Positions 1 to 64,000 of a DNA stretch of 64,000 nt are shown here, piece after piece. The stretch spans positions 23,002,001 through 23,066,000 of the forward strand of contig OX597829.1 of NCBI GenBank assembly GCA_951406725.2. Direction: 5' to 3'. Numbering within the stretch: position 1 is the first letter of the stretch; every line of letters begins with the position of its first letter. This DNA is from Octopus vulgaris (Eukaryota). Below the pieces are notes generated by a model. It was given only the letters and a program-made list of their open reading frames with translations. It was not told where the DNA came from and did not search any database. The translations under genes were made by a program, and so were the position numbers.

Positions 1-426
<426 letters not shown>

Positions 427-983
427 CCTGATGCAATACCAGGCAGTGGCTCTCGTGGCTTCTGATCTTAACTGATTGGAAGTGTTATCATGTACATTGT
501 TTTGTCTTGGTATAAAAGATGGGCTACAGCAAATATTCTGTTCAATACCACAGATTTGCTTGTCAGTTGTTTGACCTTAACCAGTTGAGCATGTCCCTTA
601 GTGGCTGACGATATGTGCATCTCTGATCACAAGCAGAAGTAGTGGAGGAGCATCATAGCCATGTGTTGATAGGGATTGTTGGAGGTTTGGATGATTCACC
701 TTTGGAAACATGGGTGTTTCGTTCAACATCCTTAAACAACCCTTATTCAGGGACCTTTCGAGTGGGATGGGCTACTCGACCTGAAGAAAATTCTCACTGG
801 GTCCCACCTGCAAGGTCATGTGCTGTTTCTCTTGATATGAGATCACCATGTCATGCACATATGGTTGTGATGCATGTGCCTAGTGTACCTTTATCAGACG
901 GATAGTCATGATGGGTATACTGGGTTTCGTATAATTATACCCCAGTGTCACTTTGATGGCATGCACTGCTCTCTCACTCACTC
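427..983 (+). mobile_element. ~555-bp ORF-less interspersed element in (AAT)n, copy 1
   Basis: Colinear with 41783-42300 (+) and 56009-56563 (-). Flanked by AAT arrays on both sides. Confidence 0.85.
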
Positions 984-1048
<65 letters not shown>

Positions 1049-1304
1049 CACCAATGATAATAATAATAATAATAACAACAACAACAACAACAATAATAAT
1101 AATAACAATAATAATAATAATAATAACAATAACAATAACAATAATAATAACAATAATAATAACAATAACAATAACAATAACAATAATAATAACAATAATA
1201 ATAATAATAATAACAATAACAATAACAATAACAAAAACAATAACAATAACAAAAACAAAAATAAAAACAATAAAAATAACAATAACAATAACATTAACAA
1301 TAAC

Positions 1305-1337
<33 letters not shown>
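984..1337. repeat. (AAT)n/(AATAAC)n compound microsatellite
   Basis: Directly visible. Confidence 0.97.
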
Positions 1338-1660
1338 TGAGCACAACCTTCGTATTTCCCATTTTAAATCGTCATAGTTGTTTATTTTTTTCTTCTTCTT
1401 TCAGATTGATCCTGTTATCACCGGGACACGCTATGTCGAATATCAAACATGTTCTTTCTTTCTTATTCACCACAACAATGTCCGGTTTCTGATGTCTGGT
1501 CAGGTGACTGCACTGGATCATTGCATCCCACAGGATTTTGCAATTCTCATTCTCGGTGACTCCTTCTGAGGTTTGCTCATATCACTTCTTTCCTCTTTTT
1601 AGGCCGTGATTTCCAGAGAGCTCCCAATGGATCATTTTGCCATATTGTCATGGCGTCTTT
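1338..1660 (-). mobile_element. R4/Dong LINE restriction-like endonuclease fragment
   Basis: Minus-strand translation KILWDAMIQC..RHQKPDIVVVNKKERTCLIFDIACPGDNRI..NYDDLKWEIRRL carries the PD..D REL motif. Confidence 0.8.
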
Positions 1661-1664
1661 TATA

Positions 1665-1710
1665 TTCGCGTTGTGCCAATTTCGCGTTGTGCCAATTTCG
1701 CGTCGTGCCA
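1665..1710. repeat. 16-bp tandem repeat x3 (TTCGCGTTGTGCCAAT)
   Basis: Directly visible. Confidence 0.9.
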
Positions 1711-1798
1711 TACCGTTTCACTCCTCTTACTACACATTCTGCATTTGCTACAGTCGGTAGTGTTGTCTATTTTGCACTTAACATTATTATTGATTGGT

Positions 1799-1830
<32 letters not shown>

Positions 1831-1845
1831 GTATTATTATTATTG

Positions 1846-2045
1846 CTGGCAGAAACGTTAGCACGTCGGGTGTAATGCTTAGCGGTATTTCGTCTGTCTT
1901 TACGTTCTGAGTTCAAATTCCGCCGAGGTCGATTTTGCCTTCCATTATTTCGGGGTCGAAAAATGAAGTATCAGTTGCGTACTGGGGTCGATCTAACGAC
2001 TGACCTCTCCCCACAAATTTCGGGCCTTGTGCCTAGAGTAGAAAA
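1846..2045 (+). mobile_element. tRNA-derived SINE family A (resembles octopus SINEs), alternative tail
   Basis: Head GCTGGCAGAAACGTTAGCACG, B-box GAGTTCAAATTCC and central GTCGA..GCCTT.CAT..TTTCGGGGTCGA are shared with many copies in the window. Confidence 0.85.
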
Positions 2046-2048
2046 CAT

Positions 2049-2132
<84 letters not shown>

Positions 2133-2150
2133 CATTATTATTATTATTAT

Positions 2151-3017
2151 TGTCTTTGCACAGCTTCTAACGCTGAAGATGTACTACGGTGCCAGCTGTT
2201 TACTACCAGTGAACTACCAGTGAACCTTATCTTTCGAACGCCGAGTATTCGAGCGGTTCCAAGCAGTGCTGTTTTCTGCAAGTGCTCCACCCTTATTGCA
2301 TCCCCTATTTGTTCCATGTACTTCTCAAGATTTTTACTCACTGTTCCCAGGGCTCCGACAATTATTGGTACTACTACCACCTTTTTCATCGACCACAACT
2401 GCTTAACCGCCCAAGCTAACCTGTCATATCTGTCGACTTTTCTTTCTTTCTTATCGTATACCTTGTTGTCAGCTGGGCACGCTATATCTGTGATCCAGCA
2501 TCGTTTGCTTCCTTTCTCAGAACACTCTATGTCTGGTTTCCTATTTTCTATTATGGTCGAACTGAATCATAAAATCTCATAGGATCTTTGCATTATCATT
2601 TTCGATGATGATTTCGGGTTTATGTTCGTACCATCATTTTGCTCTGTCAAGTCCATACTTGTTGCAAAGTGTCCAATGGACAATCATTGCTGGATTGTTA
2701 TTACGTCTCTTATATTCCTTCTGGGCTAGTGGCGTACATTGACTAGTAATATGCCATACGGTTTCACCATTTTGTCCACAAATTCTGCACTTATCACTTT
2801 GTGTTGTCACTTTTATATCACTTTTATATTTGATGTAATTGGTTCTTAATACTCGCTTTTGGGCAGCACAGATTAGAGCCTCCATTTCCGGTTTTAAACC
2901 ACTTTTAGTCATCCATAGCCATTTTTTTTCTGTCTGTCATATCTTCAACATTCCTATAAAATTGTCCATGCATTCTTTTCTTTATCCACCTATTTTCAGT
3001 TGTTGGTATCCCTTTAG
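2151..3017 (-). mobile_element. R4/Dong LINE 3' fragment (same subfamily as 42436-45034)
   Basis: CRICGQNGETVWHITSQC zinc knuckle and VPIIVGALGTVSK..LQKTALLGTARIL. Its 3' end GCTGTGCAAAGAC runs into (AAT)n on the sense strand. Confidence 0.9.
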
Positions 3018-3249
3018 ATGAACACCATTTTCATCTACAGGGTTGCTCAGGTAGTAACATTCCATAACGACAGCATTGACTTGTTCGTCTCATCTACGCC
3101 GTGTGTGCTGGTCCCTTACAGCATAACAACAGGCAGGAGTTGGACCAGTATCTGTGAGCCTGCCGGGTGCAACACTATCACCATCAAGGACTTCAGTTTC
3201 ATTACTACCATTTTGAATATTTTGTTTTTTCATTGGTGCTCATATCAGG

Positions 3250-3425
3250 TTTGCGTGTCTGTGTTTGTCCCCCAATATCGCTTGACAACCGATGCTAGTG
3301 TGTTTGTCCCCGTAACTTAGCGGTTCGGCAAAAGAGACCAATAGAATGAGTACTAGGCTTACAAGTAATAAGGCGGTGCTCCAGCATGGCCACAGTCTGA
3401 AGGACTGAAACAAATAAAAGAGTAT
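3250..3425 (+). mobile_element. SINE family B, 3' half
   Basis: CGTAACTTAGCGGTTCGGCAAAAGAGACC..GGTGCTCCAGCATGGCC tail. Confidence 0.8.
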
Positions 3426-3714
3426 TATTGTTGCGTGGCTTTCGAGACAGATGTGAAGATGGAAGGGTGGATGGTTATATCTTACGTGGTCACCATACAT
3501 GGAAGCTGTATCTCACGATATCCTCAAAGCAGACTCATCGTCCGACTGCTTGCAAAAATGTGAATAAAAACTACAAAAAGATACCCTAGAACCAGATAAT
3601 GGTGTTAAACAGGGTCAATCAGGTTAGTGTTTCTGTATAGTATAATAAATTAACCTAGTCTAATTAACTGTTTTCTCAGTTTTGGGTCATAATAATAAGA
3701 AAAAAAAATGAAGT

Positions 3715-3812
3715 TTGTTTACTGCGTCTTGTTTACTGTGTATTGTTTATCGCATCTTGTTTACGGCATGTTGTTTACTAAATGCTGTTTATCTCATCTT
3801 GTTTACGGCAAA
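3715..3812. repeat. 14-bp tandem repeat x7, each with a TGTTTA(C/T) core
   Basis: Units such as TTGTTTACTGCGTC and TTGTTTACGGCATG, in exact 14-bp phase. Confidence 0.9.
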
Positions 3813-3919
3813 CCACAATACGTATCATATATTCGATATTTTTAGAAAATTGTGTTTTCTTGATATCAACAATATTCAATAATTTCTTTCAAAGTTATAC
3901 GAAAAAGAAAACATTCAAA

Positions 3920-4054
3920 TGGAGAGTGAGGGAGAGGAGAGAGAGAGGGAGAGAGGGAGAAGGAGAGAGAGAGGGAGGAGATAGAAATCATCGAAAGGGA
4001 GAGAGAGAAAGAGAGTGGGAGAGCTCACCAGAAGGAAGAGAGAAAGATCTTTAA

Positions 4055-4089
<35 letters not shown>

Positions 4090-4290
4090 AGAGCTCACCA
4101 GAAGGAAGAGAGAAAGATCTTTAAAGGAGAGAGAGAAATTTTTAGGAGAGGGAGAAAGTTAAAGTATGAGAGAAACAGATAGAGATATAGATTATCAGAA
4201 GAGAGAGGGAGGGAGAGAGAGAGATCACCAGAAGAGACATAAACAGACTGACAGACAGAATTCAGAACAGAGAGATGAGGGAGATACAAT
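3920..4290. repeat. GA-rich low-complexity tract with a ~58-bp direct duplication
   Basis: GAGTGGGAGAGCTCACCAGAAGGAAGAGAGAAAGATCTTTAAAGG occurs twice. Confidence 0.85.
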
Positions 4291-5034
4291 CAATAAAAGA
4301 AAATAAAAAAAATAAAAAAGGAAAAGAAAAGTCACCCCATCCACCCCATTCTATCGACTCCATTTTCAACAACAATGTGAAATGCCACAATTTTCTCCAT
4401 TACAACACTCCTATCATCCCCACCACCAACACCAATCAGTAGTAAGACTACAGAAATCAACTAAACGACAGAAAACAAGGAGAATATCGATAAAAATAAA
4501 TGTCTTCTTATCTTTTCTTTTTATTTGATTTTCGTTTTGTACAAAGCCAGAAATATATAAAGAACGTTGCATTTGGATGAAACTCGTTCACTACATAACT
4601 GGTACCTCATTTAATCGATTTCGGAGAGCCGGAACTCTAAGTCCACCCTATTGGGAAGAAATTTTTTTTTTAATGGGGATTTTAACTTTTTTATTCTAGG
4701 TTTTGTATCATTTTATTTGTTTCAGTCATTGGACTGCGGCCATGCTGGAGCTCAGCTTTGACGGGTTTTTAGTCGAATGAATCGATGAATTTCTCCCTCG
4801 AAGTTACTAGCCTTGGGCCAAAATTCGAAGCCATTATAAAGACTAGTTTACTATGTACTATACAGTAAATGTGGCTTGGCATTCTGATTGGACATTTCTA
4901 TTTGAGGGGTGGGAGCATTCATTCAGACGAATCTGCGCGCAAATTTGCAAAGAAAAAAAAGAAAAAGAAAAGAAAAAGAAAGAACAAAAGAAACAAAGAA
5001 ATAAATACCTACATTTGGCTTGGTTATATTGACA

Positions 5035-5325
5035 AGGCGCATGGCTCATGAGGTAGTGAGTTTGATTCCCAGACCGGGCTGTGTGTTGCGTTCTTGAGCG
5101 AGGCACTTTATTTTCATGTTGCTCCAGTTCACTCAGATGTAGAAATGAGTTGCAATGTCACAGGTGCCAAGCTGTATCGGCCCCTTTGCTTTTCCCTTGG
5201 ATAAGACTGATGGTATTGGGAAGGAGAGGCTGGTATGCATGGGCGACTGCTGGTCTTGTGCCTGAGAGGGAAACTTTCTAGGTGCAATCCCATGGTCTGT
5301 GTCGTGACTGAAGGTGGTATCACAA
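5035..5325 (+). mobile_element. tRNA-derived SINE family C (V-domain-like)
   Basis: GTTTGATTCCC B-box followed by GTTGCGTTCTTGAGCGAGGCACTTT..GTTGCTCCAG, homologous to 28918-29177. Confidence 0.7.
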
Positions 5326-5624
5326 TGTTATAGTAAAATTATATTGCTTTGCAGGTTTGTTAGATCAAGGATGTCAGACTCGCTTGGCTTTAATGAACCA
5401 TTGAAGCATAAACTAGATCTCGCAAGCTGGATAGGGATAATGCCTACTGAAAATCCTGTATATGATGTAGGTCCAAGTATATAAATAACAAATCAAGAAT
5501 ACGAGGTGTTAAAAAAGGTTTGTGCGCAGAGATGTGTGCAAAAACAAATCACCAGATCATGTATACTATTCAGTCAAGTAAAAGTTCTAAGAGTGATAAC
5601 GGAGATAGAAATTGTCCAATTATA

Positions 5625-5784
5625 GGCTTAGGAGTGGCTGTGTGGTAAGTAGATTGCTTACCAACCACACGGTTCCGGGTTCTGCTTGGCACCTTGGGCA
5701 GGTGTCTTCTACTATAGCCTCGGGCCGACCGAAGCCTTTTGAGTGGATTTGGTAGACGGAAACTGAAAGAATAGAATCCCGTCG

Positions 5785-5822
<38 letters not shown>

Positions 5823-5958
5823 GTTTCTGTGTTTGTCCCCCCCACCATCGCTTGACAACCGATGCTGGTGTGTTTATGAACGATTTGCTCGACTAAAGGC
5901 GATGCTCCAGCATGGCCGCAGTCAAATGACTGAAACAAGTAAAAGAGTAAAAGAGAGT
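5625..5958 (+). mobile_element. tRNA-derived CORE-type SINE family B
   Basis: GGAGTGGCTGTGTGGTAAG head, ACCTTGGGCAGGTGTCTT CORE-like motif, internal (TA)n and (GTAAAAGA)n tail. Confidence 0.88.
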
Positions 5959-6546
5959 AATATGCCCCACTGACGCATACATATTCCTGTTCTAAATTCC
6001 ACTGAAAGCACTTTCTTTCCACCTTCCTTTTCTCTCCTTTCTTCTCCACCTCTCTCTCATTCACACACACTCTCTCTCACTCTCACTCACTCTCTCTCTC
6101 TCTCTTTCATCCTCTTTCTATGCAATAAAAAACAGAAGAACGCAGAAATTTAAGTACATGTACTGACGTATATGTACTTACAAGTGTTCCTTTAAAATAC
6201 CTTTTACACTGCGAACCTTTATATAAAAAAAAAAATAATAACAAACAAAAAACCCTGAATAGGATTAGATTAAAATACCTGAATGTGAAATGGTAAACCT
6301 TGCCAGGTGTTTATACTTGATTCTACGCATGCAGCTGGTGTATGTATGGCGTGTGGGACGTGAATATTGTATGGAGTGTATAACACGCCGCTGCTGCTGC
6401 TGCTGTTGTTGCTGTACCAATTCTGCTCCACGTTAGAATTGGTACAGAAGAACAGCAATCAAAGATCATACTGCTTTTTTTTCTTCTTTTCTGGAACAGT
6501 GTACCGAGGACTACATTATATAATAGGTCTTCTATATAAGAGAGTC

Positions 6547-6641
6547 AGTCGAATCTGGATGCGAAGGAGATTTGGGTGCTATTTCTAGCAAGTCGAATCT
6601 GGATGCGAAGGAGATTTGGGTGCTATTTCTAGCAAGTCGAA
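6547..6641 (+). repeat. 44-bp tandem duplication inside an old dispersed repeat
   Basis: AGTCGAATCTGGATGCGAAGGAGATTTGGGTGCTATTTCTAGCA x2. Related GATTT.GCTGCTATTTCT motifs occur at ~16170 (-), ~30600, ~32340 and ~33090. Confidence 0.8.
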
Positions 6642-6736
6642 CAACCACGTAAGAGGTTCTGCTCGTTGGTCCTTAAAACGTGTGTATATGCCTGTACTTG
6701 CGTGTATGTATGTGTGTATGCATATGTATATGATGA

Positions 6737-6773
<37 letters not shown>

Positions 6774-6857
6774 CATTTGTGTGTGTGGGGGTATGTCTGT
6801 ATGTGTGTGTCACTGTTTTGCTTTCCATTCGTCAACACAAACGAATATAACAGTAAG

Positions 6858-7589
6858 CACTATCGTACCTAGAGGGTGACGGATTGGCGTTCCACCCCGG
6901 GCGGCACTTCTATAGGGGCGGCAGCACTTTTGGGACTGCTGTAGACAATATGTATTTTTCGTGGGAGGCCCCGGGGTGACAAACTAACGAGCCGCCACGG
7001 GCGCGAAATTCTTTTTCCACTGGAGTTCCGGACCCCAGTAATGAACTCATTTGCATACAGCCAATCAGAACTCACCTTGACCTTTTTGTCAAGTTAACAA
7101 ACACTCTCTACCAAGCAAACGCAAGACGAAGAACGGTATTGTAAGTTGACCGATCGCCAAGTTATGCCAGGTTTTAGAAGGGGACAAGTTATTAGATAGA
7201 TTTGCATCTATACCTATTATCGGATTTTGTTAGGGCCCCATATAGTAAAGGTGTGGATGGGAAAAATGTGGGTAGAGGGTGATGTGCCAGCAACCCTCTC
7301 CATTTACTGTTTTACAAAGTAAACAACAACACAAATAACTACGCAGAGGCAGCCATGGTTGAAACAAGAACAACAACAACAAGCATTCTTAAAAGAGAAA
7401 AGAAGCATGGTCATTCCTTAACCAAGTGACCTTATCTGATCACCCATCACTTGTTATGCGCGCATAAATTAGTTTGATAATTTGAACTCTGATTGGTTGT
7501 ATGCAAATGAGTTCATAACTGAGGTCCGGAGCTCTCGTAGGAAAAATAATGTTGCGCCCCAGACTGCACACACTCTGGTTACGCTAGTG
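6858..7589. mobile_element. Non-autonomous hAT-like DNA transposon with long internal inverted repeats
   Basis: TIRs CACTATCGTACC / GGTTACGCTAGTG. 8-bp TSD ACAGTAAG / ATAGTAAG (one mismatch). Internal IR at ~6998-7075 versus ~7482-7560. Confidence 0.7.
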
Positions 7590-7872
7590 ATAGTAAGCCG
7601 AGTCAACGAGTTTTTGCGGCATAAGTTACTCAGCGGAGTTCTAGGTAACTGATGTTAATCCACTCAAATGGCAAAAGTGAGTAATGACCGTAATTCACAG
7701 TCAGTCTTGCCACATTTGGTGTATCACGCTGAATCTACCTGAGAACTATTGTACGTTAAAGGTACGCGTGTCTGTGGAGTGCTCAACCACTTGCATGTTA
7801 ATTTCCAGTGACAAACCGTTTCGAAAAAGGAGAAACAAGCAATAATAAATCATGTAGGTGGGAAATTTAGGT

Positions 7873-8475
<603 letters not shown>

Positions 8476-9112
8476 ATACATACATACAGACACACATACC
8501 CACATGCACATATACCATTCTTAGTACAAGATTTATTATTCGTCAGTATAAGTGATTTGGATTTGTAATCGTTCTGGGAATGGTATTTCGTGATGGCAGC
8601 TTGTCTTTAGACGCTTGCATTTATCAAGCATGAAGTTCCGTTCCAATGAATCTAGTTGTGTCGGGGGAAAGGGGAGGGATAAATAAAAAAAATAAAAAAT
8701 GAAAACAATTTACACGACAATTGGCAGATTCAGCCAATGAGATCGAATTCTCAACACCAGAAAATTATACAAGGCATCTGGAATAGAATAACCAATCATA
8801 AAAAAAAAAAGGAGAAAAGGAAAAAAACGATTGAACTTGACGGTTAGTTGGTTCTTAAGAAATGGCGAAATGAGTTCTTAGTTTATTGCAATGAAAAATT
8901 CTTTATTATTTTTCTATTCTTTTCCTTCTGTTTCCTTTCTTTCTTTTTTTTGTTTTTTTTTGTTAAATGTGCTGAATTATGTTGGATAGCAGAAATGGTA
9001 GAAACGGAAGAGAAATTATTGGATATTCACATTAAGCTCCTTTAATGTTGTTGTATCTTGGGAGGGTCATGATGCCAACAATAAACACACGCATTGACCC
9101 TACACAAGATAC

Positions 9113-9170
9113 AGCAACAACAACAACATCAGCAGCAACAACAACAACAACGACGACAACAACAACAACA

Positions 9171-9256
<86 letters not shown>

Positions 9257-9308
9257 TGATGATGATAATAATAATAATAATAAAATAATAATAATGATGA
9301 TGATGATG

Positions 9309-9374
<66 letters not shown>

Positions 9375-9491
9375 GTCTGTTTCAATATACGATTTCACAT
9401 CAAGAAGCTGCAAACCGAAAACGAAATATTCCTCTAATTTCTTCACTCACATGTGAATTGGCAAGCCTTGCAAACTAAATAAATAATAATA

Positions 9492-9564
<73 letters not shown>

Positions 9565-9566
9565 GC

Positions 9567-9602
<36 letters not shown>

Positions 9603-9608
9603 AACAAT

Positions 9609-9641
<33 letters not shown>

Positions 9642-9650
9642 AATAATAAT

Positions 9651-9683
<33 letters not shown>

Positions 9684-9701
9684 AATGATAACAACAACAA
9701 C

Positions 9702-9737
<36 letters not shown>
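9113..9737. repeat. Two (AAT)n/(AAC)n microsatellite blocks
   Basis: Directly visible. Confidence 0.95.
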
Positions 9738-10455
9738 TGAAAGGTAAAAAACAAAATAAATTATGTACGAACCATAAACTCGAATGAAATTAGTCAATTA
9801 TTCATTCACATCTCTCTTACACACAAGCACTCATACATATGAACACTTATACATATCATACATATACACACATCTACACACACATTAAACTGTTCATACG
9901 CACGAATACACACGCTCACACATACATATGCACACACACATTAAACTATTCAGTCACCCATACAAACCCATACACATACGCTTGTATGCACACGCTCATA
10001 CAAACACCCCACACATACACACATACACACGCTCACATACAAACATTTATACACTTATATACACAAACTTGAAATTATTCATAGATATGTTATACACACA
10101 TTTAACTGTTTATATACTCCATACAAACACATACACACATGCACTTACATACGCACCTTCACACACATATTCACGCACATGCTCACTTATATACACACAT
10201 ACTTATATACATGCATATACAACACATACACACAATACGATGTGTATATGATTTTGTCTTTAACGATAGCCAAGCTACATACATATACATACATACATAC
10301 ATACACACACATACATACATACATACATACATACATACATACATGCATGCATACATACATGCATGCATACATACATACATACTTACATACATACATACAT
10401 GCATGCATACATACATACATACATACATACATACATACATACATACATACATACA

Positions 10456-10486
<31 letters not shown>

Positions 10487-10837
10487 GTAAAACACCGCCT
10501 AAATACCAATCTTGAGAAATTAGGCTTCTCAAAACCAGAAATGAGAAATCTGATTCCAAGACTAGAGATCTAATTCATCACTGGAACTGTAAAAATCTGT
10601 GAAACTTTTTCAGAAGTTTATCATTTAAATATATATGAGCATGTTTAGACATGCAACTATATGCATGACAATACATACTTATACATACATACACACATAC
10701 AAAAATATCCTGTTCATGATGTTGAAATTTCAGTGAAGGAGTCTTGGGATCTTGGTTAGAAAACGGCCTTTTCTCTATTGGCAAGGAATCTCGAAATAAA
10801 ACTGAATAATGACATACATACACATACGTTACGTAGT

Positions 10838-11324
10838 ATACCAGAGACATACAGCATCTCGAAAGAGTCCAGAAGCTGGCTACCCGCATGGTTCATGGTC
10901 TCAAAAATTTGTCCTACGAAGAAAGGCTGAGGACGCTCGACCTTTATTCTCTTGAAAAACGCCGCCGCCGTGGTGATCTCATTCTCGCCCACAACATCAT
11001 AAGCGGAAAGTGTAACCTCTCGAAAGAGCTGTTCTTCACTCCTGCTCCAGAGCGTCGGCTGCGGGGTCATTCCGAAAAGCTCTACCTGCGACGATTTCAT
11101 CTCAATCGAAGGAGAGGAGCTTTCTCCGTCCGGGTTGCGGATCCGTGGAACAAGCTGCCAGACGAGATGGTAAAGATGCTGACGACCGCTTTGTTCAAAG
11201 CCTCCCTTGACCTCAAGTGGCCTGAACTCTTTACATGAACACCACCCTGTACTTAACTCCATGTCCCCCTACATGGCCTTGCTATTTGCTTTTGAGCCAA
11301 ATTAACTAACTAACTAACTAACTA
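10838..11324 (+). mobile_element. CR1/L2-type LINE 3' end
   Basis: LERVQKLATRMVHGLKNLSYEERLRTLDLYSLEKRRRRGDLI..RGHSEKL..FSVRVADPWNKLP is a typical CR1-clade C-terminus. 3'UTR hairpin CCATGT-ccccct-ACATGG; (ACTA)n tail. Confidence 0.9.
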
Positions 11325-11476
11325 TACACTCACTAAAAAGTGTGTTATAAAAATAAATAGAATAGAAATGAAACTAAGAATAATTAGCTATGAAGTGCGC
11401 GATAACTACAGTATGTAAGCCGTAGTTTGGTACGATCTCTATTGGGAATTTAAGCGAAACTGAGATAATAGAATGA

Positions 11477-11665
11477 TTACTCTTTTACTCTTTTTACTTG
11501 TTTCAGTCATTTGACTGCGGCTTTAGTCGAACAAATTGACTCATTCTTTGTAAGCCTAATGGATATTCTATCGGTCTCTTTTGCCGAACCGCTAAGTTAC
11601 GGTGACGTAAACACACCAGCATCGGTTGACAAACGATGTTGGGGAGACAAGCACAGACGCACAAA

Positions 11666-11707
<42 letters not shown>

Positions 11708-11708
11708 T

Positions 11709-11739
<31 letters not shown>

Positions 11740-11747
11740 CATATATA

Positions 11748-11779
<32 letters not shown>

Positions 11780-11969
11780 CATATATATATATACATATAT
11801 ATACGACGGGCTTCTTTCAGTTCCCTCCTACCAAATCCACTCACAAGGCTTTGGTCTGCCCGAGGCTATAGTAGAAGACGCTTGCCCAAGGTGTCACACG
11901 CAATGGGGATTGAACCCGGAACCATGTGGTTGGTAAGCAAGCTACTTACCACACAGCCACTCCTGCGCC
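11477..11969 (-). mobile_element. SINE family B, full length
   Basis: Reverse complement of the family head and tail, with internal (CA)n/(TA)n. Confidence 0.9.
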
Positions 11970-12507
11970 TGGAATATTTAACTAAAATTTGTTTAAAATG
12001 CATTTCATTAAAGATTATCTGGGAAATAATATTGGCTCAGGCAAGAAAGAAAAGAAAATTTTATCGAGGAATTTTATCGAGGAATTAACCATATTTTTAA
12101 AAAATGACCACAAATAGTTAAACTGCGTCGCTAAATAATGAATAAAAAAAATAAGAAGGAAGAATTAAAAAGCTTACTGATATTTTCTAATCTGCTCTGG
12201 TCCTTGGGGGTTCTTCCACAACTAATTGCTGTAGGACCCGGCTCTGGTCCTTGGGACAGTTCATTAATATTAGCGATGAAATATTAGCAGTGAAGGGCAA
12301 TAAAGTCTGATTTATAATTAATATTAAGATTATTAAAGCTATTATAATTAAAGTTATTAATCTTTAGTAATAAATATATTTATTACTAATAATTAATTAA
12401 TTAATTATTATTGTTGTTGTTGTTGGTCGTCTATCGACACGTCACTTCCGTAAATTTGTTGTTATTCATATTGATACACATTGTTATACATTTGTTATCG
12501 CTACATA

Positions 12508-12693
12508 TTCTCTTATTCTTTTATTTGTTTCAGTCATTTGACTGCGGCCATGCTGGAGCACCACTTTTAGTTATTCTTTGTAAGCCTAGTACTTATTCTG
12601 TCGGTCTCTCTCGCCGAAACGCTAGGTTACGAGGACGTAAACACACCAGCATCGGTTGTCAAGCGATGTTGGGGGGACAAACAAAGACAGACA

Positions 12694-12761
<68 letters not shown>

Positions 12762-12912
12762 CATACATATATACGACGGGCTTCTTTCAGTTTCCGTCTG
12801 CCAAATCCACTCACAAGGCTTTGGTCGGCCCGAGGCTGTAGTAGAAGACACTTGCCCAAGGTGCCACGCATTGGGACTGAACCCGGAACCATGTGGTTGG
12901 TAAGCAGGCTAC
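12508..12912 (-). mobile_element. SINE family B, 5'-truncated
   Basis: Homology to other copies. Confidence 0.88.
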
Positions 12913-12924
12913 TTTATTTTTTTT

Positions 12925-14118
12925 TTAAATTTCCATAAAGGCATGATACAGAGTAGCTTGCGGGCTGGACAGAAACATTGAAGAAATGAATGATGAAATA
13001 AAATGATATTAATGGGAGAAGACAAAAAACGCCCGCCGATTTTTTGCTTCTCTAAAACATTTTTTTCACACAAAAAACAAACCGAGGTATTGAACCGCTT
13101 ACTTCCGTTTTTACAATTTTTGGACTTAATAGTCCATTTACAAATTGAGGCGTTGAGCCTCTTACACAATTAAACGTTATAACACTGAGGCTTTTCAACC
13201 TCTTGTCAATTTTCCTCCCCAATATCGCTTGTGCCCGTATACTCCGCTATTACCCACGCATCGTTTAAAACCAAGGCGGGCTCTGAGTCGGCGTTGCCCG
13301 GCCACAAGCGATATTCCTCTTTGAGTCCCTCCAGCCTACGTATCACGGGCAACGTTATGGCCTCCACAGCTATCTGCGGAGGCCATTCGGGTTCCGGTTG
13401 AAAGTTAAAGGTATTCCCTTATAGTGTTTTTCCACCACCTTTTCTACCCCTCCACCTCTGGCGGCACAATTCCTGCCAACGGTGTCTCTTTCTCTGCCGG
13501 TGGCACAACCGACGAGGTTACAACTTCCTCTGTCGGTGGCATGATTCCCACTGAAGAGGCACTGTCCCATTCTTTTTTCTCTTTTTCTTTTTTTATCTTT
13601 GGTGCGGGAGGGGTTGGCTCCGTCGCCATAACTGCAGGAACCTCGCTTCCTCCCACAACCTCGGGATCCCTCGGAGAACAATAATTGTTGATCCTCTTCT
13701 TCCTTTTTCTCCCCTTTTTTCGGGGGAGGTCACTCTCTCCACCCGGAGGAAGAGGGGGTTCTTCCACAACTAATTGCTCCAGGACCCTGCTCTGGTCCTT
13801 GGGACAGTTCTTCTTAATGTGGCCAGGCTCCAGGCACTGATGACATTTGGTGGGGAGGGGGCGCCTCTCAAGAACCACCGGATACCTGGATCTGGCCATT
13901 CTAAAAAAATCTGGGAACACCAGATCATCAGTTGATTAGGTCCATAGGGTCAAAACTGCTTTTGACCCCAACCAATCAGCCGCAGGCATCATTTTAACAT
14001 TCAAGAGCTTAGCTCCGCTTCCACCCAGACCCCGTCGATTAGTGTCCTCTATCCACTCGGGCTCAATTCCGAGTGGCAGCCCACACACCCAAGCTCTTGT
14101 CAATTTCCTCCCACGATA
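12925..14118 (-). mobile_element. Tx1/L1-clade LINE ORF1 (gag-like) fragment
   Basis: CCHC knuckle CHQCLEPGHIKKNC in ORF 13444-13920; upstream YRGRKLTRAWVCGLPLGIEPEWI is RRM-like. Disrupted reading frame. Clade assignment rests partly on neighbouring Tx1 ORF2 pieces. Confidence 0.7.
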
Positions 14119-14133
14119 TGTATATATATATAT

Positions 14134-14191
<58 letters not shown>

Positions 14192-14197
<6 letters not shown>

Positions 14198-14342
14198 TGG
14201 GAATAAATCCAAACTTACAGGGAAAAATTAGATTTGGGATTAAATCCAATTTTATAGTATAAATATATTATATTATATTATATTATATTAAATTAGAGAT
14301 AAAACCACTATTAGGCTATCAAACAGTGGAAAACATAAGCCA
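14192..14342. mobile_element. (TA)n-embedded short repeat, homologous to 52372-52485
   Basis: Shared blocks GGGAATAAATCCAAA.TTACA.GGAAAAAT.AGATTT and AAATTAGAGA.AAAACCACTA. Confidence 0.65.
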
Positions 14343-14359
14343 TATATATATATATATAC

Positions 14360-14735
14360 CATTACTTGTATCAGTTATTAGACTACGGCCATGCTGGGGC
14401 ACCACCTTCAAGTCTTTTTAGTCCAATGAATTGGCCCCAGTATTTTTTCTAAAAGCTTTGCACTTATTCTACAAACTAAGTTACGGAGACGTAAACACAC
14501 AAACACCGGTTGTCAAACGGTGGTGGGCGAAAAACACAGACATGAAGACACACACACATGCACACACACATTTACATATACATACACGACTGGCTTCTTT
14601 TAGCTTTCATCTACCAAATTCACTCAATGTTTATTTGGCCGAGGCTTTATTAAGAGACACCTGCATAAGGTTCCACATAGTGGGATTGAATATGGGACCC
14701 TGAAGCTGGGAAGCAAGTTTCTTATCATACAGCCA
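14360..14735 (-). mobile_element. SINE family B, old diverged copy
   Basis: Degenerate homology along its length. Confidence 0.75.
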
Positions 14736-15362
14736 CTAGTTTACTGTTTTGTTAGTACTCCATCCAGTGAGGGATAGATATCTTTTAATATACACAGTAT
14801 AAAGATACCAGCTACAAATAGTTACTTGCTTTGGAGACACGTATCTAAGCTGGTTTTTATAATACGCTTTGTATCTTGAAGTAATTTTCAGGCTCTGAGC
14901 ACATTGTCTATTCTATTTGAAAAACAGAACGCTTGTACATGAAAAGATCACAAGAAAAAACGAGAAGGTTGATGCAAAAAGTGGACGGGTGAAAAATTGG
15001 AAAAGAAAGAAAACTGGAGTTACCTCCCCAAGGGCGATAAAAGTCATAATTGAACTAGTTGAAGAATAGATAAACGGTGTGGGGTCCAAAGTCTGCGAGA
15101 CAGCTGCTCAATCCTGAGAGGGTGGTGTTCTCCAGTTCGCCAAAAAAATAAATAAATAAATAAATAATAATAAATTTGGTAAAAATTTTGGTTCTGGAAT
15201 TTAGGAGTGCAACGGAATCCTTTGATCGAAAAAGAATGCGTTATCTTTCAGCAAAGCTTAAGTTGCGTTTATTAGATCCATTTACACATGACAGGGATTT
15301 TCCCTACGATTCTCCATTTGAATGTGTCGACCACCAGATAACCATACAATAAAAAAAAACAA

Positions 15363-15900
15363 TCATCATTATCATTGTCGTCGTCTTCTTCTTCTTCTTC
15401 TTCGTCGTCATCATCATCATCATTCTCATCCTCATCAACGTCGTCATTGTCCTCGTATCATCATTGTCAACACACCATCAACTTTTCGTCCTCCTTCCTT
15501 CCTCTCCTCCTGCACATCCCCTCCTCCTCCTCCTCCTCATCATCATCATCGACGTGGTGGTCGTCGTAGTTGTCATCATTATCATCATTATTTTCACCAT
15601 CGTCGTCACTGTCGTCGTTTTCGTCATCGTCATCATCACCACCACCACCACCACCACCACCACCACCATCGCCACCATCATTATTATCGTCGTCATCATC
15701 ATCATCATCATCACCATCATTACCATCATCGTCATCGTTGACGTCATTTTTGTCGTCGTCGTTTTCGTCGTTATCACCGCTATCATCAACAACAATAATC
15801 ACCACAGTAACAACAACAACAACAACAACAACAACGACAATAGCAACAATAACAACGGCAACAACCACAACAGCAACAACAACAACATCAATGATAACAG
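15363..15900. repeat. Mixed trinucleotide low-complexity tract (CAT/CGT/CAC/AAC)
   Basis: Directly visible. Confidence 0.9.
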
Positions 15901-15918
15901 CCAGGAAGAAACTTATCC

Positions 15919-16145
15919 GGCAAGCTGGCAGAAACGTTAGCACGCCAAGCGAAATGCTTAGCGGTATTTTGTCCGCCGTTACGTTCTGAGTTCAAATTCC
16001 GCCGAGGTCGATTTTGCATTTCATCCTTTCGGGGTCGATAAATTAAGTACCAGTTTCGCACTGGGGTCGATGTAATCGACTTAATCCCTTTGTCTGTCCT
16101 TGTTTGTCCCCTCTATGTTTAGCCCCTTGTGGGTAATAAAGAAAT
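15919..16145 (+). mobile_element. SINE family A, full length
   Basis: Head, B-box, central domain and tail TTAGCCCCTTGTGGGTAATAAAGAAAT. Confidence 0.9.
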
Positions 16146-16529
16146 TAAGAAACTTCTCCGTGGTCGCATGAACTGCTAGAAATCGCAGCCAGATCTCTCT
16201 CATATCTCATCCTTAGAGACTTAAATATGATAGCAAGATAACACTGGGAACTATTATCTTGGATACAATATGCTTCGAACGAAAAGTGCCTGTCAAGGAC
16301 TGGAATACGTTTTGATGGAAGGCCTGCTTCCTCCATGAGAGATGTCTCAGGGTTAAACAAGAACCAGAAACCAGGATTTCCTCGTCTTTCAGCCAATGTA
16401 AACAATTAACTTCCTTTCATCCTATTTGAAAAATGTCACTTTTTCAAATACTTGTATGACCTGTGATTCTATAAAAATAAATAACCACGGCAGGCGTACA
16501 TATGGTAATACAATTATGTGTGTGCGTGT

Positions 16530-16572
<43 letters not shown>

Positions 16573-16596
16573 AATATATATATATATATATTATAA

Positions 16597-16655
<59 letters not shown>

Positions 16656-16954
16656 CTTATGTGTGTGTGTTTTTGTGCGTATGCGTGTGTGTACGTGTGT
16701 GCGTGTATGTGTGTGTTGTGCATGTGTGCATGTATGTACCTATATATATATATATATGCGTGTGTGTGTGTGTGTGTGTGTGTAAGTATGTATGTATGCA
16801 TGTATGTATATGTGTACAATTCAGACACGCGCATACATAGAAGTGTGTGTGAGTGTGTGTGTGTGTGTGTGTAGCTAGCAAGCCAGCTAGATAGATAGAC
16901 AGACAGATATATATATTGATAGACAGAAAGATAGATAGATAGATAGATAGATAT

Positions 16955-17020
<66 letters not shown>

Positions 17021-17021
<1 letters not shown>

Positions 17022-17217
17022 TGTTTCTTTATTAGCCACACAGGGCTGCACACAGATAGAACAAATTACAAGGTAGAGCTTTTCTTTTGAAGGTTTAAAA
17101 AAAAAAAAAAAAAAAAAAGGAAGGGGGAGTTTCGATCAAAAGGGATCGTAAAAGGAGAGAAAGAGGACAAAAAAAAGGGGGGTAAAAAAAAAGGGGGAGA
17201 GGAAAAAAAAAAAAAAA

Positions 17218-17220
<3 letters not shown>
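17021..17220 (-). mobile_element. Tx1-clade LINE 3' terminus, short copy in (GATA)n
   Basis: Nearly identical to 17753-17960. Confidence 0.85.
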
Positions 17221-17752
<532 letters not shown>

Positions 17753-17754
<2 letters not shown>

Positions 17755-17825
17755 TGTTTCTTTATTAGCCACACAGGGCTGCACACAGATAGAACAAATT
17801 ACAAGGTAGAGCTTTTCTTTTGAAT

Positions 17826-17861
<36 letters not shown>

Positions 17862-17941
17862 GGGGGGTTTCGATCAAAAGGGATCGTAAAAGGAGAGAAG
17901 GAGGACAAAAAAAGGGGGGTTAAAAAAAGGGGGAGAGGAAG

Positions 17942-17974
<33 letters not shown>

Positions 17975-18740
17975 ATAAATAGGGATCGTTATAAAAGAAA
18001 TGTAAATATGAAGTGTAAAGGGGAGGACAGGTGAGGTTTACCCGTGGAAAGAAAAGCCTACGGAAAAGACCACGGTAACCTCGGTCAATGAAGTCACATT
18101 TTATATTTCTTTTTTTTTTTTTTTTTTTTTTGCAAATAAGCAACTCTCTGTTTTCGATTTCTGGGTTCATAGGACTATGCTCAAGGTGGCTTCGTCATTC
18201 ATACGTGCCATTCTTGCTACATTCACCCATCTTTTTTTAAAACATTCGCTAGACAAAACTTGCCTCTCTACTCTCACTTTCCTTTTCAAGTGGTACTTGA
18301 AGAAGTTGATGAGAGATTGACCAGAGAGGAAAGTGTTTGTCTCCAATCCTTTCAGACGCGTCCACCAGATACATTCTTTCGCCATAGCCACAAGGATGAT
18401 GAAAATAGCTCTTCCTTCCCGTTTGAAGGAAGGAGGCGTGACAATATTGACGATAGACTCAGCTGATAAACCGACTCGTCCCACACGTGACAGCAGTTGT
18501 TCGACATAAGCCCACAGGTCGGAAATTGTTGGACACTGAACGAGTGCGTGCAGAACGGTTTCGTCGCTCTGACCGCATCTCGGGCAGGTCGGCCCCGTGT
18601 TTCTCGAGTCGTGTCTGTAGAGCTTATCCCGAACGGGTAGCGCTTCTCGGTAGCACTGCCAGGCCAGGGATCTCTGGAAGTTGTCCATGGGCCCTGGCCC
18701 GAAAGTCGTCCTGAACAGGCGGGTCAGGTACTCCTCGTCG
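17753..18740 (-). mobile_element. Tx1/L1-clade LINE 3' fragment in (GATA)n
   Basis: ORF 18167-18688 reads LAWQCYREALPV..CPRCGQSDETVLHALVQC..IWWTR, the zf-RVT-type C-terminus. The T-rich 3'UTR ends AATAAAGAAAC followed by (TATC)n; (GATA)n lies on both sides. Confidence 0.88.
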
Positions 18741-18773
18741 ATAGATAGATAGATAGATAGATGGATAGATGAT

Positions 18774-18931
<158 letters not shown>

Positions 18932-18958
18932 GATAGATAGATAGATAGATAGATAGAC

Positions 18959-19032
<74 letters not shown>

Positions 19033-19055
19033 GTGTATATTCATGTGTTGGTATA

Positions 19056-19260
19056 CAGTAATCCCTCGACTATCGCGGATGTTACCTTCCCAAACCTCCG
19101 CAATAGGTGAAAACCCGCGATAGGTGAAAACCCGCGAAGTAGAAAAAGTAGAAATTTTATTTTCATTATTTTTAAAATTTGTATATATTTATTTTATTAT
19201 AAATGCAAAATACCACAGAGGAATCGACGTAAACTTAAATAATAAACTGCGATATGGCGA
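19056..19260. mobile_element. Tigger-derived MITE, right TIR truncated
   Basis: TA followed by CAGTAATCCCTCGACTATCGCG matches the left end of 34946-37603. It ends GCGATATGGCGA, like that element's right TIR. Confidence 0.8.
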
Positions 19261-19327
19261 CCTCGTGTGTACCGTTGGCGATTTTTTTCCCTCTGTCTTC
19301 CCTTCTCTGGATCTTTCCTTCTCCTAT

Positions 19328-19362
19328 GTTTCTGACGAAGAGCTCCGCTCGAAACGTTAAAC
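19328..19362 (+). ncRNA. Minimal type I hammerhead ribozyme motif (Penelope-style)
   Basis: GUUU-CUGACGA-A-GAGC(ucc)GCUC-GAA-ACGU-U-AAAC. Intact core, 4-bp stems I and II, palindromic stem III. Confidence 0.6.
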
Positions 19363-19549
19363 CCTCCTTCTATCCTTCTTTCCTGAGCGTCCAATAATAC
19401 TATATTTGTTCCACGTCCTGGCGTTGTTGTGTTTTTTTGTGCTTTCTTGTTTGGATTAAGCCACCTCAGGTCTCATGGCGGTAGTTCCATCAGATGATGT
19501 CAGTTGGTCATCTTCGAACCGAAGGGCGAACATTATTATATTATATATA

Positions 19550-19790
19550 TATCTTTTATCGTTTTTATCTTTTACTTGTTTCATTCATTAGACTACGACC
19601 ATCATTGGGCGTTGCCTTGAATTTTTAGTCGAACAAACTGACTACAGTACAAGTTTTTTTTAAAATCCTGATACTTATTCTATCGGTCTTTTTTTTTCCG
19701 AAACGCTAAAATACGGGGTCGTAAACACAGCAAGCTGGGGACAAATACAGACACGCACAATGACACACTCGCACTCACACGCACACATGC
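19550..19790 (-). mobile_element. SINE family B, diverged 3' half
   Basis: TTTTACTTGTTTCATTCATTAGACT..TTATTCTATCGGTCTT. Confidence 0.7.
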
Positions 19791-19794
19791 GTGC

Positions 19795-19829
<35 letters not shown>

Positions 19830-19868
19830 TAAAAAATGGAGTTAACGCAGGTTTAAACAAGTATTTTT

Positions 19869-19954
19869 ACTTTCGACACATGTTTCGAAAATTCCACTGA
19901 TACTATTCAAAAGAATAAATGGTATAAACAATGCAATCTTCTCTTCGGGAAAGT
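19869..19954 (-). ncRNA. Degenerate hammerhead motif with long stem II
   Basis: ACUUUC-CCGAAGA-GAAGAUU...AAUUUUC-GAAACAUGUGUC-GAAAGU, with a U4>C change in the core. Confidence 0.5.
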
Positions 19955-20091
19955 GAAAAAAACGAAACTCGTCAATACGACATTTTAGCAAAAAAATGAT
20001 GGATTTGTATAGCGATAGACAGAACGCTATTAATATTGTTTAAAAAAACGTTATATGATATAACGTCATAAGTAGCTAACAGAAAGAGAGC

Positions 20092-20850
20092 CACTGAGAG
20101 CCGCGGCAGCCCGTCGAGGTAGGATGTGAAATCCATCCTGCGACCCGGCTCACCGCTATTCCCGAACATTTGAGCAAAGCGCCGCTGAAAGGCCGCACAC
20201 ATCTGTTTCGGAACAGTTATCATTTGCCCGTCGTGGTCCGACAACGATCGAATCCAGGATTTATTGCTATGCTGTGCCTCATCCACTCGGGCCCATTCAA
20301 CGACTTTCGTCCCTTCGTGTCTAAGTGCTCATGCCTTAGCTCTGACAACGCAACCTTCGTGTTTCGCGTTGAAGAATTGGTCGAGTGCCAATCTCGCTGC
20401 GAGCTCGTCGGTCGCGATGCCTTTCCGAAAAGCCTCATCAAACTCTTTGACTAGTTCTGCCCCTACTGTTTCTTTCTACTGCTAGTCCTTTGCAAGACCT
20501 TATAGATTCTATTCTAATCGCCCTTTTCAGGGCGAACCATAATTTATTCTGGATTATTGCTGCCTTAACTTGTTCACTTATCCGGTATCTGAAATCTTTA
20601 CGCGTCGGCAACGAGGTGTTCAGTTTCAAGTAACCGGGTTCCTGTCTATGAAGCCTATCTAAGTCGACTGTACTGATCACGGATTTGTGGTCTGTGTAGT
20701 CGGCTACTTTAAATTGTGGACAACTTAGGCTATCCTTATCTGCTACTCTACAGAATACCCTACTACCTAGATACGTTCTGGATGACCCGATGTTGTTTGA
20801 TCAGGTCTACGCTGGCATATCAGCGAAATCCAATCGATACCTGTCAATAA
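20092..20850 (-). mobile_element. Tx1/L1-clade ORF2 fragment (end of AP endonuclease plus linker)
   Basis: DRYRLD..SRTYL..YTDHKSV..GYLKLNTSL correspond to the SRID / SDH / WKLN motifs, followed by WIRSLSDHDG. Contains stops and frameshifts. Confidence 0.8.
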
Positions 20851-20924
20851 CAGGAAGTATTTTGAATTGATAAAATTTTGCTGAATCTTATCTAATGGCT
20901 GTTTTACTGAAAATAACATTTATG

Positions 20925-21236
20925 GTGGCGTAGCTGTGAGGGTGCGGCGACTGTTGGCGATAAAGCTGTTGTTTGTAATTGTTGCTGTTGTTGATGGTGG
21001 TGTGGTGGCGGTGGTGCAGGTGCTGGTGGAGCTGGTGGTGGTGGTGGTGGTGGTGGTGGTGTAAGTGATGTTCGTTGGTAGTGGTGAAGTTGTTAGTGGT
21101 GATGTTCTTGGTGGTGTGGTGTGGTGTGGTAGTAGTTGTGATGGGTGTTGTTGTTAAGGTGATGGCAGAGTTGCTGTTGTTAGTGTTGTTGTCGGTGGTT
21201 GTATTATCATTATCATGATTACCATCATCCTCCTCC

Positions 21237-21267
<31 letters not shown>

Positions 21268-21291
21268 AATTATTATTATTATTATTATTAT

Positions 21292-21329
<38 letters not shown>

Positions 21330-21541
21330 TGGGGGTGAAGATGGTAGTAGTGGTGGTGGTAGTTGTAGTTGTTATGATAGCGATAGTGTGGGTAGTGGTG
21401 GTGGTGTTGGTGGTGGTGGTGAGGTAATGTTGCTGATGATGCTCCGGCAGTCCCAACATGGACTGCAACTCAACACTGACAGTAATAGTACTGCAGCTGC
21501 TCATGCTGTTGCTGTTGCTTCTGCTACTGCTGTTGCTGCTG

Positions 21542-21595
<54 letters not shown>

Positions 21596-21660
21596 GTAGT
21601 ATTATTACTACTACTGCCGCTAACCATCCACCGCCAACACCACCAACACCACTACTACCA
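20925..21660. repeat. Mixed trinucleotide low-complexity tract
   Basis: GGT/CAT/TAG/CTA runs. Confidence 0.9.
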
Positions 21661-21679
21661 ATGCCAGTGCACGCGCGCT

Positions 21680-22439
<760 letters not shown>

Positions 22440-22849
22440 GTATGTATGTATGCATACACGTCCTATATTTGTATTCGATGTTTATCCAAAGTCATTGCAG
22501 TTTTTATTAGACATCTACTCTTGTAATTTGTACCTCAAATGTGTTGTAGTTTTGTACCTTCAATTATCCTTCAAACACCTCCGTGTGAAACAATCAACAT
22601 GTCATCTGGTCACCACTGAACCCGTTATCCTAGAGATGTGAAATGACGATAAGTGAATGAATAAATCTCTAAGTATTTCCTCTAAGTATTTAAGACAACA
22701 CTAAAATTATTGTTATATTTGGGAATGGTCATTTTTACCAATAAACAAACGCAATATTTAGTTGATCTTGCGCGACATATGTAGCATAAGCTGGCAAGAT
22801 AAGACTAAATCCAATGACTAAATGTCTCAGAAAAAGGATATTTTTCTAG

Positions 22850-23729
22850 TATCGAAAGCATGTTGATGAAAATTCAGTGCAGATGGACAGGACATGTTCG
22901 AATGAGAAATGACCGCATTCCGAAAATGGTTCTGTAAGACCAACAAGTGGAGGGATACCGCGACAAAGGAAGACCAGTTCTTAGGTATAAGGATAAGTTG
23001 AAGCAATCGTTAAAATCTCAACAGCTTAACATGACATCTTAGAAAATTCATTGCCTAGATTGACCTGCAATGGCGTAAAATGACTGACGATACATCAAAA
23101 CAATTTGAGTTGAAGAAAAAGAACAATAGAAGAACTATATCAACAGACGCAGGAGTGGCTGTGTGGTAAGTAGCTTGTTTACCAAGCACATGGTTCCGGG
23201 TTCAGTTCCACTGCGTGGCACCTTGGGCATGTGTCTTCTACTATAGCCTCGGGCCGACCAAAGCCCTGTGAGTGGATTTGGTAGACGGAAACTGAAAGAA
23301 GCTCGTCGTATATATGTATATATATATGAGTGTATGTGCGTCTGTGTTTGTCCCCCTAGCATTGCTTGACAACCGATGCTGGTGTGTTTATGTCCCCGTT
23401 ACTTAGCGGTTCGGCAAAAGAGACCGATAGAATAAGTACTGGGCTTACAAAAGAATAAGTCCTGGGATCGAATTGCTCGATTAAAGGAGGTGCTCCAGCA
23501 TGGCCGCAGTCAAATGACTGAAACAAGTAAAAGAGTAAAGAGTAAAAGAGAGACACATTTGTCCAATTCCAGGCTAAATCAAAATTATCAATGTCCCCAT
23601 TGTGACTTCATAGCAAAATCCATTCCTGGATTGAAATCACATTCACGCAACCATCGCAAACAGATGCAGCTCCTTACTGTTTTTCTTTTTTTCTTTATTT
23701 TCTTCCTTCTTTCTTTCCTTCCTTCCTTC

Positions 23730-23760
<31 letters not shown>

Positions 23761-23848
23761 TTTTTCTTCTTTCTATTACTCTCTTTAACATTACTCCTCT
23801 CCTTCACTCATACGTCGAAACCGACGGGAGCGACCGTCATCATCGTCA

Positions 23849-23850
<2 letters not shown>
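22850..23850 (+). mobile_element. RTE (BovB-like) LINE 3' fragment split by a SINE
   Basis: IESMLMKIQCRWTGHVRMRNDRIPKMVL..KGRPVLRYKDKLK, then after the SINE the C2H2 finger CPHCDFIAKSIPGLKSHSRNH. Ends CGAAACCGACGG..(CAT)n. Confidence 0.8.
23146..23552 (+). mobile_element. SINE family B, full length, nested in the RTE fragment
   Basis: Complete head to tail. Confidence 0.92.
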
Positions 23851-23911
<61 letters not shown>

Positions 23912-23914
23912 TAC

Positions 23915-23963
<49 letters not shown>

Positions 23964-24046
23964 ATATGAAAACTCACAGCTTATTTTGCTGTGTAATAGG
24001 AAATTAAATAATGATAAGTTCACTGCTCAATTTTCCGTTCTTTTGT

Positions 24047-24123
<77 letters not shown>

Positions 24124-24469
24124 ACTGGACTGGCTTCTTTCAGATTTTGTTTTCCGAATCCACTGACAAGGCTTTGGTTCGCCCAGAACTATAGTAGAAC
24201 ACCCTTGCCCAAGGTGCCACACTGTGGGACTGAACTCAGTCGGGAAACAAACTTATCTGACGATTAGAAATCAAATCAATAAATGCTATAGGGAGCTCTG
24301 ACCTTTTCAAGGATTCTATCCAAGATAGCTAATTTGTCTGCCACGTTTCGTGAATTAATGCAGTGTTCTTGAAAGAAGCAGAATATTACATGCATTGATG
24401 ACTCCATTCGTTCTCCGTCGTGATTCTAAATAGCTATGGCTGTTTAGAATCATAATTTATCAAAAGAAA

Positions 24470-24840
24470 ATTTAATTAATTGATTGTCTGGTTAATTTTT
24501 CTGTCAGTCAATCAGGTAGGCTAATCAATTGACAAATAATAAGAGAAGTTAAACAGAACCAGTGCGTGTGTTCATTATTGGCATAATAACCCTCCCAAGA
24601 ATCAACAAATCGTCATTTATTTAACAGATTAGTCACTTGATTATTTAATTAATTGTTTGGTCAGTCAATTAGGGAGGTTAACCAATTGGCTAATAATAAT
24701 GAAAGAAGTGTAACAAAACCAGTGCGTGTGCTTATAATGAGCATAATGACCCTCCCAAGATTGCCTTTTATTTAACAAATTTATTTATGCATTGTTTGAT
24801 TATTTGTTTGGTCAATCAATAAGATAGGCTACTCAATTGT

Positions 24841-24845
<5 letters not shown>
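24470..24845 (+). repeat. ~160-bp degenerate tandem repeat; unit 3 resumes at 27210-27275
   Basis: Shared GTCA.TCAAT.AG..AGG.TA..CAATTG and GAAGT..AACA.AACCA.T.CGTG..ATAAT.AC.CTCCCAA blocks. Confidence 0.75.
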
Positions 24846-24928
<83 letters not shown>

Positions 24929-24944
24929 TAATAACAATAATAAC

Positions 24945-24980
<36 letters not shown>

Positions 24981-24982
<2 letters not shown>

Positions 24983-26944
24983 ACAGAAAGGATGTAAACG
25001 TGGATCCTACGATTGTAAAGATCAACTACTCATCAATAAGATGATCTTAGAAGATTGTCACAAACGACACAAAAACTTATCAATAGCCTGGATAGACTAT
25101 AAAAAGGCTTTTGATAGCCTACCACATAGCTGGATTAAGAAATGCCTAGAAATGTATAAGATAGCACCTACTCTGCGAAACTTTTTGCCTGTAAGTATGA
25201 GATCATGGAGAACCACACTAACTTTGAACAGTGACAATGAATCTCTAAATGCTGGTGATGTAAACATTTCATGTGGCATTTTCCAGGGTGACTCACTATC
25301 ACCACTCCTCTTCTGTTTATCCTTAGTACCTCTCTCAAAACCGCTCAATGACGCGCAGTACGAATATAAAATGTTTGATAAAAATATAAATAATCTCATT
25401 TACATGGATGATTTAAAGCTCTTTGCAAAAAATGACAAACAACTCAAGGGCTTACTAGCGATTGTCAAACAACTCAGTGATGACATCAGAATGCAATTTG
25501 GCCTCGATAAATGTGCAAAAGCTACCTTTATCAAAGGAAAAATGACAGAAACATCTAACGTTAACCTTGACCAGTAGAATGTCATAAAAGAATTAGACCC
25601 AGCGGAGAACTTCAAGTATCTAGGGATAATTGAAGGGGACGGAATAAGGCATTCAGAGATGAAGGAAAGGATCAGGAGAGAATGTTATCGCAGAGTAAGA
25701 GCAATACTCAAGACAGAGCTGAATGCGAGAAACAGGATCGAAGCGATCAACGCATTAGCCATACCAGTCGTGACTTACAGTTTCAATATCGTTAACTGGT
25801 CAATTACTGAAATATGTAATCTTGACAGAAAAATACGAAAACTGTTGGCAATGCATAGAATGCACCACCCTAAGGCAGATACAGAACGACTTTATCTGCC
25901 AAGAAAAGAGGGAGGCCGTGGACTTTTACAACTGGCAATAACAATGAAGATTGCTACAATTGAACTAGACACCTACCTGAAAAACTCTGAGGACTGGATG
26001 TTAAAACTTGCCTCAAAACATGAAAACAAGAAAGCATCATACTCAGTAACAAAACAGGCAAAGGAATATCTAAGTGAATTCCGAATACAACAAATTTCGG
26101 AATTAGAGATAGACATACAAGAAACAAGCACAGAAAAAGCTAAGCGCATGAAAACCCGTGTTAAAAATGCGGCCTTAGATATTCTGAATGATAAATGGCA
26201 AGAAAAACCTCTCTATGGCAAATACCCAAAGAGAGCGAATAATGCAGATGTTGACAAAGCCCTAACCCATCAACTCTGGCTTAAAATCCGAAACAGAGGG
26301 ATTTATCATAGCAGCTCAAGATCAATGCCTACCAACAAGAAAATACCAGGCCAACATATTAAAGAACGGCAGTAGCCCAACATGTCGTGTATGTCAGCAA
26401 CAAAATGAAACCATTGATCATGTCTCCAAGTGCAGTCTTCTAGCGCCTACAGAGTATCTCAACAGGCATGATAGAGCTGCGCAATATATTCACTGCGTAA
26501 TCTGCAAAAACCTGGATTTGCCCCATGAAAAAACTGGTGGGAACACAAACCACCCCCAGTGCTTGAAAATGACCACATCTCACTCCTCTGGAACTTCCCC
26601 ATTCAAACTGCAGAAAGATAGATGCAAATAGGCCAGACATCATATTGAAAGACTTCAAATAAAGAACATGTCTCCTCATTGATATGACTGTCCCAATCGA
26701 TATAAACGTATCTGTAAAGACCTACCAAAAATTGAGCAAATATAAAGATCTTGAAATAGAAGTCAGCAAAATGTGGAACCTGAAGACTAAAACAATACCT
26801 GTTGTCATAGGTGCCCTGGGAATGATAGCAAAAGGGGCTGATTGCTACCTAACTCAGATACCAAGAAACCCCAAAATGGCAGAAATTCAAAAGATAGTGC
26901 GCATGGGAACTGCTCGTATCCTACGCAAAATACTTTCTATGTAA
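24981..26944 (+). pseudogene. Disrupted Dong RT-REL reading frame
   Basis: In-frame stop at 25575-25577, plus several frameshifts and stops after ~26270. Confidence 0.9.
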
Positions 26945-27135
26945 TCTCAAGGTTTAAAACAAACATAATTTTTTTTTAGACATCCACTAGTACAACACCA
27001 AAAACAAAAAAAAAAACAAATATATGGCACACTAGGCATAACAACAACGTGAACTTCCAACCTGTTGTCTCTTGAGGTCTCTGGGTGAGACTTGGAGCCA
27101 ACTTGTAAAAATATAAAGCAAAAGTCAAACATAGG
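24981..27135 (+). mobile_element. R4/Dong LINE, 5'-truncated (RT, zinc knuckle, REL endonuclease, 3'UTR)
   Basis: [65 protein letters not shown] and VVIGALG motifs. (AAT)n on both sides. Confidence 0.95.
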
Positions 27136-27216
<81 letters not shown>

Positions 27217-27976
27217 GAAGTGAAACAGAACCAATACGTGACTTTATTATTGGAATAATGACACTCCCAAAATCTTTTGAAACAGGTTTTGCTGTATCTT
27301 GATTTGTTTGTTTCAGCACACTAGTTTACATAAAAAAATATTGCGAATCAAAATACAAAAACGGAAATATGTTTTAAATGTTAGTACGGAAATAACCTTA
27401 AGCATTATTGGATTTTAGTATGGGAAACCTTTGGGGGTTGCATGCAAGCCCGCAAAAACCAATTTTTGAAAGTGTACATGCATTTCATATACGTGCTCCA
27501 TCTGGGCCCTTCACCTCACCCTTCTCTTGTGTACATTTTTTCGAAGCACTTTATGACTCACACGATGCTAGTATCTAGATGCCATATCAGTGCAGCTACT
27601 TGCTATCTGAGTAACGCTCCACATACGCTGTGTGGCACTCAATATTTTTTATCGCGCAATAAGAGCGCAGACGCATATTTATCGTTGTTCTTAAATGCAT
27701 ACTCTATTCGTTTTGCGAAGATTTATACACTAAAGTGTGATATAATATGGATGTGTGATATAATCTTAGATTATATTACCAAAGTTTTTGCTTTTTTTTT
27801 CAACTTTCCAACTGCATAGTTTAAATATTGCTTTTCAAAGTTTCTATTTATATGTCTGTATATCAAGCTCCAAGTTAGCATAGAATATCGTCTCGCTTTG
27901 AAAGTTTCTTGGGGACTTTGCAATCCAACACGCAATAAGCAACTCCACGCATTTATAGATATATAAATTTCACACA

Positions 27977-28067
<91 letters not shown>

Positions 28068-28917
28068 ATTTGTTACGTTTTATCTGAGTTATACCCTCCA
28101 ACCCTCCACTACTCATTTCTCTTTCAGTAACAGAGTCTTTCAGTTTCTTTTCTTCAATGTTTCCCTTCTTCACTCTCTTAAGATTAATCTGCTGTTTCTG
28201 TTGCTCTCTGAACTCCTCCAACCATCAACAAACTGCTCAACTGTATTACGTTCTGTATCGAGGACACCTACCTTGCCTCAATCCTCTTTCGAAATCATAA
28301 TCTTTGCTGACGTTTAATATTAACCAAATTTCTTTTGGAATTGGCACCGCTCCCACGCAGACGTTGAAGAGCAGAAACCTAAATTCTTACCACCCAGAAC
28401 TCTCTACAACAAATAGCGTCACTGCCTACATATGTCCCTGACCGATACATCGGCACTGCAAACGGCCGTGACCGCTTTTACATTTCTTGTCCTAACTATC
28501 ACCGCCTTTACACCTATCGGATCATACGAGCCAACTAAATAACACCAACACGTTACACACCCACATTTTGCTGAAAAAAATTCCACCAGACCCCAGACAC
28601 GATGCTATTTCAAGTCAGTTTTATGCTGATTTCTCTGGCAGAAAATATTCTCCACCTTTTAGCCTTACGTAGTAGCACCAGTAGATGGCCAAAACCATTC
28701 TTTGTGGTATGTCCCTCAAACAATTGCATGTCGTAACCAAAAAGCTCCAAGTGGTTCACATACTGATGAGCAGTAACAGCAGCATCCGTGTACCAGGGTG
28801 CACCAGGGGGAACCAGGAAACAGCAGAAAGCAGCAAAAAGCAGAAGTGTCCAGAAAGCTGAACAGGGCACAGTTACAACAACACAGACGAAAAGTATGTA
28901 TTCAATACCTGCGAAAA

Positions 28918-29177
28918 AATAAATAATAAATGCACCCTTTTAAAACCTAGCCAGATTCATGGGCCCGGTTTCCCGGTTTCAATGGTGTATGTGTTCCCCA
29001 GCTGGACAGGACGCCAGTCCATCGCAGCGTTACTCATTTTTGCCAGCTGAGTGGAGTGGAGCAACGTGAAATGAAGTGTTTTGCTCAAGAACACAACGCG
29101 TCGCCCGGTCCACGAATCGAAACCATAATCTTACGATCATGATGCTGACACCTTAACCACTAAACCACGCGCCTCCA
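28918..29177 (-). mobile_element. SINE family C, full length, with CAATACCTG duplication
   Basis: tRNA-like head GGAGGCGCGTGGTTTAGTGGTTAAG..GTTTCGATTC and V-like CTGCGATGGACTGGCGTCCTGTCCAG. CAATACCTG on both flanks. Confidence 0.85.
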
Positions 29178-31020
29178 CCAATACCTGGAAAAAACAAAAC
29201 AAAAAAAATGCCATCATCTACTTAATGAATGGAATTCTTACAAGACTACCGAACTATTCAAAAAGTAAAAGATGTCTTAAATGCATATATGACCAGAACC
29301 TGCAATCCTTCCTTGTAAATTGCAACGGATCCTTTTGCTTTCTTGCCAAGAGGATCTCTATAAACTTTGAAGAATCCTTCTACTCACCACTTCTTAACAA
29401 GAATAACTCTGTGAAAAGTAGCGCTGACACTGCGTGTAAAAGCTTCCGCGTTTGGTGCAGGCTTTGCATCCAATTCCGCAATGCACATCCTAGACAAAAT
29501 TTTCTTCCAAAAATTCTCTTCGATTCTGCTTGCCTCGCTCCACACATATTTATATACAACGATCACTTCAAGCAAAGTCCTTGTCGCTTCCATTACTTTC
29601 CAAACCGCTAACTATAAGCCCTGCTCATCAGTTTATTATTTTTCTTCAATCTTTCTTTCTCTATAGAAATCTTTCTTAATAATTACAAATATGCTTCAGT
29701 ACGTCCTGCAAAACTAAAGTAGCTTTACTGTTCCTACCAATATCTATTTATCGATATTGGTAGGATCAGCAACCAGCATCTAAATACTGGCGAAACAGTT
29801 GTTAACAATCACCTTTTTCCAATTCATTGAGCCGGTGCGCGCGCGCGCTCTCTCTCTCTTTCTCTCTCTCTCTCCCTCTCTCTATCTCTATCTCCTTGAT
29901 CACTCACCGCCAGTACAAACAGCTTCTACAACACAAAGTCTCTTGGGCATTAGGGACCTACTGTCCTATGACACCCACCAGTGGTTCCTCTCTTGAGAGC
30001 TTTGTCATTGCTTTTGATATCAGTGATCGTATCTGAAATGAGTATTTTCTTGGCTAAGCCTCTCTACGATGAGCTCCGCTCGTCTTAGGTTTTAAACCTC
30101 TCGCTTGATTGCACCATTGTAAGATACATTGAAAAGGGTCTCTTTTACGAACACAATAGAGCTTTGGTGTGCCATATACTTATTCCTTCTGTGCATTAAC
30201 AATTTTCTCAGTCACCACAAGCAATGTTCACTCCTTTACAGTTTAAAGTACCCTTTACCCATGAAACATCATCTGATACAACCTCACATAGATATCATCT
30301 ACATACAACCTAGACATTTTACACCAAACTTATCCCGCCTCTATGAACAAACATCTCGAAAAACATCCCCTAATGGGGACATGGAAATCCCGTCTTGATG
30401 AACAGCAAATCTTTGTATCCTAACCAAGTAAAATCAATATATACGTTTTGCTTATTCCCTCATCTGCAACGATTGAGCAGACCTATAAAAAAACCAAAGA
30501 CGTTCCAACCGTGACAATGTAATCTTTTTCCTGATATAATGTATCTGGACTACATTATCTAATATTCCTTACCTTATTTAAGACAGTAGGATGGAATTTG
30601 AGGAAGGATTTTTGCTACTATTTCCCACAAGTCGAGCGACCACATAGCTGTTTACTTCTCCAGTAATCAATTTCAATACAGTATCCGTATTCTTCACGGC
30701 ATAATTAAAAGTCTGTTGCAACGATTCTCGTGAATTTGGGTGTGGTAGCCTGGTGTGTCTATTACTGATCTGCATTGTACGATATCTCTTGCACAATTTT
30801 TAAACAGAATAATGCTGTTGCATGTTGTATGTTGTTGATAATGCTGCAGTCAATGTCCTTGATGCAGATTCAGTAATATAGGTTAGGGTAAATATGCAGT
30901 TTTTTTTATATTGTTAGCTCTTACTATCTGTTGGTGTGCAGCTGCAGATTATATGTAGCTAATTACGTCGCTATGCACCATATCTAATTTCAACATGTGT
31001 GAAGTGCAGTGAGTCAGATC

Positions 31021-31052
<32 letters not shown>

Positions 31053-32052
31053 CAAAGAGAGAAAGATAGATTCTGATTTAAATGTGTGTATATGTGCATA
31101 TATATATACACATGCATGTATGCAAAATACGAATGTAATTCTTATTCTATGCAGTTGTGGCAGGCAATATGCAGTAAGTTAGAATTTACAGGCTGTCATT
31201 AAAAAGAAGGGATTTAAATTGTAATTTCAATATTCCCATCACCGGAATTCAAATTAGATAGACATAGAAAGAATAATGGTAGAATTCACTCGCAAGTTTA
31301 CAAATAAAATTTTTGGTATATCTATTTATTAAAGAGATACCAGCGTGGAGAAGGCGAATTAAGAAACTGCAAAAATTGCTAAAACTTGCAATTTCATGTT
31401 TCTTCCTCTCTTTATTCATTTATTTATCTATTTATTTATTTTTTTTATCTATTTATCTATTTATTTTTCTTATCCATATATTTATCTATCTATTTATTTA
31501 TTTATTTATTTATTTTTCGCACAATGATTCTGAAGGTTAAGTTCCAAACAGGAAATGAAGGAAGGTTGTTGGTGTGTTCTCTTGCATTCTGAAGAATTCT
31601 GTGTGAATTTCAGGGAAAAAAAAAATAGTGCAAACGCCGATATTTTGTAAGGGTAGATGTAAGCAACTTGCTCCGAAATACCCACAGCTTATCAAAGAAT
31701 ACTTGCTGCCAAATGTATTCTGTAAGAATGGTTAAGAAACCTAAGGCGATGTGTGCAAACGATAGTAAATTCTGTAAGATCACAGTTTAAGCAAAAACCG
31801 AGATAACCGACAAAAAACATGGCGTCGTTGCAGGAGAACTTTGAAACTATGGAGAACTACGCTTCCTTCTCAATAAAACGAAAAAAATACTAAAAGAGTC
31901 TTGTAACAAACAAAAATTCGAGTACATTGAAAGAAGAATTCTAAGGAACTTCGTATATTTGATTCCATAAATACTTTGTCAATAGAACCGTAAGAGTGTT
32001 TCACTGTAGGTTGGCTGGCTAGTTGGTTGGTTGGTTTCTGGTTAATGCTGTT

Positions 32053-32094
<42 letters not shown>

Positions 32095-32619
32095 GCTGCT
32101 GCTGTTGTTGTTGTTGCTGTCGTCATCGTTGTTGTGTTGTTTAACCCGAGTTTAGCTTCGATAGAACATACAGAAGATCAAAGACGTTCCAACTGCGACC
32201 TCTCGTTTTTATCCTCTCTCCTTTTTTTTTTCTTGTTTTTTTTTTTCGGTGTTCAGTAACGGTAATATGAAGGCTGACTACATTATCAGATGTGTTCTTA
32301 CTACTTCTTATAAAAACGGTAAGATCCGATTTTTAGGGAATTTCGGCTGCTATATTTAGCTGGTCAACTGACATCATAGAGGTTCCCTCATTGTCTTGTC
32401 TTGACTGGTGCAGAAAATGTTCAGTTTGTAATACTGCAAGTTCGTGGTTCGCGTGATGAGGGTAGACGTGGGGAGTTTCATAAGAATACAGTGTGTTGGT
32501 TTTATTTTGCCCTTGGCCGGCCCTGACCGGGTAGACTTATGATTGAAAACAAATATTCCAATCATGACCACCACCACCACATCCACCAGAGTAACTTATA
32601 TCTACAACTAAGAATAACC

Positions 32620-33034
32620 TATTTCTTTATTACCCACAAGGGGCTAAACACAGAGGGGACACACAAGGACAGACACAGGTATTAAGTCGATTACATCGAC
32701 CCCAGTGCGTAACTGGTACTTAATTTATCGACCCCGAAAGGATGAAAGGCAAAGTCGACCTCGGCGGAATTTGAACTCGGAACGTAACGGCAGACGAAAT
32801 ACCTATTTCTTTATTACCCACAAGGGGCCAAACACAGAGGGGACAAGCAAGGACAGACACAGGTATTAAGTCGATTACATCGACCCCAGTGCGTAACTGG
32901 TACTTAATTTATCGACCCCGAAAGGATGAAAGGCAAAGTCGACCTCGGCGGAATTCGAACTCAGAACGTAACGGCAGACGAAATACCGCTAAGCATTTCG
33001 CCCGGCGTGCTAACGTTTCTGCCAGCTCGCCGCC
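32620..33034 (-). mobile_element. Dimeric SINE family A with a single TSD
   Basis: Full unit plus a 5'-truncated unit. CTAAGAATAACC at 32608-32619 and 33034-33045. Confidence 0.92.
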
Positions 33035-33477
33035 TAAGAATAACCATTGTCCCTTCACTTATCTAACTCGTAGTCTGTTTATTTGAGGGAGATTTCGCTG
33101 CTATTTCTTCAAGTGAGACAACTAACTGACCGACTTCTTTAGAAACGTCTTTGCATTGATTAAAAATTAAATATATCATGTGAGATATATTAGTAAAAAT
33201 TAATTAATTAATTATTTAATTATCTTTCTTTTAAATGATTTTGAAATATTTTCATTCTCTCTTGCTTTCTTATTTTCTTTCCTTTTTTTTTTTGCTTTAA
33301 TGAAACAAATTCATTATATATATTTTTTTTTGGGGGGGGGGGGGTTGAAATTGGAATAATTAATGTTCATGACATTCTAGGAGATTTGAGACAGTATACG
33401 TTTACCAAAATAATTTTGAAATGTTGTTGGTGTTATTGGGTTTCTTCTCTGTATTTGGCAAAGCCATTACTTAATAA

Positions 33478-34270
33478 CAAAAAAGAGAAGGAAAGGATAA
33501 AGAAAAGAAAGAAATGAAGAAAGAAAGGAAGGAAGGAAGGCAGGAAGGAAGAAAGAAAGAAAGGAAGGGAGGGAGGGAGGAAAGAAGGAAGAAAGGAAGG
33601 AAAGAAGGAAGGAAGGAAGGAAAGAAGGAAGACAGAAAGAGACAAAGAAACAAAGAAAAAGAAAGAAAGAAAAGAAGAAAAGAAAAGAAGGAAAGAAAGA
33701 AAGCAGGAAGGAAGGAAGGAAGGAAGAAGGAAGGAAAGAAGGAAAGGAAAGAAGGAAAGAAGGCAGGCAGGAAGGAAGGAAGAAAGAAAGAAGGAAGGAA
33801 GGAAAGAAGGAAAGAAGGAAAGAAAGAAATGAAGAAGGAAGGAGAGAAGAAAAGAAAGATAGAAGGAAAGAAAGAATGAAAGCATTAAAGAAAGCATTAA
33901 AGAAATGAGGAAGGAAAGAAGGAAGGAAAGAAAGAAAGAAAGGAAGGAAGGAAGGAAGAATAAGAAAGATGGAAAGAAAGAAAAAGAGAAGGAAAGAAGG
34001 AAGGAAAGAAAGAAAGATAGGAAGAAAGACAGAAACAAGGAACGAGGGAAGGAAAGAACGAAAGGAAAAAGAAAGAAAGAAAGAAAGAAAGACGGAAAGA
34101 AAGAAGGAAAGAAAGAGAGAAAGAAAAGAAGAAGGAAAGAAAAATAGAAAGAAAGGAAAACGGAAAGAAGGAAGGAAGGATGGAAAGAAAAAGTAATATA
34201 GAGAAGGAAGGAAATAGAAAGAAAGGAAGTAATGAAGGAAGAAGGAAGGAAAAAAGAAGGAAAGAATGTA
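33478..34270. repeat. ~800-bp near-pure purine (GAAG/GAAA) tract
   Basis: Directly visible. Confidence 0.95.
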
Positions 34271-34421
34271 AGAAATGTGATACATAGTATATATTTCCCT
34301 GGCGTCCATGCTTCTTATATAAGACATATTCTCAAGTTCTTTTTTTTCAACCACGAGAATAACTTGAGACTTTTGAAAGGAAGAGATTTATATTACCCAG
34401 AACGAATGGAATAAGGGCTAA

Positions 34422-34503
<82 letters not shown>

Positions 34504-35099
34504 CATGTATATATGTATGCATGTATGTATGCATGTATGCATGCATGTATTCATATATGTATGTATGTATATATGTATGTATGCATTTATGTAAGCATGC
34601 ATGTATGCATGTATGCATGCATGTATGCATGTATGCATGCATGTATTCATATATGTATGTATGTATGCATGTATATATGTATGTATGCATGTATACATGT
34701 ATGTATTCATATATGTATTTATGTATGTATTTATGTATGTATGCATGCATGTGTACATGCATTTATGTATGTAAGCACGTATGTATGTATGTATGTATGT
34801 ATGTATGCATGCATGTATGTATGTTATCTTGCATGTATGTACGTGTGTGCATACGTATAAATGCATGTGTGCATACATGTATGTATGCAGGTATGTATGT
34901 ATGTATGTATGTATGTATATATGCGCGCAAGCATGCTTGTATGTACTGTAATCCTTCGACTATCACCGGTGTTACGTTCCAAAACCCCTCGCGATAGGTG
35001 AAAATCCGCGAAGTAGAAACAGTACTGTATATTTTTATTTTTTAGGGTTAGGGTTTGTATATATTTATTTTACTATTTTTATATACTTAAGCTTTTAGT

Positions 35100-36842
35100 A
35101 AACTCCCCCCACACTCTTAGGAGTACACGTGTCTTCTTTTCTTTTGCGGGTGAGAAACATAGTGATAGGCGTTGCCTTTTCTTCTGTGTTAGGAGGTTTT
35201 TATAATCTTCCATGGCTCCGTCGATTGCATTTCCGAACTGCAAGTCACGAATCATCTGGGGTTTCCAATCTCCCACCATTCTCTGAAGTTCTGTTGCCAT
35301 TTTTGCTAGAGTTGAGAAGCGTTCTAGTGATAGGCCGACTTCTTCTTCTTCCCCTGGATTCTCGTTGTTCTTCTTCGTCCTCACTTGCAGACTTCGATAT
35401 CCCTGTCAGATCTTCATCCGTTAACGGATCTGAGTGGGCTGCGATCAAGTTATTAAAGTCCTTGGTAGTCATATTGGTGAAACCATCTCCTCCTAGCAAT
35501 TTTTCCGGCTTCACTGCCTTATGTATTGCAGAGTGGTAGATTTCGTCAGAAGAGAATCCTTTATAGTTGTGGACCGCTTCTGGCCATAATTTCTTCCAAC
35601 TGCCATTCAAAGTTTCGTTCTTCATCTCCTTTATGACCTGAATATTTTGGAGACATGTTGCAATGGAGTACCTACCCCAGTACTCCTTCAACGAGAATCT
35701 CTCATCTGAGTCCTTAGCCTCGACCAGGTGTCGCAGGGAGTTTCGCGTATAGAGTGTCTTAAAAGCACGAATAACGTCTTGATCCATGGGCTGGATCAGA
35801 GATGTGGTGTTCGGCGGTAAGAATTCGATTTGTACACCCTCATACCTCAGGTCAAGAGCGTGACCTTCAGCATTGTCCATTAGGAGAAGCACTTTAAATT
35901 CCAGTCCTTTTTCGGCGAGATAAACTTTGACTTCGAGAATGAAGCACTGGTGAAACTAATCCGATGTCAGTGATTTTATTATCCATGCCTTCTGGTTGTG
36001 CATCTATCCAATTCACTGGCAGCAGGTTCTTAGTTTTGGTTTCGTGGGCCCTTGGGTTTCTGGACTTATAGATAAGTTCTGGCTTCATCATAAAGCCCAC
36101 AGCATTTCCACACAATATAATTATGACGCGATCTTTGTACGCCTTAAATTGAGGGACTCTGGCCTCCTCTTTCATAATGGAAGTCTGCGATGGCATCCGT
36201 TTCCAAAAGAGACCAGTCTATATCCATATTGAAAACTTGTTCACGCGAATCCTCGACGATGGTCTTGAATGTCTCGTTCACGTATTCCTCAGCGGCGGGT
36301 TTGTCAGCAGAGGCAGCTTCTCGATGCATGAACGTACTCTTAATGTTGAACCTCCTTTGGAATTTATCAAACCAGCCCTTGCTGGCATTAATTTCGGTTA
36401 GATTGGTGGGAGGTGCCGTAGATGGTCCTAGTTCACAGTCGTCTGGGTCGTCGTCACCGCCATCCGTAAACTTGCCGTACAGCTGCCTGGCCTTCTCAGA
36501 GATGGTGTTAATATCGAGTGCAATGTTCTTCTTCTTGCAGTCACTGATCCAAAGAGTTAATGCAGACCACATCGTTACGATATCCTTATTACGGGAAGTT
36601 ACCACTCTATTCGCTGGCTTGTCAAAAGTCACTTTTGCCGTCGCCCTTATATATTTTTCGTCCTTCTTGATGTAGCGAACGTTAGATCCATTGATGTCGT
36701 AATGGCAGCCTACATTCGCATACCTTCTCTCTTCCTTAAGCATGTCGAGGAGTTTTACCTTCTCTGCTATAGGAAGCATCTTCCTTTGGCGCTTGAGTTC
36801 CCTGCCAGAAGCCTTAGAAAGTGCAGAACGTTTGGACGACAT
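35100..36842 (-). pseudogene. Tigger transposase (CENP-B-type HTH plus DDE_1), frameshifted
   Basis: RKMLPIAEKVKLLD, ASKGWFDKFQRR, EQVFNMD and LLLMDNAEGH..FLPPNTTSLIQPMDQDVIRAFK, spread across several frames. Confidence 0.92.
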
Positions 36843-36988
36843 CGTAGAGCTTGAAATATATACACAATTTTATACACAAATGCAAAACAACACCATACAC
36901 TCGCTTCCCGAGTTTCGTTTTCCTTACAGTATATGTGATTCTTTGTTTACTCATCTTCGGTACACTACACATTGTCTTTTAATATATA

Positions 36989-37342
36989 CTAGCAGTATCG
37001 CCCGGCGTTGCTCAGGTTTGTAAGGGAAATAACTATAAAGCATTTTTAGAGAGTTATAGCCAAAAAATAGCAAAAAATGGAGTTAAAAAGGTCGAGTTGC
37101 GTCCCCTAGACCATCTGTGGTTTGTGTTTCTGATTGTCGACCCCATGTCGAATTTATCGATTTTATTCAGAACTGGGGGAACTTTTCAAAATTTTCGCTG
37201 CGTTAGTTTTGAATTATGACATTGGGCTATGGGTGTGTCAAGTTTCATCAGAATCGGTTGAAAGCCGTGTTCAGGGTGAGGGTACAAGCAAACAGACACA
37301 CAGAAACACACACAGACAAACTGCCATTTATATATAGAGAGA
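36989..37342 (-). mobile_element. Non-autonomous Helitron-type element nested in the Tigger
   Basis: Minus strand starts TC(TCTCTATATATAAA) and ends with hairpin CCTGAGCAACGCCGGG then CTAG. It sits between A and T with no TSD. Confidence 0.75.
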
Positions 37343-37603
37343 TATTAATTAATGTGGCATACAGTGCAGTACTGAACTGTATTTTTAATTATTAATTTAT
37401 TAATCTTTAGGTATGAAAATGCTTCTTTTACTACAGAAATAACTAAAATCTAAAAAAAAAAAATAATAAATAAATACCTATCGGCCGCAGAAACACGCGA
37501 TGAACTGAGGAGTCCGCGATATAAATTTACATATATGAACCAGAAAAATCCACGATGTACTGAGAGTACGATAGGTGAACCGCGATATGGCGAGTGATTG
37601 CTG

Positions 37604-37747
37604 TATGTATGTATGTATGTATGTATGTATGTATGTATGTATGTATGTATGTATGTACGTACGTACGTATGTATGTATGTATGCATGTATGTATGTATGT
37701 ATGTACGTACGTACGTATGTATGTATGTATGTATGTATGTATGTATG

Positions 37748-37781
<34 letters not shown>

Positions 37782-38534
37782 TGTATGTATGTACGTACGT
37801 ATGTATGTATGTATGTATGTATGTACGTATGTATGTATGTATGTATGTATGTATGTATGTATGTATGTATGTATGTATGTATGTATGTATGTATATACGT
37901 ACGTACGTACGTACGTACGTACGTACGTATGTATGTATGTATGTATGTATGTATGTATGTACGTATGTATGTATGTATGTATGTATATACGTACGTACGT
38001 ATGTATGTATGTATGTATGTATGTATGTATGTATGTATGTATGTATGTATGTATGTATGTACGTATGTATGTATGTACGTATGTATGTATGTATGTATGT
38101 ACGTATGTATGTATGTATGTATGTATGTATGTATGTACGTACGTATGTATGTATGTATGTATGTATGTACGTATGTATGTATGTATGTATGTATGTATGT
38201 ATGTATGTATGTATGTATGTATGTACGTATGTGTATGTATGTATGTATGTATGTATGTATGTATGTATGTATGTATGTATGTATGTGTGTATGTATGTAT
38301 GTATGTATGTATGTATGTATGTATATACGTACGTACGTACGTACGTACGTACGTACGTATGTATGTATGTATGTATGTATGTATGTATGTACGCATGAAT
38401 GTATGTATGTATATATGTATGTATGCATGCATGTATGTATGTATGTACGCATGAATGTATGTATGTACGTATGTAATTATGTATGTATGTATGTATGTAT
38501 GTGTGTATGAATGTATGTATGTATGTATGTATGT
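37604..38534. repeat. (TATG)n/(TACG)n microsatellite
   Basis: Directly visible. Confidence 0.98.
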
Positions 38535-39143
38535 AATCCTCCAACTACACCAAATTAAGATCCAATTACAAGAATTCTGGAAAACAAGCATGGATGTTTT
38601 GGACAAACTTATGAACATGCTTTGGACAGGTGAAAGGTTAAATTGTAAGCAAAAACCGTGTCACAGTCTTCACTTACCGTTTTCCCTCTGTTTTTTTTTT
38701 TTTCTTTTTATCTAATTCTTGTTTGACATAGTTCGTTAGGAAAGGCTTTCAAATATTTAATTAATTAGATATCAAATATTTTAAATACCTGTTAAATTAG
38801 ATAATATTAGTTTCTAGCACACATACAATGTCTGGTGGCGGAAATGTGTGAATGTATATGTGTGTGTGTATGTGTGTGTGTTATCGTGCGGGGAGAGGGG
38901 TGGGGGTTTCAAAAGATCGTCAGCCGTCGTCACTCGCGAGCGAGTATGGCTTCGTAGCGTGTACCATATTTTCACTAATTGTTTTAGGCGCTTATGTAGT
39001 CGCAAGCAGGCATAGACTCCCACTCTCCACCGTCCTCCACCTCCACCTCACTCCGCATTATTTTTGACCCTGCATCGTATCCAGGATGTGGCAACTAGAA
39101 AGAGAAAGACAGAGAGAGAGAGAGGGGGTGGAGAGATAGAGAG

Positions 39144-39204
<61 letters not shown>

Positions 39205-39336
39205 GTACTGATACTCAGCTACTACTCATTTACAACTGCGTAGACGGATGCAACACAAAATTATCTGTTTTTATTCGAAGACAGGAATTGAACCCATGGC
39301 TTTATGATCGTGTCCCGAATAGCGTAACGACTAGGT

Positions 39337-40236
39337 CAGTGTCTCTCAACCACTGGACTTCCTACCTATGAAATCTTTTGGTGCCTATTTTACTCTGCCG
39401 GACCCTCCTAAACATTCGATGTTGAAAAAATCCTATTATGTTTTTATTATCTTTTCTACCCTAGACACAAGGCCCAAAATTTTGTGGGAGTGGACCGGTC
39501 GATTAGATCAACCCCAGTACGCAACTGGTACTTAATTTATCGATCTCAAAAGGATGAAAGGCAAAGTCGACCTCAGTGGTATTTAAACTCAGAACGTAGA
39601 GACAGATGAGATACCTATTACTTTACTACCCACAAGGGGCTAAACACAGAGGGGACAAACAAGTACAGACAAATGGATGAAGTCGATTATATCGACCCAG
39701 TGCGTAAATGGTACTTAATTTATCGATCTCGAAAGGATGAAAGGCAAAGTCGATCTCGGCGGAATTTGAACGCAGAACGTAAAGACAGACGAAATACCGC
39801 TAAGCATTTCGCCCGGCGTGCTAACGCTTCTACCAGCTCACCGCCTTTAATAATCTTTTCTACTATAAGCAGAAGGTCCAAAATTTTAGGGGAGGAGGCC
39901 AGTTGATTAAATCAACCCCAGTTCGCAACTGGTACTTAATTTATCGACCCCGAAAGTATTAAGGCAAAGTCGACCTCGACGGAATTTGAACTCAGAACGT
40001 AAAGACAGACGAAATACCGCTAAGCATTTCGCCTGGCGTTCTAACGTTTCTGCCAGCTCACCGCCTTTTTGTTATGCTTTTATAATGAAATATTAGGAAT
40101 TGTATTAAAAGAAGTATTAAAATATTTTTGTGTATTGTAGAAATATAACCAACTTATTGCAGATTAAGTTTAATAACAAGATCTTGGAACTCCAAGGAAC
40201 CCTAAGGACTATATGGATCCCGATTGAGCACCACTG
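39337..40236. mobile_element. Charlie/hAT-like MITE split by SINE family A copies (dimer 39450-39846, monomer 39852-40066, both minus)
   Basis: Ends CAGTGTCTCTCAACC / GATTGAGCACCACTG. The body is the reverse complement of the 49297-49852 MITEs. Confidence 0.7.
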
Positions 40237-41031
40237 GAGTAAACTTTTCACCTTCATGGGCCAGAGGGAAGATGGAAGTGGTGGGGGTGATTTTATAATT
40301 AATTACGTCGACTTCGTTTTCGTATCTGGTTTACAAGATTCTTTATGCGAATTCGTGTGTTGAAGCAAAAAGCAACGAAAATTTTGGAAAAGAAAAAAAT
40401 ATGAATAATAAATGAGCGAAAATCGAACCAGTGTGTGTGTTAGATAATAAGGCATTAAGACAATATGGCTCTCTGCAGACACAACAAAATATGTCGACTT
40501 CCCCAGTTCTTAAATATTATTTATTGCGTCAACTCAGTGTATATTAGATAACATTACAAATTTATCATCTTCTTTATTGTTTATTTTTATTATGAGAAAG
40601 GATGATTTATTTGAAAAATATTCTCAACGACAGGCGTTTCCTATTAAAACATAGTGATGCATCATCATATCTCAGGGGAAATGTCAAAACGACTTAAGAT
40701 CTTGTCAAACAACAGACACATAAATAAGTAGGGTGGAATATTCTCTACCCGTAAGTATCAACGCTTCTCACGAAATATTTTACTTTGAATGAATTTAAAT
40801 GGATTTCCTGCTGATAGTTAAAATGTATGTCTGTAGAACCTTAAAAAGAAGAAAAAATACACGGAAACATATATTTCGTCAGATTTAAAAAGAAAATAAT
40901 GATAAGCTAAATAGTTTCTTTATTTCTTCAAAAGATATACTTGAAACTTCTAAAAGCCATCAGTTTATACTCAAAATAATAATAATAATAATAATAATCG
41001 TTTCTACTAAAGATACAGAGCCCATAATTTG

Positions 41032-41349
41032 CCATACTAATATGGCATTCTTATAAAAATAAGAATAAAGCTGTCCGCTTATTAGCTCCATGAGGCCATC
41101 GCCTTAAGTTAGCTATTTGATACACAAACTGTATCCATATAACCTTCGAACAAGGGAGGTCAGTCGCTCCACACTACTTGACCGGCAGCTGCAGACGCGT
41201 TTCGGGGTATTGCCCCTTTTCAATGCAGCGTAGCCAGACCAGTAGGTGTCGCTTCTGACAATCTCTGTTCGAAGGTTTTATTTACCTAGCTTCGGTGGAA
41301 TACATCCACTTGTTTTCAATAATAGAAATATTAAAATTACTAAGTCTCT
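41032..41349 (-). mobile_element. Short hammerhead-bearing insertion (Penelope/retrozyme-like)
   Basis: Flanked by 43-bp direct repeats at 40989-41031 and 41350-41392 (one mismatch). No ORF. Confidence 0.75.
41188..41229 (-). ncRNA. Minimal type I hammerhead ribozyme, U3-A8 core variant
   Basis: GCUGCA-UUGAAAA-GGGG(caaua)CCCC-GAA-ACGCGU-C-UGCAGC. Perfect stems I and II, GUC cleavage triplet. Confidence 0.8.
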
Positions 41350-41359
41350 TAATAATAAT

Positions 41360-41780
41360 CTTTTCTACTAAAGATACAGAGCCCATAATTTGGTTGGGTC
41401 AGAGCTAGTCGATTACATCTACCACAGTGTTTCACTGGTACTTAATTTATCGATCCCGAAATTTGAACCCAGACCGTGAAGACAAACGATATGCCGCAAA
41501 TCATTTCTCCTGGCGTGTTAACGATTCTACCAGCTCGCCGCCTTAATAAAAATAATAACAATCCTTTCTACAATAGGCAAAGGGCCTGAAATTTAGGGGG
41601 GGGGGGGGGGGAATAGTCGATTACATCGACTCTAGCATGCAACTGGTACTTATTTTCATAACCCTGAAACGATGGAAGGCAAAGCCGACCTCTGTGGAAT
41701 TTGAACACAAACGTGAAGATGGACAAAATGCAGCTAAGCATTATACCTGACTCGCTAAACGATTTTGACAGTTCACCACC
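41360..41780 (-). mobile_element. Two diverged SINE family A copies
   Basis: 41360-41542 and 41563-41780 match the family with the alternative tail. Confidence 0.8.
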
Positions 41781-41782
41781 TA

Positions 41783-42300
41783 AGTACCAGACAGTGGCTC
41801 TCATGGTTTCTGATCTTAAATGATTGGAAGTGTTATCATGTACATTGTTTTGTCTTGGTTTAAAAGAAGGGCTACAGCAAATATTCTGCTCAATACTACA
41901 GATTTGCTTGTCAGTTGTTTGACCGTAACCAGTTGAGCATGTCCCTTAGTGGCTGACGATATGTGCATCTCTGATCACGAGCAGAAGCAGTGGGGGAGCA
42001 CCATAGCCATGTGTTGAAAGGAATTCTTAGAGGTTTGGATAATTCACCTTTGGAAACACGGGTGGTTCGTTCGACATCCTTAAACCTTTTGAGCGGGATG
42101 AGCTACTCGACCAGAAGGAAACTTTAACTGGGCCTCACCTGCGCTGTTTATGTTGATATAAGATCATCCATGTCGTGCACATATGGTTGTGATGCATGTG
42201 CCTGGTGTACCCTTAACAGACGGGTAGTCATGATGCGTATATTGGGCTTCGTATATTTGTACTCCCAGTGTCACTTTGATGGCATGCACTGCTCTCACTC
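41783..42300 (+). mobile_element. ~555-bp (AAT)n-associated element, copy 2
   Basis: Colinear with 427-983; 3' end abuts (AAT)n. Confidence 0.85.
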
Positions 42301-42413
<113 letters not shown>

Positions 42414-42435
42414 CAACAACAATAATAATAATAAT

Positions 42436-45034
42436 TGGGCACAGAGCAGGAAGTATAAAATATTGAAAGAACGGGCCTGAAAGTGGTAATGGAGGAGCTG
42501 AAACAGCGCCTCATTTCAAAAAAAGCAAAGATGGTAAGATACGACCAAAGAATGAAGGGATACTAGCAGAACAGGTTATTCAGTGTAGATCAGAAGAGAT
42601 TCTACAAAGCAATAAATGGAGGGTGTACCGATGAATAGTTGATACCAGATAATATTGAAAGTCAAAGGTTTTGGAGTGACATCTGGAGCAAAGACAAGGT
42701 GCACAAAAAGGATGCTGAATGGTTGCAAGAACTGAAACAAATAGTAGTTTGTCCAAAACAAGCAGAACTAGTCATTTCAGTTAAGGAAGTGAAGGAAATC
42801 AGCAAAAAAAAAAAAAGGGCAACTAGAAGGCCCCGGAACCAGATGGAGTTCAAGGCTACTGGATCAAAAGATTTGGTGAATGTCATGCACGAATAGTTGC
42901 ACAACTCAACACCTTGTTAAATGCCAACCAAGTAACACCAGAGTGGTTTACAAAGGATTGGACAGTGCTGTGCTTGAAAAACATCGAAAAAGGCAATACG
43001 GTAGAAACTTACAGGCCGATATCCTGCTTGCCACTTATGCGGAAATTATTGACTGGAACAGTCGCAGAGTAAATGTACGGACATCTGGAAAAAATGGAGC
43101 ACTCCCACATGAGCAGAAAGGTTGCAAGCGTAAGTGCAGAGGTAACAAGGATCAACACCTGGTAGACAAAGCTGTACTTAGAGACTGCAAGAGGAGGAAA
43201 ACTAACTTAGCCATGGCGTCGATTATCGTAAGGCGTACGATATGATCCCACATTCTTGAATTATGGAATTGCATTGCATCGAATGTTGAATGCTTGGAAA
43301 AAGTATGGCGCAGTAGAGGACGGAACTGACAGCATATGGAAGATGTTTAGGGACAATAGAAATCAGGAGAGACATCTTCCCGGGGGACTGCCCTTCCCCA
43401 CTGATCTTTGTACCACTAAAACTGATTCTGAGGAAAGCAAAAGCTGGGTATGTATTCAAAAGCCGCCAACAAAAAGTCAACCACTTATTATTCATGGATT
43501 ACCTCAAACTTTATGATAAAGATGAATCCAGAATCAGTTCCCTCGTTGATACAGTGTATACTTTCAGTGCTGATATCAGAATGGAGTTCGGACTGAAAAA
43601 GCGTGGTGTGTTAGTCTTGAAGAGCGGCAACAATAAATGTATGGACGGGCTAGCGATACAGTCGATGGGGGTTATGAAGCAGATAGAAGAGACAGGCTAT
43701 AAGTGTTTGGGGATATTGGAAATGCATAAATTGATGGAGAAATAAATGATAGAAAAATATAAGGCGGAGTACTTGTGCAGACTGATCCTTAAGTCGAAAT
43801 TAAACAGACTAAACAAGATTGAAGCTATTAAACACCTGGGCGGTTTCACTCCTTAGATATGGAGCAGGGGTAATCGCATGGACAGTAGACGAACTAAACA
43901 GCTTAGACAGAAAGAAGTTGCTGACTAGATATGGGATACTCCACCCCAAAAGTGACAGTCATATTGTATGTACCAAGAAAAAGAAGGGGAAGAGGAATGA
44001 CTGAATGCAAACACAGCATTAGAGCAGAAGAAAACAACATAGCATGGTATGTAAAAAAATGCCACAGAACCACTATTATTGGAAGTAAGAAGGTCAGACT
44101 TGTGATGGATGGAAGATTGCAAAGATAAAGCACTGAGCAAGCACTTGAGAATAGATGAAACTGAAAATAGGTGGATAAATAAAAGAATGCGTAGACAATT
44201 TCATAGGGATGTTGAACATATGACAGACAGAGAAAAAAAGATGGCTATGAATGTGATTTAAAACCGGAAACGGAAGCTCTAATCTTTGCTGCCCAAGAGC
44301 AAGCATTAAGAAGCAATTATATCAAATTCATCGAAATCTGTGCTCCCCAAGAGCAAGCATTAAGAAGCAATTACATAAAATACAGAATAGACAACACACC
44401 AGAAAGTGATAAGTGCAGAATTTGTTGACAAAATGGTGAAACCATGTGGCATATTACCAGTCAATGTATGCCACTATCTCAAAAGGAACATAAGAGACGT
44501 CATGATAATATAGCAAGGCTTGTCCATTGGACACTTTGCAACAAGTATGGACTTGATAGAGCAAAATGATGATACGAACATAAATCGAAGACATCATCTA
44601 AAATGATAATGCAAAGATCCTATGAGATTTTATGATTCGGTGCGACCATAAGATAGAGAATAGGAAGCCAGACATAGTGTTAAGTGAGAAAGAAAGGAAA
44701 CTATGCTGGATTATATATATAGTATGCCCAGCTGACAACAAGGTATGCAATAAGGAAGAAAGAAAAGTTGAGAGATATGACATGTTAGCTTGGGAGGTTA
44801 AGCAGTTGTGGTCGATGAAAAAGATGGTAGTAGTACCAATAATTGTCGGAGCCCTGGGGACAGTGAGCAAAAATCTCGAGAAGTACGTGGAACAAATAGG
44901 GGTTGCAACAAGGGTGGAGCACTTGCAGAATACTCCGGATGGTGCTCGAAAAATAAGGAGTGTTACCTTAGTTTTCTGGTAGTGAAAAGCTGGCACCGTA
45001 GTACATCTCTAATGTTAGAAGCTGTGCAAAGACG
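42436..45034 (+). mobile_element. R4/Dong LINE, second subfamily, heavily decayed
   Basis: [44 protein letters not shown] and VPIIVGALG motifs. (AAT)n at both ends. Confidence 0.93.
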
Positions 45035-45116
<82 letters not shown>

Positions 45117-45117
<1 letters not shown>

Positions 45118-45300
45118 CCTGTCTTCTAAAGGCACAAGACCTGAAATATGGGGGTAGGGGACTAGTTGATTACATCGACCCCAGTACGCAACTGGTACTT
45201 AATGTATCGACCCCGAAAGAATGAAAGTAAAGTCAACCTCAGCGGAATTTGAACTCAGAACGTAGCAACAGGCGAAATACCGCTAAACATTTCAACTAGC
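45117..45300 (-). mobile_element. SINE family A
   Basis: Homology to the family. Confidence 0.8.
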
Positions 45301-45307
45301 GTGTGCC

Positions 45308-45838
45308 AGAAATGGAGATTTGAAGCTGGAAACACATGGTGCAATCATCGAGTGGAAAGAGTACTGGAGTCGGAGAAATGTAAGACTTTGTGGGACTTCC
45401 CTATTCAAGGGCATAAGTAATTATAAAAATAACAGACCAGATATAACGATTGTATATAAGGAAAAGCGAAGTTGCTTACTTATTGACCCATCATGCCCGT
45501 TTGATTCCAGGAAGGTAAAGAAGAAAAAAATACAATTCATTAAAGTTTGAAATAAGAAGAATTTGGTACACGCGAACAGTAAAGGTTGGGCCTATAATAA
45601 CTGATGCGTTGGGAACAGTAAGCCAAAATATATAGACAAATGGCCGAAGGAAATTGAAATAGAGTGCCCTGTAGAGTACCGATAGAAAGTCTGTCTCTTA
45701 GGGACAGCAAGGATTATCAAGAGGGTTTTAAGCACTTGAAAGATTGCTGAAAACTTGTGGATGCCTAAGGTTACAGGAATAACCCGTTACCCTCCTAATT
45801 TCTACCAAGAATAAAACCGAACTTGAGCCAAACCAAAA
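45308..45838 (+). mobile_element. R4/Dong 3' fragment, another subfamily
   Basis: LWDFPIQ..NNRPDITIVYKEKRSCLLIDPSCPFD; ends in AATAAT. Confidence 0.75.
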
Positions 45839-45853
45839 TAATAATGATAATAA

Positions 45854-46290
45854 AGGCGCAGGAGTGGCTGTGTGGTAAGTAACTTGCTTACCAACCCACA
45901 TGGTACTGGGTTCATTCCCACTGCGTGGCACCTTGGGTAAAGTGTCTTCTACTATAGCCTCGGGCCGACCAAAGCCTTGTGAGTGGATTTGGTAGATGGA
46001 AACTGAAAGAAGCCCGTCGTATATATGTATATATATATATGCATGCGTGTGTATATGTGTGTGTGTCTGTGTTTGTCTCCCCAACATCGCTTTACAACCG
46101 ATGCTGGTGTGTTTACGTCCCCGTAACTTAGCGGTTCGGCAAAAGAGACCGATAGAATAAGTACTGGGCTTACAAACGAATAAGTCCCGGGGTCGATTTG
46201 CTCGACTAAAGGCTTTGCTCCAGCATGGCCAAAGTCAAATGACTGAAACAAGTAAAAGAGTAAAAGAGAGTCAAAGAGAGTAAAAGAGTA
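45854..46290 (+). mobile_element. SINE family B, full length
   Basis: Complete head to tail. Confidence 0.92.
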
Positions 46291-46294
46291 ATAA

Positions 46295-46912
46295 CGTTTT
46301 CTTTATTAACCACAAATGATTAACAGAAAGACCAAGGATATGAAATGGTGAGGAATTACATGAAAGCGTGAAATAATAAAAACAAAATAATAAAAACAAA
46401 ATTCGTTCGTGGCAGTTCGACATCAGTCAGCAATTCTCCGGCACTAGACGCGTGCGAAACAGTTTCGTCACTCTGCGCACATTTCGTGTAGGCCTGCCTG
46501 ATGGCTCTACTCAGTGACTGTAGTTTTTTATCTTAAACCAGCAATGCCCTTCAGTAGCATTGCATAGGGCGCAGATTTCTGGAAATTATCCGAGAGCCTG
46601 CTCGAAAGTCCAGCAGGACAGACCAACCAGTTGATACTCGTCGATGCTCAGTCTTCTCGAAAACGTCATCATACTTGCGTGCCACTAAATCTCTGTGAAA
46701 CGCCGACTGCTGTGCCCGACTGACAGAGAGTGTGAATACCTAATGGCACTGAAATTGCCAGGCACCCTACCTCGGTTTACGCTTGATCCAATTCAGTCAA
46801 AGAGACTAGCTGCGGATAAGCGGGTCTGACAAAAGGCGAACACACAAGCTAACCGTGGAGGAAACGCGGGAGATGTCACTGCCTCAATGCATGTCTGCAC
46901 ATCATCGGCTAC
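46295..46912 (-). mobile_element. Old Tx1-clade 3' fragment
   Basis: DNFQKS..QCY.RAL..CTKCAQSDETVSHA parallels ORF 18167-18688. Ends AATAAAGAAA. Confidence 0.7.
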
Positions 46913-46962
46913 ACATTTGTGTATTTGTGTGCGCGTGTGTGTGTGTGTTTGTGTGTGTATGT

Positions 46963-47026
<64 letters not shown>

Positions 47027-47049
47027 ATAAATGTTTGTGTATATGTATG

Positions 47050-47102
<53 letters not shown>

Positions 47103-47249
47103 CATACATATATACAAACATTTATACACACATATATATATATATATACACAAATATATATGCACACAAACATACAAACATGCATGCACACGTACACACA
47201 TACATACACAGACACAGTATATACACACATGCTTGCATATGCAGGAGAC

Positions 47250-48672
47250 AAATAACAGTCAATGCAACTGGAACCATTACAACATTAGAAATTTGCAAGA
47301 CTGTCACCGTACTTAATATGAACATATCTTTGAGTTAGAGCACGACTGTGTTCTGGTAAACCACACTCCACCCTGGAAGACGTATGGACTACAATTTTGG
47401 CAGTCATCACAGTTTACAAATGATTGGGCCTGCCAATTAAAACTCATAACTGAGGTCATGTCTTCATCACCTTCTGACTTTAACATTTCCTCAATACAAC
47501 AGCACAACCATTCACACTTTCCCAAGTCTGATAGATACCTTGACAGCACCATTTCCAATGACTGCCCACTTGATTCTTTCTAAACAGCTGTTTCATACCA
47601 GAACTGTCTTTTACTGGACATCCACCATGGGTGCCCAGAAACAGACCAAGTGCAGCCAATACTACAGGGCACTGGAGGTCTTTAACATCCAGTGTTTCTA
47701 GAAGATTCTTTTTGTCACTTGACAAGATAGGGTTATGTTGTGTGGACGCCCCCAGACGATGAAGTAGGCTAGCCCAATACATAGATATAGAGGGAGAAGT
47801 CTAGACGTCAGGAGTTGAGTAGAGGTCATTGGAATGTGCAATATAACAGTGGCAACGAGGATTTCGTAGCACACACAGCCACTGTGTAGTATTGTGATAT
47901 AACAGGTTACATACCTATAAACCTTCTGTTAAAACTAACACCTGCAGTATTGTACAGGCATCAACTAAAATGGTTTGATGATGTAGTGTGCAGGTGTGAC
48001 TCATGTCTTTTCTCTATGAACCACTACGGCTAGCTACACTGTGATCAAAACCTGACTGAAGGACTTTAAAAATAGTTCCAGTACATACTGTTTGATACCT
48101 TTCTCACTGGCGACCTCATTATTACTGATTATAAATAACTACATCTGTCAATTGAACATCACAAAATTGAAATCATCTTCATCACCTTCTCACTTTAACA
48201 TTTCCTCAATACAACAGCACAACCATTCACACTCTCCCAAGTCTGATAGATACCTTGGCAGCACCATTTCCAATGACTGCCCACTTGATTCTTTCTAAAC
48301 ACTGTACAGGCATCAACTAAAACAGTTTGGTCATCTAATCTGCATCAGTGATTCAAGTCTCCTCTGTATGAATCACAATGGCTAGCTACACTGCGATTGA
48401 TATCTTACAGTGTTCTGTTGTATAGGCGCACTTGCTTTGTGTCTGGGCACCCATGGTGGATACCCAGTAAAAGACATCTTTAGTATGGGAAATCTGCTTA
48501 GAAAGAATAAAATGTGTAGTCATTGGAAATGTGCTGCCAAAGTTCTCTTTTACTGGACATCCACCATGGGTGTCCAGACACAGAGCAAGTGCAGCCAATA
48601 AACAGGACACTGTAAGTCTTTAAACTCCACTGCCTCCAGAAGATTCTTTTAGTCACTTGACAAGATAGGATT
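47250..48672. mobile_element. Shuffled RTE-like relic with direct and inverted internal duplications
   Basis: YLGSTISNDC.LD and RHQLKWF motifs. Blocks 47460-47585 = 48175-48300 and 47605-47735 = 48545-48672; 48408-48540 is inverted. Confidence 0.6.
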
Positions 48673-49296
48673 ACATATAGAGAAAGTGGAAGTGAACATT
48701 GTGGCCTCTGTCAAGGCATGGTAATTTAGTTTTTTTTATGACTTGTTAAAAAGAAGTGAGATAATACCAATTAGTATTTTCACTATCTCGAAGACTAATT
48801 GGGAAAACATGTAGTGAAGAACCAAACTTTAGTGCTAAGTGCACTAAAGTACTCAACTTCTGTTGTTGAGCCTTGCAATGAATATAATCAGTCACCTGAT
48901 TTAATGACTGATATTTTTGATGAGGATCCATGAAATTAATGTTTACAAAATTACACATGCAATACTAAAGTCACTCCAAGCTTCTTCTACAGCATAATTT
49001 GCTTAAGGTGAATTGAAGGGATGGCGGAAACTGAAAGCATTTTCTATTAGTGGTTAACAATGGATAAATAAATATTTCATGAATTTAATTTTGGGTTTGG
49101 ACAATCAAAGAATAGATATCAAAATGTTATAACTTCCTTAACAAAGGAGATTTTATCGAATAATAACCCAAATTGTTTTGCTTAGAAGGTATGTTAGCAT
49201 TGGGATAACTGTAATTTTTTTTTTTTTGTTTGGGAGGTCATATTTAAAAAAGAGATTTCAACCTCGATATTGGATTTAAAAACTTATAGCATAGAG

Positions 49297-49852
49297 CAGT
49301 GGTTTTTAACTGGGGGGTTCATTAAAAATTTTGTTGTTAAAAATCATGCTCACAAATCAGTTATACTTTTACAACACATAAAATATTTCAACAATTTTTT
49401 TTTTATATAATTCTTAATAATATTTAGTCATAAAAATATAATGGGATTTTTAAAAAACTTCATATGGCTATGAGGGTCCTGTTGTGTAAAACAGAAATGA
49501 AAGGATTCCACAGGCGAAAAATGGTTGACTATGGTTTAAAGATTTTGTGCTTTATTTAATCTGTCAGTCTAGATCAGTGATTCTCAACATGGGGTCCACA
49601 TAAGATTTAGGTGTTAAAATAAATCAGTTATACTTTTACAATACACAAAACATTTTAACAATTTTTTATACAACGGTGGCGCCCCAGCTTGATTGCAGCT
49701 TTAAAGCTGAATCAATTTAAAGAATTAAAGAATTAAAGAAATTCCTAATAATATTCAATTATAAAAATATAATAGTAATTTTTAAAAGTAACTATAAGGG
49801 TCCAGTTGAGTAAAATAGGCAAAATAAAAAGAAAGTGATTGAAAATGACTTT
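49297..49852. mobile_element. Two tandem Charlie/hAT-like MITEs
   Basis: Start CAGTGGTTTTTAAC and CAGTGATTCTCAAC; both contain AAATCAGTTATACTTTTACAA. Confidence 0.7.
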
Positions 49853-50277
49853 ATTGGATAATAATGGTTGATTTTCAAAATTTCGCATGATCTGAATTGA
49901 AACCAATAATTATTGGTGGAGGACATCCGCAGGATAATTTGAAAAAGTCAATGGACAACTCAGGACTAAATCATGTTTCATGAATTTTTGGGTACATTAA
50001 TTCTGTATTCAAAACATACTGTTGTATGAAATTTTTTTTTTTTTTTTTGTAATCTTTCCTCTCTCTATCCATGATATAAGGACTAGTTACATTCATGGAA
50101 AGAACAAAAAGAAAAGAAAAAAAGAAAGAAAAAAGACATTCTGTTGTAACAGAAGGCTGGATAAAAATTGGCCGTTTCCCAAGCAATAAGAAACTTGACT
50201 TTGACAGCTATAATGAAAGTGATTCTTAGCAACGATGATACTGTCTGTAAGTTATGAGAATACAGTTTAACTTTATA

Positions 50278-51113
50278 GGTGCAGGAATGGCTGTGTGGTA
50301 AGTAGCTTGCTTACCAACCACATAATTCCGGGTTCAGTCCCACTGCGAGGCACCTTGGGCAAGTGTCTTCTACTGTAGCCTCAGGCTGACCAAAGCCTTG
50401 TGAGTGGATTTGGTAGACGGAAACTGAAAGAATCCCATCGTGTATATATATATATGGTTGTATGTATATGTTTGTGTGTCTGTGTTTGTCACCATCACCA
50501 TCACTTGACAACCGAAGCTGGTGTGTTTACGTTCCTGTCACTTAGTGGTTCAGCAAAAGAGACCAATAGAATAAGTACTAGGCTTCCAAAGAATAAGTCC
50601 TGGGGTCGATTTGCTCGACTAAAGGCAGTGCTCCAGCATGGCCGCAGTCAAATGACTGAAACAAATAAAAGAATAACTTTGATAATATTACTTACCAGCT
50701 ATGATAATAATGTTTATTAACTATGAAAATGCAATTTATTAGCTACAGTGATACTGTTTAGTAGTTATGCCGGTACTGTTTATTAACAATGTTTATTAGC
50801 TAGAATTTTTCTTTTATTCTTTTACTTGTATTCAGTCATGTAACTGCAACCATGCTGGAGCACCAGCTTAATAGGTTTTAGTCGAACAAATTGACACCAG
50901 GACATACTTTGTAAGCCTAGAACTTATTCTATCAGTCTCTTTTGCTGAACTGCTAACACACCAAGGCTTCTTTCAGTTTCTGACTTCCAAATCCACTCAC
51001 AAGGTTTTGGACAGCTCAAGGTTATAGTAAAAAACACTTGCCCAAGGTGCCACGCAGCGGGGACTGAACCTAGAACCATGTGGTTGAGAAACAAACTCCT
51101 TACCACACAGCCA
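50278..51113. mobile_element. Tail-to-tail pair of SINE family B copies (50278-50673 +, 50810-51113 -)
   Basis: Homology to the family in opposite orientations. Confidence 0.85.
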
Positions 51114-51161
51114 TGTCTGATGGGTTTTTTTTTTAATGCTATGGTGATATACCATCACAGT

Positions 51162-51551
51162 GGAGGCGCAATGGCCCAGTGGTTAGGGCAGCGGACTCGC
51201 GGTCGGAGGATCGCAGTTTCGATTCTCAGACCGGGCATTGTGAGTGTTTATTGAGCGAAAACACCTAAAGCTCCACGAGGCTCACCAGGGGGTGGTGGTG
51301 AACCCTGCTGTACTCTTTCACCACAACTTTCTCTCGCTCTTTCTTCCTGTTTCTCTTGTACCTGTATTTCAAAGGGCCAGCCTTGTCACACTCTGTGTCA
51401 CGCTGAATCTCCTCGAGAACTACGTTAAGGGTACACGTGTCTGTGGAGTGCTCAGCCACTTGCACGTTAATATCACGAGCAAGCTGTTCCGTGATCATAT
51501 CAGCTGGGACCCTCATCGTCGCAACCGATGGAGTGCTCCTATATAAAAAAA
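51162..51551 (+). mobile_element. tRNA-derived SINE with 11-bp TSD
   Basis: GGAGGCGCAATGGCCCAGTGGTTAGGGC..GTTTCGATTC head; ATACCATCACA on both sides. Its 3' part recurs at ~7700-7815. Confidence 0.85.
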
Positions 51552-51839
51552 ATACCATCACAATAATAATGAGATGAAACAGTATTGTTTAAGAAGATAT
51601 GAGGTTACAGAAAAATAAAGCTTTTGCCAGGATCACCTCTTTATCTGATGAAATATTTAGTTAGCCTGAAAATTATATCCATGGCATTCTAATCCAGCCA
51701 CATATTCAAGCAAACACACACACGTCCATACACACACACACACATACACACACACACACATATACATACACACACATACACACATACACATGTTCGTTTG
51801 TAATCACATTCTGAAATGAAAAAAAAAAAAAAATAAAAG

Positions 51840-52193
51840 GTAACGGAGGGGCAGTGCGTAGCCTGCGCGCGCATAAGGAGTAAATAAAATAAATTTTATA
51901 AATATATTCTCAGACGAATTCATATTTCAACAAAATGAAACCTAGAGTTATTTCCCCCAGCTTATCGTTTATTCTTATGTAGCGAAGAAACAAAACATTT
52001 TGATTCACTTTTCCGCCTGTTTTGACTATAATCAAACCAAAATTAAATGAGTTCGAGCCACTCACCCAATAAGTGAGTATTTCTGCCAAATTTGGTGAAA
52101 ATCCGTTCAGCCATTTTCCAGTAATTTTGCAAACACACAGACAAATACGAGCGACTACAATAGCGTGCTTTCGCTTCCGCGCGCAGGGTAATT
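51840..52193. mobile_element. Helentron/DINE-like non-autonomous element
   Basis: Subterminal IRs CCTGCGCGCG / CGCGCGCAGG and core CCAAATTTGGTGAAAATCCGTTCAGC. Confidence 0.5.
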
Positions 52194-52316
52194 ATCAGAC
52201 TCATTTGAAACAGTATTAAGTTACACTAAAATCACTTAAAATATACACTTATATGTATGCATTGGAGATGTTAGACTTACGGTTACATTTTCTCTTGTAG
52301 TAATAGTTTGTGCGTT

Positions 52317-52371
<55 letters not shown>

Positions 52372-52486
52372 ATATCAAATTAGAGACAAAACCACTACTA
52401 TGCAAATCAAACAAAGAAAGACTTAAGCCAATACATAATTAAATCTGATTTTTCCTTGTAAATTTGGATTTATTCCCTATTATTAT

Positions 52487-52521
<35 letters not shown>

Positions 52522-52522
52522 G

Positions 52523-52559
52523 AGATACAGAGAAGTTCAACTCAGGCAGACTACGATTG

Positions 52560-52596
<37 letters not shown>

Positions 52597-53137
52597 AGAA
52601 TTGTCTAAAACATATATTACTACATTCAGAATATAAAGATATAGAAATATATATGAATGTTAAAAATATGCAAGGACAAACCAGTTAATACATTTCTGGC
52701 GCAAACGCTATTCTTTTCCCCTGACAATGGGGGGGGGGGGGTGCATTCTTTGGAAGTGAATCATGAGATTCACATGTACTCTTTGAATAAACTCTAGAAA
52801 CGATCGTCGGAATACTTCATTTCCTTTGAATATGGTACCAAAAACTCTTTTTAAACATCCAATACTCCTTCCATTCCATAATTTCTTGAGAATTTTTTAA
52901 AGAAATGTTTTTCATTATTTCATTATTCTTATCTATATTTTTATCTTTACTCTATTGTATTTGTATATCTACGTATTTATTTGTTCTTGCATATTTTTAA
53001 CATTCATATATTTTTATATTTCTATATATGTATATTCTGAATGTGTTAATATATGTTTTACTCAATTCTCTCATTTTAAACCCGTGTATGTATACATCAA
53101 TTGTAGTCTGCCTGAGTTGAACCTCTTCTCTGTATCT
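52523..53137 (+). mobile_element. Foldback element: ~160-bp inverted arms around a degenerate hammerhead (Penelope-like)
   Basis: 52523-52680 is the reverse complement of ~52980-53137. Centre reads CTGACAA..GAAACGATCGTC. Confidence 0.65.
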
Positions 53138-53975
53138 ATTGTACTTGTCTAGCGTCTTGGGTTCGACTCGAGCACTTCCATGCTTTCTTTGCTTTTCTAA
53201 AGAAATTTATAATATATATATATATCTCCTTAAAAGCTAGCTCCTGTGGAGGGCTCTGCTTTGGGCCTTGAGCCCAACAAAAACACTTCATGCATTGAGT
53301 ACATATATCAAATTTTATCAAACTTGACCAATATTTTTCAAGCAATGAACAATTTTCATCAAAACAATGATGGAACCTATTGCAAAGCTACATGATAAAC
53401 AATTTTTGTCTTCCCATTTAGGGGTCAGTACAATTTTTTTTCTGTCTAACCTCTTTCTTTCTCTCTCTCTCTCTTTCTGTTGATTGTTTTCAACCATCAT
53501 CATTACCAGTGCTACTACCATCGCCACCACAACTGCCATACACGCACCATTTAGACTTCTGATGCCACCACCATCAACATCTTTGAGTTCGGCGCCTTCC
53601 CCTCCATCACCACCATTACTGTCTTTCACATCGTTTACTATCACCTTCATCCCTGACTGTTTCGGTTACCACCACCACCACCACCACCACCACTACCATC
53701 ATCACTGTCACCTCTGCCTCTATCACAACTACAGCTCATACTATTACTATCACCCATTACTATCACAACCGTCAATCTACTACCGCCCTCACCATCTCTA
53801 TACCTATTATTACTCTCACCCCAGCAGGTGGAATAGTAGAAGTGTCATTGAATAGTAAGAGGGTGGGGGTCATTATTATATAGATATATGTACAGAGTAT
53901 TAGAAGTGGTCAGCCTATAAACTTTTGCGTCGACCCTCGCTAGTTGCCTTTCTCTAAGTTCTTGTTGAGATCGAT

Positions 53976-54493
53976 ACTCTTTTATTCTTTTACTTGTTTC
54001 AGTCATTTGACTGCGGCCATGCTGGAGCACCGCCTTTTAGTCGAGCAAATCGACCCGGGACTTATTCTTTTGTAAGCCCAGTACTTATTCTATCGGTCTC
54101 TTTTACTTGTTTCAGTCATTTGACTGAGGCCATGCTGGAGCACCGCCTTTTAGTCGAGCAAATCGACCCGGGACTTATTCTTTTGTAAGCCCAGTACTTA
54201 TTCTATTGGTCTCTTTTGCCAAACCGCTAAGTGACGGGGACGAAAACACACCAGCATCGGTTGTCAAGCAATGCTAGGGGGACAAACACAGACATACAAA
54301 CATACACACACACACATATATATATACATATATACGACAGGCTTCTTTCAGTTTCCGTCTACCAAATCCACTCACAAGGCATTGGTCGGCCCGGGGCTAT
54401 AACAGAAGACACTTGCCCAAGATGCCACGCAGTGGGACTGAACCCGCAACCATGTGGTTGGTTAGCAAGCTACTTACCACACAGCCACTCCTA
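53976..54493 (-). mobile_element. SINE family B with duplicated ~113-bp 3' module
   Basis: TTTTACTTGTTTCAGTCATTTGACTG..TTATTCTAT.GGTCTC occurs twice in tandem. Confidence 0.9.
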
Positions 54494-54720
54494 CGGAATC
54501 ATTAAAATAATTATCTGAAATGTATTTAGTTTCGATCAATCGAATATTCATCGCTTCTTGTCAATGTATTGGAATTTTTACAAACGCAAATACTTACACA
54601 TTCTCTCTCAGCCTTTTATTTGTTTCAGTCATATGACTGCAGCCATTTTGAAGCTCCACCGTGTAAGACTTGTTGAATAGATCGACGCCAATACTTATTT
54701 TCAGCTTAGTACTTATCTAT

Positions 54721-54900
54721 AGGGGACCAAAGGAAAGTGATTGCGTCACTCATAGCCTCTCCTCTCCAGGTGTAATGATCGCTGCAGAACCTCTACTTGG
54801 CTGCGCCTTGTGGAAAGTTCTTGCTAATGGCCTCTCCTGCACTACTGTGTCCACAGCAGCACCTTCACGCGGTACCCCCTGTTCTCACTGAGCCTGCTGT
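54721..54900 (+). ncRNA. HDV/CPEB3-like ribozyme candidate
   Basis: P2 ACAGCAGC / G(c)CUGCUGU; P3 ACC / GGU; L3 UUCACGC; P1' ACCCCCU followed by GU; J4/2 CUGA. The P1 5' strand is the G-run at the insertion's 5' junction. Confidence 0.65.
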
Positions 54901-55281
54901 GTGGCGCGACCGGGTGCTTGGCGGTATAACCAGGTGGGCAGACCGGGCTCGTTAGCCTTGGTTGGCAGCCAGTCTAGGAGAAGGAAAACTCTGACTCCAA
55001 ACCCTCGCTCCGCTGCCTTGCGGATGCTCTTGGGAGAGGGAAAGGCTATGGGAGTAAACCCAGACAGAAAATCCGGAGTGGAGCCCCGAAGGCGGTAGGG
55101 TGTCGAATCTCGACCCCTTTCCGGCAACTCCTGCAGCCAACCAGACTCCAAACGTACTGCACTGCATTCCTTTGGATTATGTCTGGGGGGGCCGAGAGGG
55201 AGATTCTGGTGTCTGGGGAGCCCAGTGTCTTCGTTTCTACCGCCCAGGCTTGCGCCATGGAGAAACTACTCCATCGATGGA
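54723..55281 (+). mobile_element. 559-bp non-coding RTE-related insertion inside an old SINE B
   Basis: 12-bp TSD ACTTATCTATAG at 54711-54722 and 55282-55293. Contains GCAGCCAGTCTAGGAGAAGGAAAACTCTGA, a motif I recognise from RTE 5'UTRs. Confidence 0.8.
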
Positions 55282-55667
55282 ACTTATCTATAGTACTTAT
55301 TTTTCCCGAACCGCTGAGTTACGAGTACATAAACAAACCAACATACACACCCACGCACACACATACACACCCATATGTGTGGATTTTACACTGTTTCCGT
55401 CTACCATATTTACTCAAAGTGTTTTGCAGGAACGTCTTAACTGCATAGACATGCCTAGTATAATGATATTCTTGGATAACGAAACAGAGGCGCTTTTCTG
55501 TTTTGTTTTGTTTTTCAAGAAACCATATGATACGTCCTTGGTTTTAAGAATACAAACATTTCTGTTAAAAGATTTCAGTAAATTTACCGATAAATTCTAA
55601 CAAAGAATAATTATTATAATTATAATTATTATTATTATCATTATTATTATTTTTATTATTTTTTTTT

Positions 55668-55920
55668 TTTCTTCTTCTTTCAAATTTGCTTCCATTTCTT
55701 GCCGAGCGTCTTCCCGACTCCTAGGGCAAAGAAACTCATAGTATACATTGGTAGGCCATTAAACCAAACTCAATAGTTCGTTCATTTTTTTATATATTTT
55801 TTTAAAGGTTAAATTAAAATACATGGGCAGTAACAGCTCTCACAGCGACAATGCTCTTCTCAATACGTGTGATGTACCAGTTCAGACAATCTTTTGCACT
55901 TCTTGCAGGGATGGTAAGCC

Positions 55921-55921
<1 letters not shown>
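55668..55921 (-). mobile_element. R4/Dong 3' terminus
   Basis: GLPSLQEVQKIVLTGTSHVLRRALSL* parallels the Dong C-terminus, followed by a 3'UTR and (AAT)n. Confidence 0.8.
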
Positions 55922-55992
<71 letters not shown>

Positions 55993-56008
55993 CATCATTA
56001 TTATTATT

Positions 56009-56562
56009 GAGTGAGAGAGCAGTGCATGCCATGAAAGTGACACTGGGGTAAAATATACAAAGCCCAGTATACCCATCATGACTTACCCGTCTGATAAGAG
56101 TACACCAGGCACATGCATCACAACCATATTTACGAGACATGGTGATCTCATATCAAGATAACCAACGCATGACCTTGCAGGCGGGGCCCAGTTAGAATTT
56201 TCTTCAAGTTGACTAGCCCATCCCGATCAAACTGTTCTTAAATAAGGGTTGTTTAAGGATGTTGAAAGAACCACCCATGTTTCCAGAGGTGAATTATTCA
56301 AACCCCAAAGAATCCCTCTCAACACATGGCTATGATGCTCCCCCACTACTTCTGATCGTGATCAGAGATGCACATATCGTCAGCCACTAAGGGACATGCT
56401 CAACTGGTTAAGGTCAAACAACTGACAAGCACATCTGTAGTATTGAGCAGAATATTTGCTGTAGCCCATCTTTTATACCAAGACAAAACAATGTACATGA
56501 TAACACTTCCAATCAGTTAAGATCAGAAGACATGAGAGCCACTGCCTGGTACTGCATCAGGG

Positions 56563-56563
<1 letters not shown>
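56009..56563 (-). mobile_element. ~555-bp (AAT)n-associated element, copy 3
   Basis: Reverse complement of 427-983; (AAT)n on both sides on its own strand. Confidence 0.88.
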
Positions 56564-56627
<64 letters not shown>

Positions 56628-56628
<1 letters not shown>

Positions 56629-56777
56629 TTTTTTCTTCTTTCAAATTTGCTTCCATTTCTTGCCGAGTGTCTTCCCGACTCCTAGGGCAAAGAAACTCAT
56701 AGTATACTTTGGTAGGCCATTAAACCAAACTCAGTAGTTCGTTCATTTTTTTTTTTAAAGTTAAATTAAAATACATT
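56628..56777 (-). mobile_element. Second copy of the same Dong 3'UTR
   Basis: Near-identical to 55668-55824. Confidence 0.8.
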
Positions 56778-56794
56778 ATTTATTTATTATTATT

Positions 56795-56868
<74 letters not shown>

Positions 56869-57344
56869 CATTTTTTTTCGCCATTCGAAAATTCTCAGGC
56901 AATACTCAGTTGAAATATACCGATCATGTCGGAATGAACTGTATGCTCAGAAAAGGGATTGTTAAACACTTGACGTAGTGTCACAGCAATCAATAATTTT
57001 GTTTCTTAGTGGAAAAATTCCTTTGCGGGAAAAGCTGAATAATCATAGAAATACAACATTCGGTTGATTGACAAAAATAGATAACATTAAAAGTTACACA
57101 TTTACAGCTTCGTTCTGTTCAATAAACTCAAATAAACTCGTATTCAGATGTTCGACTTTTGAACAGTTTGTTTTTGTTGTTGTTTTTTTTTTTAATCATA
57201 TTTTATGGGAAAGAAGCATTAAAAATCAGGTAAACTACGAATAAAAATGATAAATTTGTCGAAAATCTTACTTGAAACTTCTCTTTTTTTTTTTACTGAT
57301 ACTTTTATCATTAAAGACGGGGAAAATGAAACAATAAAATAAAG

Positions 57345-57350
57345 GTGTGC

Positions 57351-57439
<89 letters not shown>

Positions 57440-57636
57440 TTCATTTGTGTGTATATGTATATATATTATATACACATTTATTATCAATTACAAATATATA
57501 TGTATGTATATATATATGTATATATACATGTACACAAATTTATACGTATATGCTTATATATATATACAGATACACACACACACACGTATATATATATATA
57601 CAGATATATGTATATATATGTATGTATATATGTATG

Positions 57637-57734
<98 letters not shown>

Positions 57735-57890
57735 TATACAGATGTATATATATACACAGATATATATATACAGATATACGTGTATATGTATATATGTATA
57801 TATATATATATGCATGTATGTATGTATGCATGTATGGTTCTATGTATGTATATATATATATATATACGTGCGACTGCGTGTGTAATGTAT
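57345..57890. repeat. (TA)n/(TG)n compound microsatellite
   Basis: Directly visible. Confidence 0.95.
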
Positions 57891-58154
57891 GCATGTTGTT
57901 TGGCTTCTCAGAGATATGCCCTGACGTCGATATTAAAATATCGGACCAAATCTTGTCAATGTTTCCTCTGAATTAAGGAAGCCATTTTGGTGTTAGCTGT
58001 AAAATGTTAGTTATCAAAACGAAACGTATCTATCACTTTTCTTTCTTTTCTTATGCTTTTTTTTTTTGTCGGAAGACAAATATTATTAATAAATGGAATT
58101 TGTAAAGTTTACAGAGGCAAAACGTATCAAAAATATTTTCAGTACTCTCCATGG

Positions 58155-58236
<82 letters not shown>

Positions 58237-58237
<1 letters not shown>

Positions 58238-58546
58238 CTTCAAAATACAATGACCTGGAAATAGAAGTAACTCGAATGTGGAATCTAAAAACAGAAACAA
58301 TTCCTATCATAGTAGGCGCATTAGGTATGATAAAAAATATTCAGACAAATACATAACAAAAACACCAGGACTTACAAATATATACAACATACAGAAAATT
58401 GGACTACTAGGCACTGCATACATCCTACACAAAACACTTTCAATACAGTAACCATCAGAGCATCACAGCAAACCACAGCACATATTCAAGGCACACAGAG
58501 CTGCGCTCGGTAGTGAAGTGAAAGCACGATATAAAAATAAAACTAT

Positions 58547-58548
<2 letters not shown>
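58237..58548 (+). mobile_element. R4/Dong 3' fragment in (AAT)n
   Basis: SKYNDLEIEVTRMWNLKTETIPIIVGALGMI; AAT arrays on both sides. Confidence 0.88.
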
Positions 58549-58606
<58 letters not shown>

Positions 58607-58709
58607 TGTATAACTGTAACTTACTGACTGCGGGGATAATGGAGCAAAACATGGATGAGAAAAGGAAAGACCGTGCTGATATCGAAAAACAATGAAAAGG
58701 GAGGTACAG

Positions 58710-59905
58710 TCAATTGTTATAGACCTAATATGTGCTGACTGTTACTCTGGAAATTATTAATTAACCTCAAAGCAGATGAAGTGCATAGCTATGTGGAGAA
58801 GGAGAATTTATTGCCAGGGGAGCAAAAAGAATGCATAAAGAAGTCAAGGGAAAATGCTGATCTGATGCATAATGATAGTAGGACACTAAATGTGATACGA
58901 ATAAGAAGCAAAAAAATATAGCTATTGGACAGATAGACTTCAAGAAATTTATGACGATGTTCTACACTGCTGGCTCATGGAATGTCTGGGGACACTCAAA
59001 GTCAATGAGAAGATAAACTGTGTTTTTTTTTTTAGAAATAAGAAACAATTAGAGCAATGGAAGTAAAACAAATGTGAATCATTAGGAAATGTGAAAATAC
59101 AAAGGGGGATACTCCAGGGAGACTCACTCTCTCCTTTACTTTTCATCATTGCATTAATCCCTTTGATAAAGATATTGAGAAAATACCGGCCTTCCCTATG
59201 AATTTGTCCAAACTAGGGTGAAAATTAATCACCTACGATATATGGATGACCTCAAACTGTATACAAAAAAAAAAAAAAGGAAAAGGCCTGTATTCTCTAT
59301 TATAAATAGTAAAATTATTTAGCAAGGATATTGGGATGCAGTTTGAAGTAAATAAGCGTACAGATTTAACTATGGAGAAACATCGAAGGGTTACATTTGA
59401 CAGAATAAAATTACAAGGCGGTGAACTGGAAGAAACGTTAGCACGCCGGGCGAAATGCTTAGCAGTATCTCGTCTGCCGCTGCATTCTGAGTTCAAATTC
59501 CGCCGAGGTTGACTTTGCCTTTCATCCTTTCGGGGTTTATGAAAATAAGTACCAGTTACGCACTGAGGTCGATGTAATCGACTTAATCCGTTTGTCTCTA
59601 CATGTTTGTCCTCTCTGTGTTTAGCCCCTTGTGGGTAGTAAAGAAATAGGTATTTCGTCTGCCGTTACGTTCTGAGTTCAAATTCCGCCGAGGTCGACTT
59701 TGCCTTTCATCCTTTCGGGGTCGATAAATTAAGTACCAGTTACGCACTGGGGTCGATGTAATCGACTTAATCCGTTTGTCTGTCCTTGTTTGTCCCCTCT
59801 GTGTTTAGCCCCTTGTGGGCAATAAAGAAATAAGCATAAAATTACAAGATGATATCGTTAGGTCGGTGAGAAATAATGAGGGATACAAGTACAGGTACGA
59901 TTAGG
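58710..59905 (+). mobile_element. Old R4/Dong RT fragment interrupted by a SINE dimer
   Basis: [28 protein letters not shown] and YMDDLKLY motifs. Confidence 0.8.
59417..59835 (+). mobile_element. Dimeric SINE family A with a single 13-bp TSD
   Basis: ATAAAATTACAAG on both sides of the dimer. Confidence 0.9.
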
Positions 59906-60077
59906 TAATGAAAAAAGAAATTGTCTCCAAAGAGAAGGGTTAGGAGAGATTCGAAACAAAACTATCTCTGCGAATACGAAATACGATCTACAATTGGACA
60001 TCTTAAAGAGGGTCCTTTCTTGCACTGGAAATAAGAAAAAAAAAATGCAGATTATGTCCCACAGAGGCCATTCATAT

Positions 60078-60374
60078 GTTAGTAAGTAATAATAAGTAAG
60101 TAAAATCTTTCGCTGGTGACTGGAGGTAGAGGCTGTCCTCTTAACCAATACGCCGTTTCGGTGGCGCTGGATGACGGACTCTGGTGATGATGTTATTCCA
60201 CTCTTTCCGATCCATAGCACTGACCTTAGCATGCTTGAGGTCTAGGCGCTGCGACTTCAAGTCTTCCTCAATTTGTTTTGCCCTTGTCTTCTTTGTTGCA
60301 TAGTGCTGGGATCCTCCAGTGCGAGGATCGCTGCCGCCACAAAAGTTGGTGTGGTAGTCTTCTGGTGCTCATTC
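60078..60374 (-). mobile_element. RTE-clade LINE 3' end
   Basis: RMSTRRLPHQLL..QIEEDLK..AMDRKEWNNII, followed by a (TTAC)n-like tail. Confidence 0.7.
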
Positions 60375-60970
60375 TGCTCGACTAAAGGCGGTGCTCCAGC
60401 ATGGCTACAGTCAAATGACTGAAACAAGTAAAAGAGTAAAAGAGAGTAAAATATATATATATGTGTGTGTGTTTATGTGTGTGTGTGTGTGTGTACTCGT
60501 AAATGTTTAAACAAGCACACAGTGTGCTCAATTCAATTTGATGACCACGTATCTTTCTCGTATAAATTAATTTGCAATTTTTTTTTTGCACTTTTACAAC
60601 AACAACAACAATAATAATAACAACAATAATAAGTGAAACTCAGTGTGATAGCTTCGTTACCATTTTTAGCATTTTCACATGAACATTGTTGCAAGTACTG
60701 ATGTCAGGAGAATTATCTTGTAAAAGAGATTCTTATTAACAAGAATCTGGGGGAAAAAAGCCTTTGTAACTCTCCTCGACAAAATGCTGCCTAACTATTA
60801 CTTAGTTGCATAACCATTTACCATGTCGCTAGATTACAAAGCAGTCATCATGAGAGGCGTGGTCTTTAACCAATTTAACGTAAAATATGTTCCACATTTC
60901 TGGCAAACATTATGTTCTACGAATATAGTTTTATCAATCTTCTCACTTCGTCACCTCGCTTTATTACGCG

Positions 60971-61890
60971 CATACATACATACGTACGTACGTGCATACA
61001 TGCATGCATACATACATACATACATACATACATACATACATACATACATACATACATACACACACACATACATACATACATACATACATACATACATACA
61101 TACATACATACATACATACATACATACGTACGTACATACATACATACATACATACATACACACATACATACATACATACATACATACATACATACATACA
61201 TACATACATACATACATACATACATACATACATACATACATACATACATACATACATACATACATACGTACGTACATACATACATACATACATACACACA
61301 TACATACATACATACATACATACATACATACATACATACATACATACATACATACACACATACATACATACATACATACATACATACATACATACATACA
61401 TACATACATACATACATACATACATACATACATACATACATACATACATACATACATACATACATACATACATACATACATACATACATACATACATACA
61501 TACGTACCTACATACATACATACACACATACATACATATATACATACATACATACGTACATACATACATACATACATACATACACACATACATACATACA
61601 TACATACGTACATACATACATACATACACACACACATACATACATACATACATACATACATACATACATACATACATACACACATACATACATACATACA
61701 TACATACATACATACGTACGTACATACATACATACATACATACATACATACATACACACATACATACATACATACATACATACATACATACATACATACA
61801 TACATACATACATACATACATACATACATACATACATACATACATACAAGCATTTATACCTACATACGTACATACATACATGCATGCATG
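60971..61890. repeat. (CATA)n microsatellite
   Basis: Directly visible. Confidence 0.98.
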
Positions 61891-62050
61891 TAATTTATAT
61901 ACATACATATGTAATGCATACACACATATACACAAGAATATAAATATAAAACGTAAATAATACATAAATGCATATTTACAAAATTAAACGTACATAAATA
62001 TATTCATACATATATGCATACATATATGCATACATATATATGTATACATG

Positions 62051-62090
<40 letters not shown>

Positions 62091-62339
62091 CTTATGTATG
62101 TATATTTCAATACATACATAGATATATATACATATATACATACACATACATACATTTGTATATTTATTCATATATATACATTCGTACATACAGACAGACA
62201 TACATACATACATATACACACATACACATATATATATATATACATATACATGCATACATATACACACATACATGTATACATACATATACATGCATACATA
62301 CTGCATTCATACATACATACACATAGACATATATATATA

Positions 62340-62381
<42 letters not shown>

Positions 62382-62536
62382 CATATACATGCACATACAC
62401 ACACACACAATATATACATATATATATATATATATATACATACACATATATAAACATATACACATACATATACATATACATAAACACATACACATACATA
62501 TGCACATATATGTGTGTGTGTGTATATATCTGTAGG

Positions 62537-62569
<33 letters not shown>

Positions 62570-62587
62570 ATGTGCATGCATATATGT

Positions 62588-62656
<69 letters not shown>

Positions 62657-62659
<3 letters not shown>

Positions 62660-62832
62660 AGAGTTTACGAAACAAACAAAAGACGAAGACAGGTGGTGTA
62701 CAAAACAAACAGATGTATTAGTATAACGCTCAGGAATAAAGAAAAAAGTATTTAACGTTCGAGCCTACGCTCTTCTAAAGAAAGGGACAGAGAAAAAAAT
62801 GTGTGTAGTGGCTAACGATTTATCATGGCGGT
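62657..62832 (-). mobile_element. (TA)n-adjacent Penelope-like fragment with a decayed hammerhead
   Basis: AGAA-GAGC(gtag)GCTC-GAACGTTAAA..TCCTGAGCGT parallels 19332-19390. Confidence 0.55.
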
Positions 62833-63628
62833 GCATGTGTATATGTATATGTATGTAAATGTATAAATATGTATGTATGTAAATATATATGAATGTATGT
62901 ATGTATGTATGTATGTATGTATGTATGTATGTATGTATGTATGTATATATATGTATACATACATACATACATACATACATACATACATACATACATACAT
63001 AAAGGTATGTCCTATCTTACGTTGTCTTTATTTAATCCTGAAAATATTTATGTAAAGTACGCACGCATTAAATATTTACATACATACATGCATACATACA
63101 TACATGCATGCATACATACATACATACATACATACATACACACACACATACATACATACATACTTACATACACATACATACGCATGTACACATACATATA
63201 TACACATACACATATACATGCATACATACATGCACATACACACATATACATACATGCATACATATACATATAAACAGGAAACTGCAACTCAAAACATGTC
63301 CTGTATGTACGTGTTTTTTATAAATAAGCGGGAGAAGTTAGAAGGTAACTCATGCACTAGGAGTTTCGTTCTTTGACACCTGTGTATGTATGTATCTATG
63401 TGTGTATGCGTGTGTGTATGCATGTATATATATATGTATGTATGCATGTGTGTATGTATGTGTATATGTGCGTATATATACGTATGTGTATGTCTGTGAG
63501 TGTATGTGTGTGAGGGAGTGTGTTTACATATCTATTTATGCATATATATGTATTCATAAATGCGTATATTTAAATATATATGTATATTTATATATATATG
63601 TGTGTATATATCTATCTATCCACCTATC

Positions 63629-63681
<53 letters not shown>

Positions 63682-63685
<4 letters not shown>

Positions 63686-63903
63686 CTTTACTGCCCACAA
63701 GGGGCTAAACACAGAGGTTACAAAGAAGGACAGACAAAGGGATTAAGTCGATTACATCGACCCCAGTGCGTAACTGGTACTTTAGTTATCGACCCCGAAA
63801 GGATGAAAGGCAAAGTCGACCTCGGCGGAATTTGAACTCAGAACGTAACGGCGGACGAAATACGGCTACGCATTTCGCCCGGCGTGCTAACGTTTCTGCC
63901 AGG
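63682..63903 (-). mobile_element. SINE family A between (TA)n tracts
   Basis: Homology to the family. Confidence 0.9.
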
Positions 63904-63905
63904 TC

Positions 63906-64000
<95 letters not shown>

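Follow-up and report, generated by a model that had tools for sequence, protein, structure and literature searches.

A truncated copy of a young U3-A8 hammerhead family in Octopus vulgaris, a likely non-LTR retrozyme likely copied by a Penelope-like enzyme

Results

We analyzed a 64,000-nt stretch of the Octopus vulgaris genome (GCA_951406725.2, contig OX597829.1, positions 23,002,001 to 23,066,000, forward strand), here called the window. A 319-bp insert at 41031..41349 on the minus strand interrupts a SINE-like host repeat, and alignment with the family to which it belongs identifies it as positions 1-319 of a 363-bp unit. The head of the host repeat, which follows a (TAA)n tract (40975..40998, plus strand), forms the left copy of a putative target duplication (40989..41031, plus strand), while the right copy (41350..41392, plus strand) runs on into the body of the interrupted repeat (41393..41545, plus strand), all three by sequence comparison. 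One of two target breaks probably lay inside the (TAA)n tract, judging from the boundary of the duplication. The insert is a monomer with one hammerhead, no open reading frame of at least 100 aa lies over it, and contigs from DNA runs under two organism labels cover it.

Further copies of the host repeat begin at 39453, 39857, 41565 and 2015 of the window, and its body at 41393..41545 has very high depth in DNA runs; the label "SINE" and the likeness of this repeat to octopus SINEs and other repeats are our assumption. Such repeats cluster head to tail at 39440-40070 and 41350-41790, with one of them internally duplicated.

A sequence-only reading of the window had placed the insert between 43-bp duplications. 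The repeats are indeed present, with 42 of 43 bases matching between 40989-41031 and 41350-41392 and one base common to the element end, but they are host-repeat and not family sequence, and a rare feature of one copy. The 43-bp head is single in paralogous host repeats elsewhere in the window, and we therefore read the flanking repeats as a target duplication. We rejected membership of the 43-bp repeat in the unit, since the segment that joins units in the family is a different constant sequence; the sum 319+44=363 is coincidental. Long unique duplications flank only 3 of 72 insertions examined, namely the window copy (42), L022 (22) and L053 (73 plus TA). At each of the three, the adjacent arm has a non-standard 3′ end, and both L022 and L053 are two-armed events of the type made by Penelope-like elements (PLEs).

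The 5′ end of the window copy coincides, apart from a slip of 1 nt, with the 5′ boundary preferred in the family, and short microhomology is present there. Its first 31 nt (41319..41349, minus strand) are the stretch that family alignment finds repeated at the 3′ terminus of sister copies as the "long" (tailed) end. Its 3′ end lies at unit position 319, 12 nt before the standard "short" end, so that the window copy taken by itself has neither standard 3′ end, and it has no (TA)n target. It stops on a hairpin (41031..41046, unit positions 304-319) that is present in every family copy compared. What had been taken for a junction palindrome (GCCATA-ctaa-TATGGC) is this constant internal hairpin and was not made by the junction.

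A type I hammerhead motif, identified from sequence and both conserved and covarying across subfamilies, occupies 41188..41229 on the minus strand, with a predicted cut between 41194 and 41193. Stem I has 6 bp (41229-41224 with 41193-41188) and leads into the core UUGAAAA (41223-41217), in which U3 and A8 replace C3 and G8; a GGGG/CCCC stem II with a 5-nt loop, GAA, the helix III palindrome ACGCGU (41200-41195) and C17 (41194) follow. The type I core set (C3U4G5A6N7G8A9, G12A13A14, A15.1-U16.1, H17) is complete save for the published U3-A8 swap. Folding, covariation and RNAalifold agree on a 137-nt rod (41141..41277, minus strand) that prolongs helix I through a UAC/U internal loop, distal helices and a GUCAG/CUGAC helix (41255-41259 with 41159-41163) and is closed by a 12-bp outer helix (41141-41152 with 41266-41277). 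Stem I, the core, stem II, the GAA-ACGCGU-C stretch and the GTCAG/CTGAC and 12-bp helices had been described before and were all recovered at the same positions. The predicted fold of 41130-41290 (minus strand) has -68.9 kcal/mol (z -6.3), and 0 of 200 shuffles were as good. The UAC/U loop and a CAAUA or CAAAUA loop presumably resemble the Schistosoma motif (loop 1-loop 2).

Rfam gave no hammerhead match at gathering or at E≤10. At gathering the window had no Rfam match of any kind, and the only matches around the insert and on an array were sub-threshold and at chance level (CrcZ; RT-2, 21 bits against 40). Rfam models may be insensitive to the variant U3-A8 core. The swap had been read as a compensatory 3-8 variant; it is present, but it is not new, having been published already (PMC4209133, PMC3088659). 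Natural examples and activity in vitro are both reported (PMC3088659), and about 1,300 PLE motifs of Schistosoma carry the swap (PMC4209133).

PLE hammerheads, including those of U3-A8 families among the Cercyon elements of Schistosoma mansoni, share with the octopus motif the 3-8 covariation and a palindromic helix III region, and are likewise expected to act as dimers (PMC4209133). In the minimal PLE motifs described there, helix II measures 7-8 bp and helix I 4-5 bp, and position 10.1 is preceded by an unpaired base. The octopus motif differs in its canonical helices (I 6 bp, II 4 bp), the lack of an extra base, its long rod and an ORF-less unit. Contrary to what the earlier reading had implied, the predicted octopus hammerhead is by its geometry not a PLE minimal hammerhead.

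The copies and tandem arrays for which that reading had proposed a genome search are both present in the 2.8 Gb searched (227 contigs). Dispersed young copies 98-100% identical to the insert lie on many contigs (64 matches; 40 scored of 1431 candidates), copies on C18 and C2 being 100% identical to it, and several copies form tandem arrays of period 362-363 that reach 8 units. The family unit of 363 bp (GC 0.41) consists of the 319 bp of the window copy plus a constant 44-bp segment, absent from the window copy, that joins units in arrays. Every unit of the dimers and multimers carries a type I hammerhead, the 363-nt monomer as a circle has a predicted fold with z -7.5, and subfamilies diverge to about 82% identity. 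Contigs from four runs guessed to be RNA cover the whole unit and reveal neither strand, level nor cut sites.

An exact 30-nt core occurs 892 times in the genome versus 0 in the control, and a relaxed U3-A8 pattern has 1736 matches versus 1 for the reversed control, which argues that the U3-A8 hammerhead motif is not due to chance. The ACAUGU form of the pattern adds 2828 matches versus 203 in the control and mixes an old retrozyme subfamily with a PLE. The C3-G8 version of the relaxed pattern had 9 matches versus 4, and a canonical C3-G8 version of the family was rejected, as 0 of these 9 had the family stems and one (L062) was related to a second family. That second, older repeat family (L187-L206, e.g. 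L187:1500-1720 and G000:C1:113374849-113375119; 72-83% identity to its own query) has a U3-A8 type I hammerhead with other stems and is otherwise unlike the 363-bp unit. Since its relative L062 has C3-G8, positions 3 and 8 covary inside one family.

Further observations concern single loci. At L020:1501-2194, an A6G change in the catalytic core is common to two of the three units. At L039:1590-6945, a retrozyme array is broken between unit positions of about 110 and 95 by an apparently intact non-LTR element of the endonuclease-RT type with two ORFs (370 aa and 1140 aa), in what looks like an insertion into the unit with a short duplication. A 6.6-kb core pair on C1 and gaps in other loci, considered as autonomous parents, proved to be independent insertions or unrelated L1/RTE-like elements.

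We compared the core and stems among copies. U3 and A8 were kept in 45 of the 45 top copies and were invariant in 34 of 34 aligned rows, some of them chosen by a pattern that contains U3-A8. Core position 7 varies among subfamilies (A, C or U), and the helix III palindrome reads ACGCGU in 22 rows and ACAUGU in 10 and is broken in 2. Four base pairs, spread over helices I and II and two distal helices, switch both sides between subfamilies, G-C versus A-U, in rows that are related. Paired cells made up 93.4%, versus 33-46% with slid partners, and cells with double changes exceeded all 500 shuffles, again among related rows. In the same related rows the number of pairs with a double change was not above shuffles (6 versus 5.3; 212/500), and further pair types were below them, so that of five shuffle measures one was not significant and one was below. 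RNAalifold recovered the 137-nt rod independently. The core and stems are thus kept in other copies, whose failure to conserve them had been named as grounds for refuting the earlier reading, and helices I and II have support from covariation among these related rows.

The sister copies sit in (TA)n and have two fixed 3′ ends 63 nt apart, one at about position 331 ("short") and one 31 nt into the next unit ("long"). The counts leave out six duplicate loci (L004, L019, L167, L170, L182, L184) and also L044, which belongs to a different family. Among 70 loci there were 44 two-armed, diverging insertions, of which 37 combined a long and a short end, 1 had two long ends and 6 had a non-standard end; opposite ends thus lie on the inverted arms in 37 of 38 classifiable cases. 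The 31 single arms comprised 18 long, 8 short and 5 other ends. At L169:973-1904 and L038:907-2887, the host flanks are mutual inverted copies (108 bp and 26 bp), which looks like an inverted duplication of target DNA in the course of insertion.

Insertions of PLEs are described as partial tandems with an inverted 5′-truncated copy and a tail at one end (PMC8557442). The tail corresponds to the interval from one internal RT start site to the other, and both strands are cut (PMC11167929). The octopus family has this anatomy, with partial tandems, inverted 5′-truncated arms, a tail at one end and a microsatellite target. The dispersed young copies, the tailed and inverted insertions, the arrays and the presence of intact PLEs in the genome bear out the proposal of a small non-coding, probably Penelope-mobilised element.

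The 363-bp unit contains no ORF with RT and GIY-YIG; such ORFs lie elsewhere in the genome. A GIY-YIG search (6136 candidates, of which 150 were scored) identified a young PLE family with intact 781-aa ORFs that carry RT and GIY-YIG and have an overlapping 479-aa frame upstream (L147-L159, L161, L166; e.g. L151:1581-5281). Their linker, CX4CXXC, is typical of Neptune/Nematis (PMC8557442), and no solved structure matched the PLE protein by sequence. The repeat-rich 3′ region of this PLE has a U3-A8 hammerhead about 75 nt before its short end, and the core UUGAUAA..GAAACAUGU has the same letters as that of the oldest retrozyme subfamily. The PLE also has two ends, 38 nt apart, that run into (TA)n. 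In L157 and L159 one of the inverted arms carries one of these ends and the second arm the other, and the final 7 bases of the PLE long end are identical to those of the retrozyme's long end. The 363-bp unit and the PLE end have no alignable sequence (14-95 of 100 shuffles score as high), a model built on the retrozyme rod did not match the PLE hammerheads, and no homology of the unit to the pLTR of an autonomous PLE was found among the inspected loci (30+20 GIY-YIG, 30+20 Hydra-like). The link between retrozyme and PLE is drawn because of insertion anatomy and the shared core, not sequence homology. We lean slightly towards the young Neptune-like 781-aa PLE as the best candidate partner.

The mobiliser could instead be another PLE, whether Hydra-like, Naiad or a Neptune family beyond those inspected, which we regard as quite possible if somewhat doubtful. 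The 781-aa element has no sequence homology to the unit, the scored share of the GIY-YIG candidates leaves room for other families, and (TA)n targeting cannot identify the partner, since it is common to Neptune, Hydra and Naiad PLEs (PMC8557442). Several Hydra-like families are intact (L097-L116, ORFs of 842-1091 aa, with intact ORFs of 976-1091 aa), and three of their ORFs had no RT or GIY-YIG Pfam match. However, the inspected Hydra-like elements have C3-G8 hammerhead-like cores upstream of the ORF, near the 5′ region, and no sequence in common with the 363-bp unit, whereas the 781-aa family is young like the retrozyme A subfamily and has in common with the retrozyme the rare core and the 7 terminal bases of the long end. 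Another GIY-YIG PLE family (L160, L164) carries a CUGAAGA-type hammerhead-like core downstream of the ORF, before a (TA)n end. A decayed PLE beside L055 was set aside as a coincidental neighbor, since its intact relatives have only an 18-nt AT-rich match in common with the unit.

The same insertions bear on the template. The 5′ boundary peaks at a unit position of about 361 (16 of 28 rows), and although most loci were chosen for full coverage, this favors boundaries upstream of position 1 and not such a sharp peak. Full-length copies from 361 to the long end measure 394-398 nt. There was no pile-up of 5′ ends at the predicted cut site, with 4 of 119 arms ending within 150-163, and 101 of the 119 arms read through it. 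The 110 locus-private variants at positions covered by at least two units were present in all covering units in 13 cases, in some in 9 and in one in 88. L037 has five private variants in all three units, and sharing was also seen in L032, in L053 and in both arms of L015. Such sharing suits repeated copying of one monomer, and it suits homogeneous parent arrays or later tandem duplication equally.

So sharp a 5′ boundary, at about 361, is more readily explained by a linear transcript than by a circle. The same PLE-mobilised family might be copied from uncut linear read-through transcripts that begin near 361. The hammerhead would then be conserved because it serves processing or provides a fold for protein binding, and copying would not involve circles. 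The 394-398-nt copies and the read-through of the cut site fit this, and the Poseidon PAc element uses unprocessed RNA and did not need its hammerhead for insertion in vitro (PMC11167929). Read-through fits a circle equally, however, and arrays of up to 8 units with shared private variants are simpler from one monomer. The evidence from these copies splits between a circle and an uncut linear RNA as the likely template, and we hold the account without circles to be possible while leaning against it.

Discussion

With fair confidence we read the insert as a truncated member of a young, non-coding tandem repeat family that has a 363-bp unit and a U3-A8 hammerhead motif. The family is likely a non-LTR retrozyme, and a PLE enzyme likely copies it into DNA. 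No published account of the 363-bp octopus family was found in the open literature covered; small PLE hammerhead variants may be catalogued in subscription papers.

The animal non-LTR retrozymes (PMC7229834) offer the closest comparison. Their units range over 150-450 bp (mussel about 350-390 bp) with GC below 50%, and the octopus unit has 363 bp and 41%. Like them, it is non-coding, has one type I hammerhead per unit and occurs as monomers to multimers, with a strongly self-paired predicted circle, duplications of more than 4 bp when present, and PLEs in the genome (PMC7229834). Unlike them, it has a U3-A8 core, and the main text of that paper mentions neither C3U nor G8A nor octopus. Its arrays are also short and mostly two-armed and PLE-type. 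As far as sequence can tell, the octopus family agrees with the animal non-LTR retrozymes in those defining features that can be tested, and it appears to work like them.

The family also resembles non-autonomous PLE derivatives (10.64898/2026.07.22.740005; MRC1-type, PMC8557442), for which head-to-tail insertions are described and PLE machinery is proposed for a retrozyme. There, 24 of 57 families are homologous to known elements, mostly PLE pLTRs (10.64898/2026.07.22.740005), whereas the octopus unit had no such homology among the PLEs inspected. Poseidon PAc in vitro has two internal RT starts separated by a "tail", cuts both strands and uses an AT-rich target, as the octopus insertions suggest; the octopus tail differs in measuring 63 nt versus 30-40, as do its non-coding passenger and the strict pairing of long and short ends on inverted arms (PMC11167929).

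We propose that family arrays would be transcribed and that two hammerheads would pair through their palindromic helix III and cleave after GUC, releasing 363-nt monomers that may circularise. Dimeric cleavage and probable circularisation are established for coral, mussel and axolotl retrozymes (PMC7229834), and by analogy we infer both for the octopus family. Its hammerhead activity is not guaranteed, given that 8 of 9 tested retrozyme dimers of Xenopus did not cleave (10.64898/2026.07.22.740005). A PLE RT/GIY-YIG protein would then nick both strands of AT-rich DNA, cDNA would start at two internal sites separated by 63 nt, each of them used at one of the DNA ends, and a run through several units would yield arrays.

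The window copy would be an off-pattern product of this process. One break would have fallen in the (TAA)n tract and the second in unique sequence at a distance of 42 bp, where it would have primed cDNA at the non-standard site 319; synthesis would have run to the preferred 5′ boundary, and repair would have duplicated the 42-43 bp between the two breaks. We infer that a second break outside the microsatellite primes cDNA away from the usual site and reveals the stagger. With one hammerhead and without the joining segment, the copy is probably a dead end.

It is conceivable but unlikely that the window copy, in a family that is otherwise PLE-mobilised, came from ordinary DNA repair, either at a staggered break that received a templated insertion of family DNA or cDNA, or through a local 43-bp tandem duplication with capture. 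Its non-standard 3′ end, its target other than (TA)n, the 1-3 nt of microhomology at both junctions and the one mismatch between the repeats would suit such an origin, but its 5′ junction lies on the family's preferred boundary, and the two other insertions with long duplications beside a non-standard end are two-armed and PLE-type. That the insert belongs to a satellite or SINE-like repeat with a decayed or chance likeness to a hammerhead is highly improbable, for although Rfam gave no match and cleavage is predicted from the motif alone, the core varies among subfamilies at position 7 only, the stems and palindrome change in compensated ways, and the same core recurs in an unrelated family and in a PLE.

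For the PLE-copied retrozyme that we favor, a more specific model can be put forward only tentatively, and we give it low credence. A dimeric Penelope-type protein would prime both ends of a break on one 363-nt circle at two fixed starts, and rolling synthesis would produce the arrays. The parasite would be matched to its Neptune-like host not by terminal sequence but by structure, to which a shared U3-A8 hammerhead belongs; through the palindromic helix III of that hammerhead, the ribozymes of parasite and host could pair in trans. Copies like that in the window would expose a cut stagger of 20-90 bp that (TA)n normally hides.

The retrozyme class, the U3-A8 core variant and the proposed link to PLEs are all already in print. 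The value of the octopus family lies in its use as a test system, as one genome contains both a non-coding passenger and an intact candidate PLE, each of them young. Together with the existing in vitro PLE assay, the strict pattern of ends (37/38) could be used to ask whether PLE proteins mobilise retrozymes in trans, and whether such mobilisation requires hammerhead cleavage and circles. To this the window copy contributes a rare readable duplication, probably of the target.

Follow-up and report, generated by a model that had tools for sequence, protein, structure and literature searches.

The GC-rich insert at 54723-55281 of the window (the 64-kb stretch of Octopus vulgaris DNA analysed here) is the first 559 nt, all of it 5' UTR, of a young, ~4.0-kb, single-ORF APE-RT LINE of RTE type. 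We hold with moderate confidence that it arose as a 5' UTR-only insertion of this LINE, the 5' end of which would have been set by a self-cleaving ribozyme and the 3' end by priming at a mimic hairpin on full-length RNA. The initial annotation had described a perfect 12-bp target-site duplication (TSD) bracketing a 559-nt GC-rich insert with no credible protein, and this description holds: the insert has 57% GC and stops in all six frames, leaving it without a long ORF, and the exact 12-bp TSD ACTTATCTATAG has just two occurrences in the window, at 54711-54722 and 55282-55293 (+), with a match that cannot be extended on either side. The last G of the left TSD doubles as the G1 position of the ribozyme, while the first two bases of the right TSD, AC, are those of LINE nt 560-561 (microhomology). 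The insertion sits in a host short interspersed repeat (54590-55400, strand unassigned), and because both flanks (54590-54722 and 55282-~55345) match one repeat unit found at three other window sites (near 11.5, 23.4 and 46.2 kb), the host repeat is contiguous across the insertion.

When compared with the genome, the insert was matched by 39 other places at 97-99% identity (40 of 741 candidates having been scored). Sequence beyond nt 559 continued alike in 11 of the first 30 loci, and each of the six long copies retrieved was ~4.0 kb in length and ended with a 3' stem-loop plus a purine-rich, variable tail. An autonomous RTE-type element sharing the insert's 5' end, which the initial annotation had anticipated, was found in these full-length copies: the LINE frame encodes endonuclease and reverse transcriptase domains, with the reading frame broken in each of the six long copies read, and its protein relatives, among the best 120 listed, are mostly ~1045 aa with the same two domains. 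Copies diverge by about 1.3-1.7% from the family majority, and the family is therefore young. A single ORF with APE and RT, a length of about 3-4.5 kb and a short 3' UTR with short repeats are all found, and the parent thus appears to be an RTE by its architecture and by the RTE 5' UTR box rather than by a tree with named references. A conserved 5' UTR box, GGAGAAGG, lies at 54970-54993 (+) in the window copy. It is common to many other families in the genome, with 190 matches at up to 3 mismatches, and a search with a box variant gave no match in the genome. The published octopus RTE-2_OV (Petrosino et al. 2022) was considered as the parent and rejected, given that four published primers, compared with six copies, gave best matches with 4-8 mismatches.

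Outside the octopus, viral contigs gave 0 matches, genome contigs one, to the box alone, and metagenome contigs two, one of which (L077) is a homologous LINE 5' UTR from another animal and the other the box region only. A bacterial genome-bin contig (L118, CAXXGD010000052.1) carries the LINE box within AT-rich, animal-like DNA, representing possible host contamination. In sequencing runs, a word share near 0.55 first hinted at a short RNA; assembled contigs from three presumed-RNA runs and one run of unknown kind, which cannot show RNA ends, span the whole element, mostly as a copy without the first 15 nt. In two presumed-RNA runs, contigs connect one long copy that lacks the P1 5' strand (L059, G000:C12:80587820-80590839) with the sequence flanking it upstream.

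A CPEB3-like, P4-less HDV-like fold had been proposed for the start of the insert, and the motif order and positions given for it stand. On the + strand, the P1 5' strand (54722-54728, with predicted cleavage 5' of G54722) is followed by a 123-nt J1/2 insertion (54729-54851) with predicted hairpins and a CU-rich decoy for the G-run, the P2 5' strand (54852-54860), P3 (ACC/GGU) with L3 UUCACGC (54861-54873), the P1 3' strand ACCCCCU (54874-54880) and the P1.1 strand GU (54881-54882; together 54874-54882), a 5-nt linker replacing P4 (54883-54887), J4/2 CUGA with the predicted catalytic C54888 (linker and J4/2 together 54883-54891), and the P2 3' strand (54892-54901), consisting of G, a bulged C and CUGCUGUG. 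Position 54888 is indeed C; what needs correction is P2, in which 8 bp (CACAGCAG/CUGCUGUG) are accompanied by a C-G pair and one bulged C, and J1/2, which measures 123 nt. P1 is GGGGGGC/ACCCCCU in the family majority, with one G·U and five G-C pairs (6 bp) and a C·A mismatch, so that the complementarity expected between the 5' G-run and ACCCCCU is present in the consensus. In the window copy the 5' strand reads GGGGACC. The initial annotation was right that P1 is weakened here, whereas its figure of about 5 of 7 bp requires moving the register by one base; counted from G1 at 54722, the last TSD base, 4 of 7 pairs remain, and for this reason the ribozyme of the window copy is probably weak or dead. 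The HDV-like order P1-P2-P3-L3-P3'-P1'-P1.1-(P4)-J4/2-P2' with a P1 of 6-7 bp is accordingly found in the majority sequence and in L077, with a P1 of 4 bp in the window copy.

Among 41 gapless cores (two further cores had indels), the equivalents of C75 (C54888), C22 and G38 are unchanged in 41/41 and U20·G25 is kept in 39/41; fifteen of the 41 pass an intactness test on all criteria. P1 has at least 6 bp in 24 of the 33 copies that retain the 5' end. The predicted cut had been said to coincide with the element start, and 34 of 50 box-anchored copies do begin at nt 1-3. An HDV core descriptor, written only after the motif had been seen, matched once in the 64-kb window on both strands and in 0/5000 first-order Markov simulations of the insert. 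Agreement with the HDV and CPEB3 models was not obtained in the Rfam scans, which matched neither family; this is expected because J1/2 has 123 nt and P4 is absent. In the minimum-energy fold the G-run pairs with the CU-rich J1/2 decoy (duplex -10.6 versus -11.9 kcal/mol for the true P1), and the fold of J1/2 is no more stable than that of shuffles (z -0.9).

Seven of the 50 copies (L039, L051, L063, L067, L068, L111, L112) are 5'-truncated at nt 198-204, just past the ribozyme; the element contains no more than four TATA words, one of them at this point, and the truncations probably reflect microhomology with TA-repeat targets. At the 5' junction of L073, two tandem repeats of the first ~20 nt of the element precede its start, as from repeated template jumps.

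Stem covariation is consistent with the predicted fold. L077 (70% identity over 903 nt) has a P1 of 7 bp, and compared with the window family five pairs have changed on both sides, two on one side and none is broken; only 1/500 shuffles scored as high, slid controls were far lower, and just two independent sequences enter this comparison. Two further families in the genome have the same P4-less layout with a 5-nt linker and different sequences. The second family, of RTE type, comprises six copies (L091:388-560, G000:C2:150374894, and L119-L123) with their own predicted P4-less HDV-like fold: P1 GGUUCC/GGAACU, L3 UGCUCGU, P1.1 GC (two pairs, including G21-C39), linker UUUUA and CAGA. The third, older family has P1 (G/A)GUUUC/GAAACU, L3 UUCCCGC and P1.1 GU in 20 of 21 cores. 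The differences in sequence shown by these two families include U-A versus C-G in P1. Combined with the core conservation, the five double-sided changes against L077 and the changes in these two families, few independent sequences as they are, agree with the P1/P2/P3 pairing that had been proposed and suggest that a P4-less HDV-like ribozyme likely sets the element's 5' end. In all four families, five bases separate P1.1 from the catalytic C, and the linker follows U-N-N-N-A: UCUCA in the window, UAUGA in L077, UUUUA in L091 and UCCCA in L128. The U and A at its ends hint at a one-pair remnant of P4. Searching the genome with a degenerate core pattern gave 33 matches, all of them in the window family, and missed both families found later through L091. 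Older box-bearing families (L078-L108, L113-L117) gave no match to the descriptor, in which L3 had to be U(C/U)C, so that L091 escaped it. A separate family (L145, L146, L149) has an extended leader upstream, and directly ahead of the shared box region its sequence is ribozyme-like but decayed.

The window element resembles the mammalian CPEB3 ribozyme, which has L3 UUCACGU, in L3 UUCACG(C/U), in a P1.1 made up of a single C-G pair and U·U, and in the terminal C·A mismatch of P1, whereas its predicted fold lacks P4, has a J1/2 of 123 nt and stands at a retrotransposon start; nothing points to common descent. HDV-like ribozymes at the 5' ends of RTE, R2, R4 and L1Tc elements are described in the available parts of PMC3774820, PMC6765202 and PMC5786205, and large J1/2 domains in the corresponding part of PMC4908430. 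As far as the accessible text of PMC3774820 goes, P4 is missing from the Bombyx mori R2 ribozyme, the J1/2 of which is very long, and in an abalone ribozyme P4 is replaced by 5 nt. With these and drz-Agam-2-1 the window element would share the double-pseudoknot order, the predicted cut at the first base and the large J1/2; by contrast, its sequences are new and were missed by Rfam. Minimal (P4-less) drz and theta ribozymes also carry a short linker for P4, and in the portion of PMC10879173 at hand they are almost all from phages with a short J1/2, whereas the fold predicted here occurs in animal LINEs. The ribozyme is thus new only as sequence, and such families may already be listed in Ruminski 2011; it adds four natural P4-less, long-J1/2 sequences missed by Rfam to a build already in print.

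To avoid selecting on the 3' end, copies were anchored at the box (nt 249-272), upstream of that end. The resulting 50 copies consist of 39 exact rows, 10 of 12 one-mismatch rows (the other two being other families) and one two-mismatch row, with 90 three-mismatch rows outside the set. They comprise 14 long copies (open to the locus end, six verified as full length), five bipartite copies in which the 5' UTR is joined to the 3' tail, one degraded bipartite copy (L109, scored as short by the script) and 30 short copies. Twenty-three of the 50 end within nt 553-563 without a tail, eleven of them exactly at 559, a pile-up with a uniform-null p of about 1e-35 after correction. The window copy is of this kind, aligning to LINE nt 1-561 only and then running into the TSD, with the LINE 3' UTR absent. 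Among these 23 short copies, six have non-microsatellite TSDs of 10-20 bp, eight lie in TA runs where a TSD is not judgeable, in five the match is limited to 6-9 bp or consists largely of TA, and four have none; the right flank is not a TA run in 16. Their junctions show 1-3 bases of microhomology, with two A-runs (30 and 6 nt), four cases of 2-5 extra repeat-like bases, and junction bases matching LINE nt 560-562 in three. Six 5'-truncated copies (starts 59 to 513, three of them from outside the box set) end at the same 3' point, and the pattern is therefore that of reverse transcription starting at about nt 559. Copy L109 (G000:C1:53220675-53221998) is full of TA-repeat replacements along its length, perhaps through conversion or assembly.

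The tailless copies end at the foot of a hairpin, CC-AUGGAG-loop-CUCCAU-CGAU-GG-A (55255-55281, +), which includes the element's only 12-bp palindrome (55270-55281). The true 3' end of the LINE folds as CCC, an internal loop, a 6-bp stem, a 4-nt loop and GGG-GA, so in the predicted structures both sites have a C-G closing stem, an internal loop and a 6-bp hairpin. The pattern CCAT-hairpin-GA(C/T)GG occurs in the element only at 533-558, 549-573 and 3969-3991 (the true 3' end); it was drawn after both sites had been seen, with ~0.3 chance matches estimated per element. L077 and L091 retain the inner hairpin, one of its pairs having changed in a compensatory way, and in both a separate second hairpin comes after it; in the window family this second hairpin has collapsed to the 12-bp palindrome, which accounts for the likeness to the 3' stem-loop. 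A second self-cleaving motif making the 3' end near nt 559 was considered and dropped, as Rfam scans matched no ribozyme family there.

The third, older family (L124-L144, L147, L148, L150, L151) consists of ribozyme-headed, bipartite, non-autonomous elements of ~600-700 nt with a (GAC)n tail and many different deletion junctions, their 5' parts ending at nt 513-552; it is the true SIDE analogue in this genome. A tail was found by fuzzy match in 21 of 25 copies, one more shows 3' sequence and three are tailless, at 268, 271 and 493, so that none of the 25 contributes to a tailless pile-up at the hairpin. In 20 of its 22 bipartite copies the junction falls at nt 513-552, next to the same hairpin, and the partners joined there differ; bipartite junctions of the window family lie at nt 551-655. 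Bipartite copies rejoin in this same zone, so it is probably held near the enzyme: the 3' edge of the structured 5' UTR would be kept close by, with the enzyme of most families jumping to it from the 3' end and that of the window family able to start on it.

These observations suggest the following sequence of events. The RNA would fold into the double pseudoknot and cut 5' of G1, which would free the element from read-through transcripts, as the covariation and the known RTE and R2 ribozymes imply. The LINE protein may then bind its own full-length RNA and nick TA-rich DNA at a T|A site, after which the 3' end at the nick could form 1-3 base pairs, not with the tail but with the unpaired A/AC that lies just 3' of the internal hairpin. 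Reverse transcription from the hairpin foot would copy the 5' UTR alone, and the true 3' tail may still be required in cis for binding. The window copy, having lost two P1 pairs at its 5' junction, would cut poorly or not at all. According to the available parts of PMC6007223 and PMC13295347, RTEs prefer T|A targets and show microhomology of 1-2 bases, both of which fit the window junction. Non-L1 LINEs are thought to need their own 3' end for the start of reverse transcription (PMC6007223 and PMC3414825, in the parts accessible).

Two other origins of the shared 3' end were weighed against priming on full-length RNA. With the ribozyme unchanged, the template could be a 3'-trimmed RNA, in which 3'-to-5' decay or cleavage stalls at the hairpin foot and leaves a stable 559-nt 5' UTR RNA for the LINE enzyme to prime on, or to jump to, the latter giving bipartite copies. 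We regard this as possible but rather unlikely. The spread of the short ends over 11 nt, the four copies with 2-5 extra repeat-like junction bases, the clustering of bipartite junctions of two families in the same zone and the known ability of the R2 reverse transcriptase to jump to other RNAs (in the consulted part of PMC3414825) all agree with it; the two short copies with A-runs in particular fit an RNA with a real 3' end and count against internal priming. However, the junction bases equal to LINE nt 560-562 in 3/23 copies mean that the RNA reached at least there, the older family has the hairpin and shows no tailless pile-up, and in the case of L1 tailless copies a search for truncated RNAs yielded none, as stated in the accessible portion of PMC5322556. 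The sharp end could also reflect DNA-level deletion of nt 560 to the tail from full-length copies after integration, through the palindrome or GA(C/T)GG microhomologies, or mis-joined contigs in TA repeats, given that the end coincides with the only 12-bp palindrome of the element, many copies lie in TA runs and 4/23 have no TSD. This we consider very improbable, since in the window copy and five others the end runs straight into a clean TSD of 10-20 bp and nothing of a tail is left, the host repeat continues unbroken from one side of the window insertion to the other, 16/23 right flanks are not TA runs, and 5'-truncated copies share the same end.

The initial annotation had read the insert as a non-autonomous RTE derivative analogous to R2 SIDEs, and a self-propagating SINE- or SIDE-like family, in which short masters are transcribed, ribozyme-cut and mobilised in trans, would account for the uniform length with TSDs, for the intact-looking ribozyme in many short copies (10 of the 23 short ones of the box set aside) and for two short copies with different flanks (L021 and L075) that have three private substitutions in common. 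Such a family is nevertheless improbable. In a tree of 40 rows sharing most columns (10 of the 50 aligned copies being left out as 5'-truncated), the short copies were rejected as one clade (p-AU 2.6e-8); they interleave with the long ones and are no more clustered than shuffled labels. Two sub-lineages marked by four linked sites each hold short, long and bipartite copies, and private variants pair short with long copies in L011/L025, L016/L008 and L060/L067. Given the absence of a clade and these pairs, the short form would therefore have been made repeatedly, mostly from the sources of the long copies, that is from the LINE's own sources as judged from the copy tree; a secondary short source is possible, and the tree may be less clear-cut if conversion or template switching took place. 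The SIDE analogy fails on two counts, the insert having no 3' part of the LINE and copies of its kind not forming one lineage. At the 5' end, the pseudoknot could be conserved for protein binding, promoter function or translation without cutting, the sharp end being a transcription start. Consistent with this are the missing Rfam match and the C·A in P1, single-pair P1.1 and G-run decoy, which lower the expected cleavage; in addition, in vitro cleavage of B. mori R2, which shares this build, reached only about 1% (available part of PMC3774820). The Rfam result and the decoy, like the ordinary stability of J1/2, also count against our own account. We give a pseudoknot that does not cut very little credence, because four sequence families preserve C75, U20·G25 and C22-G38 even as their stems covary, and because related moth R2 ribozymes cleaved 10-25% in that same part of PMC3774820. 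A weak P1.1 is, moreover, compatible with fast cleavage in a nematode example (PMC13635239, in the section available). By analogy with L1Tc (PMC3383444, as far as its available text extends), the sharp 5' end could instead come from an internal promoter.

Compared with R2 SIDEs and bipartite RTEs (Bov-A, RTESINE and RTE-N, in the accessible part of PMC5786205), the insert is likewise short and non-coding and has a LINE 5' end with a ribozyme. SIDEs, however, retain ribozyme and 3' UTR (PMC3774820 and PMC3414825, in the parts at hand), and the insert is not a SIDE because this defining 3' UTR is absent; the window copy and 22 others of 50 lack it and form no lineage. True SIDE-like bipartite copies number 5/50 plus one degraded in the window family, the window copy not among them, so that bipartite copies make up 5-6/50 there compared with 22/25 in the older family. 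Tailless retropseudogenes (Noll et al. 2015), as presented in the available portion of PMC5322556, are 3'-truncated at defined positions, have TSDs and no tail, and are attributed to internal priming with target complementarity; they are tied to relaxed L1 machinery, with tRNA, 5S and U2 as source RNAs. The window family is likewise TSD-flanked, tailless and 3'-truncated at a defined point. It differs in that the source is the LINE's own 5' UTR in an RTE-type system, accounting for 46% of copies, and in that microhomology is 1-3 bases at an end that is G-rich rather than A-rich. At its 5' end the insert would function in the manner of an RTE ribozyme; at the 3' end the short copies work like tailless retropseudogenes but are not members of that class as defined (L1, A-rich target-complementary sites).

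In the literature searched, with Repbase and subscription papers outside that search, we found no report of an RTE 5' UTR inserting alone at a fixed end or tailless. The 3' end of MARE3 (Kojima 2018) lies inside the 5' UTR of an RTE, which was taken to mean that the consensus is truncated, and the available parts of PMC13282606 and PMC9115989 do not mention ribozymes. Why RTEs in particular yield internally deleted derivatives is stated as unexplained in the accessible text of PMC5786205. The young family provides a natural map for this problem, since nearly half of its copies apparently begin synthesis at one 5' UTR hairpin, and the deletion junctions of two families fall in the same zone; the question is testable with a few point changes. 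We tentatively raise, as a doubtful extension, the idea that the 559-nt 5' UTR is a complete mobile unit, with a self-cut 5' end and an internal copy of the 3' recognition signal, mobilised tailless by the RTE enzyme. If true, it would represent a route to SINE birth in progress and explain why RTE 5' UTRs recur in SINE bodies.

Other repeats were noted in the window. A 113-bp tandem duplication, 98% identical and part of the host short repeat, lies at 53986-54211. Broken reverse-transcriptase frames of another retroelement, with a YMDD motif, lie at 24828-26375 (+), and transposase fragments, presumably Tigger/pogo-like, at 35245-36869 (-), both judged by eye.
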